This document shows, one piece after another, positions 1-64,000 of a stretch of DNA of 64,000 nt; positions within the stretch are counted from its first letter, which is position 1; the number at the start of each line of letters is the position of its first letter. The stretch covers positions 4,671-68,670 of the forward strand of contig CAYFMD010000001.1 of the NCBI GenBank assembly GCA_964344105.1, read 5' to 3'. The notes beneath the pieces are model-generated. The model did not search any database and was not told the DNA's origin. It worked only from the letters and a program-made list of their open reading frames with translations. The translations under genes were made by a program, and so were the position numbers. Origin of the DNA: Candidatus Woesearchaeota archaeon (GTDB lineage: Archaea > Nanobdellota > Nanobdellia > Pacearchaeales > GW2011-AR1).

Positions 1-543
1 TTTCTTACTCTTACTAGCTTTAACCAATTGATCCAAAGCATCATTAAAAGAAAGACCAATATCAATCAATATCAATGAATGAGCACCTATACTCTTATTC
101 TCCTTAACAAAATCCAAAAAGCTATCTGGCTCAAAATTCTTCTGCCATGCAGGCATCGAAGAAACTTTACCAAACTTATACAATTGCAATCCACTTTCAG
201 CAACAGCATCAAAAACAGAAGCTGCATAAATTATCTTATACTTAGTCTTATTCTTCTTACAGTCTTCCAACAAACTAACATGTGTCGTAGCAAATAAAGG
301 GCAACCAGAAACCAGAAGGGCTACATCTTCCTTCTTACTCTCCTCCACCAACCTCATACTCTCAACTTCTCCTCTTCCCAAACTAACAACCTTCTTCCCA
401 ACAACCTTATCCAACTTTTTAGTATCATAAGGAAACTCTACAGTATAATTCTCCAAATAAACTTTCTTACATTTCTTAACAGCCTCCCTACCTTCTACAG
501 AAATGCCTTTCTCATTCAATCCCAAACCTATCAAGTATAACAT
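1..543 (-). CDS. dph5: Diphthine synthase (Dph5), N-terminal ~180 aa; the gene runs off the window start
   Basis: The minus-strand translation from ATG at 541-543 reads MLYLIGLGL...VSGCPLFATTH...YKFGK...HSLILIDIG, the hallmark diphthine synthase motifs. It is absent from the ORF track because no stop falls inside the window. Confidence 0.8.
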   Translation of the reverse strand, partial: MLYLIGLGLNEKGISVEGREAVKKCKKVYLENYTVEFPYDTKKLDKVVGKKVVSLGRGEVESMRLVEESKKEDVALLVSGCPLFATTHVSLLEDCKKNKTKYKIIYAASVFDAVAESGLQLYKFGKVSSMPAWQKNFEPDSFLDFVKENKSIGAHSLILIDIGLSFNDALDQLVKASKSKK

Positions 544-573
544 ATATATCCAACAAATTATTTGTTAATAAAA

Positions 574-954
574 CTATCTCCTACTAGCCTTTATCCTATG
601 CTTTTTCTTATCTCTCCTTAATCCTAAAAGATCTTCAGCACCATCTTCTTCTAAAAAGCTCCGCAACCTATCGTAGATTCCATCTCGCTTAAGAATTACA
701 TAATTGTGATGACCATCTTTCTCCATACTGACTATTCCATGATCTCTCAAAATATCTAAGTGGTGGTATGTATCCTGACTTGCAATTCCTAAGAATCTAG
801 TAACTTCACCAATATAAGGCCTTTCATTATGCGCAAGATAGTAAATGATATTTAATCTATGATCATTACCTAAAATAAAACCTAGCGTCATAATATCTAT
901 CTCTCCTTTAGTAGGATGATAATTTTTTGGATAGGTAATTCTAGCATTATCCAT
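574..954 (-). CDS. ArsR/SmtB-like winged-helix transcriptional regulator
   Basis: The HRLNIIYYL...IGEVTRFLGIASQDTYHHLDILRDHGIV segment is the ArsR HTH pattern. Confidence 0.55.
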   Translation of the reverse strand: MDNARITYPKNYHPTKGEIDIMTLGFILGNDHRLNIIYYLAHNERPYIGEVTRFLGIASQDTYHHLDILRDHGIVSMEKDGHHNYVILKRDGIYDRLRSFLEEDGAEDLLGLRRDKKKHRIKASRR

Positions 955-1009
955 AAAATTTCCTCCTCAGTTACCTTTATTAACATTTCCCCCTTAGCCT
1001 TAAAAAGAG

Positions 1010-1717
1010 ATGATAACAAATTCTAAGAAAAGCAACTCGCATTTGAACTTTGCTACTGGCAGTAACTTCACAAAGTCCAAACGCTCGCAAGCACACGTAG
1101 AGATGATTTTAGCAACAACTCTATTCATAGGATTCCTAATCTTCGTATTTATTTTCCTAAGATCTTCGTTAAAGACAACCCAAGAGATTCCTACCGATGA
1201 AATCCAAAGAGAGATACTTGAAAGAACTCAACAAGAAGTGGGAAAGCTATCTGTTATTGTAGGAACATTAGCTGACGGTTCACGAGCCTGCTTCAATTTA
1301 GACGCTGTAGAGGATGAATATGGGACTGACTTTAGATCTGTAAGCGACCCTTCCAATCCTGGAAGATATACAATATATTATGGACATTTCTTTAACAAAA
1401 ACCCAATTACTTGTGCAAAAGCAAATGAAAACTTCACCCTCGGAGGATACATCGAAGAAAAGCTCGTAATTGACACTAACATAACTTTACTAGTGAATGA
1501 ATATGAGACTGACTATTCAGCATTAAAACAAGACCTTGGAGTAGATAACTTTGCATTCGAATTTAGAGATGAAAACAACGAAATAATTGAAGCTCTAAGT
1601 GTAAGGGGAAAAATCCCTGAGAACGTCGATATAATTTCAAAAGATTTCCCAGTAAGAGTTATAGATGCAAATGCACAAATGACTAACAGAATATTAAACA
1701 TAAAGGCATGGAGATGA
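1010..1717 (+). CDS. Membrane-anchored hypothetical protein with an N-terminal TM helix
   Basis: It has a hydrophobic segment ILATTLFIGFLIFVFIFL followed by a soluble domain. The true start may be the internal Met before the TM helix. It overlaps the next ORF by 10 nt. Confidence 0.45.
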   Translation: MITNSKKSNSHLNFATGSNFTKSKRSQAHVEMILATTLFIGFLIFVFIFLRSSLKTTQEIPTDEIQREILERTQQEVGKLSVIVGTLADGSRACFNLDAVEDEYGTDFRSVSDPSNPGRYTIYYGHFFNKNPITCAKANENFTLGGYIEEKLVIDTNITLLVNEYETDYSALKQDLGVDNFAFEFRDENNEIIEALSVRGKIPENVDIISKDFPVRVIDANAQMTNRILNIKAWR

Positions 1718-2109
1718 GAAACAAAAAAGGATTCATAAGGATAATTGAAGCAATATTTGCTATTTTAATTATAATGGGAGCAGTCTTAATAGTAATCTCA
1801 AATAACGTAAAAACATCAGATATTTCTGAAGCTGCTCATGAAAAACAAAGATATATTTTAGATGTAATATCAAACAATGAAGAGATAAGACAACAAATTC
1901 TAAACAATGAAACAACTCTTGCAAACGATTTCATAAGAAAAAATCTCCCAAATTCCTGGAACTTCGAAACCTGCATAACTGAAATAGATCGGATATGTAA
2001 CCCTGTAACTGTAGAAGATAGAGATGTTTACGTAAGTGAATCTATAATTTCATCCTCGCTAACCACAAGAACTAAATCAAAAAAATTCAGATTTTTTATA
2101 TGGAGGTAA
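1708..2109 (+). CDS. Archaeal type IV pilin-like protein with a class III signal peptide
   Basis: The N-terminus MEMRNKKG|FIRIIEAIFAILIIMGAVLIV has a KG cleavage motif followed by a hydrophobic stretch with E at +5/6. Confidence 0.55.
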   Translation: MEMRNKKGFIRIIEAIFAILIIMGAVLIVISNNVKTSDISEAAHEKQRYILDVISNNEEIRQQILNNETTLANDFIRKNLPNSWNFETCITEIDRICNPVTVEDRDVYVSESIISSSLTTRTKSKKFRFFIWR

Positions 2110-2144
2110 GGATTTAAATACTTAAAATCACATTTAAAGGTAAG

Positions 2145-5100
2145 GTGGCATCAAAAAGAGGGCTAGTAATTTGTACGTTAATTTCAATCATACTACTCAG
2201 CCCTATGCTTCTGGCTCAATGTGTCCCTACAGTGCCCCCAACAGAATTCTGTGATGGAATAGATAACGATTGCGATGGCATAGTTGATGAGGCCGCAGGA
2301 AGTACTTATGATTTGAATTTAATTGCAGAATCTCCTGATACAAAAATAAGCAATCCTGGTAGCACTGTCGCAGATCAAACTCCTGAATTCTACATAACGG
2401 GAGATTCAAGATTGCCAGCTATAGGAGCATCCACAAAGTGGCTTAGGCATCCAACACAAGATAGAAGTACCCCTTACTGGGTACAAAGAGATTTTAACAT
2501 ACCTTCTATTTACCTTCTAGGGACTCCTACAATCTCTGCAACAATAAGGGCTGCCGGAAATGATCAAGTAAGGGCTTACATCAATGGAGACACAGACTTA
2601 ATTTTAGAGGATTTAAATCAACCTTTCGAGGGAGGATTTGTAACAGAGAATTTCAATACAGGATTTATATCAGGAGAGAACAAACTAAGGTTTTATCTAA
2701 CTAACACTGACAGAGAAAGTTCATTGAATTACGCATTTGATCTATCAATAGATGCTTGCATCCCTATACAATGCTTTGATGATATAGACAATGACAACGA
2801 TCTTAATTCAGGCGGAGGAATAGACGCATTACAAGAATTCATACCAGAAAATAATTGTGCAGATATAACTTACAGCAACGGAGAAGACAATTGTGATAGG
2901 TATGGGCATTCATATTACTTTGGAAGAACTGATAGTCATGAGATCAACGATTATATAGATTCCTTTCACGAATATGATGATATAGGGACCGATGGCGCAT
3001 ATTTTTGTAATGAATTAGATGCAGATAAACTTTGCGAATTAAAAGGATACTCTGATTACGAAATAATTAATTTAAGGTCTGTAGGCGAAGTAACAAGAAC
3101 TGAATGTTCTAGAAACAAGTGTAACTCAGATAGTAGCTGTGTGGGATTCCACAGCAATTCTGACAATCACTTCGCGTTATGGGATCCTGATGCAGCAAAT
3201 CCAAATGGAGGGTACTCTGGAAACTTAGTAAGAATAAGTGCAGAGCAAGGAAAAAGGGGGCTAAAGAAAGTACTATGTACAAATCCAATACCTAGCGCTT
3301 GTTGGGATGGAATAGATAATGAAGATAACGATGGAAAAAAAGACTTTTGTGTCACTCCAAATGCCCCCTCAACATTCACTTTTGAAGACCACTATTCAAC
3401 AACAATGGTTCCTTTTCTAAACACATTTGGATATAGGACCATTAATGGTGGATTAAATGATGATGATGCAACCTTGCAGAAAATTTGTAACCTTAAGGGA
3501 TATAATACTGTAAGTTCACATAATTCCAGAACCTGGTCTAGTTGTGGCGATAATGATAATTGGTACTGGTCTTCTAGCGAGAATAACTTTGTAAATGGTG
3601 GAGGCTGCTATAATGGCGGAACTCATGTAACCACCTTAACTTGTAGCGATCCAATAGATTGTGACCCTGATTGTGAATCAAGATATGATACATCAGAATA
3701 CCCTCACGATCCTCAATGTACTGATATCAAAGACGACGATGAAGGTGGCCCTACTGTAACACCAGATCCTCCAGCCGATCCACTTTGCGACCTAAATCAA
3801 ACAATTCTAATTATCGATCACGATGGCTCAATCTTACCAGTTCATGAAGATTCTGAAGGAACAAGAATTTGCTACGATTATATTTTTAACACTAATAATA
3901 CGGATCCTAACGCAACAATGTGTACTGGAGACAATGTGGTATTAAAGGTAAACCCTGTAACAGGATTCGCCTCTATCCCTGAAACTGCAAATAATGATGC
4001 TTGCGCTTGGGCTGATAGGGATAATAGCGGTGTTGTGGATTCTCCTGGAGCTGATCAAGATGCATATGCTGCTTGTTTTGGAAAATCAACAACAACAAAT
4101 CCAGAATGCAGTTGGGCAGACAGAGATAATAGTGGTTCAGTAGGTCATGGAGATACACCTGAATTTGCAAATTGCGTGGGAGCAGTAACAAACTACACAG
4201 ACATCTGCTACGATAATCTAGAATGTAGATCGATCTCAGCAGGATCTTGTGCAGTAGATGAATTCACAACAGTAAGGCTTTCAGCAGCAACTGAAGCAAC
4301 AATAGGAAACGCTTCATCTTCATTACCAGTACAAATCTGCTGTAAGATAGTTAACCCAGAAATAACGGGTGCTTACTGGTCAGAGCCTTTCAGAGACATG
4401 AGAATAAATTCTACAGACCTAAATTCTTTAGTAAGATTAAGAATGGGTGGAATTAAATTAGAAGATAAAACTGTAGACTACACAATAAAAAGAAGGACTG
4501 GAGGATTCTTAGACTTCCTAATTCCTGACAGAACTATAATGGCTGGATCTGAAGAAGGATTCCCAACATGGAGGGCGGGAAAAGATGAGAATGGAGACTT
4601 ACAGGGTGGAGAATACTATTTCATTGTAAAAATAGATTCCTTAGGATTAGAATTTGACACTTCAAATAATCCTGATGAAAACTACAGATATTTAGAAGTA
4701 TCAAACACACAAGTTAACAATCCTCCGACTGCACTAATAACTTTCCCAGAGGATAAGCAAATATATTTCATAGATTCACCAATTTACTTCGAGCAAGCTA
4801 GCTTCGATATAGATGATGGATTCTCATATAGATGGGAACTAGGAGACGGTACTGTAAAAGAAGGGAATACTTCAAATTATGAGAACTATAATTTCACTCA
4901 CACTTACACTGGAGAAGAAAACCTTGGCCAACAAAACATAAAGCTATATGTTACAGATGATCGAGGATTAGGCTCTCAAGATTCAGTTTCAATCTTAGTA
5001 ATAAACTCAACATTCATCCTAACTTACATAGACCAACCGGCAGATGGTGGTTCATTCGGCAGACAAGTAGATTTTGATGCATCTAGCACTTATGCAGTTA

Positions 5101-6269
5101 GCTCATCAACTAATATTGCAGCAGATGGGACTTGTACAAAAGAAATCATCTGTCTAGCTGGAAATTGCCCATCAGAAACAAGAGGTTGCCCAACTTCAGC
5201 TTCACTAGGATGTAACTTTGATACAAATACTTGTCCAATAACCGTGCAAAATGCTCCAAGAGACCATGTACCAATAACTTTCAACTGGACATTTAGAAAT
5301 ACTCACGGTCTTGAACTAAAAAGATCTGGAAATGGAGCTGGAAATGTAGCATTCACACAATCATTCCCAATAGCAGATTTCTACACTGCCTCACTAACAG
5401 CCTCTATCAATCCTAGCTCATCAGCGGAAGTAGACTTCAATGTAGACTTCGAAAGTCCAACTTGTTATCCACAAATATCTGCACAACAAGCAAATGACTT
5501 CTCTGACTTAATTATTGGAGCAAGCTACTGGAGAGAAGATGAAACTTTCAAGAATTCTGTCCAGGATTGTAGGCGACTAGATGGTGTCGATCCAAACGGT
5601 CAACCTAGAACTACTTGCTGTCCTGATGGTTACTCATGTAACTCAGATAATGAATGTGCACTTTTAGTAGAGATTACAGGGTGCCAGCAATATGAAACAC
5701 CTGAAGAATGTGGTGCAGACTCAGGACATCCAGGAGAAGCATCAGAAATCTTAGAATCACTAGGAGACTTCATGGATGACTTCCCTCAAGGATGTTTCAA
5801 CAACGAATTATTCGGAAACGATAATCAATGTAGAAACTTTGTAGATTGTAGATGTGTATGGGACCCTGATGAAGGAGATGATGGATTATGCTTAGCAAGA
5901 TATAATGAGACAGTTGAACACATCCCTTCAGGAGATATGTGGAGTGTTGAAGATCAAACTTCAGAAATCAACGCAGCTTGTAGCGAACCTGGAAGAGAAA
6001 GAACTGGTGCCTGTACGTTCAATTTTGAATACACTGGAAGTTGCATAGATGGGGCTGAATTTGTAACAAGATCTTGGACTGCACAATACGATAACACGGA
6101 TGCATCATTTAGTGACCCTTTAGGATACTGCGCTCCTGGTTCAGAAATAATACCTTGTGAAAGAGTAATCAGATTGCCTTTCTTCAGTTTCCAGAACATA
6201 ATCGTAGCGATAATCCTCTTAGTACTAATCTATTGGTTTATCTTGAGAGACAAAGATCATAAGAAATGA
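2145..6269 (+). CDS. Giant cell-surface protein (1374 aa) with signal peptide, Cys-rich modules, a PKD-like domain and a C-terminal TM anchor
   Basis: It has a GTG start, the signal peptide MASKRGLVICTLISIILLSPMLLAQC, a WELGDGT...YTG...YVTDDRG PKD signature, and a C-terminal helix IIVAIILLVLIYWFIL followed by the basic tail RDKDHKK. Confidence 0.75.
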   Translation: MASKRGLVICTLISIILLSPMLLAQCVPTVPPTEFCDGIDNDCDGIVDEAAGSTYDLNLIAESPDTKISNPGSTVADQTPEFYITGDSRLPAIGASTKWLRHPTQDRSTPYWVQRDFNIPSIYLLGTPTISATIRAAGNDQVRAYINGDTDLILEDLNQPFEGGFVTENFNTGFISGENKLRFYLTNTDRESSLNYAFDLSIDACIPIQCFDDIDNDNDLNSGGGIDALQEFIPENNCADITYSNGEDNCDRYGHSYYFGRTDSHEINDYIDSFHEYDDIGTDGAYFCNELDADKLCELKGYSDYEIINLRSVGEVTRTECSRNKCNSDSSCVGFHSNSDNHFALWDPDAANPNGGYSGNLVRISAEQGKRGLKKVLCTNPIPSACWDGIDNEDNDGKKDFCVTPNAPSTFTFEDHYSTTMVPFLNTFGYRTINGGLNDDDATLQKICNLKGYNTVSSHNSRTWSSCGDNDNWYWSSSENNFVNGGGCYNGGTHVTTLTCSDPIDCDPDCESRYDTSEYPHDPQCTDIKDDDEGGPTVTPDPPADPLCDLNQTILIIDHDGSILPVHEDSEGTRICYDYIFNTNNTDPNATMCTGDNVVLKVNPVTGFASIPETANNDACAWADRDNSGVVDSPGADQDAYAACFGKSTTTNPECSWADRDNSGSVGHGDTPEFANCVGAVTNYTDICYDNLECRSISAGSCAVDEFTTVRLSAATEATIGNASSSLPVQICCKIVNPEITGAYWSEPFRDMRINSTDLNSLVRLRMGGIKLEDKTVDYTIKRRTGGFLDFLIPDRTIMAGSEEGFPTWRAGKDENGDLQGGEYYFIVKIDSLGLEFDTSNNPDENYRYLEVSNTQVNNPPTALITFPEDKQIYFIDSPIYFEQASFDIDDGFSYRWELGDGTVKEGNTSNYENYNFTHTYTGEENLGQQNIKLYVTDDRGLGSQDSVSILVINSTFILTYIDQPADGGSFGRQVDFDASSTYAVSSSTNIAADGTCTKEIICLAGNCPSETRGCPTSASLGCNFDTNTCPITVQNAPRDHVPITFNWTFRNTHGLELKRSGNGAGNVAFTQSFPIADFYTASLTASINPSSSAEVDFNVDFESPTCYPQISAQQANDFSDLIIGASYWREDETFKNSVQDCRRLDGVDPNGQPRTTCCPDGYSCNSDNECALLVEITGCQQYETPEECGADSGHPGEASEILESLGDFMDDFPQGCFNNELFGNDNQCRNFVDCRCVWDPDEGDDGLCLARYNETVEHIPSGDMWSVEDQTSEINAACSEPGRERTGACTFNFEYTGSCIDGAEFVTRSWTAQYDNTDASFSDPLGYCAPGSEIIPCERVIRLPFFSFQNIIVAIILLVLIYWFILRDKDHKK

Positions 6270-8965
6270 AAAAAAATCTATTCCTATTGATAGTAGCCCT
6301 AATGGCAATAAACGTAGTATCTGCTACAATTGAAATTGGAAATCTATCTCATAACATTGAGGAAAGTTACGTTCCTGGAGCCGCATTAAAGGGATGGATA
6401 AACTTCAGCATGGAAGATGAGCCTGCAGATACTTTAATCACAGCCTTCGACAACTCTGTAACTATTCGAGACCTTCTTGAAGCTAATGATGTTTCCTGCA
6501 CTTTCCCAAATCCTTACGAATGTACCTGCCTTCCTTCTGACTGCCAACCTGGCTACAACACATTAAACTCTGGTGAATCATCAAAAACATATTCTCTAGG
6601 ATTACTACAATCAGAAACCTTCGGAATAAGGATAGATGAAAACGTTACAAAGGTATCAGATTTCAGATTTAATATCTCTTCTAATGCAGCTTCTTCATGT
6701 ACAAACCCATTACTAGTTGACTTATTAGACGATGGTTCTATAGATCTTAGAATAACAAATGTAACAGATGAAACTTGCTTCATTGAAAGCCCTTGGGGAT
6801 GCTTTAATCCAGAAGAAGTTTCAGGAAACACTACAATTGGAACAACTCCTTTATGTGAAAAAATAACTGTTCCTTCTGCTAAGGGATTTAAAATAGGAGC
6901 AGTGATTGATGGAACTGGAACAGCAAGCTTCATAATGAGTATCAATGCTAACGAATGCCAAATAAATAACATTGATGGATCTGGAGAAATCTCATGTAAC
7001 GTAATGTTAGAATCAGAAACAGAGCCAAATAGGGAACTAGAAGTTTGTATCTCAGCACAAGAAGGAATTAGCGAAGATAAATATAAAATAAACTTTGAAG
7101 ATAATAACACTTGCGGGTTTATAGATGATCTTGATAAAACTCCTCATGATTTTGAAATATTTGCAAAGCCTCTAAAATATGCAGCCCCTGGAGATCTATC
7201 TTTCTATGATGAGCTTTTTGATGACGATACAAACTTATCTGCACAAGTTTTCACTTATTTAGAAAACAGATACGATTCAACTTGTGATAACGAATGTATA
7301 ATCCCAATAAGAATCAGTTCAGGATTAAACCAAGTAATTACTGTTAAAGACATCTTCATGGATTACGATGTGAATGGATTAAACCCAACTGGCTCAGAAG
7401 CTACTCAAATATACGACATAGAATCTACGGAAGTATTATACGCAACACCATTCATCGAATACAATCTAGACGATCTTGAACTATTCACTCCACTATCTAC
7501 AGATGATGAAACCTTTCAACTAACAATAGGTGATGAAACTTTAGAAAACAACATTTCTCTAATAAACATAACAGGGGTATCTAGTATAATTCCTACGAGT
7601 GTTGCAGCATTAGTAAAAACAAGATTTTATGCAATAACTACTGGGGATGAAAATCTAACTTACACCTGGAACTTTGGAGACGGCTCGCAAATACAATCTA
7701 CATCAAAGAACTCAATAGAACACACTTATGCGACAACAGGATCATTTCAACTTTCAGTAAATATAACAAATGAACAAGGTACAACTTCAAAAATTGTAAC
7801 TGTAAATGTTCTAGCACCTTTTAACGCAATTAGAACAACAATAAATGGCTATAGATCTAAATTAAAGGCAATTGATGATAAGATATTCTTACTTTCAGAT
7901 AAAATTAAAGAAAGAGTAGCTAAGGTCATAGACACAGCAGATCTAACTAGTGCAATAAACAGAATAGATGAGCAATACAAAGAGCTATTTGAAACAGAAA
8001 GTGAAGAGCTAATCAAATTAATGAAGCAACTAAATGAGCTAAACATTCCTGAATCATTTGACACTTCACAAGAAATAAAATCTTCTCCTTTCTTCCAGAG
8101 CTCATCTAGATTAGACTTAGATCTAATAGGCGAATTCGGGGCAGGAAGCGTGGATTTAGATCGATCTGACGCATATCCAAATGCAATAAGATTGTGGCTA
8201 GAAGAAAATTTAGATATCAAGATGGAGTCAAAGACATATTCATTCTATCTAGTTGATGGAACTGAACAAGTGGCTGTAACTCATGTGAAGATGGAATTAA
8301 CTCCTAAGAGAGCAACAGATGAATTCTATATGGTAATTGAAGGCGACACTAATAGCATAAAGTTCATTGGAGATTATTCAGAAAGAGAAATAGATCCAAA
8401 CCATTTCGGTATAACTATAAGAAATCTAGAGCCCGAAGTAACTCAAACAATTGAATTCCTTCATCCAGAAAAAATTGAACCAACTAACCTTCCAATATTT
8501 GTATCTCCGGAATACAGATTTTTAGAGCTAGGATTCAGTGCAGGAGTTTGTAATAATGATGGTATCTGTAGTGGTGGTGAAAACTCTGACAACTGTAGGG
8601 CAGATTGTAAACCTGTAACTAGAACAATAATCTTCTTAGTAATCTTACTTATTGTGGCTTTCATAATCTATATAGTGCTACAAGAATGGTATAAGAGAAA
8701 CTATCAGAAGAGCTTATTCAAATCTCCAAATGAACTTTACAATCTAGTAACTTTCATGGGTAACGGAGTAAACCAGAAGCTTTCAAAGTCACAAATCTTT
8801 AACCAGCTTAAAGATAGAAAGTGGAGTAAAGAACAACTAAACTATGCTTGGAAAAAACTTCACAATAAAAGAACCGGAATGTTTGAAATCCCAATCCTAA
8901 GACCTTTCGAAAAACGAAAGATGAAAAAGGAAATGGCTAAAAGAAAAGCTCTAGGGCTAGCTTAA
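6266..8965 (+). CDS. Large cell-surface protein (899 aa) with signal peptide, PKD-like domain and C-terminal TM anchor
   Basis: The signal peptide is MKKNLFLLIVALMAINVVSA, the PKD signature is WNFGDGS...HTY...G, and the C-terminal TM helix is IIFLVILLIVAFIIYIVL. It overlaps the upstream gene by 4 nt (ATGA). Confidence 0.75.
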   Translation: MKKNLFLLIVALMAINVVSATIEIGNLSHNIEESYVPGAALKGWINFSMEDEPADTLITAFDNSVTIRDLLEANDVSCTFPNPYECTCLPSDCQPGYNTLNSGESSKTYSLGLLQSETFGIRIDENVTKVSDFRFNISSNAASSCTNPLLVDLLDDGSIDLRITNVTDETCFIESPWGCFNPEEVSGNTTIGTTPLCEKITVPSAKGFKIGAVIDGTGTASFIMSINANECQINNIDGSGEISCNVMLESETEPNRELEVCISAQEGISEDKYKINFEDNNTCGFIDDLDKTPHDFEIFAKPLKYAAPGDLSFYDELFDDDTNLSAQVFTYLENRYDSTCDNECIIPIRISSGLNQVITVKDIFMDYDVNGLNPTGSEATQIYDIESTEVLYATPFIEYNLDDLELFTPLSTDDETFQLTIGDETLENNISLINITGVSSIIPTSVAALVKTRFYAITTGDENLTYTWNFGDGSQIQSTSKNSIEHTYATTGSFQLSVNITNEQGTTSKIVTVNVLAPFNAIRTTINGYRSKLKAIDDKIFLLSDKIKERVAKVIDTADLTSAINRIDEQYKELFETESEELIKLMKQLNELNIPESFDTSQEIKSSPFFQSSSRLDLDLIGEFGAGSVDLDRSDAYPNAIRLWLEENLDIKMESKTYSFYLVDGTEQVAVTHVKMELTPKRATDEFYMVIEGDTNSIKFIGDYSEREIDPNHFGITIRNLEPEVTQTIEFLHPEKIEPTNLPIFVSPEYRFLELGFSAGVCNNDGICSGGENSDNCRADCKPVTRTIIFLVILLIVAFIIYIVLQEWYKRNYQKSLFKSPNELYNLVTFMGNGVNQKLSKSQIFNQLKDRKWSKEQLNYAWKKLHNKRTGMFEIPILRPFEKRKMKKEMAKRKALGLA

Positions 8966-9333
8966 AAATCCCATCCCTTAAACATAATTCTTAATCTATC
9001 TGTAAAATCTGGATTGGGCCTCATTCTATAATCATGACTTCCACCATAAGGTAATTGAAAAAGATTCCAATCAGTATATCTCGCACCAGTTCCACATCCA
9101 ACAACTTCATATCTATCTCCTTTTGGTAATGGCATAGTTTTCTTAACAGGATCTGTATCATAATCAACTCCTCTATCACCCAAAAACCTTGCAAGTATTT
9201 TACGATGAAATGCTTCTGTACCTCTTGTAGGCCCACAAACCATAATGGGCTCACCATCCAACATCAGCTGTACTAATTTAAACTCATCTTGTACTGGCAT
9301 ATCAACTAACACAATATCTCGATCCAAAGGCAT
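8962..9333 (-). CDS. Hypothetical protein (123 aa)
   Basis: It is a clean ORF lying divergent to the GTPase gene. I recognise no family. Confidence 0.45.
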   Translation of the reverse strand: MPLDRDIVLVDMPVQDEFKLVQLMLDGEPIMVCGPTRGTEAFHRKILARFLGDRGVDYDTDPVKKTMPLPKGDRYEVVGCGTGARYTDWNLFQLPYGGSHDYRMRPNPDFTDRLRIMFKGWDF

Positions 9334-9350
9334 CGACCTACCAATATGAA

Positions 9351-10061
9351 TTGATATTTAAACATTATTCAAATACAGCATTCAATCACAGAAACCTTAA
9401 TAAACAATTTCTCCTAATTCTTACCATGAAGATATTGAAAGACTTCACAAAGAGGATGTTTAATCTATTTTTTAGAAGAAATAGAGAGATCAGCCTTGGT
9501 TTCTATGGTCCACCTAATGCAGGTAAGACAAGTCTAGCAAATAGAATTTGTAAGGACTGGACTGGAGAGGATATTGGAAAGGTCAGTAAGATGGCCCATG
9601 AAACTCGTAATGTTCAATTCAAAGAAGAGGTAGAAATTAAGTATAAAGAAAAATCTCTAAAATTCAAACTTGTAGACACTCCTGGAATCGCTACGAAGGT
9701 AGATTACGAAGACTTCATGAAGGCCAAGATGAAGAAAAAACAGGCTCAGAAACGCGCTAAGGAGGCCACACAAGGCATTGTAGAGGCGATTAGATGGTTG
9801 GACGACATGGATGCAGTAATCGTTGTCTTAGACTCTACAGAAAACCCTTATTCACAAGTAAATCTAACAATAGTAGGTAATCTAGTAGCAAGAGACATCC
9901 CAGTATTAGTTGTAGCAAACAAAATAGATCTAAAAAAATCGGACACTAAAAAAATTGAAGCAGCATTCCCAGACTATGAGGTAGTAGGAATATCTGCAAA
10001 GCAAGGAAAGAACATGGACGAGTTCTACGAATCCGTTTTCAAACTTGCAAAGAGAGCATAA
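9351..10061 (+). CDS. Small P-loop GTPase of the Ras/Era-like TRAFAC class
   Basis: It carries G1 GPPNAGKTS, G3 DTPG and G4 NKID. The true start is probably the internal Met (MKILKDF...) near 9426. Confidence 0.7.
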   Translation: MIFKHYSNTAFNHRNLNKQFLLILTMKILKDFTKRMFNLFFRRNREISLGFYGPPNAGKTSLANRICKDWTGEDIGKVSKMAHETRNVQFKEEVEIKYKEKSLKFKLVDTPGIATKVDYEDFMKAKMKKKQAQKRAKEATQGIVEAIRWLDDMDAVIVVLDSTENPYSQVNLTIVGNLVARDIPVLVVANKIDLKKSDTKKIEAAFPDYEVVGISAKQGKNMDEFYESVFKLAKRA

Positions 10062-10328
10062 CGCTTAAAAGTATATAATGGCTTATACAGATAACAAAAA
10101 GGAGGATAGGTAAGCGATAACTAAAACAAATAACTCTTAGTATTATCAGATACCAATACACACAAAATCGCAAAAAAGAAAAACAACGGACTAACATTAC
10201 AGTTCATACCTTATTCTGAAATAGCAACTCTATCCAGTGTAGAAAGGATAAAAAAACTCCTTAAGATAGTTTTAGACAACAAAGTAATTGTTCTCCAAGG
10301 AAGATTAAAATCAGATGAAGAATCTAGA

Positions 10329-10553
10329 TTGATTGAAGATACTATGATAATGATTGGAAACATCAAAGGATTCAAGGGAGTTGAACTAGCAGTAGTTGAA
10401 GACACCGAAGAAAAAACTTTCATGCAAAAAATGAGACATGGTTTAGCAAAAGCAATCGCTGGACAACAAAACGCAATAACAATCATTGGACCCGCTTCTG
10501 TAGTAAAGGAAATGAAGAAAGATCCTAAAAAACTAGAAGTAATGATGAGATAG
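10329..10553 (+). CDS. Conserved small protein adjacent to the GTPase. Its frame stays open upstream to 10134 with no canonical start.
   Basis: The track ORF starts with TTG. The upstream in-frame translation GLTLQFIPYSEIATLSSVERIKKLLKIVLDNKVIVLQGRL looks protein-like. Confidence 0.45.
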   Translation: MIEDTMIMIGNIKGFKGVELAVVEDTEEKTFMQKMRHGLAKAIAGQQNAITIIGPASVVKEMKKDPKKLEVMMR

Positions 10554-10979
10554 TTATTCTATCTGATCTTCAAATATATCTATACCTTCATTTATGGCGT
10601 GAATTAGATGCGAATCCTTAATCTCCAATCCAGCAGCAAATTCTTTTTGTTTATTATACCAAATCATTCTCCAAGCTTTAGTTGCTCTCCTTCTTGGTAA
10701 TCCATCAATCAGTTCTTCAGTTGTATATTTAGTTGTTAATAAATAATGCTCTCCATCAAGATTTACTCCTCCTGTGATATCTGCACAATCATCTGTATGC
10801 GAGTTTATATCCTGATATCCAAAACTAAATCCCCAATTTGGGTTATATCTCTTTGCAAATAAAAGACGGCCTTTATACTCTGTAATTATAATTTTCTTCC
10901 TAAGTCTCATAAAAATATCAGAAATAATCAATATATAAGCATTCCATAAATAATAACAATCCTTATTAACAACCCTCAA
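10554..10979 (-). CDS. Hypothetical protein
   Basis: It is an ORF with a probable internal start (MRLRKK...). I recognise no family. Confidence 0.4.
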   Translation of the reverse strand: MRVVNKDCYYLWNAYILIISDIFMRLRKKIIITEYKGRLLFAKRYNPNWGFSFGYQDINSHTDDCADITGGVNLDGEHYLLTTKYTTEELIDGLPRRRATKAWRMIWYNKQKEFAAGLEIKDSHLIHAINEGIDIFEDQIE

Positions 10980-10990
10980 CTTATTAGATC

Positions 10991-11467
10991 ATGCCTCACC
11001 AATGTACCAAATGTGGTAAAGTTTATCCCGATGCATCAGAAGAGCTTCTAAAAGGATGCGTATGCAGCAGCCGCTTTTTCTATTATATTAGACAAGAAAA
11101 GTTTGAACAATTACAGGAAGAAAAAGATCAAGTAATGGAAGAACTTGATAGAGCCGATAAAAAACAAATAGAAAAAGATATCAGAGAACTAACTGGACTA
11201 GATAAAAAACCAGATGAACCTGTGATCTTAGATTTAGAATCTGTCAGAGTATTAAAACCAGGAAAATTCGAGATAGATATAGTAAACCTTTTCTCAAAAC
11301 ACCGGCCTCTAATCTATAAATTAGAAGAAGGTAAGTATGTAATTGACTTAGCATCTACCTTAGCAGCCAATACTGAACAGCAATTAGAATCAAGAAGGGT
11401 TCTAGAGATTGAAACCAAGGAAGAGGATGAAGAGGAAGATGAAACTATTGAAAACAATAGTGAATAA
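10991..11467 (+). CDS. Zn-ribbon protein with a C-terminal acidic tail
   Basis: The N-terminus has CTKCG...GCVCSS, followed by a coiled-coil and an acidic tail. Confidence 0.5.
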   Translation: MPHQCTKCGKVYPDASEELLKGCVCSSRFFYYIRQEKFEQLQEEKDQVMEELDRADKKQIEKDIRELTGLDKKPDEPVILDLESVRVLKPGKFEIDIVNLFSKHRPLIYKLEEGKYVIDLASTLAANTEQQLESRRVLEIETKEEDEEEDETIENNSE

Positions 11468-11574
11468 CCTCTTATTAACACTCAAATTAACGATTTAACC
11501 AAATAAATACTCTCTAGTTCTATAGACTACCAGTACCAGAAAAACCTTAAATAACCTCACTACTTCTCTCATAC

Positions 11575-12831
11575 ATGGAAAAGGGTGTTAAAGAAATATT
11601 AGATGCACAACTAAAAGAAATATCTCCTCCAGCTAGTGATCTAGAAAAAATCAATAAAATTAGCAAAGAATTCCAGGAAACTTTAACTAACAACCTAAAA
11701 AAACTAAAAATAAAAGCACAAGTATTTCTTGGAGGCTCTCTAGCTAAAAACACCTTAGTAAAAAAAGACCCATATGACATAGACATTTTCGTGAGATTCG
11801 ATCCCTCTTACAAAGACAAAGATATCTCAAACCTTCTAGGAAAGGCCTTACCAGATGCTAAAAGAGTTCATGGATCTCGAGATTACTATCAACAAAAAGT
11901 AAACAAGATTATTGTTGAAATCATACCTACAATAAAAATTTCAAAACCAGATCAGGCAACAAATGTAACTGATCTAAGCTACTTCCACGTTAACTACATG
12001 TTAACTCAAATAAAAAAACACAAAAATCTAACTCAAGAAATTCAACTCGCAAAAACTTTTGCTCACGCCCAAAATGTTTACGGCGCTGAATCATATATCC
12101 ATGGTTTCTCGGGCTATGCATTAGAGCTTCTAGTCAGCCATTACAAATCATTCACTAAATTTTTAGAAGAAATTTCTAAATGGGATCCAAAAAAAGGAAA
12201 GCTAGTAATTGATCAAGAAAAATTCTATAAAAATGATAATGAAGTTCTAACTAATCTAAATAAATCTAAACAAATATCTCCAATAATTCTTATTGATCCT
12301 ACAAACAAAGAAAGAAACGCTTCATCAAGCCTTTCTAATGATACCTTCTACAAATTCCAAAACCACTGCAGATCATTTCTAAAAAAGCCATCAAAACAAG
12401 CTTTTAAACAGAAACATGTTAAAGATGAATTCAAAAACAAAAACCCAACTATTCTAACTGTAAAAACGAATAAACAAGCAGGAGACATATCTGGAACCAA
12501 AAGCAAAAAGTTCTTTGACTTCTTAATATCTAGATTAAAGAAAGAATTCACAATAAAGAAAGAAGGTTTTGAATATGAAGAAAAAGAAAACATATCAAGA
12601 TTCTATTTCATACTAGCAAAAAAGCCAGATGAAACCGTAAAAGGTCCCCCAGTTACAGCAATCCATAATCTAACTAACTTCAAAAAAGCCCATCCGAAAG
12701 CAATAATCAAAAACCATTTTGCCTACGCAACTCTAAAACATAATCTAACTTTCAAGGAATGGTTCACTAAATTCAAAAAAGATGATAAGAAGATCATTAA
12801 GGATATGGGAATAACTAGTCTAACTAACTAA
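11575..12831 (+). CDS. cca: Archaeal class I CCA-adding tRNA nucleotidyltransferase
   Basis: The GGSLAKNTLVKKDPYDIDIFVRF segment is the GS...DxD nucleotidyltransferase motif arranged as in archaeal CCA enzymes, and the length is about 418 aa. Confidence 0.65.
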   Translation: MEKGVKEILDAQLKEISPPASDLEKINKISKEFQETLTNNLKKLKIKAQVFLGGSLAKNTLVKKDPYDIDIFVRFDPSYKDKDISNLLGKALPDAKRVHGSRDYYQQKVNKIIVEIIPTIKISKPDQATNVTDLSYFHVNYMLTQIKKHKNLTQEIQLAKTFAHAQNVYGAESYIHGFSGYALELLVSHYKSFTKFLEEISKWDPKKGKLVIDQEKFYKNDNEVLTNLNKSKQISPIILIDPTNKERNASSSLSNDTFYKFQNHCRSFLKKPSKQAFKQKHVKDEFKNKNPTILTVKTNKQAGDISGTKSKKFFDFLISRLKKEFTIKKEGFEYEEKENISRFYFILAKKPDETVKGPPVTAIHNLTNFKKAHPKAIIKNHFAYATLKHNLTFKEWFTKFKKDDKKIIKDMGITSLTN

Positions 12832-12833
12832 AA

Positions 12834-13259
12834 TCACTCAGCACCATAGGCATCATTATATGCTCTAGTAAATTCTACTAATTGCACGATTTCAAGAGCC
12901 CTACTGTGATACCAATCAATCCTATCCTCTCTTCCTTCAGCAGATTCTGCAAACTCATCTCCTGGAACTAAAACTGAATATGTTCTATTTGTATCTCTAG
13001 GGGAATCAAATGAAACTGCACGCAAAGAATTTGCACTATCTCTTCTAGACAATCTTTCTGCTAAAGAATCCAAACTATTCGCCCTAAGAACTCCTCCATA
13101 ACCTTTGGCTATATATGAACCGTGAATAGCACCAGGGCTAACTCCTGTATCTTGAAAAACATGATATCTAATTGACTGGGTCTTTTTCTCTTTCCTATCT
13201 CCTCCAAGAATACTTTTTCCGTTAGCACTCATTTTATTCCTTCCCAACAGCCTGCTCAA
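12834..13259 (-). CDS. Hypothetical protein with R/S/D/A-rich, GC-shifted composition
   Basis: It is an ORF with a probable internal start (MSANGK...). Its composition is atypical for the window. Confidence 0.35.
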   Translation of the reverse strand: MSRLLGRNKMSANGKSILGGDRKEKKTQSIRYHVFQDTGVSPGAIHGSYIAKGYGGVLRANSLDSLAERLSRRDSANSLRAVSFDSPRDTNRTYSVLVPGDEFAESAEGREDRIDWYHSRALEIVQLVEFTRAYNDAYGAE

Positions 13260-14016
13260 ACATATAAGTCAAAGAACTTGCAAAGAATGGAGTATTCAAC
13301 CAAACAGCAATTTCTTCTTCAGGCATTCCAGTTTTAGAAATCATGAACAATACTTGTTCTGAATCTGAAATAAAGAATCTAGTATCAACATCTATCTTCT
13401 TAGCCTTGATCTTAAACTTAGTATTTATCTTCTTAATATCTTTCTCTTCACCGTTCAAAGCGATCTTGATCTTAATATTAGCCTTATTCAATCTATCAAA
13501 AACCAAACTAAAGAATCTTGATTTACTCTGAATCTCTTGAACTGAAGTACAAATTATAACTTCCTTAGCAGCATTCTCTAACAACTCCTTAATATGATTA
13601 TATATTGTTAGCTTACCTTTAATTGAACCACTAATATCCTCTTGCTTTATAGGCTGAATACCAACATTGTACAACTGCTCAAGCTCCTTATACTCATTAG
13701 TATCTCTCAACTTACTTATATTATCAATTCTCTCATTGGCTTCCTTCTGAGTGTTAGACTTAAGCTTCTCAATAATTATATTAGGCTTAACAGCTATGTA
13801 TTTAACTGGCTTACCTAGCTTCATAATAGCGAATCCTCTCTTCTCCAAACTCTCAAGTACATCATAAGTTCGACTTCTCGGAACACCACTAACTTCTGCA
13901 ATCTCTCCAGCACTAGCCAAACCCTTTCCTAAAAGAGCCAACCAAACCTTAGTTTCATAGATGTTTAAGGCAAAATGATCCTTAATTTGATTAACTAATT
14001 CTTGTTTAATTATCAT
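13234..14016 (-). CDS. TrmB-family transcriptional regulator
   Basis: The N-terminal wHTH is IYETKVWLALLGKGLASAGEIAEVSGVPRSRTYDVLESLEKRGF, and there is a C-terminal effector-domain-like region. Confidence 0.75.
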   Translation of the reverse strand: MIIKQELVNQIKDHFALNIYETKVWLALLGKGLASAGEIAEVSGVPRSRTYDVLESLEKRGFAIMKLGKPVKYIAVKPNIIIEKLKSNTQKEANERIDNISKLRDTNEYKELEQLYNVGIQPIKQEDISGSIKGKLTIYNHIKELLENAAKEVIICTSVQEIQSKSRFFSLVFDRLNKANIKIKIALNGEEKDIKKINTKFKIKAKKIDVDTRFFISDSEQVLFMISKTGMPEEEIAVWLNTPFFASSLTYMFEQAVGKE

Positions 14017-14017
14017 T

Positions 14018-14335
14018 TTATTTAACTACTCCTACATGTGCCGGAACATATACCTTCATCCCTTTAACACTTGTTTTAGTCAATCTACTAAAAATATATA
14101 GATTTGAATTTTCTGTTCCAATTCTCAAGGCAGTACCTGCTTCAACTTCACCATCTGGAGTTCCTGAGGGATAAAATCTATTGAATATTCTAAATCCAGC
14201 ATCTTCTACTACTCCTATCCTATAATCTCCTGCATTCTCGCCAAGACTAGCCTTATAGCCAGTAGCCTCAGTATCTAATGCAACGCTAACAAAATCTCCT
14301 ACACTCAACTCATCAAGTTTTAATCTTTTTGCCAT
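14018..14335 (-). CDS. Hypothetical protein (105 aa)
   Basis: It is an ORF lying divergent from the GHKL ATPase gene. Confidence 0.4.
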   Translation of the reverse strand: MAKRLKLDELSVGDFVSVALDTEATGYKASLGENAGDYRIGVVEDAGFRIFNRFYPSGTPDGEVEAGTALRIGTENSNLYIFSRLTKTSVKGMKVYVPAHVGVVK

Positions 14336-14373
14336 TTTATCTTCTAACTATTATAAAAAAGCGAACAAAAAAC

Positions 14374-14385
14374 CCTTTATAAAGG
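14374..14385. promoter_or_regulatory. Palindromic TATA-like element CCTTTATAAAGG in the divergent intergenic region upstream of the GHKL ATPase
   Basis: I saw this in the sequence. Confidence 0.35.
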
Positions 14386-14510
14386 TATCGATTGTTGTCA
14401 CTCAAGAATCAGAACAAATATCCCTTAACAAGCATTATCTTCATCCACCTTCGGTGATAAATAAAAAATCTATATGTTTTTAAGTAAAATTACCCTGATA
14501 TATCACAGTA

Positions 14511-16514
14511 ATGGCAAGAAAAAAAGCGACAAGAAAGGTGGCCACAAAAAGAGAAAAAACTAGCGAACCAAGGCCAGTTCAATTTTCCAGAGAACATGCA
14601 GATAATCTTGATGAATTAGTTGCTGAATTCATTGATAGAGGGCCAATACATTCTGTGGAGGAACTAATTGCAAATTCATCAGATGCAGATGCAAATAATG
14701 TTTGGATAACCTATGATAAACCTGGAGATTTATTAATTATTGAAGATGATGGGAGGGGGATGATTGGCAAGGAGATAGATGGTTTTTTTAGAATGGGGGG
14801 TAGTAAGAAAAGAGATTTAGACCGTACTGAAGGAGGACGTAAATTTATGGGTAATTATGGGGTTGGAGCAATTTTAGTAGGCAGATTATCAAGTGAATAC
14901 GAACTAGTAACAACTAAAGAGGGTATAGAAACAACGGTGCCAGAAAGATTTGGAGATGGCATTCCAAAGCTGGCTGATGGTACTGAAATAGATGTTGATC
15001 CAGAATTACATGGTACAAAGATAACTATGAGGGGGTTAAAATTTGGAAATAGAAATGATTTTGAAATAGAAGATGTAATAAGGACTTATCAATGGGAACT
15101 AGAATTAACTCCTGATTTTAGAGTACATATTAATGGAGAGGAAATTCAACCGAGAGCTATCGAAACTGGAAAGGAATTTTCAGTAGATGCTACGGGGGAT
15201 AATGTTGGAGAAGTAACCGGGACGATCTACTATACAGGTAAAACTTCAGGTAGTTCTGGAATACATATTAGAGTAAACAACAGAAGGGTAGGAGATCCAA
15301 AAGCTCTTTTAAAAAAATATGCTAATAGGACTTCTATGCTAGGAAGGACTGTTGCTTTCATAAATGCTGATGGATTAGCAGATTCAATAGATTTTGGAAG
15401 AACAGCCTTTAGAGAGAACACTACAGCATATGCAGAATTTGAATCAATTTTAGAAAAATCTCTAAGGGAGGTTGCAAGATTCTCAAAAGAAGATAGTGCG
15501 GGTAAGAGTATTGCTGCAGTATCCAGAAAAGCAGATACATTAGCAGAAAACGTTCAATTCAGATTGACTAAGGCAAGAGTTGGGCCCGTAGATGCTGAAA
15601 CGGTAGTTTTGTTAGATACAGGAGATTCAGAAAATGTAGGAGCTTTCGATCTTTCAAGAAATACGTTAACAATAAATAGGAATCACCCTCAAGTCATAGT
15701 ATCTGGAAGTATGAATGCAGCCCAATATGAACAGGCCTTATTAGATGCAGCAATTGGAGTATTAGCACAACATGGCGCAGATAGTCGTGGGGGAACTCTT
15801 TATGCATACCTAGATGAACAAAGAAAATTATGGAAGCAACTAAAGGGAATTGGAGAGGGAGGTGTAGTCTCTAGCGGTCCAGAAATCTCTCCTAATTTAT
15901 TCTATGAGCCAAAAGAATTGGGAAGATTAGGTATCTTTGGGGGTAATACTCTAAAAGATATGATTGCAGTAGGCATAATAAGAAACAAGGATATAAGTAG
16001 CGGAAAAATAAGGGGGTCTGCATATGAAGGGGTGGTAGGGGGGCTAGATGGATTTATATCATTAGTAGATTTATGTAATAGAGAATCTTCTGAAGGAACG
16101 CAAGATAGAATAAGAAAAACTAAATTGGTACTTGATCATGCTGCAGATAATTCAAGACCTTTTGTATACTGTTTTACGGATGAAACTGCGGATAATGAAT
16201 TATATCTTTTAGATCAAACTGTTGCATCAAGAGTGCATACTTATGCAACAACCCTTTCTATGGCCAGGGGAGATGATGGTCCTGAGAAAAATAGACAAAA
16301 TATAAGACAGTGGTTTCATCAGTTAGGAGATTCTTACGCAAATTTATCTGAATTAGAAACTCATTTAGAGAGAGTAGATGGAGGATTCATAAGGAGTTCA
16401 ATAGAACAAGGAAATGTTAGAAAAAGACAACACTCTTATAGAATTGGAGATGTAATAACTGCAATACAAACTGCGAGAGGAAATGATAAAATTCTGGCTA
16501 GAATAAGGGCCTAA
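14511..16514 (+). CDS. GHKL-superfamily ATPase (MORC / HATPase_c_3-like), 667 aa
   Basis: It has the N-box ELIANSSDADA, the G1 box IEDDGRGM and the G2 box GNYGVGAI in order. Its codon usage is G-ending and about 40% GC, unlike the neighbouring genes. Confidence 0.6.
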   Translation: MARKKATRKVATKREKTSEPRPVQFSREHADNLDELVAEFIDRGPIHSVEELIANSSDADANNVWITYDKPGDLLIIEDDGRGMIGKEIDGFFRMGGSKKRDLDRTEGGRKFMGNYGVGAILVGRLSSEYELVTTKEGIETTVPERFGDGIPKLADGTEIDVDPELHGTKITMRGLKFGNRNDFEIEDVIRTYQWELELTPDFRVHINGEEIQPRAIETGKEFSVDATGDNVGEVTGTIYYTGKTSGSSGIHIRVNNRRVGDPKALLKKYANRTSMLGRTVAFINADGLADSIDFGRTAFRENTTAYAEFESILEKSLREVARFSKEDSAGKSIAAVSRKADTLAENVQFRLTKARVGPVDAETVVLLDTGDSENVGAFDLSRNTLTINRNHPQVIVSGSMNAAQYEQALLDAAIGVLAQHGADSRGGTLYAYLDEQRKLWKQLKGIGEGGVVSSGPEISPNLFYEPKELGRLGIFGGNTLKDMIAVGIIRNKDISSGKIRGSAYEGVVGGLDGFISLVDLCNRESSEGTQDRIRKTKLVLDHAADNSRPFVYCFTDETADNELYLLDQTVASRVHTYATTLSMARGDDGPEKNRQNIRQWFHQLGDSYANLSELETHLERVDGGFIRSSIEQGNVRKRQHSYRIGDVITAIQTARGNDKILARIRA

Positions 16515-16533
16515 TTAACTCTTATCCCAAACT

Positions 16534-16761
16534 CTAAATATTAAACTCCAACTTAAACAAATCGCTATAATCAGATCTTTCTTTTCCCGTCGCTGGTCGC
16601 TCATAAGGCATACCGCAATTAGTACAGTTAACTAATACATCTCTGCCTGGTTGATATTGAACAGCAACAACACTTGGATATGGATGACCCCTATCTGCAC
16701 ATTCTCCCATACGTTCAAATTTAGCCCTAGCTTCACTCAAATCAACCTCTAATGTAGTCAT
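16534..16761 (-). CDS. Small Cys-containing protein (75 aa), possibly a Zn-ribbon
   Basis: It contains GECADRGH and NCTNCG motifs and has GC-shifted composition. It is convergent with the GHKL gene. Confidence 0.35.
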   Translation of the reverse strand: MTTLEVDLSEARAKFERMGECADRGHPYPSVVAVQYQPGRDVLVNCTNCGMPYERPATGKERSDYSDLFKLEFNI

Positions 16762-16794
16762 AAGATAACTAGTGATATCAAATATATAAAACTA

Positions 16795-17733
16795 TCAAAA
16801 CAACCACCAACTCAACCCCATCCCCAAATACAATCCAGCAGTTATGAAAGGCATAGCAGGATAATACCTACCTTTCTTAGCTAGTATAAACAACAAAGCA
16901 AGAGCAACAGTACTAAAACAAGCAATCATCAAAGCTGAGATCAATCCAAAAGCCTGATAGAAAACTCCTGCAGTTATTATTGGAAAGATAATATCTCCTC
17001 CGCCCAAAATAGCCAGATTAACTTTTATCTTTGACTTCTTAAACTCCTTCTCAAGCTTCTCATCATCATTCTTATACTTCTCTTTAATCATTCTAATCTT
17101 CTGTTTATTCTTCTTATCTGCGTAAGGAACAAAAAAGCCAGTAAAGAACTTCAAATTATTCATCTGGAACTCTGCCATCTTCTGCATAAACTGACTCTGC
17201 CAAACGGCCCACATATCATAAAGCGAAATTACAAACAACAAGATTGCAGTAGCAATCAAAACTCTACTACCAAAAACATTATTCAAGAAACTAATAAACA
17301 CCGCAGCAATACCTGGATAAATCAAAAGTTCTGTAATATTATGAACATAAAGATTTCTTCTAAAGACTTTGAAATATGCAAGTGGCAACGCAATAGCCAA
17401 AGCAACAACTTGCATATCAACTCCTAACTTGATTAAAATAACAAAAAGACTTAACCCTAAAGCAAGAACTGTTACAAAGAAATACCACAAACGAATAAAC
17501 GTCTGAGCATTTATTTTCATTAACAAGAAGAACAATAATATTGCCACAACAAAAGCTGAGACTATGCTACTCAATCCTCCTGTCAAGCTAGCCTCTTCAA
17601 TCCCTTCCGGAGGCTCCATACCAAAAGGCAAACTCAATCCATCAGCATAACTCGCAACAACCCACAATCCTATCAATTGTGTAACTAAGAACATGCAAAT
17701 TAAGATAATGGTTACTCTGGTATTGTGTTTCAT
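16795..17733 (-). CDS. Presenilin / signal-peptide-peptidase family (A22) intramembrane aspartyl protease homologue
   Basis: It is multi-TM. It carries the YD motif (ISLYDMWAV), the GxGD motif (LGGGDIIFP) and a PAL-like motif (PAMPFITAG). Confidence 0.6.
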   Translation of the reverse strand: MKHNTRVTIILICMFLVTQLIGLWVVASYADGLSLPFGMEPPEGIEEASLTGGLSSIVSAFVVAILLFFLLMKINAQTFIRLWYFFVTVLALGLSLFVILIKLGVDMQVVALAIALPLAYFKVFRRNLYVHNITELLIYPGIAAVFISFLNNVFGSRVLIATAILLFVISLYDMWAVWQSQFMQKMAEFQMNNLKFFTGFFVPYADKKNKQKIRMIKEKYKNDDEKLEKEFKKSKIKVNLAILGGGDIIFPIITAGVFYQAFGLISALMIACFSTVALALLFILAKKGRYYPAMPFITAGLYLGMGLSWWLF

Positions 17734-17821
17734 AATATGTATCTCTTTTTTAACATGTAGAGAGATAGCTATTTAAATCTTGGTAACTAAATAAATAATG
17801 ACAGTCTCTATTGAAAAAACA

Positions 17822-18559
17822 CTATGAATCAGATTTTTGACATACATAAGTGCCAAAATATATTTCATCCCTCATAGGGCGGAGCATCATCTGAATTCCA
17901 TCATTAGAATTTACCACTAGGGATAACCCTTCCCTACTACCTTCCTCGATATACCCTAATTCCTTAGCATCAAAGTGATATGTACAAAGAGAATTTGTAG
18001 GTGGATTTCTATATGTTCTCACTGGAAATCCTTGGGCACTCAGTTCAGATAGAAGGAAATAACCACTGCCCTCCCATCTTTCTACTCTTTCCCTAGATCT
18101 AACGAGTTCAGATCCTTCAATATCTTCAATAACTTCAATTTCTAATCCATCTCTTTCTTTAAATACTGCACAATTTAATCTAGCATAAGCTCCATTGAAG
18201 ATCCCTCCCTCATTAAACCCTCTAGTAATATCAACGATATTTTTTGCCTCTCTATTTGGAATGATATCCCCATATCCATTTCTTAAATTATATTTGCCGC
18301 ATGCCCATTTATTTAATTCGTTGAGGAATTGTATATAAATTGGTAAGGTAGCTCCCATCAGTCCATCCATAACTAATCTCCTATGAGCCTCTGTATGATC
18401 CCGATCCACACACTTATCTGGAAATTTAGAAATCATAAAATCAGTACCGGGTAATAAAATAAATCTATTAGGATCTCCTACACCTTCTCTAGGATTGTGC
18501 CTCTCTTCTGATCCTAAAACATGTTCAATCAATCGCTTGGCCATGAATAAAGATAACAA
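17822..18559 (-). CDS. Hypothetical protein with GC-shifted composition
   Basis: It is a clean ORF with a probable start at MAKRLIEHV. I recognise no family. Confidence 0.4.
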   Translation of the reverse strand: MLSLFMAKRLIEHVLGSEERHNPREGVGDPNRFILLPGTDFMISKFPDKCVDRDHTEAHRRLVMDGLMGATLPIYIQFLNELNKWACGKYNLRNGYGDIIPNREAKNIVDITRGFNEGGIFNGAYARLNCAVFKERDGLEIEVIEDIEGSELVRSRERVERWEGSGYFLLSELSAQGFPVRTYRNPPTNSLCTYHFDAKELGYIEEGSREGLSLVVNSNDGIQMMLRPMRDEIYFGTYVCQKSDS

Positions 18560-18630
18560 ATTAGTTTATAAACATTATTCCTACAGGTTATATCTCTTAG
18601 TAACAGATCATTCACATTTAAATTAGATAA

Positions 18631-20517
18631 CTATCTCAACCTAATAGTTTCCAAATTCTTTGGAACATTAGTTTCAATATGATGCAACTTGTAAATGCTA
18701 CTTGCCAAATCCAAGCATCTACTCTGCTCTCCGTGATTCATAATTATCTTATTTGCTCTAGGCTGAGTTCTATTAGCAAACTCTAACAATTCATTTCTAC
18801 CAGCATGAGCTCCCAATCCTTCTACAGTAGAAACTTCTAGATTAATATCAATCAACTCTTCCTTACCCTCATTGCTCATCATAACAGTCTTCAAACCCTC
18901 TTGTACTTGCTTTCCTAAGCTTCCAGCGCCCTGATAACAAACAAAACAAACCTTATTCTTCTTACCCTGAGCAAAATGCTTAAAGTACTCAACACTAGCT
19001 CCACCAACCAACATACCGCTAGTAGCAAGAACTACACAAGGGCCTCCTTCAACAACAGCTTTTCTTTCCTGGGGACTTCCAACTCTCTGGAAAATATCAG
19101 ACAGGAACGGATTCTTATTTGCAAAAACATCCTTCTTAACTTGATGATGCAAAAAATCAGGATAAGCAGTATGAATACCATTCATATCCCAGATCATACC
19201 GTCAATGTAAATAGGAACCTTTGGCATCTTACCATTTCTCATAGCTTCTTCCAAAATAATCATAGACTCTTGAGCTCTTCCCAATCCCAATTCCGGAATC
19301 AAAATCTTACCGCCTTTATCAATAGTCTCAGTAATTTCTCTAATCAAATTCTCCTCAGCTTCCCTTCTAGGGGGCAACACATTATTCTTTCCACCATACG
19401 TAGCTTCCATAATCAATGTCTCCATTCTAGGGAACTTATCGTTAGCTCTATTCAACAATCTAGAATTAACATACTTAATATCTCCAGAATAAACCAAATT
19501 ATGTGCACCATTCCCAATATTAATATGAGTAATGGCCGATCCTAAACAGTGTCCTGCGTTATAGAAAGTAATTCTAACATCAGGAGCAATATCAGTAACC
19601 TCGTTATAATCCAAACAAATAGTATGTTTAACCATCTCCTTAACATCTACCGAACTATACAATGGACTAGAAGCTTGCTTGTAAGCAACACCAATAAAAT
19701 CCAAAGCCAATATGGCAGCCAAATCACGAGTTGGTGCAGTCATATAAACTGGACCTCTATAACCCATCTTAAACAAATAAGGAATTATAGCAGAGTGATC
19801 TAGATGAGCATGACTCAAAATTATAGCATCAATTTCATTTATCTTAAACTCTGCAGCATCTAAATATGGAAATCTTTCTCTACCACTAACTGCTGGATTC
19901 ATTCCACAATCCATCAATATTTTAGTATTAGGAGTCTGCAACAAAATACAACTTCTACCAACTTGTCTTCCTCCACCTAAGAAAGTAACTCTAATCCACT
20001 CTTCCATTTTCTCCGGATTCCATTCCTTGTAAATCTTCTTACCAACAGAATTCAAGAATCTCTTTCTAGTATTATTATTTGCATAAAGAACAGCCCTAAT
20101 ACTCTCAGTAATCTTAGATTCAATAGCAGGACTTCTCTGAATCTGAGGTATCCAAAAACTTTGATCCTTAACTTCTTTCAATATAGAACCATCCTTACCA
20201 ATTACTAACCCAGGCCTCTTAGCCTCAATAACAACAATACTTCTCTGAGGATCAAACAAGACATTAGTAACTTCAGCATCCTCTGGCACCGTATCCTTAA
20301 TTATCTGCTCAGTCTCCTCTTCAGATTTTAACAACTTGCTATCTGCTCTCAACTCAATTCTCTTCTTAAACTTCCCAACTAACTCTCTAATCTTTCCATC
20401 ATTATCTCTAAAGAAATCCATATCATCAGTATAAAGAACTATATTAGCTCCCTCAAAGTTCGCACTACTAATTACTTTAGGTAAGTCTTTCTGAACGTCT
20501 TTCAAAATGTCCGCCAT
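18631..20517 (-). CDS. Archaeal CPSF1 (FttA), a KH + metallo-beta-lactamase + beta-CASP ribonuclease
   Basis: It has N-terminal KH-like domains and the HAHLDHSA motif, and its 628 aa length is typical of aCPSF1. Confidence 0.85.
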   Translation of the reverse strand: MADILKDVQKDLPKVISSANFEGANIVLYTDDMDFFRDNDGKIRELVGKFKKRIELRADSKLLKSEEETEQIIKDTVPEDAEVTNVLFDPQRSIVVIEAKRPGLVIGKDGSILKEVKDQSFWIPQIQRSPAIESKITESIRAVLYANNNTRKRFLNSVGKKIYKEWNPEKMEEWIRVTFLGGGRQVGRSCILLQTPNTKILMDCGMNPAVSGRERFPYLDAAEFKINEIDAIILSHAHLDHSAIIPYLFKMGYRGPVYMTAPTRDLAAILALDFIGVAYKQASSPLYSSVDVKEMVKHTICLDYNEVTDIAPDVRITFYNAGHCLGSAITHINIGNGAHNLVYSGDIKYVNSRLLNRANDKFPRMETLIMEATYGGKNNVLPPRREAEENLIREITETIDKGGKILIPELGLGRAQESMIILEEAMRNGKMPKVPIYIDGMIWDMNGIHTAYPDFLHHQVKKDVFANKNPFLSDIFQRVGSPQERKAVVEGGPCVVLATSGMLVGGASVEYFKHFAQGKKNKVCFVCYQGAGSLGKQVQEGLKTVMMSNEGKEELIDINLEVSTVEGLGAHAGRNELLEFANRTQPRANKIIMNHGEQSRCLDLASSIYKLHHIETNVPKNLETIRLR

Positions 20518-20570
20518 ATTAATTTTCTAAAATTAAAATACAACCTCTCGTATTAATTTAGTATGATAGT

Positions 20571-21248
20571 TTATCTCTTCATTCCTTCTTTGTCTTTATA
20601 CTCTGCTGCAATCTCTTGCGCAACCTCATGCTCAATCTTGTTATCTTTAATAGAAAAAACATCAATTCCAAAACCGCTTCCAGTATCTCTCTGAGTACTT
20701 GACTTCAAAGACTCAACAGCCATCTTAACTCCTTCTTCACAAGTAATATCTTTCTTCCATTCCCTCTCCAAGAATCCTAAAACATAAGGCATACCTGAAC
20801 CAAAGTTAGCATCATAATCTTCTACTTTCATAGCTGTTCCAGCAGGTTCAATAGTGTAAAGCTCAGCAGTACCATCTTCATTAAATCCAGCAACCAAAGT
20901 ACCAACAATTGAAGGCACCATTGAGGGCTGTCTAATATTTCTATAAGTCAACATACCAATCAAATTAGCCGCTTCTCTTACCGTAGGCCTTCTCTTACTC
21001 TTTAATTCCTTTAATCTCAACTCAGCTCTAATAACTTTCTTCTGCAACTCAATATCTGCAACCATTCCAGTTGCACTAATCACAATATAATCATTAATCT
21101 TAACAGCTTTCTGAACATTCTTACCAACAACTAAATTCCCAGCAGTACTTTGCCTATCAGCCCCCATAACAACTCCGTCTTTACAAACTATACCAACTAG
21201 CGTCGTACCAGAATGCAGAAAATTTTGCTCTAATTCTTGTTTATTCAT
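20571..21248 (-). CDS. psmB: Proteasome beta subunit
   Basis: It has a propeptide followed by GTTLVGIVCKDGVVMGADRQ, which carries the N-terminal Thr active site. Confidence 0.85.
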   Translation of the reverse strand: MNKQELEQNFLHSGTTLVGIVCKDGVVMGADRQSTAGNLVVGKNVQKAVKINDYIVISATGMVADIELQKKVIRAELRLKELKSKRRPTVREAANLIGMLTYRNIRQPSMVPSIVGTLVAGFNEDGTAELYTIEPAGTAMKVEDYDANFGSGMPYVLGFLEREWKKDITCEEGVKMAVESLKSSTQRDTGSGFGIDVFSIKDNKIEHEVAQEIAAEYKDKEGMKR

Positions 21249-21310
21249 CTTAATAATATTCTAACAATACACCAAAACTTAGAATTTATAATATCTACTA
21301 GCAGTTTGGG

Positions 21311-21319
21311 TTTATAAAG
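21311..21319 (-). promoter_or_regulatory. TATA-like TTTATAAAG upstream of psmB
   Basis: It lies about 60 nt upstream of the psmB ATG on the minus strand. Confidence 0.35.
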
Positions 21320-21326
21320 TTTTTTA

Positions 21327-23375
21327 TTACTCAGTCTTACTAATCCCCTCCTCTTTCTTAATCTTCACAATATTATCTACAAAATCTTCCATCTTCTGCT
21401 CATGGCTAACCATTATCAATTGCTCAGTTTCTAATTGTTCTAAAACCTCTCGCATCTTCTCTAACTGCTGAGCCGAGAAACCATCCGTAGGCTCATCCAA
21501 TATCACTAAATTACTTGTCTTGATATTGCTCATTAAACTATTGATAACTTGATTCAAAGATAACCTATAAGCTAAAGCAATAGCTGTTCTCTCCCCTCCA
21601 GATAAGAACTGATAGTCTATCTCAAATCCATTCTGTTCTATTACTGGACTAAAATCATCCTCCAACCTAGCACTTAAGCTATCTGAAACCAAACTCGCAA
21701 ACCAGCTAGAGAAAAGATGAGAAAACTCATGCTTCAAAGTACTCATAACTTGCTTCTCAGTAAACAAAACAATCTCCAAGAACTTCCCAGAAATCCAATC
21801 CTCTAGCCCTTTAAGCTGATCAGTATCCTCTTTCAACTTCTCCTTCTTACTAATCCTCTCTCCTAACTCCTTAATCTGAGTTTCTAAGAACTCAACTTCC
21901 TTTCCTATCTCAGCCTTCCTAATACTAGCATTCTTCTCCTTTTCTTTAGCTTTCTCAAGATCAGCACTCCTCTCACTAAATACAACATCATACTTATCAT
22001 AACTCTTTATCTCCTCATCCAATCTTCCATTCTGCTGACTAAGCATCAAAACATCTTCATTCAAACCAACAATCTGCTTCTCTATCTCACTAATCCTACT
22101 TTCCTTTTCCTTAAAACTATCAATCTTAACCTTCAACAAATCCATATCATTCTTCTGTTTCTCAAACTTCCCTATCAAATCCTTAACAACATTAATCTTC
22201 TCAATCAAATCTTTCTTCCTCTTATCATAACCATAGATATTATTATCAACATCATCAATAACTTTCTTAGCATTCTCCAACATGCCATCCTTATACTCAT
22301 TACTAACTGCTTGCAAACAAGTAGGACATTTATCCAAACCACTTATCTGTCTAACTAAACTACCAGCCTCTTCCTTCTTACCTTCTAAAGCCTTCATCTT
22401 ACCTATCAACTCAACATACTCTCCATGCAACTCCTCATGCTTATTATTCTGAACAACAATCCTCTGTCCAACAGAATTATACTCATCCTCACTAAACTTT
22501 AACTTCTCAACTTCCTCTAACTGATCTTTCAAAGCCTTCACATCAACCTCATTTCTAGCTATCTGACTCTTCTTCTCATCAATCAACATAATATTCTTAT
22601 CCTTATCACCTTCAAATTTCTTCTTCTCATCAATTTTCTCTTTTACCTCTTCCAGGTTTTTCTCTCTAACCTCTCTATCCCTAAAGGCATTAATATAATC
22701 TTCCTCAGAACTAATCATATTTTCCTTACTTTCAATCAAACTACTCTCCTTCTCCAACAATCCAGACTTCAATTCATCCAAATCACCATACAAAGCCTCA
22801 TTTATCTTAACCTTCTCTCTCAACTTTCCATTTAAGATCTTAGCATTCTCCTGTATCCTCTTATACTTATCAATACCAAAGACATGCCTTAGAGTATTCA
22901 ACCTAACATCCTTACTCTCCATAATAATCTCCTTCATCTCTTCCTGAGGCGTATAAACAGTAAATTTGTACAAAAGGTTAGTCTTCTTTGCAAACTCTCC
23001 AGGATAATTCAACAAATCCAATATCTTAGCCTTAACTTCACTCACACTCTCTTCAAACTTCTCGTTATCAATAGTAATAGAAACATAGTCTTGATTGATA
23101 GAACTCTTTTTACGCTTTAATGTACGCTCAACAACAATCTCTTTGCCTTCAATTTCAAACTCCAGAATAACCTTCCCTTCATCACACCCATTTCGCAATA
23201 AACTATTGCCTTTCTGACTTGGCTGAAGGCCAAACAACGCAAACTCAACCGCCAAAAGAATCGTAGTCTTCCCACTACCAATATCTCCAGACAACAAAAT
23301 ACTCCCCTTAGGAAACTCCACCACCTGATTCTCATAACTACGCAAGTTCTCAATTACTAGCTTTTTCAATAACAT
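21327..23375 (-). CDS. Rad50/SbcC-family SMC-like ATPase (short, 682 aa) with a zinc hook
   Basis: It has the Walker A motif GDIGSGKTT, a long coiled-coil, a CPTC zinc hook, the signature LSGGERTAIALAYRL and Walker B LVILDEPT. Confidence 0.7.
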   Translation of the reverse strand: MLLKKLVIENLRSYENQVVEFPKGSILLSGDIGSGKTTILLAVEFALFGLQPSQKGNSLLRNGCDEGKVILEFEIEGKEIVVERTLKRKKSSINQDYVSITIDNEKFEESVSEVKAKILDLLNYPGEFAKKTNLLYKFTVYTPQEEMKEIIMESKDVRLNTLRHVFGIDKYKRIQENAKILNGKLREKVKINEALYGDLDELKSGLLEKESSLIESKENMISSEEDYINAFRDREVREKNLEEVKEKIDEKKKFEGDKDKNIMLIDEKKSQIARNEVDVKALKDQLEEVEKLKFSEDEYNSVGQRIVVQNNKHEELHGEYVELIGKMKALEGKKEEAGSLVRQISGLDKCPTCLQAVSNEYKDGMLENAKKVIDDVDNNIYGYDKRKKDLIEKINVVKDLIGKFEKQKNDMDLLKVKIDSFKEKESRISEIEKQIVGLNEDVLMLSQQNGRLDEEIKSYDKYDVVFSERSADLEKAKEKEKNASIRKAEIGKEVEFLETQIKELGERISKKEKLKEDTDQLKGLEDWISGKFLEIVLFTEKQVMSTLKHEFSHLFSSWFASLVSDSLSARLEDDFSPVIEQNGFEIDYQFLSGGERTAIALAYRLSLNQVINSLMSNIKTSNLVILDEPTDGFSAQQLEKMREVLEQLETEQLIMVSHEQKMEDFVDNIVKIKKEEGISKTE

Positions 23376-23424
23376 TTCTCACCTGAAAATACAATATCTA
23401 ACTTCTTTTTAAGAATAATTACAC

Positions 23425-23688
23425 TCAATCATCAAAATCAAGAGTCCCTTCTAGATCAACCACCTCTCCATTATCAGGTACTGGTATGGCATCAAAAGAG
23501 TCATATACTCTAAGCATATAATCATGAGGATGTTCGGTAATTCTATAGTTATCCATCAATTTCTCTCGCCTATCCATCCTACCCCCCGTATCTTCTAGAG
23601 TTAGTATATTACCATCATCATTAACAACTATCTCTCCTCCTCTAATTAAACAAAGATATCTTGGACGATCCATATTAAAATCAACCAC
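23425..23688 (-). CDS. Hypothetical protein (87 aa)
   Basis: It is a clean ORF upstream of the Rad50-like gene. It is not Mre11. Confidence 0.4.
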   Translation of the reverse strand: MVDFNMDRPRYLCLIRGGEIVVNDDGNILTLEDTGGRMDRREKLMDNYRITEHPHDYMLRVYDSFDAIPVPDNGEVVDLEGTLDFDD

Positions 23689-23758
23689 CTCTAATATTTA
23701 AAAAAGAAGAAAAAAGGAGAAAGAAAAAAAGAAAAAATTAAGATTCAAACCTTACTAA

Positions 23759-25018
23759 TTAGTAGTAGTTTGTTTCTCCAAATTCTTCAGCTTCTGCAGG
23801 TCTTCTTGATAGCAAAACTATCAAAACGATTAGCAATACTACAAAGATAATTACTAGAACTACAGTCAAAACAACAGTATTATCTGTTCCGTCAACTGCC
23901 TTACCAGTAACACCTACTCTAGAAGGCTCTTCTACGTTAACACTGAAACTAACTTGCTTTGCAGCACCAGTATCAGTATTAGCGTTTAGAGTAACTACAT
24001 ATGTACCTTCATCAGTATTCTTAGTAGCCTTTACATCAACCTTTACAGTTCTACTTGAGTCAGCAGCTACTGCAACAACAGATTCAGATACGTCTACAAG
24101 AACACCAGAAGTATCTTCAGGCATTATATTGTAAACAACCATTCTGTTGCTTGGGTTAACAAGAACCAAGTCAAAACTTGTCTCTTGTCCAGGTGAGATT
24201 GTCTTTGAAGTTGCTGATGGAATTACTCCACCTTGAACATCCTCAATAACAACTCTTCCCAGAGCAGTAATACTAGCATCATAGTTGTATGCTTCAACTT
24301 CTATCTCATAGTTACCTGGAGCGGCATTATTTGGTATAGTCAAGTAAACTCTCTTAACAACAGCATCATTGATGTCATCGTCAAATTCGTCTACAGATGG
24401 AGCTAAATCTCCAGCGTATACCTTTCTTGAAACTCCTAGACCAGGGATAGAGGCTTTAACATAAACGTTGTCAAGTCTGTCGTATCCGTTGTTTTCAACA
24501 ACAACATCAACAGCTACACTGTTACCAGCAACAACAACATCAGATAGATCAATACTCAATAGATTCAAACTGTGAAGTTCTCTCTGAATAGTCAATGGAA
24601 TTTCGTATTCTTGTGAACTCTCACCGTTAGCGCTGAATCTAACAAGCAAAGTAACATCATCTGACAAATCATCAAAGTCTTCAGTTGAAGGCATCTTCAA
24701 TGTGAATCTCTTCACATAAGTGTTACCATCAAGAATCAAAAATCTTGAACTTTCGTCCTCAATATCGTTCTTGAAACCTTCAATGTAAACCTTAACTCTA
24801 ACATCTTCAACTTCTCCAAGAGAGTTAAACTTAACTTCTACTGGAACTGTCTCAGAAGCGTCAACTGCTACTGCGTTAGCAACATTGTCAAGATTCATAG
24901 AAATACCATTGAATTCAACATCAGTGATATCTACAAAACCTTGTGCAACAACTGTACTTAGGGCAAATGTTATAGCAAATAATGCTACAAATGAAACCAA
25001 AAGCGCTTTACTTTTCAT
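23759..25018 (-). CDS. Secreted surface protein (S-layer-like) with signal peptide and C-terminal TM anchor
   Basis: The signal peptide is MKSKALLVSFVALFAITFALS. It has Thr/Val-rich beta-like repeats and a C-terminal TM helix VVLTVVLVIIFVVLLIVLIVLL. Confidence 0.65.
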   Translation of the reverse strand: MKSKALLVSFVALFAITFALSTVVAQGFVDITDVEFNGISMNLDNVANAVAVDASETVPVEVKFNSLGEVEDVRVKVYIEGFKNDIEDESSRFLILDGNTYVKRFTLKMPSTEDFDDLSDDVTLLVRFSANGESSQEYEIPLTIQRELHSLNLLSIDLSDVVVAGNSVAVDVVVENNGYDRLDNVYVKASIPGLGVSRKVYAGDLAPSVDEFDDDINDAVVKRVYLTIPNNAAPGNYEIEVEAYNYDASITALGRVVIEDVQGGVIPSATSKTISPGQETSFDLVLVNPSNRMVVYNIMPEDTSGVLVDVSESVVAVAADSSRTVKVDVKATKNTDEGTYVVTLNANTDTGAAKQVSFSVNVEEPSRVGVTGKAVDGTDNTVVLTVVLVIIFVVLLIVLIVLLSRRPAEAEEFGETNYY

Positions 25019-25061
25019 GTTATAAGTTTCCTTAATTTAATTACTAAAAACATCCTATTTT

Positions 25062-25073
25062 GCTTTATAAAGC
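25062..25073. promoter_or_regulatory. Palindromic TATA element GCTTTATAAAGC between the divergent surface-protein gene (-) and the RHH gene (+)
   Basis: It matches the 12-mer at 63339-63350. Confidence 0.4.
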
Positions 25074-25143
25074 TTTCCATATTGTAGTAACTATATAATA
25101 AGAACAATAATAGAAATGCTTAAATAGTATAAGTTGGTATGAT

Positions 25144-25431
25144 TTGGTATACCAAATCAAGAATAAGATGAAAAAACAACCCACCACGACGATAAAAATA
25201 CAAAAGGAAACAAAGGAAAGATTAGATAGATTAAAGGAAAGCGACAGAGAATCTTACGAAGAAATCTTACGAAAAATCCTATTTATTCTAAACACAAGCA
25301 AGACAAATCCTCAGAGAGCTAGAAGCCTTATGAACAAGATTGATAGATCAAGAAAAGATAAAGATCAGTATAACAAGGTATACCAAAAGGCATCTGAAGA
25401 TGGTGATGAAAAATCAAGTGATGATAACTAA
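25144..25431 (+). CDS. Ribbon-helix-helix (CopG/Arc-like) small DNA-binding protein
   Basis: It has a beta-strand followed by helices (TTTIKIQKETKERLDRLK...SYEEILRKIL) and a charged C-terminal tail. Confidence 0.45.
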   Translation: MVYQIKNKMKKQPTTTIKIQKETKERLDRLKESDRESYEEILRKILFILNTSKTNPQRARSLMNKIDRSRKDKDQYNKVYQKASEDGDEKSSDDN

Positions 25432-26168
25432 TTATCTCCTGCCAAAACCCGTTCCAATCTATCATAATCAATCCTATTTTTTACTCTTTTCTTAAACTGA
25501 TCTTGGGCATCATCTGTTAACCCATAAACTGCAGGAATATTTCCTCTATACGTAACATAAACTAATCCTTCACCTTTAACAATGTTAACATGATCATAAA
25601 ATGTTCTACGAACCATTGAAGCAGGTTTCCAATCTCTGGCCTTTTTCTCTGCAACAACTCTATCAATAATCTTAGGAGTTTCCAATTCACCATCCATTGC
25701 AAGAACATATAATATCAAAGCCTGATTCAAGTTACGTCCTTCCCATCCAATTGATGCAGCCCTCAATCTATTGTTTCTTTCAGAGTAGCTATTGGTCCCC
25801 ATAGTCTCTGCTTGCATAGTTCTCCTATAAGATTCTTTTTGCCTCTCAATAGATAACTCATTATTCCCAATGACTACAAGATTTAATCTGCCCTTATTTC
25901 GGTCTATTGTACATCTATGTAGATCCATAACATCTGCAATTTGTTGAAAATTAAGACCTTGAGAATTTAGGTATTGAATTAATGCATCATCTTCCTCAGA
26001 TAGATACCTATCACTTGCACTTGACCTTCCAATACTTTCTAGATATCTTCTAACAGTAGTTCTGCCTCTATTTATTCTTCCTGCAATAGCAGTATTATCA
26101 TGCCCAGAATCATGTAATCTTCTTATTCTCCTTTTTTCGTTAGAACTAAGAGCTTTTGGATTTCGCAT
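25428..26168 (-). CDS. DNA-binding protein with two HTH motifs
   Basis: The first HTH is LSSNEKRRIRRLHDSGHDNTAIAGRINRGRTTVRRYL and the second is LNFQQIADVMDLHRCTIDR. It overlaps the upstream gene by 23 nt. Confidence 0.5.
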   Translation of the reverse strand: MRNPKALSSNEKRRIRRLHDSGHDNTAIAGRINRGRTTVRRYLESIGRSSASDRYLSEEDDALIQYLNSQGLNFQQIADVMDLHRCTIDRNKGRLNLVVIGNNELSIERQKESYRRTMQAETMGTNSYSERNNRLRAASIGWEGRNLNQALILYVLAMDGELETPKIIDRVVAEKKARDWKPASMVRRTFYDHVNIVKGEGLVYVTYRGNIPAVYGLTDDAQDQFKKRVKNRIDYDRLERVLAGDN

Positions 26169-26931
26169 AAATCTCCAACCCCTCTACCGAATCATCCACC
26201 ATATTCGGACTTTCGTTTATTATTACAATATCCTTATCCTCTGGCAACTCTTTTAACATTCCCTTCCAATCTTCAGTCTCTGTCTTCTTATGATGCTTCT
26301 CACCCTTATCTCCATAAACAATCCCTGTAAAATGGCAATGCCAATTTTTCTTCTTAAACAATTTCCTCAAGGCAGGATAATCAACCTGTTTATCTCTAGC
26401 TAATATGTGGGCAAAATCTATACAGAACTCACAACCAGTATCTTCTGTCAATCTATAAATCTGATCAAAGCTACCAAATACATTAACCTTTCCCATAGTC
26501 TCCGGAGCAATCTTTATCTTCCACCCCTTTTCCTTTATAGTATCCATAATATCTTGAACAGCATCCCTGACATTATTGTAAGCATCCTCTTCACTCATCC
26601 CACTATAATATCCTGGATGAAAAACAACTCTATAACAACCCAGCTTCTCACCAACCTCACAACAAGCCAATATCCTTTTCTTACTATTCTCTATCTTTTC
26701 AGGCTCCTTACTATTAAGATTAACAAAGTATGGAGCATGAATACTTAACTTAATATCTAATCTCTCGGCAGCCTCTCTAATCATCTTAATATCTTCATCC
26801 TTCTTGATATAAACACTATAAGTAAATGCTATCTCGCAAGCTTTAAAGCCCAGTCTAGCATATTCTTCTAAATTCGCAACTGCATCCTTAACCGGCCCAA
26901 GACCAGCAGGCCCAAATCTAACAGATCCCAT
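26146..26931 (-). CDS. AP endonuclease family 2 (endonuclease IV-like, xylose-isomerase-like TIM barrel)
   Basis: The IHAPYFVNLNS segment resembles the Nfo HAPYLINL motif, and metal-ligand His/Glu residues follow at the expected spacing. Confidence 0.5.
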   Translation of the reverse strand: MGSVRFGPAGLGPVKDAVANLEEYARLGFKACEIAFTYSVYIKKDEDIKMIREAAERLDIKLSIHAPYFVNLNSKEPEKIENSKKRILACCEVGEKLGCYRVVFHPGYYSGMSEEDAYNNVRDAVQDIMDTIKEKGWKIKIAPETMGKVNVFGSFDQIYRLTEDTGCEFCIDFAHILARDKQVDYPALRKLFKKKNWHCHFTGIVYGDKGEKHHKKTETEDWKGMLKELPEDKDIVIINESPNMVDDSVEGLEIYAKSKSS

Positions 26932-26990
26932 CTTGATTTTCTCCTAAATTAAAATGCTTAGAATAATATTAAAATCTATTGGTAATTGAA

Positions 26991-27491
26991 TCATCCCAAC
27001 TCAGCTTTTATCTGCCCCAAATTATTCAATATCTGATTATGCAACCTATCTATAATTATCTCTTGCAATTCTTCTCTCAACCTTCCACTACAAGCCAACA
27101 TATCTTTCTCCGGCCTTATGTCCTCAAACTTGTTGACCTTACAAATCATATTCAATCCTTCTAAACTTTCCGCATCATCCCCTCCATCTTTAACCCTCAT
27201 TAATCTAACATCAACATTACAATAACTATTCCCATTCTTACTAAGTATCTCATACCTATAAACATAATTATCATCTTCAATAACCAAAAAACTCTTCTTA
27301 CAACTCATCAAATATTCCTGATAACAAGCAAAATCTCCACATTCAGTAACCGAACCATAAATCATAAAGTAATACAAGAATCCCAATCCTACCAAAATAA
27401 TAACAATAGAAGCAATTATAGAGCCACTCGACACCAACTTTCTAAATTCAGACTTGTGAGTACCACTACGTTTTCTGATTCTCTTTTTCAT
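26991..27491 (-). CDS. N-terminally membrane-anchored hypothetical protein
   Basis: It has a basic N-terminus followed by the TM helix IIASIVIILVGLGFLYYFMIY. Confidence 0.45.
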   Translation of the reverse strand: MKKRIRKRSGTHKSEFRKLVSSGSIIASIVIILVGLGFLYYFMIYGSVTECGDFACYQEYLMSCKKSFLVIEDDNYVYRYEILSKNGNSYCNVDVRLMRVKDGGDDAESLEGLNMICKVNKFEDIRPEKDMLACSGRLREELQEIIIDRLHNQILNNLGQIKAELG

Positions 27492-27541
27492 GACCTGAAA
27501 AACAAAAATAACTATATAAATGTTATTTTAGAAAGACTATT

Positions 27542-28792
27542 TTACAAACTAACCAAATTAATATCTGTATCAGCACTTACGAAATTACTAGCAATTAAAT
27601 TACTACAACCTAGCTTCTCGCAATTCTCAATCAATCTTGGAGTTGCAGCACCATCAATTGCAATAATATAAGCATTTTCATCCAAATCAACACTTCCTAA
27701 TCTACCTGCCGGAACTTTCTTAATCTCTTCCAATTTCTCGTTAAATATCAAAGCACCCTTAGTACCAACCAAATCTCCAATCTTACCCTTAACTTCTTCC
27801 TTCTCCTTAGCAGTCATTTTCTTAACCTTTCTATCAGATCTGTCAACTTTAGGTTTCTCCTCTCTATCTCTATAACTTGATCTCCTATCATCTCTGTCCC
27901 TAGAACCTCTTCTATCGTCTCTATCATAACTTCTCCTTCCTCTATCCTCATAGCTTCTTCCTCTGCCTCTATTATCTGGCTTATAACCCTTGGCAGGAAC
28001 TTTTTTTCTCAAAGCTTGTAGAGCTTCTTTTCCAGTTAACTCTTCAACTTCCTTTCCATCAGGAGCCATTGCAATAAAATCAATCTTAGCATTTTCTGTA
28101 ACATTCTTAATAATCAAGTTTCCGCCTCTGTCTCCGTCAACGAACAAGATTACAGTTTCTTTTTCTTTACTAAGCTCAACAACACTTTCAGGCAACTTTG
28201 TACCATTCATAGCTATAACATTCTTAATACCTTTCTTCAACATATTAACAACATCTGCTCTTCCTTCAACAATTATCAACTCATCTCCACTAATGTCCCC
28301 GCAAGGAATATTCTCAGTACCATAACTCTGCATCTTAGACAATTTAGCTGAATCCTTAATCTCTTCACTCATCTCATCAACTTCCATATCATCACTACCA
28401 AACTTAGCCATTAGTTTCTTAGCTCTATCAAGAATGTAATCTCTCTTACTTCCTCTAACATCTTCAATCTCTTCAATTGTAATCTTAGTATCTGTAGGAC
28501 CAACTCTCTCAATTGTTTCTAAAGCAGCTGCAATTATAGTTGTTTCAGTCTTATCCATTGCTGTAGGAACTTCAATCTCTCCAGTTGTTTTACCTTCTCC
28601 ATAATCAACATTAACTTCAATTCTACCTATCTTTCCGCTCTTCTGAAGCTCTCTCATTTCAAGATCATCTCCCAAAAGACCTTCAGTCTGTCCGAAAACA
28701 GCTCCGATCATATCAGGCTTCTCAATAGCTCCGCTAGCTTCAAACTTTGCATGTATGATATACTTTATCGATACAGGTGATATTTTTGCCAT
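27542..28792 (-). CDS. dnaG: Archaeal DnaG (Toprim primase / exosome-associated) with an RD/RS-rich low-complexity insert
   Basis: It has the archaeal DnaG N-terminal region MAKISPVSIKYIIHAKFEASG...GQTEGLLGDD and the Toprim domain IIVEGRADV...ILFVDGDRGG. The insert is RGRGRSYEDRGRRSYDRDDRRGSRDRDDRRSSYRDRE. Confidence 0.85.
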   Translation of the reverse strand: MAKISPVSIKYIIHAKFEASGAIEKPDMIGAVFGQTEGLLGDDLEMRELQKSGKIGRIEVNVDYGEGKTTGEIEVPTAMDKTETTIIAAALETIERVGPTDTKITIEEIEDVRGSKRDYILDRAKKLMAKFGSDDMEVDEMSEEIKDSAKLSKMQSYGTENIPCGDISGDELIIVEGRADVVNMLKKGIKNVIAMNGTKLPESVVELSKEKETVILFVDGDRGGNLIIKNVTENAKIDFIAMAPDGKEVEELTGKEALQALRKKVPAKGYKPDNRGRGRSYEDRGRRSYDRDDRRGSRDRDDRRSSYRDREEKPKVDRSDRKVKKMTAKEKEEVKGKIGDLVGTKGALIFNEKLEEIKKVPAGRLGSVDLDENAYIIAIDGAATPRLIENCEKLGCSNLIASNFVSADTDINLVSL

Positions 28793-29141
28793 TTTTTATC
28801 TTTTCTCCATATACAAAACATCCAAAGAAAATCAAGAAAAATTAGTCCAGAGAACCTCTAATTCTCTTCCTCCGCCCCTATCATAAACGTTCTATATTGA
28901 ACATGATTGTGATGTGATTAAACTAATATTCTTTGTTAATCTCTTAATATTCTGATACCTATTACACAATTATTTAACTTATAAACCTTTGGGTCAATAA
29001 ACTAGAAAAGTTAGGAACACATTTGGAAACTCTCTATTCTTTATAAATATTGTTCCAATAAATTACAAAGAAAATATAACGAAAAAGTTTATAAAGAATT
29101 TACTCAATATAGAACCAATAAAAAACGAGGGATAAATAAAG

Positions 29142-29207
29142 ATGGTTGAGGTTGATGAATTTGACGACAATCTAGATAGCCTGGATCTAGAAGAACTTGA
29201 TGAGTAA
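29142..29207 (+). CDS. Candidate 21-aa acidic micro-protein (MVEVDEFDDNLDSLDLEELDE)
   Basis: The ATG is preceded by the SD-like sequence GAGGGA 9 nt upstream and by a TATA-like GTTTATAAAG at 29087-29096. Confidence 0.25.
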   Translation: MVEVDEFDDNLDSLDLEELDE

Positions 29208-29304
29208 GTTTCCATTTTTTTAATTAATTCAGTTCTCCAGAAATGATAGGAAGATTGCACCTAACACCGTCGACAAATCCCTAGAATTTTAAATATTTCC
29301 AATT

Positions 29305-29634
29305 CTAAAACCCAAATTCAAATCCTGCTTTTCTTAGCTTTCCTAAATATAAAACATATCTCATGTTGTCAGCTCTCACAATTTCTAAACTATTTTCGGC
29401 ATCTAATCCTCTAGAACTAAAAGTTGGTAATCCATCAACTCTACCTGGGTAATTAGTCTGTCTATCAACTTGATGATAAACATGCAATATTCTATCTCCT
29501 CCAGAAATAATCGGCTCCACAAAACCAATGCCACTTATATTATTATCAGATACCAAGACTCCATCATGATCTCTAGATCCTCCTATAAAAACCCTTTCTC
29601 CAACAAAATCACTAGCATCAGTTAATCTTACCAT
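29305..29634 (-). CDS. Hypothetical protein (109 aa)
   Basis: It is a clean ORF with an AT-rich upstream region. Confidence 0.4.
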   Translation of the reverse strand: MVRLTDASDFVGERVFIGGSRDHDGVLVSDNNISGIGFVEPIISGGDRILHVYHQVDRQTNYPGRVDGLPTFSSRGLDAENSLEIVRADNMRYVLYLGKLRKAGFEFGF

Positions 29635-29661
29635 TCTATAAAATTAAAACAAAATTAATAA

Positions 29662-29856
29662 CTATCTTTTCGCACCCGGAAAATATTCATGAACTGGTCT
29701 TCCATCAACTTCTACAGGAATCTTCTTATCTCCCACTTGATAAAATGTATCCATTTGAGTATTCCCATTATAATCTCCTCTTTGAAGATTAAAACCTGCC
29801 TCGGCCCTCTTACCTTCAGCATAAGCATTCGCAGTAGCAACATAAGAATCCCTCAA
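29662..29856 (-). CDS. Small secreted-type protein. The track ORF starts at TTG, and the frame continues upstream into a signal-peptide-like segment interrupted by an in-frame TAA.
   Basis: Upstream, MSQADKVKAI-TAA-KGRSHRVESLCGLGAVVAFFGFITADEWAPAL is in the same frame. Confidence 0.3.
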   Translation of the reverse strand: MRDSYVATANAYAEGKRAEAGFNLQRGDYNGNTQMDTFYQVGDKKIPVEVDGRPVHEYFPGAKR

Positions 29857-30071
29857 AGCAGGAGCCCACTCATCTGCAGTAATAAAGCCAAAGAAAGCAA
29901 CAACTGCTCCTAACCCACAAAGAGACTCAACTCTATGACTCCTTCCCTTTTAAATCGCTTTAACTTTATCAGCTTGACTCATAGCAAATCTACATCTAAC
30001 AACTATTTAAACATTTCTCTAAAAAAACTTAACAGTAACTGTTAAACTATGATTTTAAAATATCAAAAGAA

Positions 30072-31361
30072 TTATCCAAGCTTCTTCTCAGTCAACTCAG
30101 TACAAACTCCAGCAGCTACAGTAGCACCAGCGTCTCTGATAGCGAATCTAGCCATGTGAGGGTTCTCCTTTGAACTCTCAATAACTAAATTACCCATTGG
30201 CTTGAACTTAACCATTGCAACATCTCCGTTCTTCAAGAAGTCAGCCTTCTCATCTGAAGGTTGTCCACTTGTAGGATCTATTTTATGCAAAATTTCAGTT
30301 AATTGGCAAGGAACCTGAGCTGTGTGTACGTGGAATACTGGTGTGTAACCCTTAGCAACAACAGTTGGGTGGTTAATTATTGCGATTTGTGCTGTAAACT
30401 CTTCAGCTATTGTAGCTGGCTTATCAGCTGCACAGATAACGTCTCCTCTAGCAATATCTTTCTTTCCAACTCCTCTAACGTTGATACCAACATTAAATCC
30501 AGCTGGAGCTTCTTGATGCTGCTCGTGATGCATTTCTATACTCTTAACTTCCCCTTCTACACCTGTACCGCTTCTCCCTGGAAGAACTATTACCTTCTGT
30601 CCCACCTTCATAATTCCAGTCTCGATCTTTCCTACTGGAACAGTACCGATACCTGTAATTTCATAAACATCCTGAATTGGCATTCTCATAGGCAAGTCTG
30701 TAGGTTTCTTAGGCTCTTCGAAAAGATCCAATTGTTCCCATAGAGTTGGTCCCTTGTACCAAGGCATGTTTGGTGATTTTTCCTTAACATTATCTCCCTT
30801 CAAACCTGAAGCTGCAATAAAAGTAACTCCAGCAGGGTCAATTCCAACAACCTTCAAAAGAGCTGAAACATCCTCCTTAGCCTTATTGAAAGCATCTTCC
30901 TTGTAATCTACAGTATCCATCTTGTTAATATTCACACAAATCTCCTTAACTCCCATAGTTCTTAGCAACCATAGGTGTTCCTTAGTCTGTGGCTGTACAC
31001 CTTCCTTAGCAGCAATAGTCAAAAAAGCCGCGTCAGCTTGTGAAGCACCAGTAATCATGTTCTTAACAAAATCCTTGTGACCAGGAGCGTCAATAATTGT
31101 AATCTGTCTCTTTGGTGTTATAACTTTCTTATAAGCCAAATCGATAGTAACTCCTCTTTCTCTCTCTTCCTTAATATGATCCATAATATAAGCAAACTCG
31201 AAACCAGGTTTACCTTGCTTCTCAGCCTCTTCCTTAAGCTTCTTCATCTCCTGCTCTGGGATAACTCCGCTCTGAAACATAAGCTGACCTACACAAGTTG
31301 ACTTTCCATGGTCTACGTGACCTACAAATACAACATTCATTGTTGGTTTTTCTGCTGCCAT
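30072..31361 (-). CDS. tuf: Translation elongation factor 1-alpha (aEF-1A)
   Basis: The sequence reads [22 protein letters not shown]...DAPGH...NKMD, and the length is about 429 aa. The track ORF is over-extended upstream by 36 aa, and the start is at 31361. Confidence 0.9.
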
Positions 31362-31383
31362 AATAGTATGTACTAAAAAAAGA

Positions 31384-31395
31384 GGTTTATAAACC
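31384..31395. promoter_or_regulatory. Palindromic TATA element GGTTTATAAACC shared by divergent tuf (-) and the methyltransferase (+)
   Basis: It lies about 25-30 nt from each start codon, implying short or leaderless transcripts. Confidence 0.55.
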
Positions 31396-31419
31396 TTTCT
31401 ATCTTCCGATAAATATAAA

Positions 31420-32244
31420 ATGGAAAATAAAATCCCAAAAGAATTTATTGAGAAAATAAAAGAAAACAAAAAATATCAGTCAATCAGCGACGATATAGTG
31501 ATAAAAGAAATCCAAAACTATATGCGAAAATATCAGGCTGACACTGATGAAATCTATGATGACAAGTTCGCAATTAAGGTAATCAGAAAAGAACTTCATA
31601 GACTTTACAGCAGCTATCAAACTAAAGGAAAGAAGAAAAGAGATGAAATTCTTAAGAATCTTAAAAAAGATGATCTATCAACTATCAACAAAATTCTAGA
31701 AACAACTTTGGCAACAAAAGAACGAATGCCAAATTATTCAACAATCTACCAAAAGATTTTCAAAATCACTGGTAACCCTAAATCAATCATCGACTTGGGC
31801 TGTGGTCTAAATCCTGTAAGCATCCCTTACATGAACTTATCATCAATAAAATATCACTGCTACGATATAGATGAGAGCGATATAGTTTTCTTGAATAAGC
31901 TTTTCAAGAAGATTAATGTTGATGGAAAAGCAAAAATCCTCGACGCTAGAGATCTAGATGAATTAGCCAAACTATCAAAATCAGATGTTATCTTCATGTT
32001 CAAACTTTACGATCTAATTGTCCCAAAGAACCGTAAACTAAAAAAAATTGGAGAAGAAATAATCAACCTTCTAATGACAAAAACCAACCACCTAGTAGCA
32101 AGCTTCGCAACTAAAACTCTAACTAGAAAATCCATGAAATTACCAAGGAGGATTGGCTTTGAAATGATGCTAGATAGAAATCAATTAGCCTATGAACTAA
32201 TAGAAACTGACAACGAAATCTATTATGTGATTTCTAAGAAATAA
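31420..32244 (+). CDS. Class I SAM-dependent methyltransferase with an N-terminal extension
   Basis: Motif I is [10 protein letters not shown], followed by acidic motif II-like HCYDIDE. It is divergent from tuf and shares the palindromic TATA with it. Confidence 0.6.
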
Positions 32245-32265
32245 CTCCAATACAAAGGTTTAAAA

Positions 32266-32643
32266 TTGGCAATCTCGACCAATTTTTATAAGATGGCAAG
32301 AATATATTTAGCAGCACCTTCATTAGATTTCAATATAGGAATGGACGTCGAGATTCTGAGAAAACTATCGCAAGCACACGGAGAAACTGAAATAGGAACT
32401 TTATTTACAGACTCTATGACAAATTTCGATGCTGTAGAAGAATACTGTCGTAGAAGGGGCATAAGCATAAATGAAGGATTTAATGGGAATAGATCACCGA
32501 CAGACAAATTCTTATTAGTTTTATCACATCTAACAAGGAACAGAGACGAAACTGCATTCCATCTTACACATTGGCAAGAATATGGTACTCTAGCAGGTCT
32601 TTACTCAAAATCTGATTTAGAATTTATTAGCCTTTATGAATAA
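32266..32643 (+). CDS. Hypothetical protein (125 aa)
   Basis: It is a clean ORF, tail-to-tail with the giant secreted protein gene with no spacer. Confidence 0.4.
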   Translation: MAISTNFYKMARIYLAAPSLDFNIGMDVEILRKLSQAHGETEIGTLFTDSMTNFDAVEEYCRRRGISINEGFNGNRSPTDKFLLVLSHLTRNRDETAFHLTHWQEYGTLAGLYSKSDLEFISLYE

Positions 32644-35600
32644 TTATGATCTTTCTAACTGGCTAATAAGATCTTGAACCATATTCAAAGGGCCTCTATT
32701 ATCGCCAGGAGTACTAGAGGTAGTATAAACTTGACTACCATCAGAACTTCTAAATATCTCTATGTGCCCCCCTCCTGTTTTCCTAGCACCTAGTCCAAAC
32801 CTTTCTAGTTCCTTAACTTGCTTCCTAGAAAACGATCCTGACCATCCTCCCTTAAACGCAGCCTTAAGAGATTCCTTATCTCTCCTAGATAAAGTTACTG
32901 CAGTATTAACTGAAGGAACTTCAACCCCTATAGCGTCCATAAATTGGGCCATTATCCTTCTTTGATTGTCATCTGCCAACTCATAAGATCTAAGAAGCCT
33001 TGGACCATATGTTGTCTGAACTATCTCTAATAGATCTGGATCACCAGCAAGTTCTCCAACCTCTTGTCTAAATGAGGCCAAGTTTATATTAGGCGTATTT
33101 CCAAAAAGACCATCTACATTATCAATTCTATAAAATCTTTCAACATCTGGATTTTTCCCACCAGATGTATCAAAAACTGCAACTCCTCTCTGAGCATCTT
33201 CCAGTCCTCTATTCCTAGCAAACCTAACCCCTGGACCAAATTCCGCAATAATGGCTTCATCAGCAGCACTACCTGTTCCAACCAAATCTCCCATTTGCCT
33301 ATGCACAGGATTAATCCCAGCAACATTAGACGCCCTCTGCCTTATTTGTTGACTTTGTTGATCTAATGTACTACTAACAGAATGAGATACAGGAGAATCA
33401 CCACTAACTGGTCTCCAACCTAATCCTCTAGCTCTTTCATTAAATGCCTCTAACACATTTTCATCAAAATTAGGATCACTACCATCAAGGAAGTGACCTG
33501 TTCTAGATCCAATGGCCCTGCCATTTTCATCAACTACATGCAGGTTAAACCTGCCATCTGTTATCTCTACTTCTCCAGCACCTCTAACTCCGTTCCCTCT
33601 AGACAGAAAGCTATGTGGAAAGTCTCTACTAGATCTTCCTACCTCTAAGCCCTCGAGTTTCCTAAAATTAAACTCACCACTTTCATCAATTGTCCACATA
33701 TATCTGCCATTAGCAGGTCTTCCATTCTCTAAGAACAATCCATTTTTATCTAGTCTTGATGAGACCTCTCCAGTTGTCAAAGGATTCCTTCTACTCTCTA
33801 GTTCAAACAACAAACTCTCACTTCTTTCATTCAGAGGCACTGTTCTTCCCGTTGATGGATCAACCCACAATCTATCGTCTGCCAAGATCTCATTATCCGA
33901 TTCAACAAAAATATCTCTTCTTTGATATACCGGCAGATCATTACTGCTAGCATAACGATTAAATCTTCTTAACGCATCTTCTGATAAAACCCTATTGGCA
34001 GGGGCAATATCAACTTCCCTAAGACCTGCAGGAACTTCTACTGCAAACCTCTCCCCATTCTTCCCCAACAAAATTCCATTATCTAATGCCCTAAAATTCC
34101 CAGATTTTCTTAATTCATCAAACAATTGTCGATCAACAATGCCCAATGCTTGTCTATTTCCTAATGCATCCTCAACAACACCTATAGATTTCAATCCAGC
34201 TTTAATACCTCTAGCTGCTGATGGTACGGCTCCCAACATGCTGACTGTATCTATAAATCCTGCTGTATCCTCACTAAGAGCTGCTGAAGCACTTAAAACT
34301 AAAGCAGTATCTGTAATTGCTCCATAAGCAGTTGCTGAAAGTCCTTCTCCTAAGTAAGATGTGAACAAAGTCTCACTTGTCAATCCAGCCCTAACTACTT
34401 CTAATGCCCTTTCAGCCCTGAGCAATTTAGCACCTCCTGCCAATATTCTACCTGCACCTGCAGGAGCAGCAAGGACCGTAGCAAAGTCAGCCCCCTGGAG
34501 AATATAGTCCCCAGCACTTTTCTCAATAGGATTCCCTACCCTGTCTAAACCAAATGCACCAACCAATGGAATATCTCCTGTATACTCAACACCTATATCA
34601 GACCCATGACCTGCAATATTCCAGATAACAGGATCATTAGAGACAGCTCTATCAATCATATCCATACGCAATACAGCACTACTAAAATCTCTAGAGAATC
34701 TACTGCCGATAGCATCCCCTCTATCTTGAGAAATTGCCGCAAATAATCTTCTAGTATCACTATCAATCCTTGAATTTTCAAAAGTTAATCCCAATCTATC
34801 TGAGTAGTCTCTAAATTGTTGAGCAGTGACATAATCATCAAAGCCTCCAATATCTATAATCCTGTGAAGTCTGCCTAAATTATCAGAAGCAAAATAATCT
34901 TTCATATCTACTCCGCTAGCTACTAGATCTCTCATTCCTGAAAGCCCTATCCTTCTTCTATCTATCAAACTAAATCCTTGTTCGTCTTCATCTAAGAAAA
35001 CAGCTTGCTGACCTGCTATCTGATCTAATCTATCAGATGACAAGAAATGCCTTATTTCTGTTATGGGTCTCTGCATTTTGTTATACCATATTTCTTCAGA
35101 CTCATCCCCAATAATACCATAAATATCATCCAACAACCTTCCTCCCTCTGCACCATATTGCCTCAACCTATTATCAATCAAAGATAATTCAAATTGTACC
35201 CTAGAGGCTGTTGCCTGATCTCCTCCACCACTAAGTTCAGCATCTCTTAAACTAACCAGAGTCCTTCTCAAACCATTAGATCTTTCTAAAAAATCATTTG
35301 GATAAATATATCTATTCTCAGCAAGAGCCTTCAATCTGATCCCTTCAGGATCTGTAGGATTATAGCTTTTAAGGAATTTTTCTCTAGAGAAAGCCAAACT
35401 AATAGTTTCTCCTCTGCTATCAACATATTGGTCTCTTTCATCTAGCATATATGCTCTCAATAATCCCATCTCTGATTGCACTCTTAATTCTCTCAAAGAT
35501 CTCAATTCCCTATCTAAGGCATCAGAGGACAAATCTCTTCTAGCAGCATTTTCAAGTTCTCCTATCCGTTCAATATTTCTACTATATGAATTTCTAGAAT

Positions 35601-37212
35601 ACAAATAATTTAATCCAGCCCCTTCAGCATCTAGGCCTTGAGCGTTTTGCAATCTCATCTCAGCAAGAAGGCCTCTAGTAGCAATTTCTATTTTTGGATC
35701 AAGCTTTTCTCCTAAAAGCGCATTGGCTCTGGCAATAGACTGATCAAGATCATTCCCCTCAATTATATCTATCCTATACTGATTAACAAGTTCTAAATGC
35801 TTCAATGCCTGCAGGTCTCTTCCTTCAAATTCTCCTGAATCAATATTACTCCTTATTGATGCCAGATTACTCCTAACTTCGCTTTCAATCTGTTCCGCCC
35901 TTAATTGTTGAGCTATCAAATTATTTGAAGACAATTCCTTATAGGTATTAAGTGGAACGCTAGTAGTAGTGTAGTCACCACTAGATCTCGTAGAGATTAA
36001 GTGATACAATCCATTCTCCTCATCTACATAACCTTCTAAAATACCTGATCTAAATCTAAAACCTGTAGCAGAATCTAAATCCCCATTCTTAATTCTTAAT
36101 TTAGCATTCCCATTAACAATCTGAATAAGATGTTTACGATTATCTATCTCGGCAAATCCTGTCTTAACATCAATATATGGTACGCCATCTTTTTTTGCAC
36201 CATCAAAATAAAACTCTGCATAAGCATCTTTACTTATTCCTCTATAGCTTAAAGATCCCTTCAAATTCCTAGCACTAAGCTCTCCATGGATATTTATTTT
36301 TCTATTACCCTCATCAATAGAAATTGCATTCCCATCAAAATCTGATATATCTCTCCCGTCAAGGAATATTGTGAATTCTCCCTCTGAAGAAAAAATCTGA
36401 TTTCCCCCAAAAAATTCTCCATCAAAAACTCCGTCAGTAATGACAATCTCTACAACATTGCCTTCTGAATTAAGTTTTATTTCAACCTTCTCTCCAGAGA
36501 ATATCTGTCTTGATATCCTTCCTTCTGAGTCAATATGGGAATAATCTATATCCACATCCTCTCCACTAACCACATTATTTGCTGGATCAAATAATACTGT
36601 TCCGCCGCCCTCCCCCACATCAAAAACATAATTTCTACCGCTATAGGTAAAACTATAGCTGCCTCCCTTAGCTGATTTAAACCTAGCATAAACTATCTCA
36701 TCATCCTTATTAACCCTAACAACAGCATCTTCATATTGAATTGGCACTCCTGGAGAGATAAATTCACTAGTCCTAGTTACACCCTTAAGAGTTCTCCCGC
36801 CGACCTTGACGTCCGCCACTCCTTGATTAAGCCTTATCTCTTTTCCATCTTCATTAAAGGTCAAACTTAAACTAACATCTTGATCAGATGAAACATCAAA
36901 CCCAAACAAACTTAAATCCTTGCTAGATTTACCAGAAACTCTTAACTCGTCTTCAGCATAATTTAACCTATATCCAAGTGGGACTCTCCCAATCACATTG
37001 CCCTTATCATCCTCTATTATTTTAGTCCCATCATTTTGTATCTTGTAATTAATACTTATATCCTGTTCTTTAGCAATCTTATCAAGTCCGCTATAGAGCT
37101 CATAGTTTGGATCATTTTTATCTTCCAAAAAACTCTTATCAACTAGGCCTGCCCCATAAACTCCTCCAATGAATAATATTATAAGAACTGCTAAAAAGAA
37201 TCTACTTTTCAT
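32644..37212 (-). CDS. Giant secreted protein (1522 aa) with signal peptide
   Basis: The signal peptide is MKSRFFLAVLIILFIGGVYGAG. The N-terminal 400 aa is beta-rich and G/D/S-rich, and the C-terminal 1100 aa is R/D/L/G-rich with helical regions. I recognise no catalytic motif. Confidence 0.7.
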   Translation of the reverse strand: MKSRFFLAVLIILFIGGVYGAGLVDKSFLEDKNDPNYELYSGLDKIAKEQDISINYKIQNDGTKIIEDDKGNVIGRVPLGYRLNYAEDELRVSGKSSKDLSLFGFDVSSDQDVSLSLTFNEDGKEIRLNQGVADVKVGGRTLKGVTRTSEFISPGVPIQYEDAVVRVNKDDEIVYARFKSAKGGSYSFTYSGRNYVFDVGEGGGTVLFDPANNVVSGEDVDIDYSHIDSEGRISRQIFSGEKVEIKLNSEGNVVEIVITDGVFDGEFFGGNQIFSSEGEFTIFLDGRDISDFDGNAISIDEGNRKINIHGELSARNLKGSLSYRGISKDAYAEFYFDGAKKDGVPYIDVKTGFAEIDNRKHLIQIVNGNAKLRIKNGDLDSATGFRFRSGILEGYVDEENGLYHLISTRSSGDYTTTSVPLNTYKELSSNNLIAQQLRAEQIESEVRSNLASIRSNIDSGEFEGRDLQALKHLELVNQYRIDIIEGNDLDQSIARANALLGEKLDPKIEIATRGLLAEMRLQNAQGLDAEGAGLNYLYSRNSYSRNIERIGELENAARRDLSSDALDRELRSLRELRVQSEMGLLRAYMLDERDQYVDSRGETISLAFSREKFLKSYNPTDPEGIRLKALAENRYIYPNDFLERSNGLRRTLVSLRDAELSGGGDQATASRVQFELSLIDNRLRQYGAEGGRLLDDIYGIIGDESEEIWYNKMQRPITEIRHFLSSDRLDQIAGQQAVFLDEDEQGFSLIDRRRIGLSGMRDLVASGVDMKDYFASDNLGRLHRIIDIGGFDDYVTAQQFRDYSDRLGLTFENSRIDSDTRRLFAAISQDRGDAIGSRFSRDFSSAVLRMDMIDRAVSNDPVIWNIAGHGSDIGVEYTGDIPLVGAFGLDRVGNPIEKSAGDYILQGADFATVLAAPAGAGRILAGGAKLLRAERALEVVRAGLTSETLFTSYLGEGLSATAYGAITDTALVLSASAALSEDTAGFIDTVSMLGAVPSAARGIKAGLKSIGVVEDALGNRQALGIVDRQLFDELRKSGNFRALDNGILLGKNGERFAVEVPAGLREVDIAPANRVLSEDALRRFNRYASSNDLPVYQRRDIFVESDNEILADDRLWVDPSTGRTVPLNERSESLLFELESRRNPLTTGEVSSRLDKNGLFLENGRPANGRYMWTIDESGEFNFRKLEGLEVGRSSRDFPHSFLSRGNGVRGAGEVEITDGRFNLHVVDENGRAIGSRTGHFLDGSDPNFDENVLEAFNERARGLGWRPVSGDSPVSHSVSSTLDQQSQQIRQRASNVAGINPVHRQMGDLVGTGSAADEAIIAEFGPGVRFARNRGLEDAQRGVAVFDTSGGKNPDVERFYRIDNVDGLFGNTPNINLASFRQEVGELAGDPDLLEIVQTTYGPRLLRSYELADDNQRRIMAQFMDAIGVEVPSVNTAVTLSRRDKESLKAAFKGGWSGSFSRKQVKELERFGLGARKTGGGHIEIFRSSDGSQVYTTSSTPGDNRGPLNMVQDLISQLERS

Positions 37213-37937
37213 CCAACGACAAATACAAAACTGTATGGAACCTCCTGCAATTCATTATCATAATCTGTTATTGTATAAATCAATCTACCATCCCCAATAG
37301 GAACAAAGGCAACATCATAATTCAAGCTAGTCAAATAGCTCAAATCAACAAACTCCGGATCAGAAACATGTTTACTCACAATATCTTCTGCAGCATCATG
37401 CATATTTCCTAGATTGATCTTCAACGTAACCTCATAACTATCCTCCATAGTAAAGGTCTCTATTTCTTTACTAGCACTAACAAAAACTAAATTATCTATA
37501 TCTACAAAATCATCCCTCACCTTAATATCAGCCTCTTCAATATCTAGGGTTATATCTAATCCAACAAATTCATCCTCCAAACAAAAAGGCATTGTAATTT
37601 CTAAGTATCTCGCAATTTCATCTTCCAATTCAGGAACACTAATTAATACATCCTCCCCATTCCTAACTCCATAAGCAATCCCATTATCCCCATCCCTATA
37701 GTGGTCTTCAGGCAAATTGACATATCCTCCCTGCAATCCTACCAACCTAGCCGCATCAATTGTCCTTTGATTAAAACATTCTCTTATTGCTCTATCGATA
37801 TCTCCAATCTCCTCAAAATTACCAGATCTAAAACTATCTCCAGACCTAAACAAAACCACTAAAATTACTCCTACTACCAAAACTATAGCTATGATTATTA
37901 TCAAGGCAACTTGTGCCCTTTTACCTCTATTTTGCAT
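37209..37937 (-). CDS. N-terminally TM-anchored acidic protein, co-transcribed with the giant protein
   Basis: The TM helix is VALIIIIAIVLVVGVILVVLF. It overlaps the downstream gene by 4 nt. Confidence 0.5.
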   Translation of the reverse strand: MQNRGKRAQVALIIIIAIVLVVGVILVVLFRSGDSFRSGNFEEIGDIDRAIRECFNQRTIDAARLVGLQGGYVNLPEDHYRDGDNGIAYGVRNGEDVLISVPELEDEIARYLEITMPFCLEDEFVGLDITLDIEEADIKVRDDFVDIDNLVFVSASKEIETFTMEDSYEVTLKINLGNMHDAAEDIVSKHVSDPEFVDLSYLTSLNYDVAFVPIGDGRLIYTITDYDNELQEVPYSFVFVVG

Positions 37938-37977
37938 TAAGAATAAAGGAAAATTTACTATATAAAACTATTACAGC

Positions 37978-38382
37978 CTAAAAAGAACTAATCAACTCAT
38001 CAAACCCTTTAGCATCAAACATCATACTGCCTTTCTTATCTCCATGGCCGTGATGACCTTTCAGATGAAACTTATGTTCAATTTCCTCTTCCATCTTCTT
38101 AAATGACTTCTCTACAGCTTTCTTAAAATCCCAATCATGAGCATCAGCTTCAATAACTTTGCTAGGCAATGCTATTCTAGTATGCAAACTAAACTTCTCC
38201 CTCTTACCATCTTTCTTATACTCTCTAAGATGGAAAATCATCTCCGAAATATTCTTCACCTTATTCTGAATCCTCCCAAAATGCTCATTGAACAATTTGT
38301 CAAAACTCTCCCTATCATTATCACCAAGAACACTGAAACCGGCAGTCTTAACCTTTACCATTTCAATATAACTAAGTAACAC
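37978..38382 (-). CDS. Ribosome hibernation factor-like protein (RaiA/HPF family)
   Basis: The C-terminal segment ADAHDWDFKKAVEKSFKKMEEEIEHKFHLK aligns with E. coli HPF [29 protein letters not shown]. The probable start is at MVKVK. Confidence 0.45.
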   Translation of the reverse strand: MLLSYIEMVKVKTAGFSVLGDNDRESFDKLFNEHFGRIQNKVKNISEMIFHLREYKKDGKREKFSLHTRIALPSKVIEADAHDWDFKKAVEKSFKKMEEEIEHKFHLKGHHGHGDKKGSMMFDAKGFDELISSF

Positions 38383-38403
38383 ATCTATATATATTTTATT
38401 GAA

Positions 38404-38667
38404 CTAGATTTCAGTAGGTCTTCCCATAGAAACATATGCATCAATAGAAATATATTTTCCCCTACATTTATCTTCAGAATAAAAGTAGACTCCATCTATA
38501 AATTCAGTATTGTGAGTATTCTTGAGCCCAGATCCAACAGCAATATGATCTGGTACCAATCCGCAATTATGTGCAGAGCTTGCTAAGGACTTGTACCAAT
38601 TACCTGCAACAAATCTCTCACCAAATACAGAGACTGCTCCAAGGTACAACTTATCATTACCTGCCAT
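38404..38667 (-). CDS. Hypothetical small protein
   Basis: It is an ORF only. Confidence 0.3.
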   Translation of the reverse strand: MAGNDKLYLGAVSVFGERFVAGNWYKSLASSAHNCGLVPDHIAVGSGLKNTHNTEFIDGVYFYSEDKCRGKYISIDAYVSMGRPTEI

Positions 38668-38685
38668 AAAAACCTCTAAAATAAT

Positions 38686-39384
38686 TTAATAAAAATCACC
38701 AGAAACACAAACAAACCCATCAACACAACTCTTCTCGCCTTTCAGCTTCCAGCTCTGAACATTATGATCATGATCACTTACATGATGATACGGATTCCCA
38801 TCATGCCAAATATTATCATTGCTTCCTCCCAATGTAATAACCTCTCCGCCACAACTGTGCGAATGCTCTCTGTAATGATTATTTGTAACAACACCACATG
38901 GAGTCTTAACACTCTGCTTATGTCCACTATCATAACCAGCTCCAATCAACTTTATTGTAAACTTCTTATCATCAGAATGATACCTTGGCTCATAGCGCCT
39001 CTCATCTCTAATGTATCTAACCTTTCTAACTTCAGGCTCATGATCTCTAACATAAACTACCTTAGTTTTTGTCTTGTGTTTGTAAGGAACGTATTTCAAC
39101 CTAGCATCCTTGTAAGCCCTTTGATATCCAGGACCTGAATAAATATAATAATCATTTATTGGATTGTATTTCTTAACTCCTCCAAGTGTAATCACGTGCT
39201 TGCCATACTGATGTCCATGGTACCCCTTACCATAACTATTATGTCCATATGTGTAACCACAATCATGATAATATCCATCAAAGCCTCTACAAAGCGCAGC
39301 ATCAACAGCACTAACAGCTCCAACAACTAACACTATTCCAAAAAGAAACATCAATAATTTTTTGTTCATCATTTTTCTCATCAT
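38686..39384 (-). CDS. Secreted Tyr/His/Gly-rich protein
   Basis: The signal peptide is MMRKMMNKKLLMFLFGIVLVVGAVSA. It has repeated GYHG/YGH/YxY motifs and paired Cys residues. Confidence 0.5.
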   Translation of the reverse strand: MMRKMMNKKLLMFLFGIVLVVGAVSAVDAALCRGFDGYYHDCGYTYGHNSYGKGYHGHQYGKHVITLGGVKKYNPINDYYIYSGPGYQRAYKDARLKYVPYKHKTKTKVVYVRDHEPEVRKVRYIRDERRYEPRYHSDDKKFTIKLIGAGYDSGHKQSVKTPCGVVTNNHYREHSHSCGGEVITLGGSNDNIWHDGNPYHHVSDHDHNVQSWKLKGEKSCVDGFVCVSGDFY

Positions 39385-39409
39385 TTTAATTATTTAAAGA
39401 TTATTATAC

Positions 39410-39901
39410 TCACCTGTAAGACCATAGCACCAAATAATGCTCAGGCCTGCTCAATAGCCTAACACTATTCTCACTATGTTTATTATAGCTATAAGGACTG
39501 CTACTTTCGTAATGATTATTCTCTCTAACATAACTGTAATAAGGATAATATCTGTCAATCACATACTCTCTATCTTGGTATTTCTGACCACTATAACCTG
39601 GATAATAACTACTATACGATCTGTAACTGCTATCTCTGCTCCTATAAACCCAGCCATCGTCATATCTATCCTTGGAACTTACAGAAATCAAATTAGGTTG
39701 CCACCTATAATTAGGACGGCTATTACCATAACTATGCCTATAATCATAGCTATCATAATATTCATAACCGTAATTACCTCGGTAATGGCTACTATAATAA
39801 CTAGCACTAACAAATCCACTTCCAAGCAACAAAACCATCAAAAACATTCCAACAAATAATCCTAATCTTTTCATTTCCATCTTAACAATAACTAACTCCA
39901 C
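39410..39901 (-). CDS. Secreted Tyr/Ser-rich low-complexity protein
   Basis: The signal peptide is MKRLGLFVGMFLMVLLLGSGFVSA, and the mature part is about 30% Tyr with YYSS/YRSY repeats. Confidence 0.5.
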   Translation of the reverse strand: MELVIVKMEMKRLGLFVGMFLMVLLLGSGFVSASYYSSHYRGNYGYEYYDSYDYRHSYGNSRPNYRWQPNLISVSSKDRYDDGWVYRSRDSSYRSYSSYYPGYSGQKYQDREYVIDRYYPYYSYVRENNHYESSSPYSYNKHSENSVRLLSRPEHYLVLWSYR

Positions 39902-40418
39902 ATCCTCCTAAATATGTATAACCTGGAACAAAAGCATTTCCATAATTATTGTAACTGTAATAAGGCTGATATCTACTTATTCCTAATCCTCCACCATAAA
40001 AACCACCATAGCCTCCCCAACCTCCAAAGCCTCTATTCCAACCACCATAAGTCAAACCAGCAGTACCTACTCCGCTACTAAAATAAGGTCTATTAAAACT
40101 TTCAGGATAATCTACAAAAAAGAAGCTAGGTCTAACATCTCCAGCATCATACATTTGATATCTATAATTTCCATAACTTCCTTTAAAGATTGGAGTATTA
40201 GCATGTTGCTTGATTGGATATCTATAATTTCCCCTATAATCGTAATATCCACTACCATCATTAGAACTTTTGTAATAATAATTAGAACTACTAGAACCGT
40301 GTGGTCCTTGATATCTGTGATTGAACTCAGCAGTAGAATAGCCAGCACTAACAACACTAACACTAGCAAGCAAAAGAATCATTGCAACCACCATCACCCC
40401 AACCATTCTACTATTCAT
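39882..40418 (-). CDS. Secreted Tyr/Gly-rich low-complexity protein
   Basis: The signal peptide is MNSRMVGVMVVAMILLLASVSVVSA. It has a GGWGGYGGFYGGGLG tract and ends in a C-terminal CGVSYC. Confidence 0.5.
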   Translation of the reverse strand: MNSRMVGVMVVAMILLLASVSVVSAGYSTAEFNHRYQGPHGSSSSNYYYKSSNDGSGYYDYRGNYRYPIKQHANTPIFKGSYGNYRYQMYDAGDVRPSFFFVDYPESFNRPYFSSGVGTAGLTYGGWNRGFGGWGGYGGFYGGGLGISRYQPYYSYNNYGNAFVPGYTYLGGCGVSYC

Positions 40419-40572
40419 AAAAAAAGAAGCTAGATACTATTTATAAAAATATGTACAAAATAGAGCTAGTATCAAACCCGTAAATATAAGGCAGTAATCT
40501 AATAACTCAAAATCAACTACCTGTAATATAAGGGAACCATAAAATTATAAAGAAGAATATTAGATTAAGAAA

Positions 40573-41001
40573 ATGGCAATTATGAAAAGGTTAACTGATC
40601 GTATAGAGAGAGGGGGCTATCCTATGGAATATGTTAATAAGGAAGCTGCTGTAGAAACAGTGGCAAGTATAGCAAGCTGGATATCACTTGGTACAGATGT
40701 AACTGCAGGAGCCCATGGATTATGGGGTGGTTACAACCATAAATGGAGAGAAACTGCTCAAACAACTTCACAAGATGAAAGGCAAACGAGAGCTTTCAGA
40801 AGATCTATAGCTTACATCGCAGCTCTAACCACTGCAAAATACGTATTTTCAGATATCTCAGAGTCCTTAGAACCAGCCATAGAAGCAGGAAAAACTGCAG
40901 CATGGGGACTTGGAGGATTATTGTTACCTTATGCTGGAAGAGTAATCGGAAAAGTCGGATATGCAATTTGGAACGCACTACCTTCGCCAGATAAGAATTA
41001 A
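40573..41001 (+). CDS. Hypothetical A/G/T-rich protein with GC-shifted composition
   Basis: It is an ORF and a possible paralogue of the next gene, with shared A/G/T-rich hydrophobic segments. Confidence 0.4.
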   Translation: MAIMKRLTDRIERGGYPMEYVNKEAAVETVASIASWISLGTDVTAGAHGLWGGYNHKWRETAQTTSQDERQTRAFRRSIAYIAALTTAKYVFSDISESLEPAIEAGKTAAWGLGGLLLPYAGRVIGKVGYAIWNALPSPDKN

Positions 41002-41028
41002 ATTTATTAACTACAAACAAATATATTC

Positions 41029-41514
41029 TTGATGAGGTTGAGGTCTATCATAAGAGATGTTTCTGTAACTGCAGCTTACACAACTGCAGGAGCCTTAGGA
41101 TTTCATTATTTAGCTGACTATATTCCATTAGGCCAATGGGATACCATTGGTAATAACGTTGCAGCATCAGCGGGAATAGTTGCCGGATACCATCTATCTA
41201 AAAGAGGTATCAATAGGGGCATGGCAGGATTAGCATTATCTTCTGCAGCAGCAATTGGAGCAGTAGCCTATGACTTATTCACAGATTCTTATACAGGAAG
41301 CCCTGGAAGAAGTTTAATGAGTTACGTCGAAATGACTGGAGTAAGTTGGCTGTTATTAAGTAGATTCATTACACCGGAAACTGGCGAGGGTGGAGGTGGT
41401 GGAGACGATGATCGTGGAGGAGACCGTCCATTCATAGTTGGACCAAGAGGTGGAAGCGGAAAGAAACCAAGATCTGAATCAAGACCTAGAACCGGTTTCC
41501 CAACTGCAGTCTAA
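41029..41514 (+). CDS. Hypothetical membrane-associated protein with a Gly/Arg-rich tail
   Basis: It has hydrophobic A/G-rich segments, and the tail reads GEGGGGGDDDRGGDRPFIVGPRGGSGKKPRSESRPRTG. Confidence 0.4.
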   Translation: MMRLRSIIRDVSVTAAYTTAGALGFHYLADYIPLGQWDTIGNNVAASAGIVAGYHLSKRGINRGMAGLALSSAAAIGAVAYDLFTDSYTGSPGRSLMSYVEMTGVSWLLLSRFITPETGEGGGGGDDDRGGDRPFIVGPRGGSGKKPRSESRPRTGFPTAV

Positions 41515-41551
41515 CAAAATATTTATAAACTCCAACTAATTGTAAACCCTC

Positions 41552-42013
41552 ATGGGCGATTATGAAAGACAAGTAGCAGAACTTCTTTTTGGAAATCCAA
41601 GGAGAACTGACCTATATGCAGATTTTAGAAGAGGAAGAGATGCACCTCACGACACAGCCCAAAGAGTTCTAGAAGCACTAGCACATCCAGAATTAGTCAG
41701 AGCAAACCTATCTCTAAAAAGGCAAATGGATATATCTAGTCCTAACGCAGTATATGCGGGAGACGAAGCATCATATGCAAGAGCAAATGGATCTGATTTC
41801 TCATTACTATTGTTTAGACCTGAATTAAGGGCGGACATTTACGAACCATTTGTAGGACTAACAGCGTCAGCAAATAGTTCCTATAGATTCCAAACAGGAT
41901 CTCAAGATTTCAGAATAGTTTTCAATAATCTGAGTGATGGTGATCAAACAACTGGGGGCAACATCCAGCACAGATCTATGCATGCAGTTAGATCAAATGT
42001 TAGAAGCAGATAA
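41552..42013 (+). CDS. Hypothetical protein with GC-shifted composition
   Basis: It is an ORF whose 3' end overlaps the convergent agmatinase gene by about 20 nt. Confidence 0.4.
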   Translation: MGDYERQVAELLFGNPRRTDLYADFRRGRDAPHDTAQRVLEALAHPELVRANLSLKRQMDISSPNAVYAGDEASYARANGSDFSLLLFRPELRADIYEPFVGLTASANSSYRFQTGSQDFRIVFNNLSDGDQTTGGNIQHRSMHAVRSNVRSR

Positions 42014-42748
42014 AATCTTCAGCAATTCTCCACCTGCCTTAACTGTCTCACCATCTTTATCTTTACTAGGATTAACCTCAACCAGATCCGATCTAACAAC
42101 TTTCCCACTTCTAAGAACATCCTTAACAAATTCCTTCAACTGATCCAAACTAAACCCTTCCTTCTCAGGATAACCTGTTCCAACATACTTCTCACCATCA
42201 AGCGCATCTATATCAACAGAAAGATAAACTTTCTCACAACCTTCTAAAAAATCTCTAATAACAGCTAGAATTCCTGTTCCATTATCTTCAGATAATGGAC
42301 TTGCCATCTCTTCTCCCCAATAATGATGCTTAATCCCCTTCTCCTTCAAATATTCTTTCTCAATAGGATCAACATTTCTCAACCCAACAATAAAAACATT
42401 CGAAGGATCAACATGACCTTCCTCAATCAACACTCTAACAAAATCCTCATGGGTTGGCGGACTAAAATTATTAACACAATCCGCATGTGCATCAAATATA
42501 ATCAAACTATCGCAACCACTACTTTTGAAAGTTCCATATGTAACTGAATGATCGCCCCCAACAAAAACATCTCCATCTAAACCTGCAATCATCTCAGTTG
42601 TCTCACCAAAGTCCGAATCAGAAACCTCAGCTACCTCAAACTCAACTCCAGCTTCCTCACAAACAGCCTTCCCGCCATCTTCACATCCAACATTCTTACC
42701 CAAACATCCTTGCGAAGAAGGAATTACAATAACTTTCTTATTTGCCAT
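41993..42748 (-). CDS. speB: Arginase/agmatinase-family ureohydrolase (probably agmatinase)
   Basis: It has the Mn-binding motifs GGDHSVTYG, DAHADC and SVDIDALD. Confidence 0.75.
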   Translation of the reverse strand: MANKKVIVIPSSQGCLGKNVGCEDGGKAVCEEAGVEFEVAEVSDSDFGETTEMIAGLDGDVFVGGDHSVTYGTFKSSGCDSLIIFDAHADCVNNFSPPTHEDFVRVLIEEGHVDPSNVFIVGLRNVDPIEKEYLKEKGIKHHYWGEEMASPLSEDNGTGILAVIRDFLEGCEKVYLSVDIDALDGEKYVGTGYPEKEGFSLDQLKEFVKDVLRSGKVVRSDLVEVNPSKDKDGETVKAGGELLKILSASNI

Positions 42749-42778
42749 ACTAAAAACAAAAATTAACCCTATTTAAAA

Positions 42779-43501
42779 CTAAGCAATAGGTTCTAATCTC
42801 CTTAGGCATCTTCCAGAAGGCTTATCACAATATTCATCTATCCCTCCAGGACTGCAATCATTATCAATTTTACAATATTCGCAATTTCCAGTTTCACCAC
42901 CTAGGGGGATATTACATATTAGTCCATCATAACAGTCTGCTCTAAATCTGCATCCTCTAATGCACGTGTAAATATTCTCATCACAAAAAACTCCTGAAAA
43001 ACAAAGGTGCTGATTATCGGGATCACAATTAAATAATTCCGTACAATCAATTCTCCCAGTACATTCCTTAGTCACGCATTTACCTTCATAACAAAATAAT
43101 TCAATATCTGAATTCAGACTATTACAATCATCATCTTCATTACAAATACAATCTGCCGGACACTCAAATATTCCCCCGATCTCCTCTCCAGGCCCGCATT
43201 TATTATCTCCACAGAAAGTATCACAATCTGCAGGGCAGGTGCTAATATCTTCATGAGGCTCGCAAATATCATTATAATTGCATTCAGATAAAGCTTCATT
43301 CTCAGTAGGATCTGCTAGTTCCGGTACAGCCGGTTCAGGTTCTGCAAGCGTAGGCATAACACCTTCCTGATTTAATCTACCCAATAAGCCCTCTAAATCA
43401 CTAGATTGGCTAGCTACAATTCCTAAAACAATGACTGCAACAAAAATGCCAATTACCCAATAATTAAGATTCTCTTTCTTTCTAGAATGTTTCTTCACCA
43501 C
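42779..43501 (-). CDS. Cys-rich N-terminally membrane-anchored secreted protein (paralogue family member 1)
   Basis: It has the TM helix YWVIGIFVAVIVLGIVA, then ...DLEGLLG..., then about 40 Cys in CxxC/CPADC modules. Confidence 0.55.
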   Translation of the reverse strand: MVKKHSRKKENLNYWVIGIFVAVIVLGIVASQSSDLEGLLGRLNQEGVMPTLAEPEPAVPELADPTENEALSECNYNDICEPHEDISTCPADCDTFCGDNKCGPGEEIGGIFECPADCICNEDDDCNSLNSDIELFCYEGKCVTKECTGRIDCTELFNCDPDNQHLCFSGVFCDENIYTCIRGCRFRADCYDGLICNIPLGGETGNCEYCKIDNDCSPGGIDEYCDKPSGRCLRRLEPIA

Positions 43502-43679
43502 TTTGCCTTAGAAGGGATTTCTTATATTTAAAACTAAGCAATAGCTCTATTTAGTATCGCAAGGCCTGGTAATCCCATAGATTGATAAACTCTCTTATCT
43601 GGAAGAAAAAAATGCCCTCCAGTTTTATCCTCGCCAATATTATCTCCATAATCTCCTTTTAGGTAAATCCACCCATCGC

Positions 43680-44711
43680 TCATGCCCCTTCCCAAATTAT
43701 CTCCAACTTCTCCAAACTACAAAAGTCAGTTGTATAATTATAAGCACCAGCATTTAAAAAAACAATCTCATCTCCCACCTTAACATCCCTCAATCTAACC
43801 TTATACCTAAATATATCATCTCTTGTAGGGGTATCCCCTTTAATTTTATAATCAGTACCTTCCTCAGAATCAGAAAGCTCTCCATCAACCAACAATCTAA
43901 TATCAGTTATATGCGCATCCAAAACCCCATTATAAACAGAAGTATTAACAATCAAAGTACCTTCTTGAATCTGAATAACATTACAAACTAACTTAACAGC
44001 AGGACCTGCAATAAACCTTCCTGGCTCACAATAAACCTCTCCATCAAACCACTCCTTAACTTCCTTAATCTTATCAAATATATAAGGCATTATCTCCGAA
44101 GTATAAGTTCTATATCTGATAGGCAATCCTCCACCAATATTAATTATATCCAATCTATCCAAACTCTCTTCACTCAAACTATCAACAAGCTCATCCTTAA
44201 TCTCCCATTCACTAGCATTCTGACTTTTTCTATGAATATGCACGCCTAGCCTACCCACACTTTCATTATCTTTAATATCTAATATTATCTCGTTTACCTT
44301 GTTTGCTGGAAGACCATAAATGAAATATTTCCCAGCAGTAATCCTATGCTCTTGAAATTTCATTCGCAGCAAGAGATCAATAACTACCCCCTTAGTTTTA
44401 GCAGCTACCAAAACCTTCTCTAAATCAATCTCATTATCAATAACAAACTTCCTAACACCTTTATCAATCAACTCACAGATCTCATCATCAGAATTTGCCT
44501 GCATAAAAAACCAGATCTTACCTTTATCATTAATCGAATCAACCTCTGCACCTGCATGTATCGAGAACTCACTATCAGTCATCTCCTCAAGAACATGCCC
44601 AACCTCATTATTTGTCTTATAACTATAGCTAACATTTATCCCCAGATCCTTTAACTGATTATATTGCTCAACAACTTTGCTCTTACTCAAGATAAACTTA
44701 GCCTTATTCAT
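43680..44711 (-). CDS. PLP-dependent fold-III decarboxylase (Orn/Arg/DAP decarboxylase family)
   Basis: It has the GGGLP and EPGRFIAGPA motifs characteristic of alanine-racemase-fold decarboxylases. Its neighbours are deoxyhypusine synthase and agmatinase. Confidence 0.65.
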   Translation of the reverse strand: MNKAKFILSKSKVVEQYNQLKDLGINVSYSYKTNNEVGHVLEEMTDSEFSIHAGAEVDSINDKGKIWFFMQANSDDEICELIDKGVRKFVIDNEIDLEKVLVAAKTKGVVIDLLLRMKFQEHRITAGKYFIYGLPANKVNEIILDIKDNESVGRLGVHIHRKSQNASEWEIKDELVDSLSEESLDRLDIINIGGGLPIRYRTYTSEIMPYIFDKIKEVKEWFDGEVYCEPGRFIAGPAVKLVCNVIQIQEGTLIVNTSVYNGVLDAHITDIRLLVDGELSDSEEGTDYKIKGDTPTRDDIFRYKVRLRDVKVGDEIVFLNAGAYNYTTDFCSLEKLEIIWEGA

Positions 44712-45648
44712 CTTTCAAAACTCCCATCTCCCTCAACTTTTCAATAGCCCTTATCATAACCAATGGATAAGTAATAGTAACATCTCCATTAACAGTAACT
44801 CCTGCAGCAGTATCTTTCAACTTTCCCCAACTCATAGCCTCCTTGGTTGTAGCACCACTCATACTTCCTGAACTTGAATGGCTAGTAGTAAGGTAAACTG
44901 CATAATCAAATCCTCCATTCAATAACCCACTAAAAACCGCATAGTGCTTTGAAATCGAACCACCTAAACTAATCAATCCCTTCTTCTCATCATGATTACT
45001 AGCAAATATAACATTCTTCACATCTCTAATAACATCAACAAAGAAATCCTTATTCTTTTCTTGGAACATATACAAATGAAATCCAATAGCCGAATCTGCA
45101 ATTCCCGGACAAAAAATAGGAACATTATTCTTAGCAGCCTGATACAAAATAGAATTCTCATCTTTTATCAAAAGTCCTAATTCATACAACAATGTACTAA
45201 CATCAATCCTCTTATGCCTCGAATAAATATCTTCCAAATATTCCTTCATCTTATCTTCAAATTTCATATAACTCTCATTTCTAATTAACAAATTACCAAT
45301 TCTATTTTCACCTTTCTCTCTCATAGCCAAATCATCAGCACCAAAATTACTAACCTCAATCCCATCTCCCATGGCCTTTATAATATCCTCCTCAATACTT
45401 GCACTAGTAGTCACAAGAACGTCAGCCATCTTCAACTTAACCATCTGAGCAAAGAACCCTCTCAAACCACTAGTAACCATATTCGATGTAAAAGTCAAAT
45501 AGATCTTAGCACCCTCTTGCTTCATCTTCATAACAACATCTGAAGCCTTATTCAACTCAATACTCTGATAACCTAAACTACCAAAATCATCGACCAATTC
45601 CCTAACGGTCATACCAGGTTTCCATAAAAAATCTTTAACAGTTTTCAT
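44704..45648 (-). CDS. dys: Deoxyhypusine synthase
   Basis: It has TSNMVTSGLRG, PIFCPGIADSAIG and LGGSISKH motifs, and the length is 314 aa. Confidence 0.8.
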   Translation of the reverse strand: MKTVKDFLWKPGMTVRELVDDFGSLGYQSIELNKASDVVMKMKQEGAKIYLTFTSNMVTSGLRGFFAQMVKLKMADVLVTTSASIEEDIIKAMGDGIEVSNFGADDLAMREKGENRIGNLLIRNESYMKFEDKMKEYLEDIYSRHKRIDVSTLLYELGLLIKDENSILYQAAKNNVPIFCPGIADSAIGFHLYMFQEKNKDFFVDVIRDVKNVIFASNHDEKKGLISLGGSISKHYAVFSGLLNGGFDYAVYLTTSHSSSGSMSGATTKEAMSWGKLKDTAAGVTVNGDVTITYPLVMIRAIEKLREMGVLKDE

Positions 45649-45806
45649 CTTACAAAGAATTTAGAAAAATAACACAATTACAATTAAGCCAAAGGTATTG
45701 CCTTGCTCTTTAACAATTGTAATGTTTTCATAATAAAAAAGATAATTTTTGGTTTAAAAACCTACCGATTAACAATATTTATATACGTAATTTAATTAAC
45801 ATCAAT

Positions 45807-46430
45807 ATGAAAAAGAGGAAAAAGAAAAACCAGAACAACTCTAACAGAAATTTATACATTGGAATAGCAGTAATAATCCTACTATTCATCTTCGCATTTT
45901 ACTATGGAGATTACAATCAAGTGAATGAAGAGGGACTAGCCAATTCTGGATTTGCATATGGTTTTTTGGAACTATTCGGACCAGAAGAAAATGAAGATCC
46001 TTTTGCAGGTCCAAGAACGCCTGGAACCTGTGACTTATCAAATAATAGAGATGATCCAATTTTAGGCGATGGAACTAACTCAGATTGTGATGGCCTATTT
46101 ATGGGGAAATATTGCGATCCCGAAACTCTAACTTGTACCGATTATTATGAAACAACTATCTACAGGTTAGATCCAGACTCACCAAATTTAGGAGTATTGT
46201 TCACCTGTACAGATACTGATACTGCAAACGATATTCATCTTAAGGGAGAATTAATAATAGATTACATTAACGATCCAAACGATGGAGATCCTATTTTTGA
46301 TAGATGCGAGAGCGCCAAGGTGATACAATATAAATGTTCCAATTCCCCTCCCTCTCATTATTTCATACTTGAACACACTTGTAAAACCGGGTGCAGAGAT
46401 GGTGCATGCATATCTGGATTTGGCGAATAA
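45807..46430 (+). CDS. Cys-rich N-terminally membrane-anchored secreted protein (paralogue family member 2)
   Basis: It has SNRNLYIGIAVIILLFIFAF, then EEGLANSGFAYGFLELFGP, then a Cys-rich domain. Confidence 0.55.
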   Translation: MKKRKKKNQNNSNRNLYIGIAVIILLFIFAFYYGDYNQVNEEGLANSGFAYGFLELFGPEENEDPFAGPRTPGTCDLSNNRDDPILGDGTNSDCDGLFMGKYCDPETLTCTDYYETTIYRLDPDSPNLGVLFTCTDTDTANDIHLKGELIIDYINDPNDGDPIFDRCESAKVIQYKCSNSPPSHYFILEHTCKTGCRDGACISGFGE

Positions 46431-46433
46431 GAA

Positions 46434-46709
46434 CTACTCATACTTCCTTCTCAACTTAGCAAAATCCCTTGCAACACTAATATAATCCTCTCTCTGGCCC
46501 ATATCTCCTTTAACTTCTGCAATAGCTGCTAAATTAGTATAGGCATCAGCCAAATATCCCCAAGCTCTTGATGATTCTTCTCCGCTTCTAGCGAATTCTA
46601 ATCTAGCCCTAGTCCTTAAAACAGCCACACCACCTTGCAAGGCTAAACCATCATCGGCGCACTCCATAGCCAATCTGCTAACTCTTCCATCAAAGCTAAA
46701 ATCTATCAT
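46434..46709 (-). CDS. Hypothetical small helical protein with GC-shifted composition
   Basis: It is an ORF that is A/R/L-rich. Confidence 0.4.
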   Translation of the reverse strand: MIDFSFDGRVSRLAMECADDGLALQGGVAVLRTRARLEFARSGEESSRAWGYLADAYTNLAAIAEVKGDMGQREDYISVARDFAKLRRKYE

Positions 46710-46782
46710 CTTATTGTAATATCAAGAACTCTCTTTCCCAAGGATAATTTTTCTTAAGAAAAATACTATAAAAATCTATCTA

Positions 46783-47247
46783 TCAACCTAAACCAACATT
46801 CTCTAGGGGTATCACTGGAGGATCTTTATATCTAGCAACAGTTTCGCAATAAAACTGAACTCCAACACCTGCATCAACAAGCCTTCTTGAGATCCTTTCA
46901 ACTGTGGGAGTAATTCTAGAAGCAGCGCCATAAAGAGTAACTTGATCTCCAGAACTACATTTCTTGTTATAATGAGTACCTACCCAGAATCCCTTACTAC
47001 GTTTCAAACCTCTAAATGGCCTCATAAATCTAGGTTTAGAAAATCTCTCACTAAAAAATGGAACCTCATAACTAACATGCCCAGAAACTTCTACACCATG
47101 AGTCTCCTTTCCAAAACCATATATGTAAGCTAGAAGTAAAAAATCAACACTACCTGGATTATCTGCCAAAACTCCATCAACAATCTCTGATTCACTAGGG
47201 GGTTTAGCAAAAAATAAAGAATCTAAATTCATCTTAAAATTATTCAT
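46783..47247 (-). CDS. Hypothetical protein co-transcribed with fusA
   Basis: Its start overlaps the fusA stop by 8 nt. Confidence 0.45.
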   Translation of the reverse strand: MNNFKMNLDSLFFAKPPSESEIVDGVLADNPGSVDFLLLAYIYGFGKETHGVEVSGHVSYEVPFFSERFSKPRFMRPFRGLKRSKGFWVGTHYNKKCSSGDQVTLYGAASRITPTVERISRRLVDAGVGVQFYCETVARYKDPPVIPLENVGLG

Positions 47248-49432
47248 TGTCAGCTAGACCCTTTCTCTGTCTAACTTTCTTAACAATCTCTTGCTGCAAC
47301 TGAGCAGGAACCTTCTCAAAGCTCTGATCAACCATACTAAATCCACCCTTACCTTCAGTAGCCGATCTAATATCTGAACTCAATCCAATCATCTCCGCAA
47401 CTGGCATCTTCGCCTTAACAGAAACTTGTCCTGAAGTTTGATCAATATCAATAACTTGTCCTCTCTTAGCACTAACTAGCTTAGTCAGCTCTCCCATATA
47501 ATCCAATGGAGCTTCTAACAACAAAGTCTGCAACGGCTCTAACAACGTTGGACCGGCAGTATCAATACTTCCTCTTACCGAATCTCTAATAGCTGGATAA
47601 ACCTGAGCAGGACCTCTGTGAATCGCGTCTTCGTGCAACTTCAAATCAACAAGACTAATCTTCAACTTAGCACATGGCTCTCTAGCCAAAGTACCAGCAT
47701 CAATAACTTGCTCAACACCATCCATTACCATTTCAATAACTTCACCGATGTGAACCTCTCCCTTAGTCTTATCTAAGAATACACAATCGTTGTAAATATC
47801 TCTATACTGTCTAGCTTCCTCATTGCTAACTCCACATTCATTCAACTTAGCCCAAAGCTCTTCATTCTTCTTCTTAGTTCTACCTTCTGGAATCTCCCCA
47901 GCCTTAATAGCATCATATACAGAATCCTCCAAAGGCTCAACTTCAATCCAGAACAAGTTGTGCTTGTTTGGCGACTTTCCTTCTCCAGTATTACCCTTCT
48001 TACTTACAGTCTCTCTGTAAACAACAATAGGATCTCCAGTCTTAACATCAACTCCCTTCTCTGTCTTAATTCTGTTCTCAATAATTTCCAAGTGCAACTC
48101 TCCCATACCTGAAATCAAGTTCTCACCAGTCTCCTCATTAATCTCAATATGCAATGAAGGATCTTCCTTAGCAACCTTCTTCAAAACCTCAATCAACTTA
48201 GGTAGATCTTGTGGCTTTGGAACACTAATAGATTTTGTAATAACTGGATCAAAGATGTGCTTAATATTTTCAAAAGCTTCTTGAGGAGAACTTGTAACTG
48301 TCTCTCCAGGCTGTGAAGTTAATCCTGTAATAGCTAAAACATTTCCAGCAGGAACTACCTCCAACTGTTCAGGCTTAACTCCGTTGTAAACTAAAACTTG
48401 CTGAATTCTCTGCTTCTTCTTATCTCCATTCAAATAAACCTCCATACCTGGCTTCAAAGTTCCTGAGAACAATCTACCAGCACTAACTTCCTTACCTGAT
48501 CTTGGATCAATAACAGTATTGGTAATAACGAAAGCAGGCTCTCCATTTGGATCACAACTCAATAACTGCTTACCGAAGTCGCTCTCTAAATCTCCTTGCC
48601 ATATCTTTGGAATTCTATATTTCTGAGCTTCAACAGGTGAAGGCAAGTGAGTAATTACCGAATCCAAAAGAACCTCAAACAATGGGGCATTCTCCCAGAA
48701 CCAATCCTTCTTAGCTTCCTTATCCTCTTTATTCTGATTCTCAATAACATCCTTAAATCCAACTCCCTTCTTCTGCATGAACTTAGCACTCAATGCCCAA
48801 TTCTCTCTAGCACTACCAAAAATAACTGACCCATCAGCAACACTAACCTTCCACTTCTGAGCATACTCTGGCTCAGCAATCTGCTCGATCAAAATATTAA
48901 AGTGATCAATAATCTTCATGAATCTTTCCTGCATAGCCTCTGGTGTAAGTTTCAACTCAGTAATCATTCTATCAACCTTATTAATAAACAAAATAGGCTT
49001 AACTCTTTCTCTCAAAGCTTGCTTCATAACAGTCTCAGTCTGTGGCATTATTCCCTCAATAGCACAAGCCAAAACAATTGTACCGTCAATAGCTCTCATA
49101 GCTCTAGTAACATTTCCACCAAAATCAACGTGACCTGGTGTATCAATTAAATTAACTAAGTATTCCTTACCCTCAAGCTCGTGAGCCATACTAACATTAG
49201 CCGCATCAACAGTCAATAATCTCTCCTGCTCGTCTGCGTGACCCCAAGTTGCCATTCCACCATCTAGATCTCCAGCCAACTTCTCATTCATCATACCAGC
49301 TGCAGCCAATAGATTATCAGTCAAAGCAGTCTTACCGTGGTGAATGTGCGCGCTTGTCGCTATGTTTCTTATTGTATCCTGACTTTTTACTAGTCTTACA
49401 ATCTTCTCAAAGGGCGTCTCTTTTGTTGCCAT
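47240..49432 (-). CDS. fusA: Translation elongation factor 2 (aEF-2)
   Basis: It has AHIHHGKT, DTPGH and NKVD motifs, and at 730 aa it aligns along its length to archaeal EF-2. Confidence 0.9.
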   Translation of the reverse strand: MATKETPFEKIVRLVKSQDTIRNIATSAHIHHGKTALTDNLLAAAGMMNEKLAGDLDGGMATWGHADEQERLLTVDAANVSMAHELEGKEYLVNLIDTPGHVDFGGNVTRAMRAIDGTIVLACAIEGIMPQTETVMKQALRERVKPILFINKVDRMITELKLTPEAMQERFMKIIDHFNILIEQIAEPEYAQKWKVSVADGSVIFGSARENWALSAKFMQKKGVGFKDVIENQNKEDKEAKKDWFWENAPLFEVLLDSVITHLPSPVEAQKYRIPKIWQGDLESDFGKQLLSCDPNGEPAFVITNTVIDPRSGKEVSAGRLFSGTLKPGMEVYLNGDKKKQRIQQVLVYNGVKPEQLEVVPAGNVLAITGLTSQPGETVTSSPQEAFENIKHIFDPVITKSISVPKPQDLPKLIEVLKKVAKEDPSLHIEINEETGENLISGMGELHLEIIENRIKTEKGVDVKTGDPIVVYRETVSKKGNTGEGKSPNKHNLFWIEVEPLEDSVYDAIKAGEIPEGRTKKKNEELWAKLNECGVSNEEARQYRDIYNDCVFLDKTKGEVHIGEVIEMVMDGVEQVIDAGTLAREPCAKLKISLVDLKLHEDAIHRGPAQVYPAIRDSVRGSIDTAGPTLLEPLQTLLLEAPLDYMGELTKLVSAKRGQVIDIDQTSGQVSVKAKMPVAEMIGLSSDIRSATEGKGGFSMVDQSFEKVPAQLQQEIVKKVRQRKGLADNE

Positions 49433-49446
49433 GTTGTATATCTCTG

Positions 49447-49478
49447 ATATATAACAGTCTGAAATCTTTGATTTCAGA
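49447..49478 (-). promoter_or_regulatory. fusA promoter: a TATA-like TTATATAT about 20 nt upstream of the ATG, plus a perfect 9-bp inverted repeat TCTGAAATC-TTT-GATTTCAGA just upstream of it
   Basis: I saw this in the sequence. The IR position, just upstream of BRE/TATA, is typical for archaeal regulator binding sites. Confidence 0.45.
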
Positions 49479-49655
49479 ATCTCAAAAACCTACCAATCAA
49501 ACCCGAAGGGTTTCGCTGGTTTTTGAGGTCTGTTATTATAGTTTATTCATGCAAAATTCGCTTTTTAAATCTTCCTAATGATAAAAGCAAACATTTAAAT
49601 ACTACTATTTGTCACTATTATTAAATAATAACACTACAAGGAGGTTATAAAAAGA

Positions 49656-49946
49656 ATGAAAAGAAAGGAAAGAATAAGTAGAGAGCATGCAGCTATCCTA
49701 GATAGTGCTGAAGGTTCAGCTTTAGTTAGAGCTATTGCAGATAGAGATTCAACAGAATTTACTATAAATGTAACAGAATATGCTCCAAGAATGGCTGAGA
49801 ATAGAGCTGTTGGACAGTTTGCTACAGCTTTCAACGCTGCTTACACTGGTCAAGCATATATAGACGCTCCAACAACTAGCGCACTATTATCTGCAGGTCA
49901 CAGTTCACCATCTTACAGAAGAGTTAGAAAAGCTTCTGTAGCTTAA
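49656..49946 (+). CDS. Hypothetical small protein preceded by a strong SD (AGGAGGT)
   Basis: GGAGGT lies 7-8 nt upstream of the ATG. The composition is GC-shifted and A/T/S-rich. Confidence 0.45.
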   Translation: MKRKERISREHAAILDSAEGSALVRAIADRDSTEFTINVTEYAPRMAENRAVGQFATAFNAAYTGQAYIDAPTTSALLSAGHSSPSYRRVRKASVA

Positions 49947-50019
49947 ATTTTTATTTTTTTATTTTCTTTAACTTCTTTGAAGTTTAAGAGGCAGAAATTT
50001 TTAATTTCTGTAATATTTT

Positions 50020-50196
50020 TAATTGAATATTTTTTCAACCCAAGTGAGAACTCTCCCAATCATGCTATCTTCACTTATATTGCCTAAAAGGATATTACTA
50101 CCTTCTCCACCAAATCCAAAAACCAACCCATAAATTATAGACAAAACCACTAAAACTATCAATACAATTAAAGTCCAATACAACCACTTTTTCATA
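50020..50196 (-). CDS. Candidate small membrane protein (~58 aa, MKKWLYWTLIVLIVLVVLSIIYGLVFGFGGEG...)
   Basis: I translated this from the minus strand by hand. It falls below the track's length cut-off, and the coordinates are approximate to within 2 nt. Confidence 0.3.
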
Positions 50197-50252
50197 ATTC
50201 TAACAATAAAAAAATCTATATAAAATTATCCACCAATTTTTATATAGTTCTC

Positions 50253-50666
50253 TTGCTTCAAACAATTATGCTAGTAGACAAAAAAGATGTACATAGGGGC
50301 CTAACAGAATTAATAACAAGTTTATTACAGTGGACTGATCCTGATGGCCATCACATATTTGAGATAAATGGATTCGATCCAACAGTAAAAAGGTATGGGA
50401 TATTCAAAGCTGATCCTAGTAAGCCAGAAACAATGGGATGCAGAACATACACCGTAACTTACCTATATCATACAGAAGATGGAGCAAATAGATATGTTGG
50501 AGATAGGGACACTTTCAATACACATTGTGTAATAGCAGATCTTTACAGAGGAATGACTGAACAGAATTGTGCTATCAATTGGAGGTTAGCTTTGAAAGGC
50601 AGACCTGGAGCTGAAGCAGGATATGACTTATTAGAAACCGCACTAACTGTAAAAGCAAAACCCTAA
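50253..50666 (+). CDS. Hypothetical protein
   Basis: It is an ORF with a probable start at MLVDKKD. Confidence 0.4.
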   Translation: MLQTIMLVDKKDVHRGLTELITSLLQWTDPDGHHIFEINGFDPTVKRYGIFKADPSKPETMGCRTYTVTYLYHTEDGANRYVGDRDTFNTHCVIADLYRGMTEQNCAINWRLALKGRPGAEAGYDLLETALTVKAKP

Positions 50667-50706
50667 CACTAAATTTATATATCTAAAATATCTAGTAAAA
50701 TAAAAG

Positions 50707-51384
50707 ATGGTGAAAGATTTATTTTCAAACAGAAACCTATTAATAATTTTCATAATAGTTGTAGCAGCAATAATAATCTTCACAGCTGGAACTTCAACTG
50801 ATGAAGAAGGCCTAGCACAATCAGGAGTTGACTTTGCAGCACTATTGGGTTTTGTTGGAGATCCTGGAACTCCTAGTCTAGAAGATTTAGCCGGAATTTG
50901 TCAAACTGATGATGATTGTAAGAGTCCAAACAAACCTACTTGCAGCGCTTCAGGATTATGTGAGAAAGGTTGCCAAGATGATGCCCAATGTAATAAATTC
51001 TTTGATATTGGTAAGAGCATTTGTGACCCAGATGGATCATGTCAAGTATGTAAGAACGATGATGGTAACGATGTAAGTATTACTCCAGACACTGGATGCC
51101 CTGCAACGGCCCCAGTTTGTAGCTCAGAACATCAATCATTCAGACAAAAGAGAAGTACAGGTAAGGAGAGCTTATGTGTAGAATGCAATTCAGAAGGATT
51201 CATTGCTTCAGACACTCTAGACAAATCTCCTACAAATAGCCATTGCATAAATAACCCTCTATCTGATGGAGATATATGCCACTTCTACAGATGTGTAGAG
51301 TGTGTATTAAACGGAGACTGCGGAGATGGCTTCCAATACATTTGCAATCAAAATAGATGTGAAAGAAATCCTGCAGTTGTTTAA
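50707..51384 (+). CDS. Cys-rich N-terminally membrane-anchored secreted protein (paralogue family member 3)
   Basis: It has SNRNLLIIFIIVVAAIIIFTAG, then DEEGLAQSGVDFAALLGFVGDPG, then a Cys-rich domain. Confidence 0.55.
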   Translation: MVKDLFSNRNLLIIFIIVVAAIIIFTAGTSTDEEGLAQSGVDFAALLGFVGDPGTPSLEDLAGICQTDDDCKSPNKPTCSASGLCEKGCQDDAQCNKFFDIGKSICDPDGSCQVCKNDDGNDVSITPDTGCPATAPVCSSEHQSFRQKRSTGKESLCVECNSEGFIASDTLDKSPTNSHCINNPLSDGDICHFYRCVECVLNGDCGDGFQYICNQNRCERNPAVV

Positions 51385-51396
51385 AGATTATTAAAA

Positions 51397-52107
51397 TTAT
51401 CTAGCTGAATCAGCTTGCTTCTCACTATCTCTCTTCTTAGACATAGCAGAACTATCCATATCCTTATTGTAAGCCTTCATTATCTCAGCAGACAATGCTT
51501 GCTCAATACTAGTCTTTTTATTAAAACTCTTATCATAAGAACCTTGAACCATATGTCTCAAAGTCATTGTAACTCTTCTCAATGGACTGATATCAACAGC
51601 TTGAGGATATCTCGCACCACCATACTCAATTACTGTAACTCCATCCATCGGAGCTGAATTCTCCAAAGCAGTTACCAAAACTTGAACAGGATTCATCTTC
51701 ATCTTATCCTCAATAATCTTCAAAGTCTCAACAACTATCTTCATATTCTGACTATACTTACCTGTCTTCCATCCAGTTTGAATCTTGTGCTTCTTTCCTC
51801 TATGTCCAGGAACTGCAACTAGGTTAGCAAAAATCTCCAAAAGATTAATCTTAGACTTTCCAAACTTCTCTCTAACTCTACCATGACTCTTAACCATCAA
51901 CTTAGGCTCTAGATTAAAATATCTCTTCATACCAGGGTCAACAATCTTAATATCACTAACATCCCAAAGACCAAACAATTTAAAATTATTTTTATCTTTT
52001 TCAATTTCTGCCATATGGTCAATTACTTCGTCTTCCATGTGACCTGCATCATCTTCAGATGATGTACCTGCTGTCCCTTCTTCCATTTGTACTTCTTGTT
52101 CTGCCAT
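51397..52107 (-). CDS. rps7: Ribosomal protein uS7 with an acidic N-terminal extension
   Basis: It has FGLWD...VDPG(M)KRY and NPVQVLVTALENSAPMDGVTVIEYGGARYPQAVDISPLRRV segments, and ends in SAR. Confidence 0.85.
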   Translation of the reverse strand: MAEQEVQMEEGTAGTSSEDDAGHMEDEVIDHMAEIEKDKNNFKLFGLWDVSDIKIVDPGMKRYFNLEPKLMVKSHGRVREKFGKSKINLLEIFANLVAVPGHRGKKHKIQTGWKTGKYSQNMKIVVETLKIIEDKMKMNPVQVLVTALENSAPMDGVTVIEYGGARYPQAVDISPLRRVTMTLRHMVQGSYDKSFNKKTSIEQALSAEIMKAYNKDMDSSAMSKKRDSEKQADSAR

Positions 52108-52108
52108 C

Positions 52109-52462
52109 TTAAAATCCTAAAATACTATCTAGATGATCCTGACTAAGATCTATGCTCTCAGCACCTGCAGCTATCTTAAAAGTTTCATTTAATTGATTTA
52201 GATCACGAATAACATTTTCCCTAACATTAGGGTCTAGATTTGGATCTCTTACTGCACTACCAATTTGAGATAGTTTTCCCAGAATATTTGCAGTATTTCT
52301 AGCAGATTCTTCAGCAACATAACTAGCCATATCTCCACCAATATAATCAGAACTTTCCGCATCAGCCAAATTAAATGCATGAGGTCTCAAAACCATTTTA
52401 TTTCCATCAGAATCTCTAATTAAATCATAATTATTCATTTTATTCAATAGCCTCCCTAACAA
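52109..52462 (-). CDS. Hypothetical protein F, one of the genes inserted between rps12 and rps7
   Basis: It is an ORF with GC-shifted composition. It overlaps gene E by 23 nt. Confidence 0.4.
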   Translation of the reverse strand: MLGRLLNKMNNYDLIRDSDGNKMVLRPHAFNLADAESSDYIGGDMASYVAEESARNTANILGKLSQIGSAVRDPNLDPNVRENVIRDLNQLNETFKIAAGAESIDLSQDHLDSILGF

Positions 52463-52820
52463 TTTCTTCTAAGATATTACGAGCATCAGCAATCCTATTG
52501 CCTTCTTCACCATTAACTTCATATCCTATCTTTGCTTTTTCTGATCCATATGTAATACTAACACCAACTCCTTCAACTAAAAATGCTCCAACATACCCTT
52601 GGGCGCCATTAGTTTCCATGATTACCTTAATAGAATCATTACTATGATTAATGGCAGCACATCTAATAGGGTTTAAAATATGTCTTGCAAATGCTCCTCT
52701 AACATCTGAAAATTCATCCGCAGTACTATTTCCAGATTTATAAGCAGAAACAACACCTCCATAGTCAAAATCCGAAAAGGATAAATTTCCATATATTTCA
52801 TTACTTTGTTCTGTTTCCAT
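52440..52820 (-). CDS. Hypothetical protein E, inserted between rps12 and rps7. It has weak Roadblock/LC7-like features.
   Basis: The GAFLVEGVGVSITYG pattern supports the call, but the similarity is weak. Confidence 0.35.
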   Translation of the reverse strand: METEQSNEIYGNLSFSDFDYGGVVSAYKSGNSTADEFSDVRGAFARHILNPIRCAAINHSNDSIKVIMETNGAQGYVGAFLVEGVGVSITYGSEKAKIGYEVNGEEGNRIADARNILEEIVREAIE

Positions 52821-52821
52821 T

Positions 52822-53265
52822 TTAATTATCCCTCTCTGAATGATACTCGGTTAAATATCTTCCAATTTTATCTATAGCCTCAAATCTTTTTAATTCATCT
52901 CTATTAGTAATATCAATAGAACATGTATTCATCGGTCTATGATCCAAAAGAACATGGCAATCATCCAATTGGTATCCTACATATCTTCTCTCAGGATTTA
53001 CTAAATCTGGAAGATGTAATGTTCGAATAAGCCCGAAAAATTCTGCATATAGTTTAGAGCTACCTCTAAAAAGAGGTTCCATTATTAAATTATGGAAAGC
53101 ATTACTTGATGTTTCATCTATTAAACAACTGGTATTTCCAGAAGAACTATGGTTACTGGTGTATGAACGTAACAAACCCTCGCCAAGAGCATCAATAAAA
53201 GCAAATCTAGCGTCAATGCTACCAACATGGGGGTCTCTTGTCAAAATTACACTTCCACTAGACAT
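52822..53265 (-). CDS. Hypothetical protein D, inserted between rps12 and rps7
   Basis: The track ORF (to 53322) overlaps rps12, so I set the start at the internal Met MSSGSVIL at 53265, 2 nt from the rps12 stop. Confidence 0.4.
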   Translation of the reverse strand: MSSGSVILTRDPHVGSIDARFAFIDALGEGLLRSYTSNHSSSGNTSCLIDETSSNAFHNLIMEPLFRGSSKLYAEFFGLIRTLHLPDLVNPERRYVGYQLDDCHVLLDHRPMNTCSIDITNRDELKRFEAIDKIGRYLTEYHSERDN

Positions 53266-53266
53266 C

Positions 53267-53689
53267 CTATCTCCTTCCCTTCTCGATCTTACCAGTCCAC
53301 AATCTAGACAACGGCTGATCATTTACTTTTGTAACTTTCCATCTAACACCAGGAATATCTCCCTTAGATCTTCCCTGCTTACCACCAATTCTCTCAATCA
53401 TAACTTCATCGTGCTCATCAATAAACTTCTGAGCCAAATTTCCAGGAATAAACGCTGTAACAACCTTAGAATTCTTAATCAACTGAACCTTGCAACACTT
53501 TCTCATAGCAGAGTTTGGCTGCTTCGCTTCCTTTTGAACCTTCTCCGTAACAATTCCCTTAGCCTGGTTCTTACCACCTAAAGGATCCGATTTCTTAAAC
53601 AAATCAAGAGTCTTCACTTTATACTTACGATCTCTCCATCGAAATTTCCTTCGATTCTTCAATAGTTTTGTTGCATTTCTTAGTCCCAT
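53267..53689 (-). CDS. rps12: Ribosomal protein uS12
   Basis: It has [22 protein letters not shown] and ...[10 protein letters not shown] segments, and the length is 140 aa. Confidence 0.85.
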
Positions 53690-53794
53690 TTGTACTAATT
53701 AATTTACGAGAAACAAGTCTGTACAAGACCACCTTAACTCGTAAATATTATCTAAAGCCACTCAAATATGTTTTGAGTAACAATAACCTATCAT

Positions 53795-53828
53795 CAAAAA
53801 AACAATGGTCTCAAAGACCTTGTTTTTA
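53795..53828 (-). terminator. A short hairpin (GGTCT-CAA-AGACC) flanked by a T7 run on the minus strand and a T5 run on the plus strand. It is a putative terminator between the inserted gene block and rps12.
   Basis: I saw this in the sequence about 100 nt downstream of the 53915 stop. Confidence 0.4.
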
Positions 53829-53914
53829 GGATCATCAGTAATTCCCACACACATAGTGTGTGGTGTGTTAAATTACTGAGATAAAAAGGGTTTAAAAAGG
53901 TTCGCATGGTAAAA

Positions 53915-54121
53915 TTATTTAGCCAGCTTTTCATCAATACTCTTAGAAATAGCTCTAACAATGGATGAACTCATCCCAGTAAATATTGAGATCTCATGAA
54001 CAGAATAAACATATCCATCTAATCCTTCAAGCATACCATAAACTGTTCTCTCATTACGATGTAATCTAGATAATACATCATGCTCCTCACCTGGTAGGTC
54101 CCTCTCATACATAGAAAGCAA
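53915..54121 (-). CDS. Small HTH-like protein C, inserted between nusA and rps12
   Basis: It has an HTH-like segment VHEISIFTGMSSSIVRAISKSIDE. Confidence 0.4.
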   Translation of the reverse strand: MLSMYERDLPGEEHDVLSRLHRNERTVYGMLEGLDGYVYSVHEISIFTGMSSSIVRAISKSIDEKLAK

Positions 54122-54151
54122 TAAACGAAAGAATATAAAAATTTTAGTATA

Positions 54152-54382
54152 TTACAACTCACCCAACTTTCTCATTGCACTATTTCGTGCAGCAATAACT
54201 TCTATTTCAGGTTCTTTAAGTATCCTACGTGCCACAATTCCAGTATCATAGGCATTACCATCTCCCGCACCAGTTGTCAGCATATAAACGTTAAGTTCAA
54301 ATTGTGTTAATCCAGCTCCTATAAATCTATCCCTATCCCTGTCTCTTCCATAATTATTATTTTGACTTCCCATAACAAACAA
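54152..54382 (-). CDS. Hypothetical small protein B, inserted between nusA and rps12
   Basis: It is an ORF with an RDRDRDR tract and GC-shifted composition. Confidence 0.35.
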   Translation of the reverse strand: MFVMGSQNNNYGRDRDRDRFIGAGLTQFELNVYMLTTGAGDGNAYDTGIVARRILKEPEIEVIAARNSAMRKLGEL

Positions 54383-54415
54383 GTTCTCAAGAAGAATATA
54401 AAAATCTTTACAAAA

Positions 54416-55009
54416 CTAGTTTCCACGAGGCTCCAATTCGATAGGGTAGAGACTTAATGCACTTAACCGTTCAAGCACCTGGGCTCTATCCTTATGCGCT
54501 TTAGCCATAATAACTCTACAAGATCTATCATAATCTGGCAGGCTGTTCTTAATGATAAGATCCATATTTGTGTCTCTTAAGCGAGTCTTATTACGCCTAG
54601 AAATCAGATATCTATCCTGTTCATTTCTATTTCCTATATCTACAACAAAAGCCGTAAATCCAGGATCAAAAATACTAGAAAATTCATCATAACCATGTGG
54701 TGCCATTTTGCTATTTGTGTTTGATGGCCACATCCCATAAAAAACGTATTCTTGTGGAGCATAACCCTCAAAATCATCCACAACTTGAGAAACATCAGTA
54801 CTAACAAAATAAGACATGGCGTTACTAGCACCAGGTTTAATTCTATGATCAAATCTTACCAATACTTCAGATCCAATTAAATCACTAGCACCATTTACTA
54901 AAACTTCTCCTCCATTTAATCTAGCCGCTGAACATCTGTCATTTATGTACCTCTCAACAAAGATTTTCTCCAACCTTCCACTTAACGCCTCTTGTGTAAC
55001 ATCTCTCAT
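54416..55009 (-). CDS. Hypothetical protein A (197 aa), inserted between nusA and rps12
   Basis: It is an ORF with GC-shifted composition. Confidence 0.4.
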   Translation of the reverse strand: MRDVTQEALSGRLEKIFVERYINDRCSAARLNGGEVLVNGASDLIGSEVLVRFDHRIKPGASNAMSYFVSTDVSQVVDDFEGYAPQEYVFYGMWPSNTNSKMAPHGYDEFSSIFDPGFTAFVVDIGNRNEQDRYLISRRNKTRLRDTNMDLIIKNSLPDYDRSCRVIMAKAHKDRAQVLERLSALSLYPIELEPRGN

Positions 55010-55043
55010 CGGAACTACAGAAATAACTAATATAAAAATCTTA

Positions 55044-55460
55044 TTACTTTATCCTAACTCTCTTCACACCAAAATACTGCCCAAGAATATTCTCCATCTC
55101 GTTCAATCTAACTTTCCCTCTTCCAATCAAAGCAGCTTTACTTTGCATTCCTGCAGTTATAATAGCCTCATCACCTTTCAACTCAATTCCACTAAACTTA
55201 ATTGGCTTCGTAACCATGCTAACAAATCCTTCAATATCTTCCTTACCATTTGGAATAGCAACAATCTTAATCCTCTTGCCAATAACCTTGCTCAACTTTT
55301 CCAAATTCTGATTATCCTTCCCAATAGCTTTCATAATGAAATGTCTAGGGATAGCAAAAACTATCGCATTATTATACTCAAAACAATGAGTACATCTAAT
55401 CTTTGTAACCTTGTTAAAAAGATTAGCATACCTTATGAACTTCATATCTAAAACTTTCAT
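55044..55460 (-). CDS. nusA: Archaeal NusA homologue (two KH domains)
   Basis: It is 138 aa with a KH-like GKDNQNLEKLSKVIGKRIKIV segment and sits in the conserved position. Confidence 0.8.
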   Translation of the reverse strand: MKVLDMKFIRYANLFNKVTKIRCTHCFEYNNAIVFAIPRHFIMKAIGKDNQNLEKLSKVIGKRIKIVAIPNGKEDIEGFVSMVTKPIKFSGIELKGDEAIITAGMQSKAALIGRGKVRLNEMENILGQYFGVKRVRIK

Positions 55461-55548
55461 TGTATTATTAGAATGTTTATGAAAAACAATCGTATAGTTA
55501 GTTTAAAAACCTTTTTATCACAAAAATACGAAATCACCGACGATAAAA

Positions 55549-56130
55549 TTATGAACCAGAATTTAAATTACAATTCTCAGTATAAAAGTCGCACTTAAAT
55601 TGTTCTAGCTCATTAAGACTTCCACCAGCAGAATCTAAAGTACATTGAATACTATTTTCACAATACCTGCCATTCAAATCATTGGCACTACCAAAAACCC
55701 TATTATCATTATAATTATCAAAATCTGCTTCAAATCCTATCACTCCCTCAAAAACTGGAACCACTGCAATCTTAGAAAGATCCACAGTATTAACATCATC
55801 GTGAGTGAAACCAAACATGCCGACATCTAAATCTCCTAAACCGTCTGGATCTCTATCAACTATATGTGTCTCCCCTTCCTCATTATAAAAAACAAACTTC
55901 AACACATCTATATGTCTAGCTCCTTTCTCAACTCTAAGCAAAACAAAACTCGCATCTGCATCAAGATCAGCCTGAAAAATATTTATCCCAGTGCTATATC
56001 TGTCAACACTAACCTCATCTACAGCACCTCTAATAAACAAATTCACAACATTATACAAAATAATTATGGTTGCCAATATTATCAATATAATTAATACAAC
56101 AACAATAATTCTCGCTTGCCCCTTTTTCAT
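55549..56130 (-). CDS. Type IV pilin-like protein (class III signal peptide), occupying the usual L30e slot
   Basis: The N-terminus is MKKG|QARIIVVVLIILIILATIIILYNVV. Confidence 0.5.
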   Translation of the reverse strand: MKKGQARIIVVVLIILIILATIIILYNVVNLFIRGAVDEVSVDRYSTGINIFQADLDADASFVLLRVEKGARHIDVLKFVFYNEEGETHIVDRDPDGLGDLDVGMFGFTHDDVNTVDLSKIAVVPVFEGVIGFEADFDNYNDNRVFGSANDLNGRYCENSIQCTLDSAGGSLNELEQFKCDFYTENCNLNSGS

Positions 56131-56216
56131 ATCAAGAAAAAGAATATCTCATATTTAAGCTTATTCTAAGAGACTTTCGTTCAGTCCAATAACACTTACC
56201 AATATATCTAGAACGA

Positions 56217-59200
56217 TTATTCAGCACTAGGCTCTTCACTAGCCTTTTCAGAAGTATCTTTTGTATCCTTAGTCAACTTAGCAACACTCTTATCAGCCTT
56301 AGGCTTACTATCTGTCAAAGGACCAGCAACTTCTACCATCAATCCAGGTAATCCAGTACCTACTGGAACAGGCTGATTCAAGATAATATTCTCAATAACC
56401 GAGTTCAACTCATCCTTATTATCCTTCAAAGTAGCATTAACAAACTGCTTAATTGGTGTCTCGAAACTAGCTCTAGCCAAAATAGATGACTTCTGAGAGA
56501 TAATACCCATTCTAGTAATACCCTTAACAACACCTTCATTAGTCATAGCATCACTTATCAACTTAGAGTGTCTACCATCAATATCAAGTCCCTGAGAATT
56601 CAATACCTTACCAATTTCTCTAATAATAACTGCTCTTGCAACCTCAATACCGAAGATATCTGCAACTTCATGGATATCATTACTTACAGTATTAGATGGA
56701 TCAACTTCCTTGAACTTAATTATCTCTTCCAAGTTTGTTCCAGCAGTCAAAATAACATAACCAGTATCTCTCCTAACAACCAAAATTTGGCTAATCCCCT
56801 TAATACCTGAAATCTGAGTATCCTTAACCTTCTCCTTCAACTTATAGATCTCCTTAAAGTCAAGATCCTTTCCATCAAAGACAATCATACTACCACTAAC
56901 CTTAGCAGTTCCCAACTTTCCAGTATCATTCAATCTCTTAACAATAGTATCCAAAGTTGAATGAACCCTCTTAACAGCCTCATTATCTACCGTAGCCTCA
57001 ATCTTCTTATCTGAGAAATTAATCTTAATCTCCTTAATTATATCTTTCAACTTAACTTCTTTAATCTTCTCAGCCAAAACCTTTGCATTCTTCTCATCAT
57101 CATACTGCTTATTCAAATGAATCTCCATTTCTGGTGTTGAAGGGGTTCTTCTAGCGTCAAAAATCTCTATCAATCTTGGAAGACCACTCGTAACCTGCAT
57201 TTCAGCAACTCCTGCGAAGTGGAATACATTCAATGCCATCTGAGTTGATGGCTCTCCAAATGATTGAGCAGTAACAATTCCAATAGCCTCACCAGCACTA
57301 ATATCTTTATCCTCATGCAATCTAGCTACATCCTTTCCATCTTCTCCATACAAGAACTGAATAATTCTTCCACTACCATCTCTAACTGTCTTATCATACT
57401 CAACTCTAATGTCTTGTAGAGCATTAGCCAATCTTCTATATAGATAACCTGACCTAGGTGTTCTCAAAGCGGTATCCATTAACGCGTCTCTTCCAGTTAT
57501 AGCTCCGAAGAAGAACTCATATGGTTTCAATCCACCTAAGAAACTACTATAGATAAATCCTTTAGCCTTTGGTGTAAGATCGTGCTCCTTAAAGAAACTC
57601 AATGTTCTATTATTAAATCCAATTCCAATTCTCTTAGCCCACAAAGCCTGCTGTCCAACGCAACATGCCATCTGTGTAACATTCAATACACTTCCACCAG
57701 ATCCTGATGTCATCATAACACTAACTGGATTTGATTTGTAAATTTCTCTACCAACAATCTTTCCAATCTTTGTTCTAATACCATTCAAAGTCTGCAAAAT
57801 CTTAATCTCTCTAGTCTCTTCATCAGTCTTACCTGGAATAATCTCCAAATTACCCTCGTGGAAATCCTGAATAATCTTCTCAGTTTCCTTCTCAGCATCC
57901 ATAACAACTTGATCAGTTTCTTTCTTAACCTTCTCACTAACATTCAAGTCATCAACTGAAATTGTAAAACCATGATTAGTCAAATAATTTGTACCTAGTG
58001 CAGAAGAAGTCTCTAGAACTTTAATAGCTTCATCTCTACCGAAATCCTTGTCTACAAACTTCAACATGTCTCCAGCTTCTACACCGAAAACCTTCTCATC
58101 AACAATACCCTCACTAATCTTTCCACCCTTAACATTAAATGCACTTCCATCCTTTGCCTTAGCACTATAATCTACCTTTGGAATCAATGTACTAATAACT
58201 TCATTACCCTTAGGATCCTTACCAAACTCCCCTTCAATTCCTGACTGGAACAACAACTGATTAGCTTCAGCCTTATTCAATCCGCCTTGACTCAACAAAT
58301 AATTTCCAGTAACTGCATCAACAATATTTCCTAACAAGTTACTATTATCCTTACAGCTCATCAAATTCTTATTAACATCCATCAAGATCTTAGCTTCTGC
58401 TCTAGCTTCCTCAGTCTGAGGAACGTGGATATTCATCTCGTCACCATCGAAGTCCGCATTATATGGATTTACAGTAGCAGGATGAACTCTAAATGTCTTG
58501 TAAGGAAGAACCTTAACAAAGTGAGCCATTAAACTAGCCTTATGCAAAGATGGGTGTCTATTAAACAATACAACATCTCCTTCAATCAACTGTCTCTCAA
58601 CAACATAACCAATCTCCAACTCTTCCAAAATCTCTTCCTTCAAATCCTGAGTAATTCTCTTCCTTCTACCATCAGGTCTAATTACATAATTAGCAGTTGG
58701 ATAATGTTCATTCAAAATAATCTTCTTCAACTTATCAATATTCATACTGTTAACTTTCTCATTAACTGTCAATAACTCAGCAATCTCATATGGAACACCA
58801 ACTTCATTCAAATGCAAGCTTGGATCTGGAGAAACAACAGTTCTCGACGAGAAATTAACTCTCTTTCCAGCAAGATTGTGTCTAATTCTTCCTTCCTTAC
58901 CCTTTATTCTTTCAGTAATAGTCTTCAATGGCTGTCCTGATCTGTGTCTTGCAGGAGGAATCTTTGTAATTGAATTATCAAAGAATGTAGTAATATGATA
59001 CTGCATCAAATCCCAAAGATCTTCAATAATAACTTCAGGAGCTCCAGCATTCAAGTTCTCCCATAATCTCTGATTAGATCTTATAATATCTGAAAGTTTG
59101 TGGGTCAAATCATCTTCTGATCTCTCACCACTTTCTAGAGTAATACTTGGTCTAACTGTTACAGGTGGAACCAACAATAAAGTAAGAACTGACCATTCAG

Positions 59201-59759
59201 GTCTAAAAATCTCGGGATTCATTCCAGCCAATCTAACTTCTTCATCTGGAATTCTAGCTAATCTATCCCTAATCTCTCCAGGGAACAATCTTTTCTTTCC
59301 AACCTTGAATGTAGTAGGTTTATGCAACTTAACTTTCTCTTGCTCAGCACTACAATGAGGACATTTCTTAGAGTCCTTAGCTCTCTTCAATCTATCCTTG
59401 ATAGTTTTATACTTAGCCATATCCTTCTCTTTAACCATTAACTTGCTACATTCACTACAATAACATCTCAAGAACAACTCAGCTACTGGGATATACTTAA
59501 TATGGAAAACAGGTCTAGCCAACTCAATACTTCCTGGGTGACCTAAACATTCCTTCAATCTACCACCACAAGTTCTACATCTTACACCAGGATCAATAGC
59601 TCCCAACCTTAAATCCATCAAACCACCATCAACTGGATAACCATCTACGTCATATAGTTCTGGAGTAATAATCTTCGCCTTACTCATCTTCTTAATCTCA
59701 TCAGGACTAATCAAAGTAAACTGCAAACTCTCAACTTTTTTCTTTACTGGTCTTTTCAT
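56217..59759 (-). CDS. rpoA: RNA polymerase largest subunit RpoA as a single continuous ORF (A' + A'' fused), 1180 aa
   Basis: It has N-terminal zinc-binding Cys clusters, the NADFDGDEMN active site, a bridge helix and the trigger-loop GEAIGIVTAQSFGEPSTQMALNVFHFAG, all in one frame. Confidence 0.9.
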   Translation of the reverse strand: MKRPVKKKVESLQFTLISPDEIKKMSKAKIITPELYDVDGYPVDGGLMDLRLGAIDPGVRCRTCGGRLKECLGHPGSIELARPVFHIKYIPVAELFLRCYCSECSKLMVKEKDMAKYKTIKDRLKRAKDSKKCPHCSAEQEKVKLHKPTTFKVGKKRLFPGEIRDRLARIPDEEVRLAGMNPEIFRPEWSVLTLLLVPPVTVRPSITLESGERSEDDLTHKLSDIIRSNQRLWENLNAGAPEVIIEDLWDLMQYHITTFFDNSITKIPPARHRSGQPLKTITERIKGKEGRIRHNLAGKRVNFSSRTVVSPDPSLHLNEVGVPYEIAELLTVNEKVNSMNIDKLKKIILNEHYPTANYVIRPDGRRKRITQDLKEEILEELEIGYVVERQLIEGDVVLFNRHPSLHKASLMAHFVKVLPYKTFRVHPATVNPYNADFDGDEMNIHVPQTEEARAEAKILMDVNKNLMSCKDNSNLLGNIVDAVTGNYLLSQGGLNKAEANQLLFQSGIEGEFGKDPKGNEVISTLIPKVDYSAKAKDGSAFNVKGGKISEGIVDEKVFGVEAGDMLKFVDKDFGRDEAIKVLETSSALGTNYLTNHGFTISVDDLNVSEKVKKETDQVVMDAEKETEKIIQDFHEGNLEIIPGKTDEETREIKILQTLNGIRTKIGKIVGREIYKSNPVSVMMTSGSGGSVLNVTQMACCVGQQALWAKRIGIGFNNRTLSFFKEHDLTPKAKGFIYSSFLGGLKPYEFFFGAITGRDALMDTALRTPRSGYLYRRLANALQDIRVEYDKTVRDGSGRIIQFLYGEDGKDVARLHEDKDISAGEAIGIVTAQSFGEPSTQMALNVFHFAGVAEMQVTSGLPRLIEIFDARRTPSTPEMEIHLNKQYDDEKNAKVLAEKIKEVKLKDIIKEIKINFSDKKIEATVDNEAVKRVHSTLDTIVKRLNDTGKLGTAKVSGSMIVFDGKDLDFKEIYKLKEKVKDTQISGIKGISQILVVRRDTGYVILTAGTNLEEIIKFKEVDPSNTVSNDIHEVADIFGIEVARAVIIREIGKVLNSQGLDIDGRHSKLISDAMTNEGVVKGITRMGIISQKSSILARASFETPIKQFVNATLKDNKDELNSVIENIILNQPVPVGTGLPGLMVEVAGPLTDSKPKADKSVAKLTKDTKDTSEKASEEPSAE

Positions 59760-59760
59760 T

Positions 59761-62700
59761 TTATTCGTACTTATTCTTCAAATTAAATTTAGTTTTAATA
59801 TGCAATGACTGGATCTCATCTACCAACAACTTGAAAGCATAACTTATCTCAACAGGCTCGATATCTTGGCTATTACAAACAGGACAAGTTACCTTTCCTC
59901 TAATTGTATCTTCAATAGCAACTGCTCCACACTTACTACAAATAGGCAATACAACCTTATCCGAATCATATCTTTCCTTCAACAATAATGAAGCTCCGTG
60001 AGCAACCAAAGCTTGCTGCTCCATTTCTCCTAATCTCAATGCTCCACCCTTAGCTCTACCTTCAATTGGCTGTCTAGTCAACAATGTAACCTTTCCAGAA
60101 GCTCTAGCGTGCATCTTATTACTTACCATATACTTCAACTTCAAATAGTACATATTTCCAACATAGATCTTAACATTCATCATCTTTCCAGTGATACCGT
60201 TATACAAAGTCTCCTTACCATCAGCTCTGAATCCAAGCTCTTCCATTTGCTTCTCTAGATCTCTAATATTCTGACCACTAAATCCTGTACCATCCAAAAC
60301 CTTTCCACCCAAACAAGCTAGCTTTCCAGCCATCAATTCAATCAAATAACCGACTGTCATTCTCGATGGGATAGAGTGTGGATTAAAAATCATGTCAGGT
60401 CTTACTCCTTTAGAAGTGAAAGGTACATCATTCTCTGGAATAACTGCTCCAATAACTCCCTTCTGACCGTGGCTAGTAGCGAACTTATCCCCAAGCTCTG
60501 GAACTCTCAAGTCTCTTGTTCTAACTCTTACAACCTTATTACCTTGACCATCTTCAGTAACGAAAACAGCGTCAATCAAAGCCTTCTCTTCTTGTCTAAC
60601 TACTGAGCTAGCTTCCTTCTTTGTCTTAATAGAAATTTCTCTAACTTCTGACAAGAACTTAGGAGGACTTGTCTTACCAATCATTACTTCACCAGATTCC
60701 AACTTAGCTTCTGGGTAAACAATACCGTCATCTTCCAAGAATCTGTAACTCTCTTCAGTTCGATAACCGCTTACATCCTTCTCTGGAATAGTAATCTCAT
60801 CCTTCAATCCACCAGCATAATTCAATTCAACTGAAGTGTAGGGTCTGTAATAAGTAGATCTTCCCAATCCTCTGTCCAAACTACCCTTATTCAAAATCAA
60901 AGCGTCCTCCATGTTATAACCTTCATGAGTCATAACAGCAACGATAACATTCTGTCCAGCAGGGTGAACATTCAAAGTATCATAAACAAAGCTCTTAACA
61001 ATAGGCTCTTGTGGATAGTGCAAAATATTTACATCAGTATCAATTCTATTCAAGAAGTTAGCAGCATACAATCCCAAAGCCTGCTTCTGAGTCTTACTTC
61101 CTCTGTTCAGTCTTGAACTCTGGTCATAGTTAGAATATGGAACCAATGAAGTTACAACACCCAACAAATCAATCTTATCAATCTCCAAGTGACTATGTTC
61201 TTCAGTCAAACCATCTTTCTCTAAAGAAACCAATGCATTTTCTTCCTCAGCAGCATCCAAATATTCAATAACTCCATTCTTAACCAAATCATCCCACTTC
61301 AAACTTCCTTCTCTCAACAGCTTCTCATGCTCTTCAGTCAAACTTGACTTTCCACCATCAGCAACAATAACTGGCCTCATAACTCTTCCAATTTCTGTGC
61401 TCAACAAAACATTACCTAATTCCTTATTATCTTTAATACTCAACTCAATAGGCAAATCTCCCTTCCTTCTAGTCTCTCTCAAATCAGCAACAAACTTCTG
61501 AACATCATCTACATGTCCAACGAATCTACCATTCAAGAAAACATCACTTCCCTCACCTTCAATATCCTTATGCATATTATAATCATCTAGAACCTTAATC
61601 AACTTCTCATCATCTAATGAAGGTCTTGTTGAAATCTTAGACAAAATAGCCAGATTCTTTCTCAATCCAATCTCAGTTCCTTCTGGAGTCTCAATAGGAC
61701 AGAATCTTCCGTAGTGTGTTGGATGCAATGTTCTAGCCAAGAAATTCTCCTGCTCACCAGGAAGCATCGAACTAACTCTCTGCAATTGACTGATTATAGC
61801 TAGATAGTTTGTCTTATCCATATTCTGAGTAACTCCTGATCTTTCACCAATCCAGTTACCAGTTGCAATAGCTGACTCAATTCTATGAGTAAACAAAGTT
61901 GACTTAGCAATTGTCTTTATTGAATAAAACTTCTTTCTCTTCTGAATCTTCTGCAAAGAATGCTGAACATCTCTCAACAAAATATTCATATTAATTCTGA
62001 ACAAATCTCCAAGAAGATCTCCACTCATTCTAACTCTCTTGTTAGCATAGTGATCCTTATCTGTCAAGTTATCTGGGTTCTCCTTAGCAACAAAGAACTG
62101 CTTCAAGAACTTACACAATGAAATAGCCTTCTCAATTCTATGCTCTTTCTTCAAACCAATGTGTGGCAAGAAATAACTATCAAGTCTCTGCTTTATTCTA
62201 TCTAAAATTTCCTTCTTAGTACCTTGAAGTGAAGTCTGCTCAGCAATAGCCATCATAGCCTCTTCCTCGTTAGTAATATTAGCATACTCATACAAGTTAA
62301 CGATCAAACTATCATTCTCCTTACCAACATACTTAGCAATGTCACTTTCCTTAGTCAAACCTAGTGCCTTTAGAATAACAATAATTGGAATGTTCTTGAA
62401 TCTTGAAAAACTTACCTCAACAATACCCTCTTTGGTGTCTGTAATAGAAATCGGAATTCTGTAACTTCCTCTTTTTGAAAACAACCTCAACATAATCTCA
62501 CCCTTTGGACTCTCAATAAAAGGCTGGTTCTCAGCCAAGTCCTCAGCCATGACAATTACTCTCTCATTACCGTTGATAATAAAGTATCCGCCTGGATCCT
62601 TTGGATCAATATATTCTTCAACCAATTGATCCTTATCCAAGTTGTTAAGATTACAAACATCACTCTTAACAATTATAGGCATTCTACCAATCTCGACCTC

Positions 62701-63039
62701 ATGACTATCCAATTGACCTGCCTGCTTAATTGTTATCTCAACATGAACTGGAGCAGAATAAGTCAACCCTCTAATTCTCGCCTCACTTGGCATAATCAAA
62801 TGGCTACTTCCATCCGCCTCAAAAATCTCAGGCTTACCAACCTTAATCTTACCTAACTTGATCTCGATGTCCTCATCATCACTAGTCATAGTCTCATTCA
62901 ACTCATCAACAATCTCTTGCATTCTGTGATTGATGAAATTATTAAAACTAACAATATTTGACTCTATCAAACTATGATCTTCCAAATACTTCTTAACCAA
63001 CAAGTGTTCTTCCTTCTGCTGACTTTGCTCTAGTTTCAT
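59761..63039 (-). CDS. rpoB: RNA polymerase subunit B (unsplit), 1092 aa
   Basis: It has the conserved Rpb2 blocks and the C-terminal Zn ribbon CSKCG...CPVCN. Confidence 0.9.
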   Translation of the reverse strand: MKLEQSQQKEEHLLVKKYLEDHSLIESNIVSFNNFINHRMQEIVDELNETMTSDDEDIEIKLGKIKVGKPEIFEADGSSHLIMPSEARIRGLTYSAPVHVEITIKQAGQLDSHEVEIGRMPIIVKSDVCNLNNLDKDQLVEEYIDPKDPGGYFIINGNERVIVMAEDLAENQPFIESPKGEIMLRLFSKRGSYRIPISITDTKEGIVEVSFSRFKNIPIIVILKALGLTKESDIAKYVGKENDSLIVNLYEYANITNEEEAMMAIAEQTSLQGTKKEILDRIKQRLDSYFLPHIGLKKEHRIEKAISLCKFLKQFFVAKENPDNLTDKDHYANKRVRMSGDLLGDLFRINMNILLRDVQHSLQKIQKRKKFYSIKTIAKSTLFTHRIESAIATGNWIGERSGVTQNMDKTNYLAIISQLQRVSSMLPGEQENFLARTLHPTHYGRFCPIETPEGTEIGLRKNLAILSKISTRPSLDDEKLIKVLDDYNMHKDIEGEGSDVFLNGRFVGHVDDVQKFVADLRETRRKGDLPIELSIKDNKELGNVLLSTEIGRVMRPVIVADGGKSSLTEEHEKLLREGSLKWDDLVKNGVIEYLDAAEEENALVSLEKDGLTEEHSHLEIDKIDLLGVVTSLVPYSNYDQSSRLNRGSKTQKQALGLYAANFLNRIDTDVNILHYPQEPIVKSFVYDTLNVHPAGQNVIVAVMTHEGYNMEDALILNKGSLDRGLGRSTYYRPYTSVELNYAGGLKDEITIPEKDVSGYRTEESYRFLEDDGIVYPEAKLESGEVMIGKTSPPKFLSEVREISIKTKKEASSVVRQEEKALIDAVFVTEDGQGNKVVRVRTRDLRVPELGDKFATSHGQKGVIGAVIPENDVPFTSKGVRPDMIFNPHSIPSRMTVGYLIELMAGKLACLGGKVLDGTGFSGQNIRDLEKQMEELGFRADGKETLYNGITGKMMNVKIYVGNMYYLKLKYMVSNKMHARASGKVTLLTRQPIEGRAKGGALRLGEMEQQALVAHGASLLLKERYDSDKVVLPICSKCGAVAIEDTIRGKVTCPVCNSQDIEPVEISYAFKLLVDEIQSLHIKTKFNLKNKYE

Positions 63040-63254
63040 TATACACTTACAACCCTATAATAGATAATAGTCTTGCCAGATTCAGGATCTTTTCTCTCAA
63101 TCTTAACAACGTCTCCAACTTTGAAGCTGTCATCTAATGCAGGGTCAATAACTTTAATTTTAGGTAATTGTGACGTAGAAATATTCAACTCCTTCACGAG
63201 CTTCTCAGCCTCTTCTTCTTTAAGTTTCGTGTGTTGCGGTTGTAGAGCATGCAT
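63039..63254 (-). CDS. rpoH: RNA polymerase subunit H (Rpb5-like)
   Basis: It is 71 aa with LPKIKVIDPA...GDVVKIER...YYRVV. Its stop overlaps the rpoB start. Confidence 0.8.
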   Translation of the reverse strand: MHALQPQHTKLKEEEAEKLVKELNISTSQLPKIKVIDPALDDSFKVGDVVKIERKDPESGKTIIYYRVVSV

Positions 63255-63338
63255 TTTATGAGGTTTTGGATAGTTATTTCAAGTAAATAATCATTTGAAC
63301 ATATACTTCATAACTTCTTATTAAAACATCTAAAAAAT

Positions 63339-63350
63339 GCTTTATAAAGC
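63339..63350 (-). promoter_or_regulatory. Palindromic TATA element GCTTTATAAAGC about 90 nt upstream of rpoH
   Basis: The identical 12-mer occurs at 25062-25073. Confidence 0.45.
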
Positions 63351-63447
63351 TTTCTGTTCTCAAGCATATAATTCCCAAAAATCTCATAAAAGTTTATATA
63401 TAACTTGTAACTTCGAATGACTATATTCGATTTTTTACGCTTAGGAT

Positions 63448-63843
63448 TTAGGGAACCCTATATTCGCCATCAGACTTCCCACCCAATATAACCATATCAG
63501 TACCGTCAACCTCTCTATCCTGATCAGCCCTCATCTCAGTCGCAAACCTTTGATATCTCTCTTCTTGTTCTCTATAGGCCTGACATATAGCAACATGCAC
63601 ATCACTCTGATGCAAACCTCTCTGTCGAGCATCAAGCAAAATCAAATCATTAACATTATTCAATTTTTGAGCCAATCCATCTCCTCTAGGAGTTTCAGCC
63701 AATTCTCTAACTATGCCTCTCTGTAAAAGATATTCCTGCCTACCAGGATCATCAGAAGTAAATGCAATATAATTATCCTCAGGACTATCAGGTAAGTATC
63801 CCACTTCAATATCTTCGTCAGCATATAATATATTCTCTGCCAT
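63448..63843 (-). CDS. Hypothetical protein with GC-shifted composition
   Basis: It is an ORF upstream of the rpoH operon promoter. Confidence 0.4.
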   Translation of the reverse strand: MAENILYADEDIEVGYLPDSPEDNYIAFTSDDPGRQEYLLQRGIVRELAETPRGDGLAQKLNNVNDLILLDARQRGLHQSDVHVAICQAYREQEERYQRFATEMRADQDREVDGTDMVILGGKSDGEYRVP

Positions 63844-64000
63844 AAAATATCAACATATATCTTCTTTATATAATTAATTAGTTTGGCCTATATCTAAACT
63901 GATATAGCTTTTCCCCATTACCATCCGACTTATCACCTTCCATCTGAAATTCATGGCCTCTTAAAAAATAATGTGAAACCTCATTTCTTTCATGTGTCCA

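Follow-up and report, generated by a model that had tools for sequence, protein, structure and literature searches.

The junctions between nusA and rps12 and between rps12 and rps7 are among the most conserved gene adjacencies of prokaryotes. In the 64-kb stretch of DNA analysed here (hereafter the window), which derives from a marine DPANN archaeon of the Woesearchaeota/Pacearchaeota type, each junction holds three additional small open reading frames (ORFs). An earlier note, made from the sequence alone, read the six as a compositionally foreign, horizontally acquired cassette lodged in a core operon. Are these genes foreign, and if not, what are they? Our analysis indicates that they are probably native, taxonomically restricted accessory genes that occupy two variable slots, one between nusA and rps12 (slot 1) and one between rps12 and rps7 (slot 2).

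Organization of the locus

The host cluster, rpoH-rpoB-rpoA-...-EF2, houses nusA, rps12 and rps7 in that order and on one strand, the arrangement by which an archaeal str/L30e operon is recognised. All six ORFs were found where the earlier note had placed them, on the operon (minus) strand, and the flanking genes were identified by matches to TIGR01952, PF00164 and PF00177 (Table 1). The NusA match scores 58 bits, under the curated cut-off of 74 bits, although it is full length at E = 1e-15; the protein is 65–88% identical to the copies in relatives. uS7 carries an acidic N-terminal extension of about 40 amino acids. The ORFs are indeed tightly packed, but the overlaps described between them vanish once likely ATG starts are used, for which we revised three positions: 54373, 54112 and 52438 (proteins of 73, 65 and 109 amino acids, respectively).

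Table 1. Features of the nusA–rps12–rps7 region in window coordinates; L numbers denote related loci.
Feature	Coordinates	Strand	Remarks
nusA (archaeal, KH-domain, 138 aa)	55044..55460	-	Upstream border of slot 1; TIGR01952 nusA_arch, E = 1.1e-15, full length
TATA-like box ATTTTTATATT	55029..55039	-	19 nt upstream of o197 ATG
o197 (197 aa)	54416..55009	-	Same-position homologues in L004 and L020
TATA-like box ATTTTTATATT	54395..54405	-	21 nt upstream of o76 ATG
o76 (73 aa, predicted HTH paralogue 1)	54152..54373	-	Family HMM built without window copies, E = 1.2e-10
TATA-like box ATTTTTATATT	54132..54142	-	19 nt upstream of o68 ATG
o68 (65 aa, predicted HTH paralogue 2)	53915..54112	-	Leave-out HMM, E = 2.8e-10
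Conserved putative rps12 promoter element AACCTTTTTAAACCCTTTTTAT	53881..53902	-	22/22 identical in L004, 19/19 in L008 and L037
Species-specific 85-nt insertion, two hairpins and T7 run	53796..53880	-	Absent from six aligned relatives
rps12 (uS12)	53267..53689	-	PF00164, E = 6.8e-39, above Pfam cut-off
o147 (147 aa, acidic)	52822..53265	-	ATG 1 nt past rps12 stop
o126 (126 aa, acidic, pI 4.6)	52440..52820	-	ATG 1 nt past o147 stop; ORFan
o109 (109 aa, acidic, pI 4.4)	52109..52438	-	ATG after o126 stop and GGGAGG motif; stop abuts rps7 ATG
rps7 (uS7)	51397..52107	-	Downstream border of slot 2; PF00177, E = 5e-30, residues 113–236, above Pfam cut-off

Composition and coding character

The six ORFs are coding and of native composition. 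The case for foreignness had leaned on G/C-ending codon usage, yet their GC3 (0.14–0.26) is lower than that of the flanking genes (0.30–0.38) and at or below the window median (0.257), so that the deviation runs in the opposite direction to the one claimed. Their overall GC content is likewise unexceptional (0.33–0.37, against 0.36 for the window). Under a codon log-odds model derived from the genes of the window itself they resemble host genes, scoring 0.28–0.62 bits per codon in frame, against 0.39–0.64 for nusA, rps12 and rps7; all six are negative out of frame, and an intergenic control is negative in every frame. The reported richness in Arg, Asp, Gly and Ala stands in so far as Arg exceeds Lys, with R/(R+K) of 0.60–0.85 against 0.27–0.35 in nusA, rps12 and rps7, but this is no mark of foreignness: values of at least 0.6 are common to 20 other ORFs of the window, and the ORFs in the corresponding gaps of relatives show the same trend of low GC3 and higher Arg. 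The description of the genes as uncharacterised was apt, as none of the six proteins, searched singly, gave a significant match in Pfam, NCBIfam or PHROG.

Two variable slots across the clade

We found homologues in the same slot for five of the six ORFs in related genomes of the Woesearchaeota/Pacearchaeota type, and none for o126. Throughout 611 kb of related loci, every match of each family fell in its own slot and on the operon strand. The gap between rps12 and rps7 contains one to four operon-strand ORFs of at least 40 amino acids in 50 of 71 non-redundant loci and none in the remaining 21, and the gap between nusA and rps12, which ranges from 39 to 2539 nt, contains an ORF of at least 45 amino acids in 15 of 41. 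The first ORF after rps12 starts within -4 to +3 nt of the rps12 stop codon in 47 of 56 loci, a distance that is somewhat biased because the ORF caller takes the first start past that stop.

The slot families are mutually unrelated, occur independently of one another in relatives and swap order between genomes; their profiles contain invariant residues. The nearest GTDB relative (L008, nusA 82%) has neither o197 nor any of the downstream trio, which implies fast turnover. Transfer between related Woesearchaeota may occur. Our search of the literature on this cluster found no paper describing variable slots.

Slot 1: o197 and a pair of HTH proteins

The largest of the upstream genes, o197, has homologues that are 69% (L004) and 48% (L020) identical, making three species with that of the window. 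It returned one match only among 5.8 billion proteins, and a search of genome contigs recovered no relative. With dN/dS of 0.14–0.34, o197 is under purifying selection. An AF2 model from a two-sequence alignment has a pLDDT of 42.5, rising to about 60 in the N-terminal part, where some 55 residues form a small beta-barrel in the model. The best Foldseek matches of this low-confidence model are S1, TRAM and OB folds (E of at least 0.047). The AF2 models of o197 and o147 were used for secondary structure only, and the Foldseek run as a lead only. The N terminus may be an OB/TRAM-like barrel, possibly RNA-binding; neither Pfam nor a search of PDB sequences with the o197-family profile, which gave nothing meaningful, yielded a sequence-level match to such a fold.

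The earlier note recognised a small helix-turn-helix (HTH) protein in the ORF at 53915–54121 (o68). The HTH assignment was borne out, and the family HMM extends it to o76, so that there are two such proteins. By sequence comparison, o76 and o68 are diverged tandem paralogues of a family of about 70 amino acids. Members lie in the same slot in L008, which has an o68 homologue in the same place, and in L016, L017, L018 and L034, with a single copy in several relatives. Individually, o76 and o68 have no Pfam match, although o68 has a weak PHROG match to a sigma factor; membership of sigma-70 region 4 emerges at the level of the family only. A profile of seven slot proteins matched region 4 of SigA/RpoD in the PDB (E = 1.3e-6), with about 50 sigma entries outranking every other fold, and Pfam Sigma70_r4 (PF04545) matched two of the seven members (E = 4.4e-6).

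We rejected the possibility that these proteins are sigma factors, which they cannot be because they are only 65–79 amino acids long and have no sigma regions 1–3; the alignment covers region 4 only, and region 2, which recognises the -10 element and binds the core enzyme, is absent. Archaeal RNA polymerase works with TBP and TFB. Judged by sequence, the HTH protein is most likely a small DNA-binding transcription regulator. The presence of two such proteins makes a regulatory role plausible, the half of the proposed "regulatory or defence-like module" that survives; the defence half found no support in PADLOC.

The exact 11-mer ATTTTTATATT occurs three times only in the 64-kb window, once before each gene of the upstream trio, and the o197 homologues of L004 and L020 have a comparable box in front of them. 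The boxes resemble the AAAGNTTTTTAAA promoters of relatives and so are of the clade's type. Taken at face value, they suggest that slot 1 comprises three separate transcription units with putative promoters of their own, and the spacing of 19–21 nt between box and ATG implies leaderless mRNAs.

The note had also assigned the upstream trio a hairpin/T-run terminator of its own. The hairpin and T-run are real (53796–53819), comprising a stem-loop at 53807–53819 and T7 at 53796–53802 that a scan classed as terminator-like by a sequence criterion only. They are not simply the terminator of the trio, however, because they lie downstream of the putative rps12 promoter element and inside the species-specific 85-nt insertion. 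In L008 and L018 this promoter element stands about 21–28 nt before the rps12 ATG. The 225-nt intergenic region around the insertion has a fold z-score of -5.1, and the stem is extended in its MFE fold. Rfam gave no match from 49.4 to 56.3 kb, the insertion included, and neither the rest of the window nor a set of 95 loci contained a second copy of the 85-nt element.

Slot 2: an acidic trio chained to rps12 and rps7

Stop and start codons in the downstream trio are 1–3 nt apart and are accompanied by Shine-Dalgarno-like motifs, with a further Shine-Dalgarno-like run, GGAAGGAGA, at the 3′ end of rps12. From this geometry, the trio is probably co-transcribed and co-translated with rps12 and rps7. 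The claim that the genes hitch-hike on constitutive transcription would thus fit the downstream trio, which appears to ride on rps12/rps7 expression, but not the upstream trio with its own TATA-like boxes. The downstream proteins have pI values of 4.4–5.6, compared with 10.7 for uS12.

The C-terminal 42 or so residues of o147 belong to family D, and its matches to that family are limited to this part. An HMM of this family built without o147 picked out o147 as the sole match among 641 ORF fragments of the window (E = 4.3e-5); all ten members lie in the slot between rps12 and rps7. Searching PDB sequences with the family D profile gave nothing meaningful, and the AF2 model of o147, from a four-sequence alignment, reached a pLDDT of 36.8. 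The Roadblock/LC7-like pattern (PF03259) attributed to one of the genes could not be reproduced: Pfam had no match for the six ORFs at E ≤ 1 or for the ten family D members at E ≤ 5, and an approximate human DYNLRB1 sequence aligned to family D with an hhalign probability of 0.3%. The AF2 model is of too low a confidence for a comparison of folds.

The middle gene, o126, scores 0.525 in frame in the codon log-odds analysis. When 1.84 billion representatives were searched exhaustively with phmmer, the only matches were o126 itself and two nominally significant ones to repeat proteins (E = 4e-23 and 2e-15), which we rejected as artefacts since each sums 12–19 repeats worth 0–9 bits apiece. Comparison of o126 with family D by hhalign gave a collinear but not significant alignment (probability 17%). 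The last gene, o109, has homologues directly after rps12 in L017 (85 amino acids) and L020 (87 amino acids), again three species with that of the window, as well as a 33-residue remnant in L016 and a shared N terminus in L011. Its dN/dS is 0.42–0.77.

Origin and role of the slot genes

A six-gene foreign cassette, possibly of defensive or regulatory function, would account for the absence of these genes from the canonical archaeal cluster (PMC10833476), for slot contents that differ even among close relatives, for an amino-acid composition unlike that of the flanking ribosomal genes and for the ORFan o126. We nevertheless regard it as very unlikely. GC content and codon usage are native, with the GC3 shift opposite to that claimed, and five of the six ORFs have same-slot homologues, a combination that the earlier note had itself named as refuting an insertion. 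The six also form two groups with different expression logic, whose families are independent in relatives, rather than one unit. A defence role was rejected after PADLOC-DB gave no match at E ≤ 1 for the six ORFs and four neighbours, and a viral origin after negative IMG/VR scans; nor was there a significant PHROG match. None of the hallmarks of a genomic island was found, whether deviating composition, absence from relatives (only o126 has no homologue) or signatures of mobility: there is no tRNA in the window, no pair of repeats flanking either trio and no integrase- or recombinase-like ORF between 51.3 and 56.3 kb. The same absence of terminal repeats, recombinase and viral matches makes it more improbable still that the region is the remnant of a small mobile element (a MITE, integrated plasmid or virus) that delivered the genes. 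The hairpin-rich 85-nt insertion between o68 and rps12, unique to this species, and the cassette-like swapping of family order would suit such a remnant, but the insertion is single-copy in the window and the 95 loci, and the 1–3-nt spacers of the downstream trio leave recombination sites no room. Equally remote is the idea that part or all of the set consists of spurious ORFs, open by chance in non-coding DNA. Codon log-odds that are positive in frame and negative out of frame for all six, and negative throughout intergenic DNA, speak against it, as do the purifying selection on o197, the invariant residues of the family profiles and the precise stop/start geometry with its Shine-Dalgarno-like motifs. 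On the other side stand the want of significant Pfam, NCBIfam or PHROG matches to single proteins, of any homologue of o126 and of confident AF2 models, and the dN/dS of up to 0.77 for o109.

A more serious alternative, though one we hold to be unlikely, is that the slot genes work specifically for the machinery encoded next to them: the acidic trio, and families A and D in relatives, would be chaperones or accessory subunits for the basic uS12 and uS7 or for the small ribosomal subunit, and the HTH protein an RNA polymerase- or promoter-associated factor. The strict positional fidelity of every family across 611 kb, a coupling with the rps12 stop that 47 of 56 loci share and the pairing of acidic proteins with a uS12 of pI 10.7 all agree with this, and the HTH protein is most similar to sigma region 4, which binds RNA polymerase, its gene lying directly downstream of rpoH-rpoB-rpoA-nusA. 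Against this, what the slots contain differs widely among relatives, no family is related to another, and positional fidelity could simply mark the places at which new genes can persist and be expressed. Moreover, because the rps12–rps7 slot lacks an ORF in 21 of 71 relatives, the slot proteins cannot be essential to the ribosome.

On our preferred reading of native accessory genes in variable slots, three leaderless units behind identical boxes in slot 1 would encode o197 and the two sigma-4-like HTH paralogues, whereas the three acidic proteins of slot 2, chained to rps12 and rps7, would be made along with two basic ribosomal proteins. DNA binding by the HTH proteins is something that we infer, as is any link of the acidic proteins to the ribosome. 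A bolder version, which we offer tentatively and think improbable as a whole, is that the junctions are dedicated expression slots of Woesearchaeota/Pacearchaeota-type DPANN archaea, in which small, unrelated, fast-evolving genes tied to the rps12 stop and a Shine-Dalgarno-like motif are gained, lost, duplicated and reordered. At least a part of them, namely families A and D, o109 and the sigma-4-like HTH family, would then encode new ribosome- or RNA polymerase-associated proteins of symbionts with reduced genomes. If that were so, a bacterial-type sigma region 4 module would have been re-used beside archaeal RNA polymerase genes.

A foreign defence cassette would have been striking, and the supported picture is more modest: throughout a DPANN clade, small genes confined to particular lineages are tolerated and kept within the rpo-nusA-S12-S7 cluster, at family-specific positions and with conserved coupling to rps12. 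The slots offer a defined place in which to seek clade-specific accessory proteins of the ribosome and transcription in reduced genomes, and a natural system for the birth or capture of new genes at highly expressed loci. A concrete candidate regulator is the sigma-4-like family, whose genes follow those of RNA polymerase and nusA and precede rps12. For annotation, slot ORFs should not be taken for contamination or for a sign of horizontal transfer.

Comparison with known systems

The canonical archaeal str/L30e cluster runs rpoH-rpoB-rpoA1-rpoA2-L30e-nusA-S12-S7-fusA (PMC10833476). The core genes of the window keep this order on the same strand, but extra genes are present at the rpoA/nusA, nusA/rps12, rps12/rps7 and rps7/EF2 junctions, rpoA is unsplit with no L30e gene between it and nusA, and the make-up of the junctions differs from one member of the clade to another. 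Taxonomically restricted (orphan) genes are known in archaea (PMC9258230, PMC1824705), and the slot genes are likewise short, fast-evolving, unannotated and confined to a narrow clade, with one strict ORFan among them. They differ in being confined to defined junctions of a highly conserved cluster and wired into its expression signals, and in the shuffling of family order between genomes.

The barrel modelled at the N terminus of o197 has its best structural matches among TRAM, S1 and OB-fold barrels (for example, the archaeal TRAM proteins 1yvc and 1yez), but these matches are not significant and about 140 residues of o197 lie beyond it. Archaeal proteins annotated as Sigma70_r4 or LuxR/Tfx-type HTH are already known (PMC5413776). 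Over its whole length the HTH profile aligns with region 4.2 of SigA/RpoD (PF04545; L..L..rE..V..L..GlgDG..ys..EIa......V..ie..A..KL), and the slot proteins are the size of one HTH domain, but their recognition-helix residues have diverged. Unlike sigma factors, they are found in an archaeal host, encoded by genes that keep to the nusA–rps12 junction and are present there as a duplicate pair in the window.

Six small ORFs between nusA, rps12 and rps7

The six ORFs that the earlier note had described between nusA, rps12 and rps7 are present in the window: o197, o76 and o68 (the upstream trio) lie between nusA and rps12, and o147, o126 and o109 (the downstream trio) between rps12 and rps7. The minus-strand order begins with rpoH, rpoB and an unsplit rpoA and continues through a membrane-anchored ORF of 193 aa, nusA, three ORFs, rps12, three ORFs, rps7, an interval of 2 kb that holds four ORFs, and EF2. 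On identical metagenome contigs, gene calls made independently agree with the sequence in favouring ATG 54373 as the start of o76 (73 aa), ATG 54112 for o68 (65 aa) and ATG 52438 for o109 (109 aa), and with these starts the overlaps previously noted between the ORFs vanish. The contig originates from marine metagenomes, and its nearest named relatives are MAGs that carry the labels Nanoarchaeota, Woesearchaeota or Pacearchaeota.

Positions of features in and around the cluster (window coordinates)
Feature	Position	Strand	Remarks
rpoH	63039-63254	minus	
rpoA	56217-59759	minus	one 1180-aa ORF; Rpb1 domains 1-5
193-aa acidic ORF	55549-56130	minus	pilin-like hydrophobic N-terminus; between rpoA and nusA, the usual L30e place
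nusA	55044-55460	minus	
22-nt putative promoter element	53881-53902	minus	conserved in relatives, there 5' of rps12; directly 5' of the 85-nt insertion
85-nt insertion	53796-53880	minus	unique to the species; two strong hairpins and a T7 run; within spacer 53690-53914
rps12	53267-53689	minus	
rps7 (uS7)	51397-52107	minus	acidic N-terminal extension of about 40 aa
rps7-EF2 interval	49433-51396		about 2 kb; four ORFs, of which three run on the opposite strand
Cys-rich 225-aa protein	50707-51384		N-terminal hydrophobic segment; within the rps7-EF2 interval

The unsplit rpoA aligns continuously in L008, L010, L011 and L014 (L numbers denote related loci from GTDB genomes and metagenome contigs). 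No L30e gene was seen between rpoA and nusA in the window; the 193-aa ORF that stands there has relatives in L012, L014, L015 and L058, placed in either the rpoA-nusA or the nusA-rps12 gap, and L050 has an ORF whose hydrophobic N-terminus resembles it by eye. The rps7-EF2 interval is likewise enlarged; across six relatives from GTDB it measures about 0.5-2.1 kb. The uS7 extension differs in length among relatives, in which the whole protein ranges from 198 to 236 aa.

The junctions vary among relatives

We compared 95 loci, comprising identical contigs, contigs with the sole o197 homologue, eight GTDB genomes reached via nusA and 80 metagenome contigs reached via rps12. Core genes are 65-96% identical; the spacers differ widely. 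The nusA-rps12 distance ranges from 39 to 2539 nt, with an ORF of at least 45 aa in 15 of 41 loci. Between rps12 and rps7 the distance is about 0 nt at its smallest and 1159 nt, the value for the window, at its largest, and one to four operon-strand ORFs of at least 40 aa are found there in 50 of 71 non-redundant loci. The first of these begins -4 to +3 nt from the rps12 stop in 47 of 56 loci, under a start-picking rule that favours short distances.

Clustering of the gap ORFs by phmmer and HMM gave discrete families, and in a six-frame search of 611 kb of loci all matches of each family lay in its own slot and on the operon strand. The slots are filled by unrelated families, each strictly faithful to its own slot. 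These families are present or absent even between close relatives and can be tandemly duplicated, as with two genes of family D (a slot family between rps12 and rps7) in L055 and two HTH genes in the window. Five of the six window genes have same-slot matches in the six-frame search, which marks them as a lineage-specific conserved feature rather than the insertion that had been proposed.

The order of slot families can also be inverted (A-D against D-A between L059 and L010 or L062; c15-c5 against c5-c15 between L086 and L091), despite intergenic spacers of a few nucleotides. Family A proteins are acidic and 50-75 aa long, with a P[ED]DF[DN]P motif at the N-terminus and a basic, LNLRRKYPK-like tail at the C-terminus; the family has matches in 15 related loci, only between rps12 and rps7 (for example L010:10900-11067, L022:6423-6602, L054:2723-2926 and L059:591-740), and is absent from the window. 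Small operon-strand ORFs also lie at the rpoB-rpoA junction in some relatives (L010:559-1195, L011:1546-1866, L014:4338-4577), so the variable-slot pattern reaches that junction.

The six ORFs share the composition of the host

The GC content of the six ORFs is 0.33-0.37, against 0.36 for the window. Their GC3 is 0.14-0.26, against 0.30-0.38 in the flanking core genes and a window median of 0.257, a shift in the opposite direction to the G/C-ending codon usage reported earlier. With a codon model trained on 15 long window genes, in-frame log-odds are 0.28-0.62 bits per codon (0.39-0.64 for nusA, rps12 and rps7); out-of-frame values fall below zero in each of the six ORFs, as do those of the o68-rps12 spacer in every frame. 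These values show the six ORFs to be coding and written in the host's codon dialect; in GC and codon log-odds they resemble host genes, and the compositionally foreign signature is not borne out. Their reported Arg richness is real, R/(R+K) being 0.60-0.85 against 0.27-0.35 in nusA, rps12 and rps7, but 20 other window ORFs also reach at least 0.60, and proteins as large as 1374 and 1522 aa are among them. The Arg-over-Lys bias is a mark of one gene class in the genome, not of the locus.

By composition, the genes of the window as a whole separate into a Lys-rich class with GC3 of 0.30-0.40, in which those identified are core informational genes, and an Arg-rich class with GC3 of 0.15-0.26 and higher GC2, which takes in 26 of 70 ORFs, both of these large proteins among them.

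Protein families in the two slots

Searched singly against Pfam, NCBIfam, PHROGs and PADLOC, the six window proteins gave no significant match, and no support was found for the Roadblock/LC7-like pattern previously suggested. Counting the window, the o197 family occurs in three species, at 69% and 48% identity and always directly 3' of nusA, with dN/dS of 0.14-0.34 against 0.03-0.09 in nusA and rps12. Its AF2 model is poor (pLDDT 42.5), and the likeness of the N-terminal barrel to S1, TRAM or OB folds is non-significant.

The HTH proteins o76 and o68 belong to a seven-member family that occupies the nusA-rps12 gap in L008, L016, L017, L018 and L034. An HMM of this family without the window copies scores both at about 1e-10, and the two are diverged tandem paralogues. 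Against the PDB, the family profile matches primary sigma factor region 4 (E 1.3e-6); sigma factors top the list, with a LuxR-type regulator and archaeal Tfx far below, and Pfam Sigma70_r4 matches two members. At 65-79 aa, each protein amounts to one sigma-4/LuxR-like HTH domain and is not a sigma factor.

In the downstream trio, the C-terminal ~42 residues of o147 match family D, which has ten members in the gap-ORF set and another partial copy in L050 from the six-frame scan. With o147 left out of the family HMM, it is the only match among 641 window ORF fragments (E 4.3e-5); its AF2 model is unusable (pLDDT 36.8). Homologues of o109 lie directly 3' of rps12 in L017 and L020, with a remnant in L016 and an N-terminus common to L011. 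For o126, no credible homologue was found in 1.84 billion representative proteins, two formal matches being rejected as summed repeat artefacts. All three proteins are acidic (pI 4.4-5.6; neighbouring uS12, pI 10.7).

Predicted expression signals differ between the trios

Three exact copies of the 11-mer ATTTTTATATT exist in the 64 kb, each lying 19-21 nt 5' of the ATG of o197, o76 or o68; the sequence is similar to AAAGNTTTTTAAA boxes before homologous genes and before rps12 in relatives. Archaeal TATA boxes can drive leaderless mRNAs, and the spacing fits such boxes. Read from sequence, the upstream trio would thus form three units with their own predicted promoters, rather than passengers hitch-hiking on the operon transcript as first supposed.

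The downstream trio is chained to its neighbours: the rps12 stop is followed by G and an ATG, the stops of o147 and o126 each by A and an ATG, and the o109 stop abuts the rps7 ATG, with a purine-rich SD-like motif before each junction. This arrangement implies that the trio is probably co-transcribed and translationally coupled with rps12 and rps7.

The terminator that the earlier note assigned to the upstream trio is real as a sequence feature, but it lies within the species-specific 85-nt insertion, 3' of the conserved putative rps12 promoter element. The 225-nt o68-rps12 spacer is strongly structured (z -5.1). Neither insertion nor spacer has an Rfam match, and there are no further copies of the insertion in the window or related loci. 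It could act as an o68 terminator, an rps12 attenuator or a short RNA.

Interpretation and comparison with known clusters

A foreign or defence cassette is not supported. The six ORFs are best explained as accessory genes that are native and taxonomically restricted, lodged in two variable slots of the str/L30e cluster. The slot proteins may work with the ribosome or RNAP; the rps12-rps7 slot is empty in 21 of the 71 relatives, which argues against an essential ribosomal role. Alternatively, the slot genes may merely exploit a well-expressed, tolerant location.

Our searches found no literature description of such slots in this cluster, and the clade-level slot pattern is the more interesting result. 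The locus itself holds lineage-specific genes, including a sigma-4-like HTH, within a conserved operon; archaeal proteins with sigma-4/LuxR-like HTH domains have been described (PMC5413776). In the canonical archaeal cluster, DPANN included, S12 and S7 are adjacent, whereas three ORFs separate them in the window; the canonical cluster also has split rpoA1 and rpoA2 genes, in contrast to the unsplit rpoA found here (PMC10833476).
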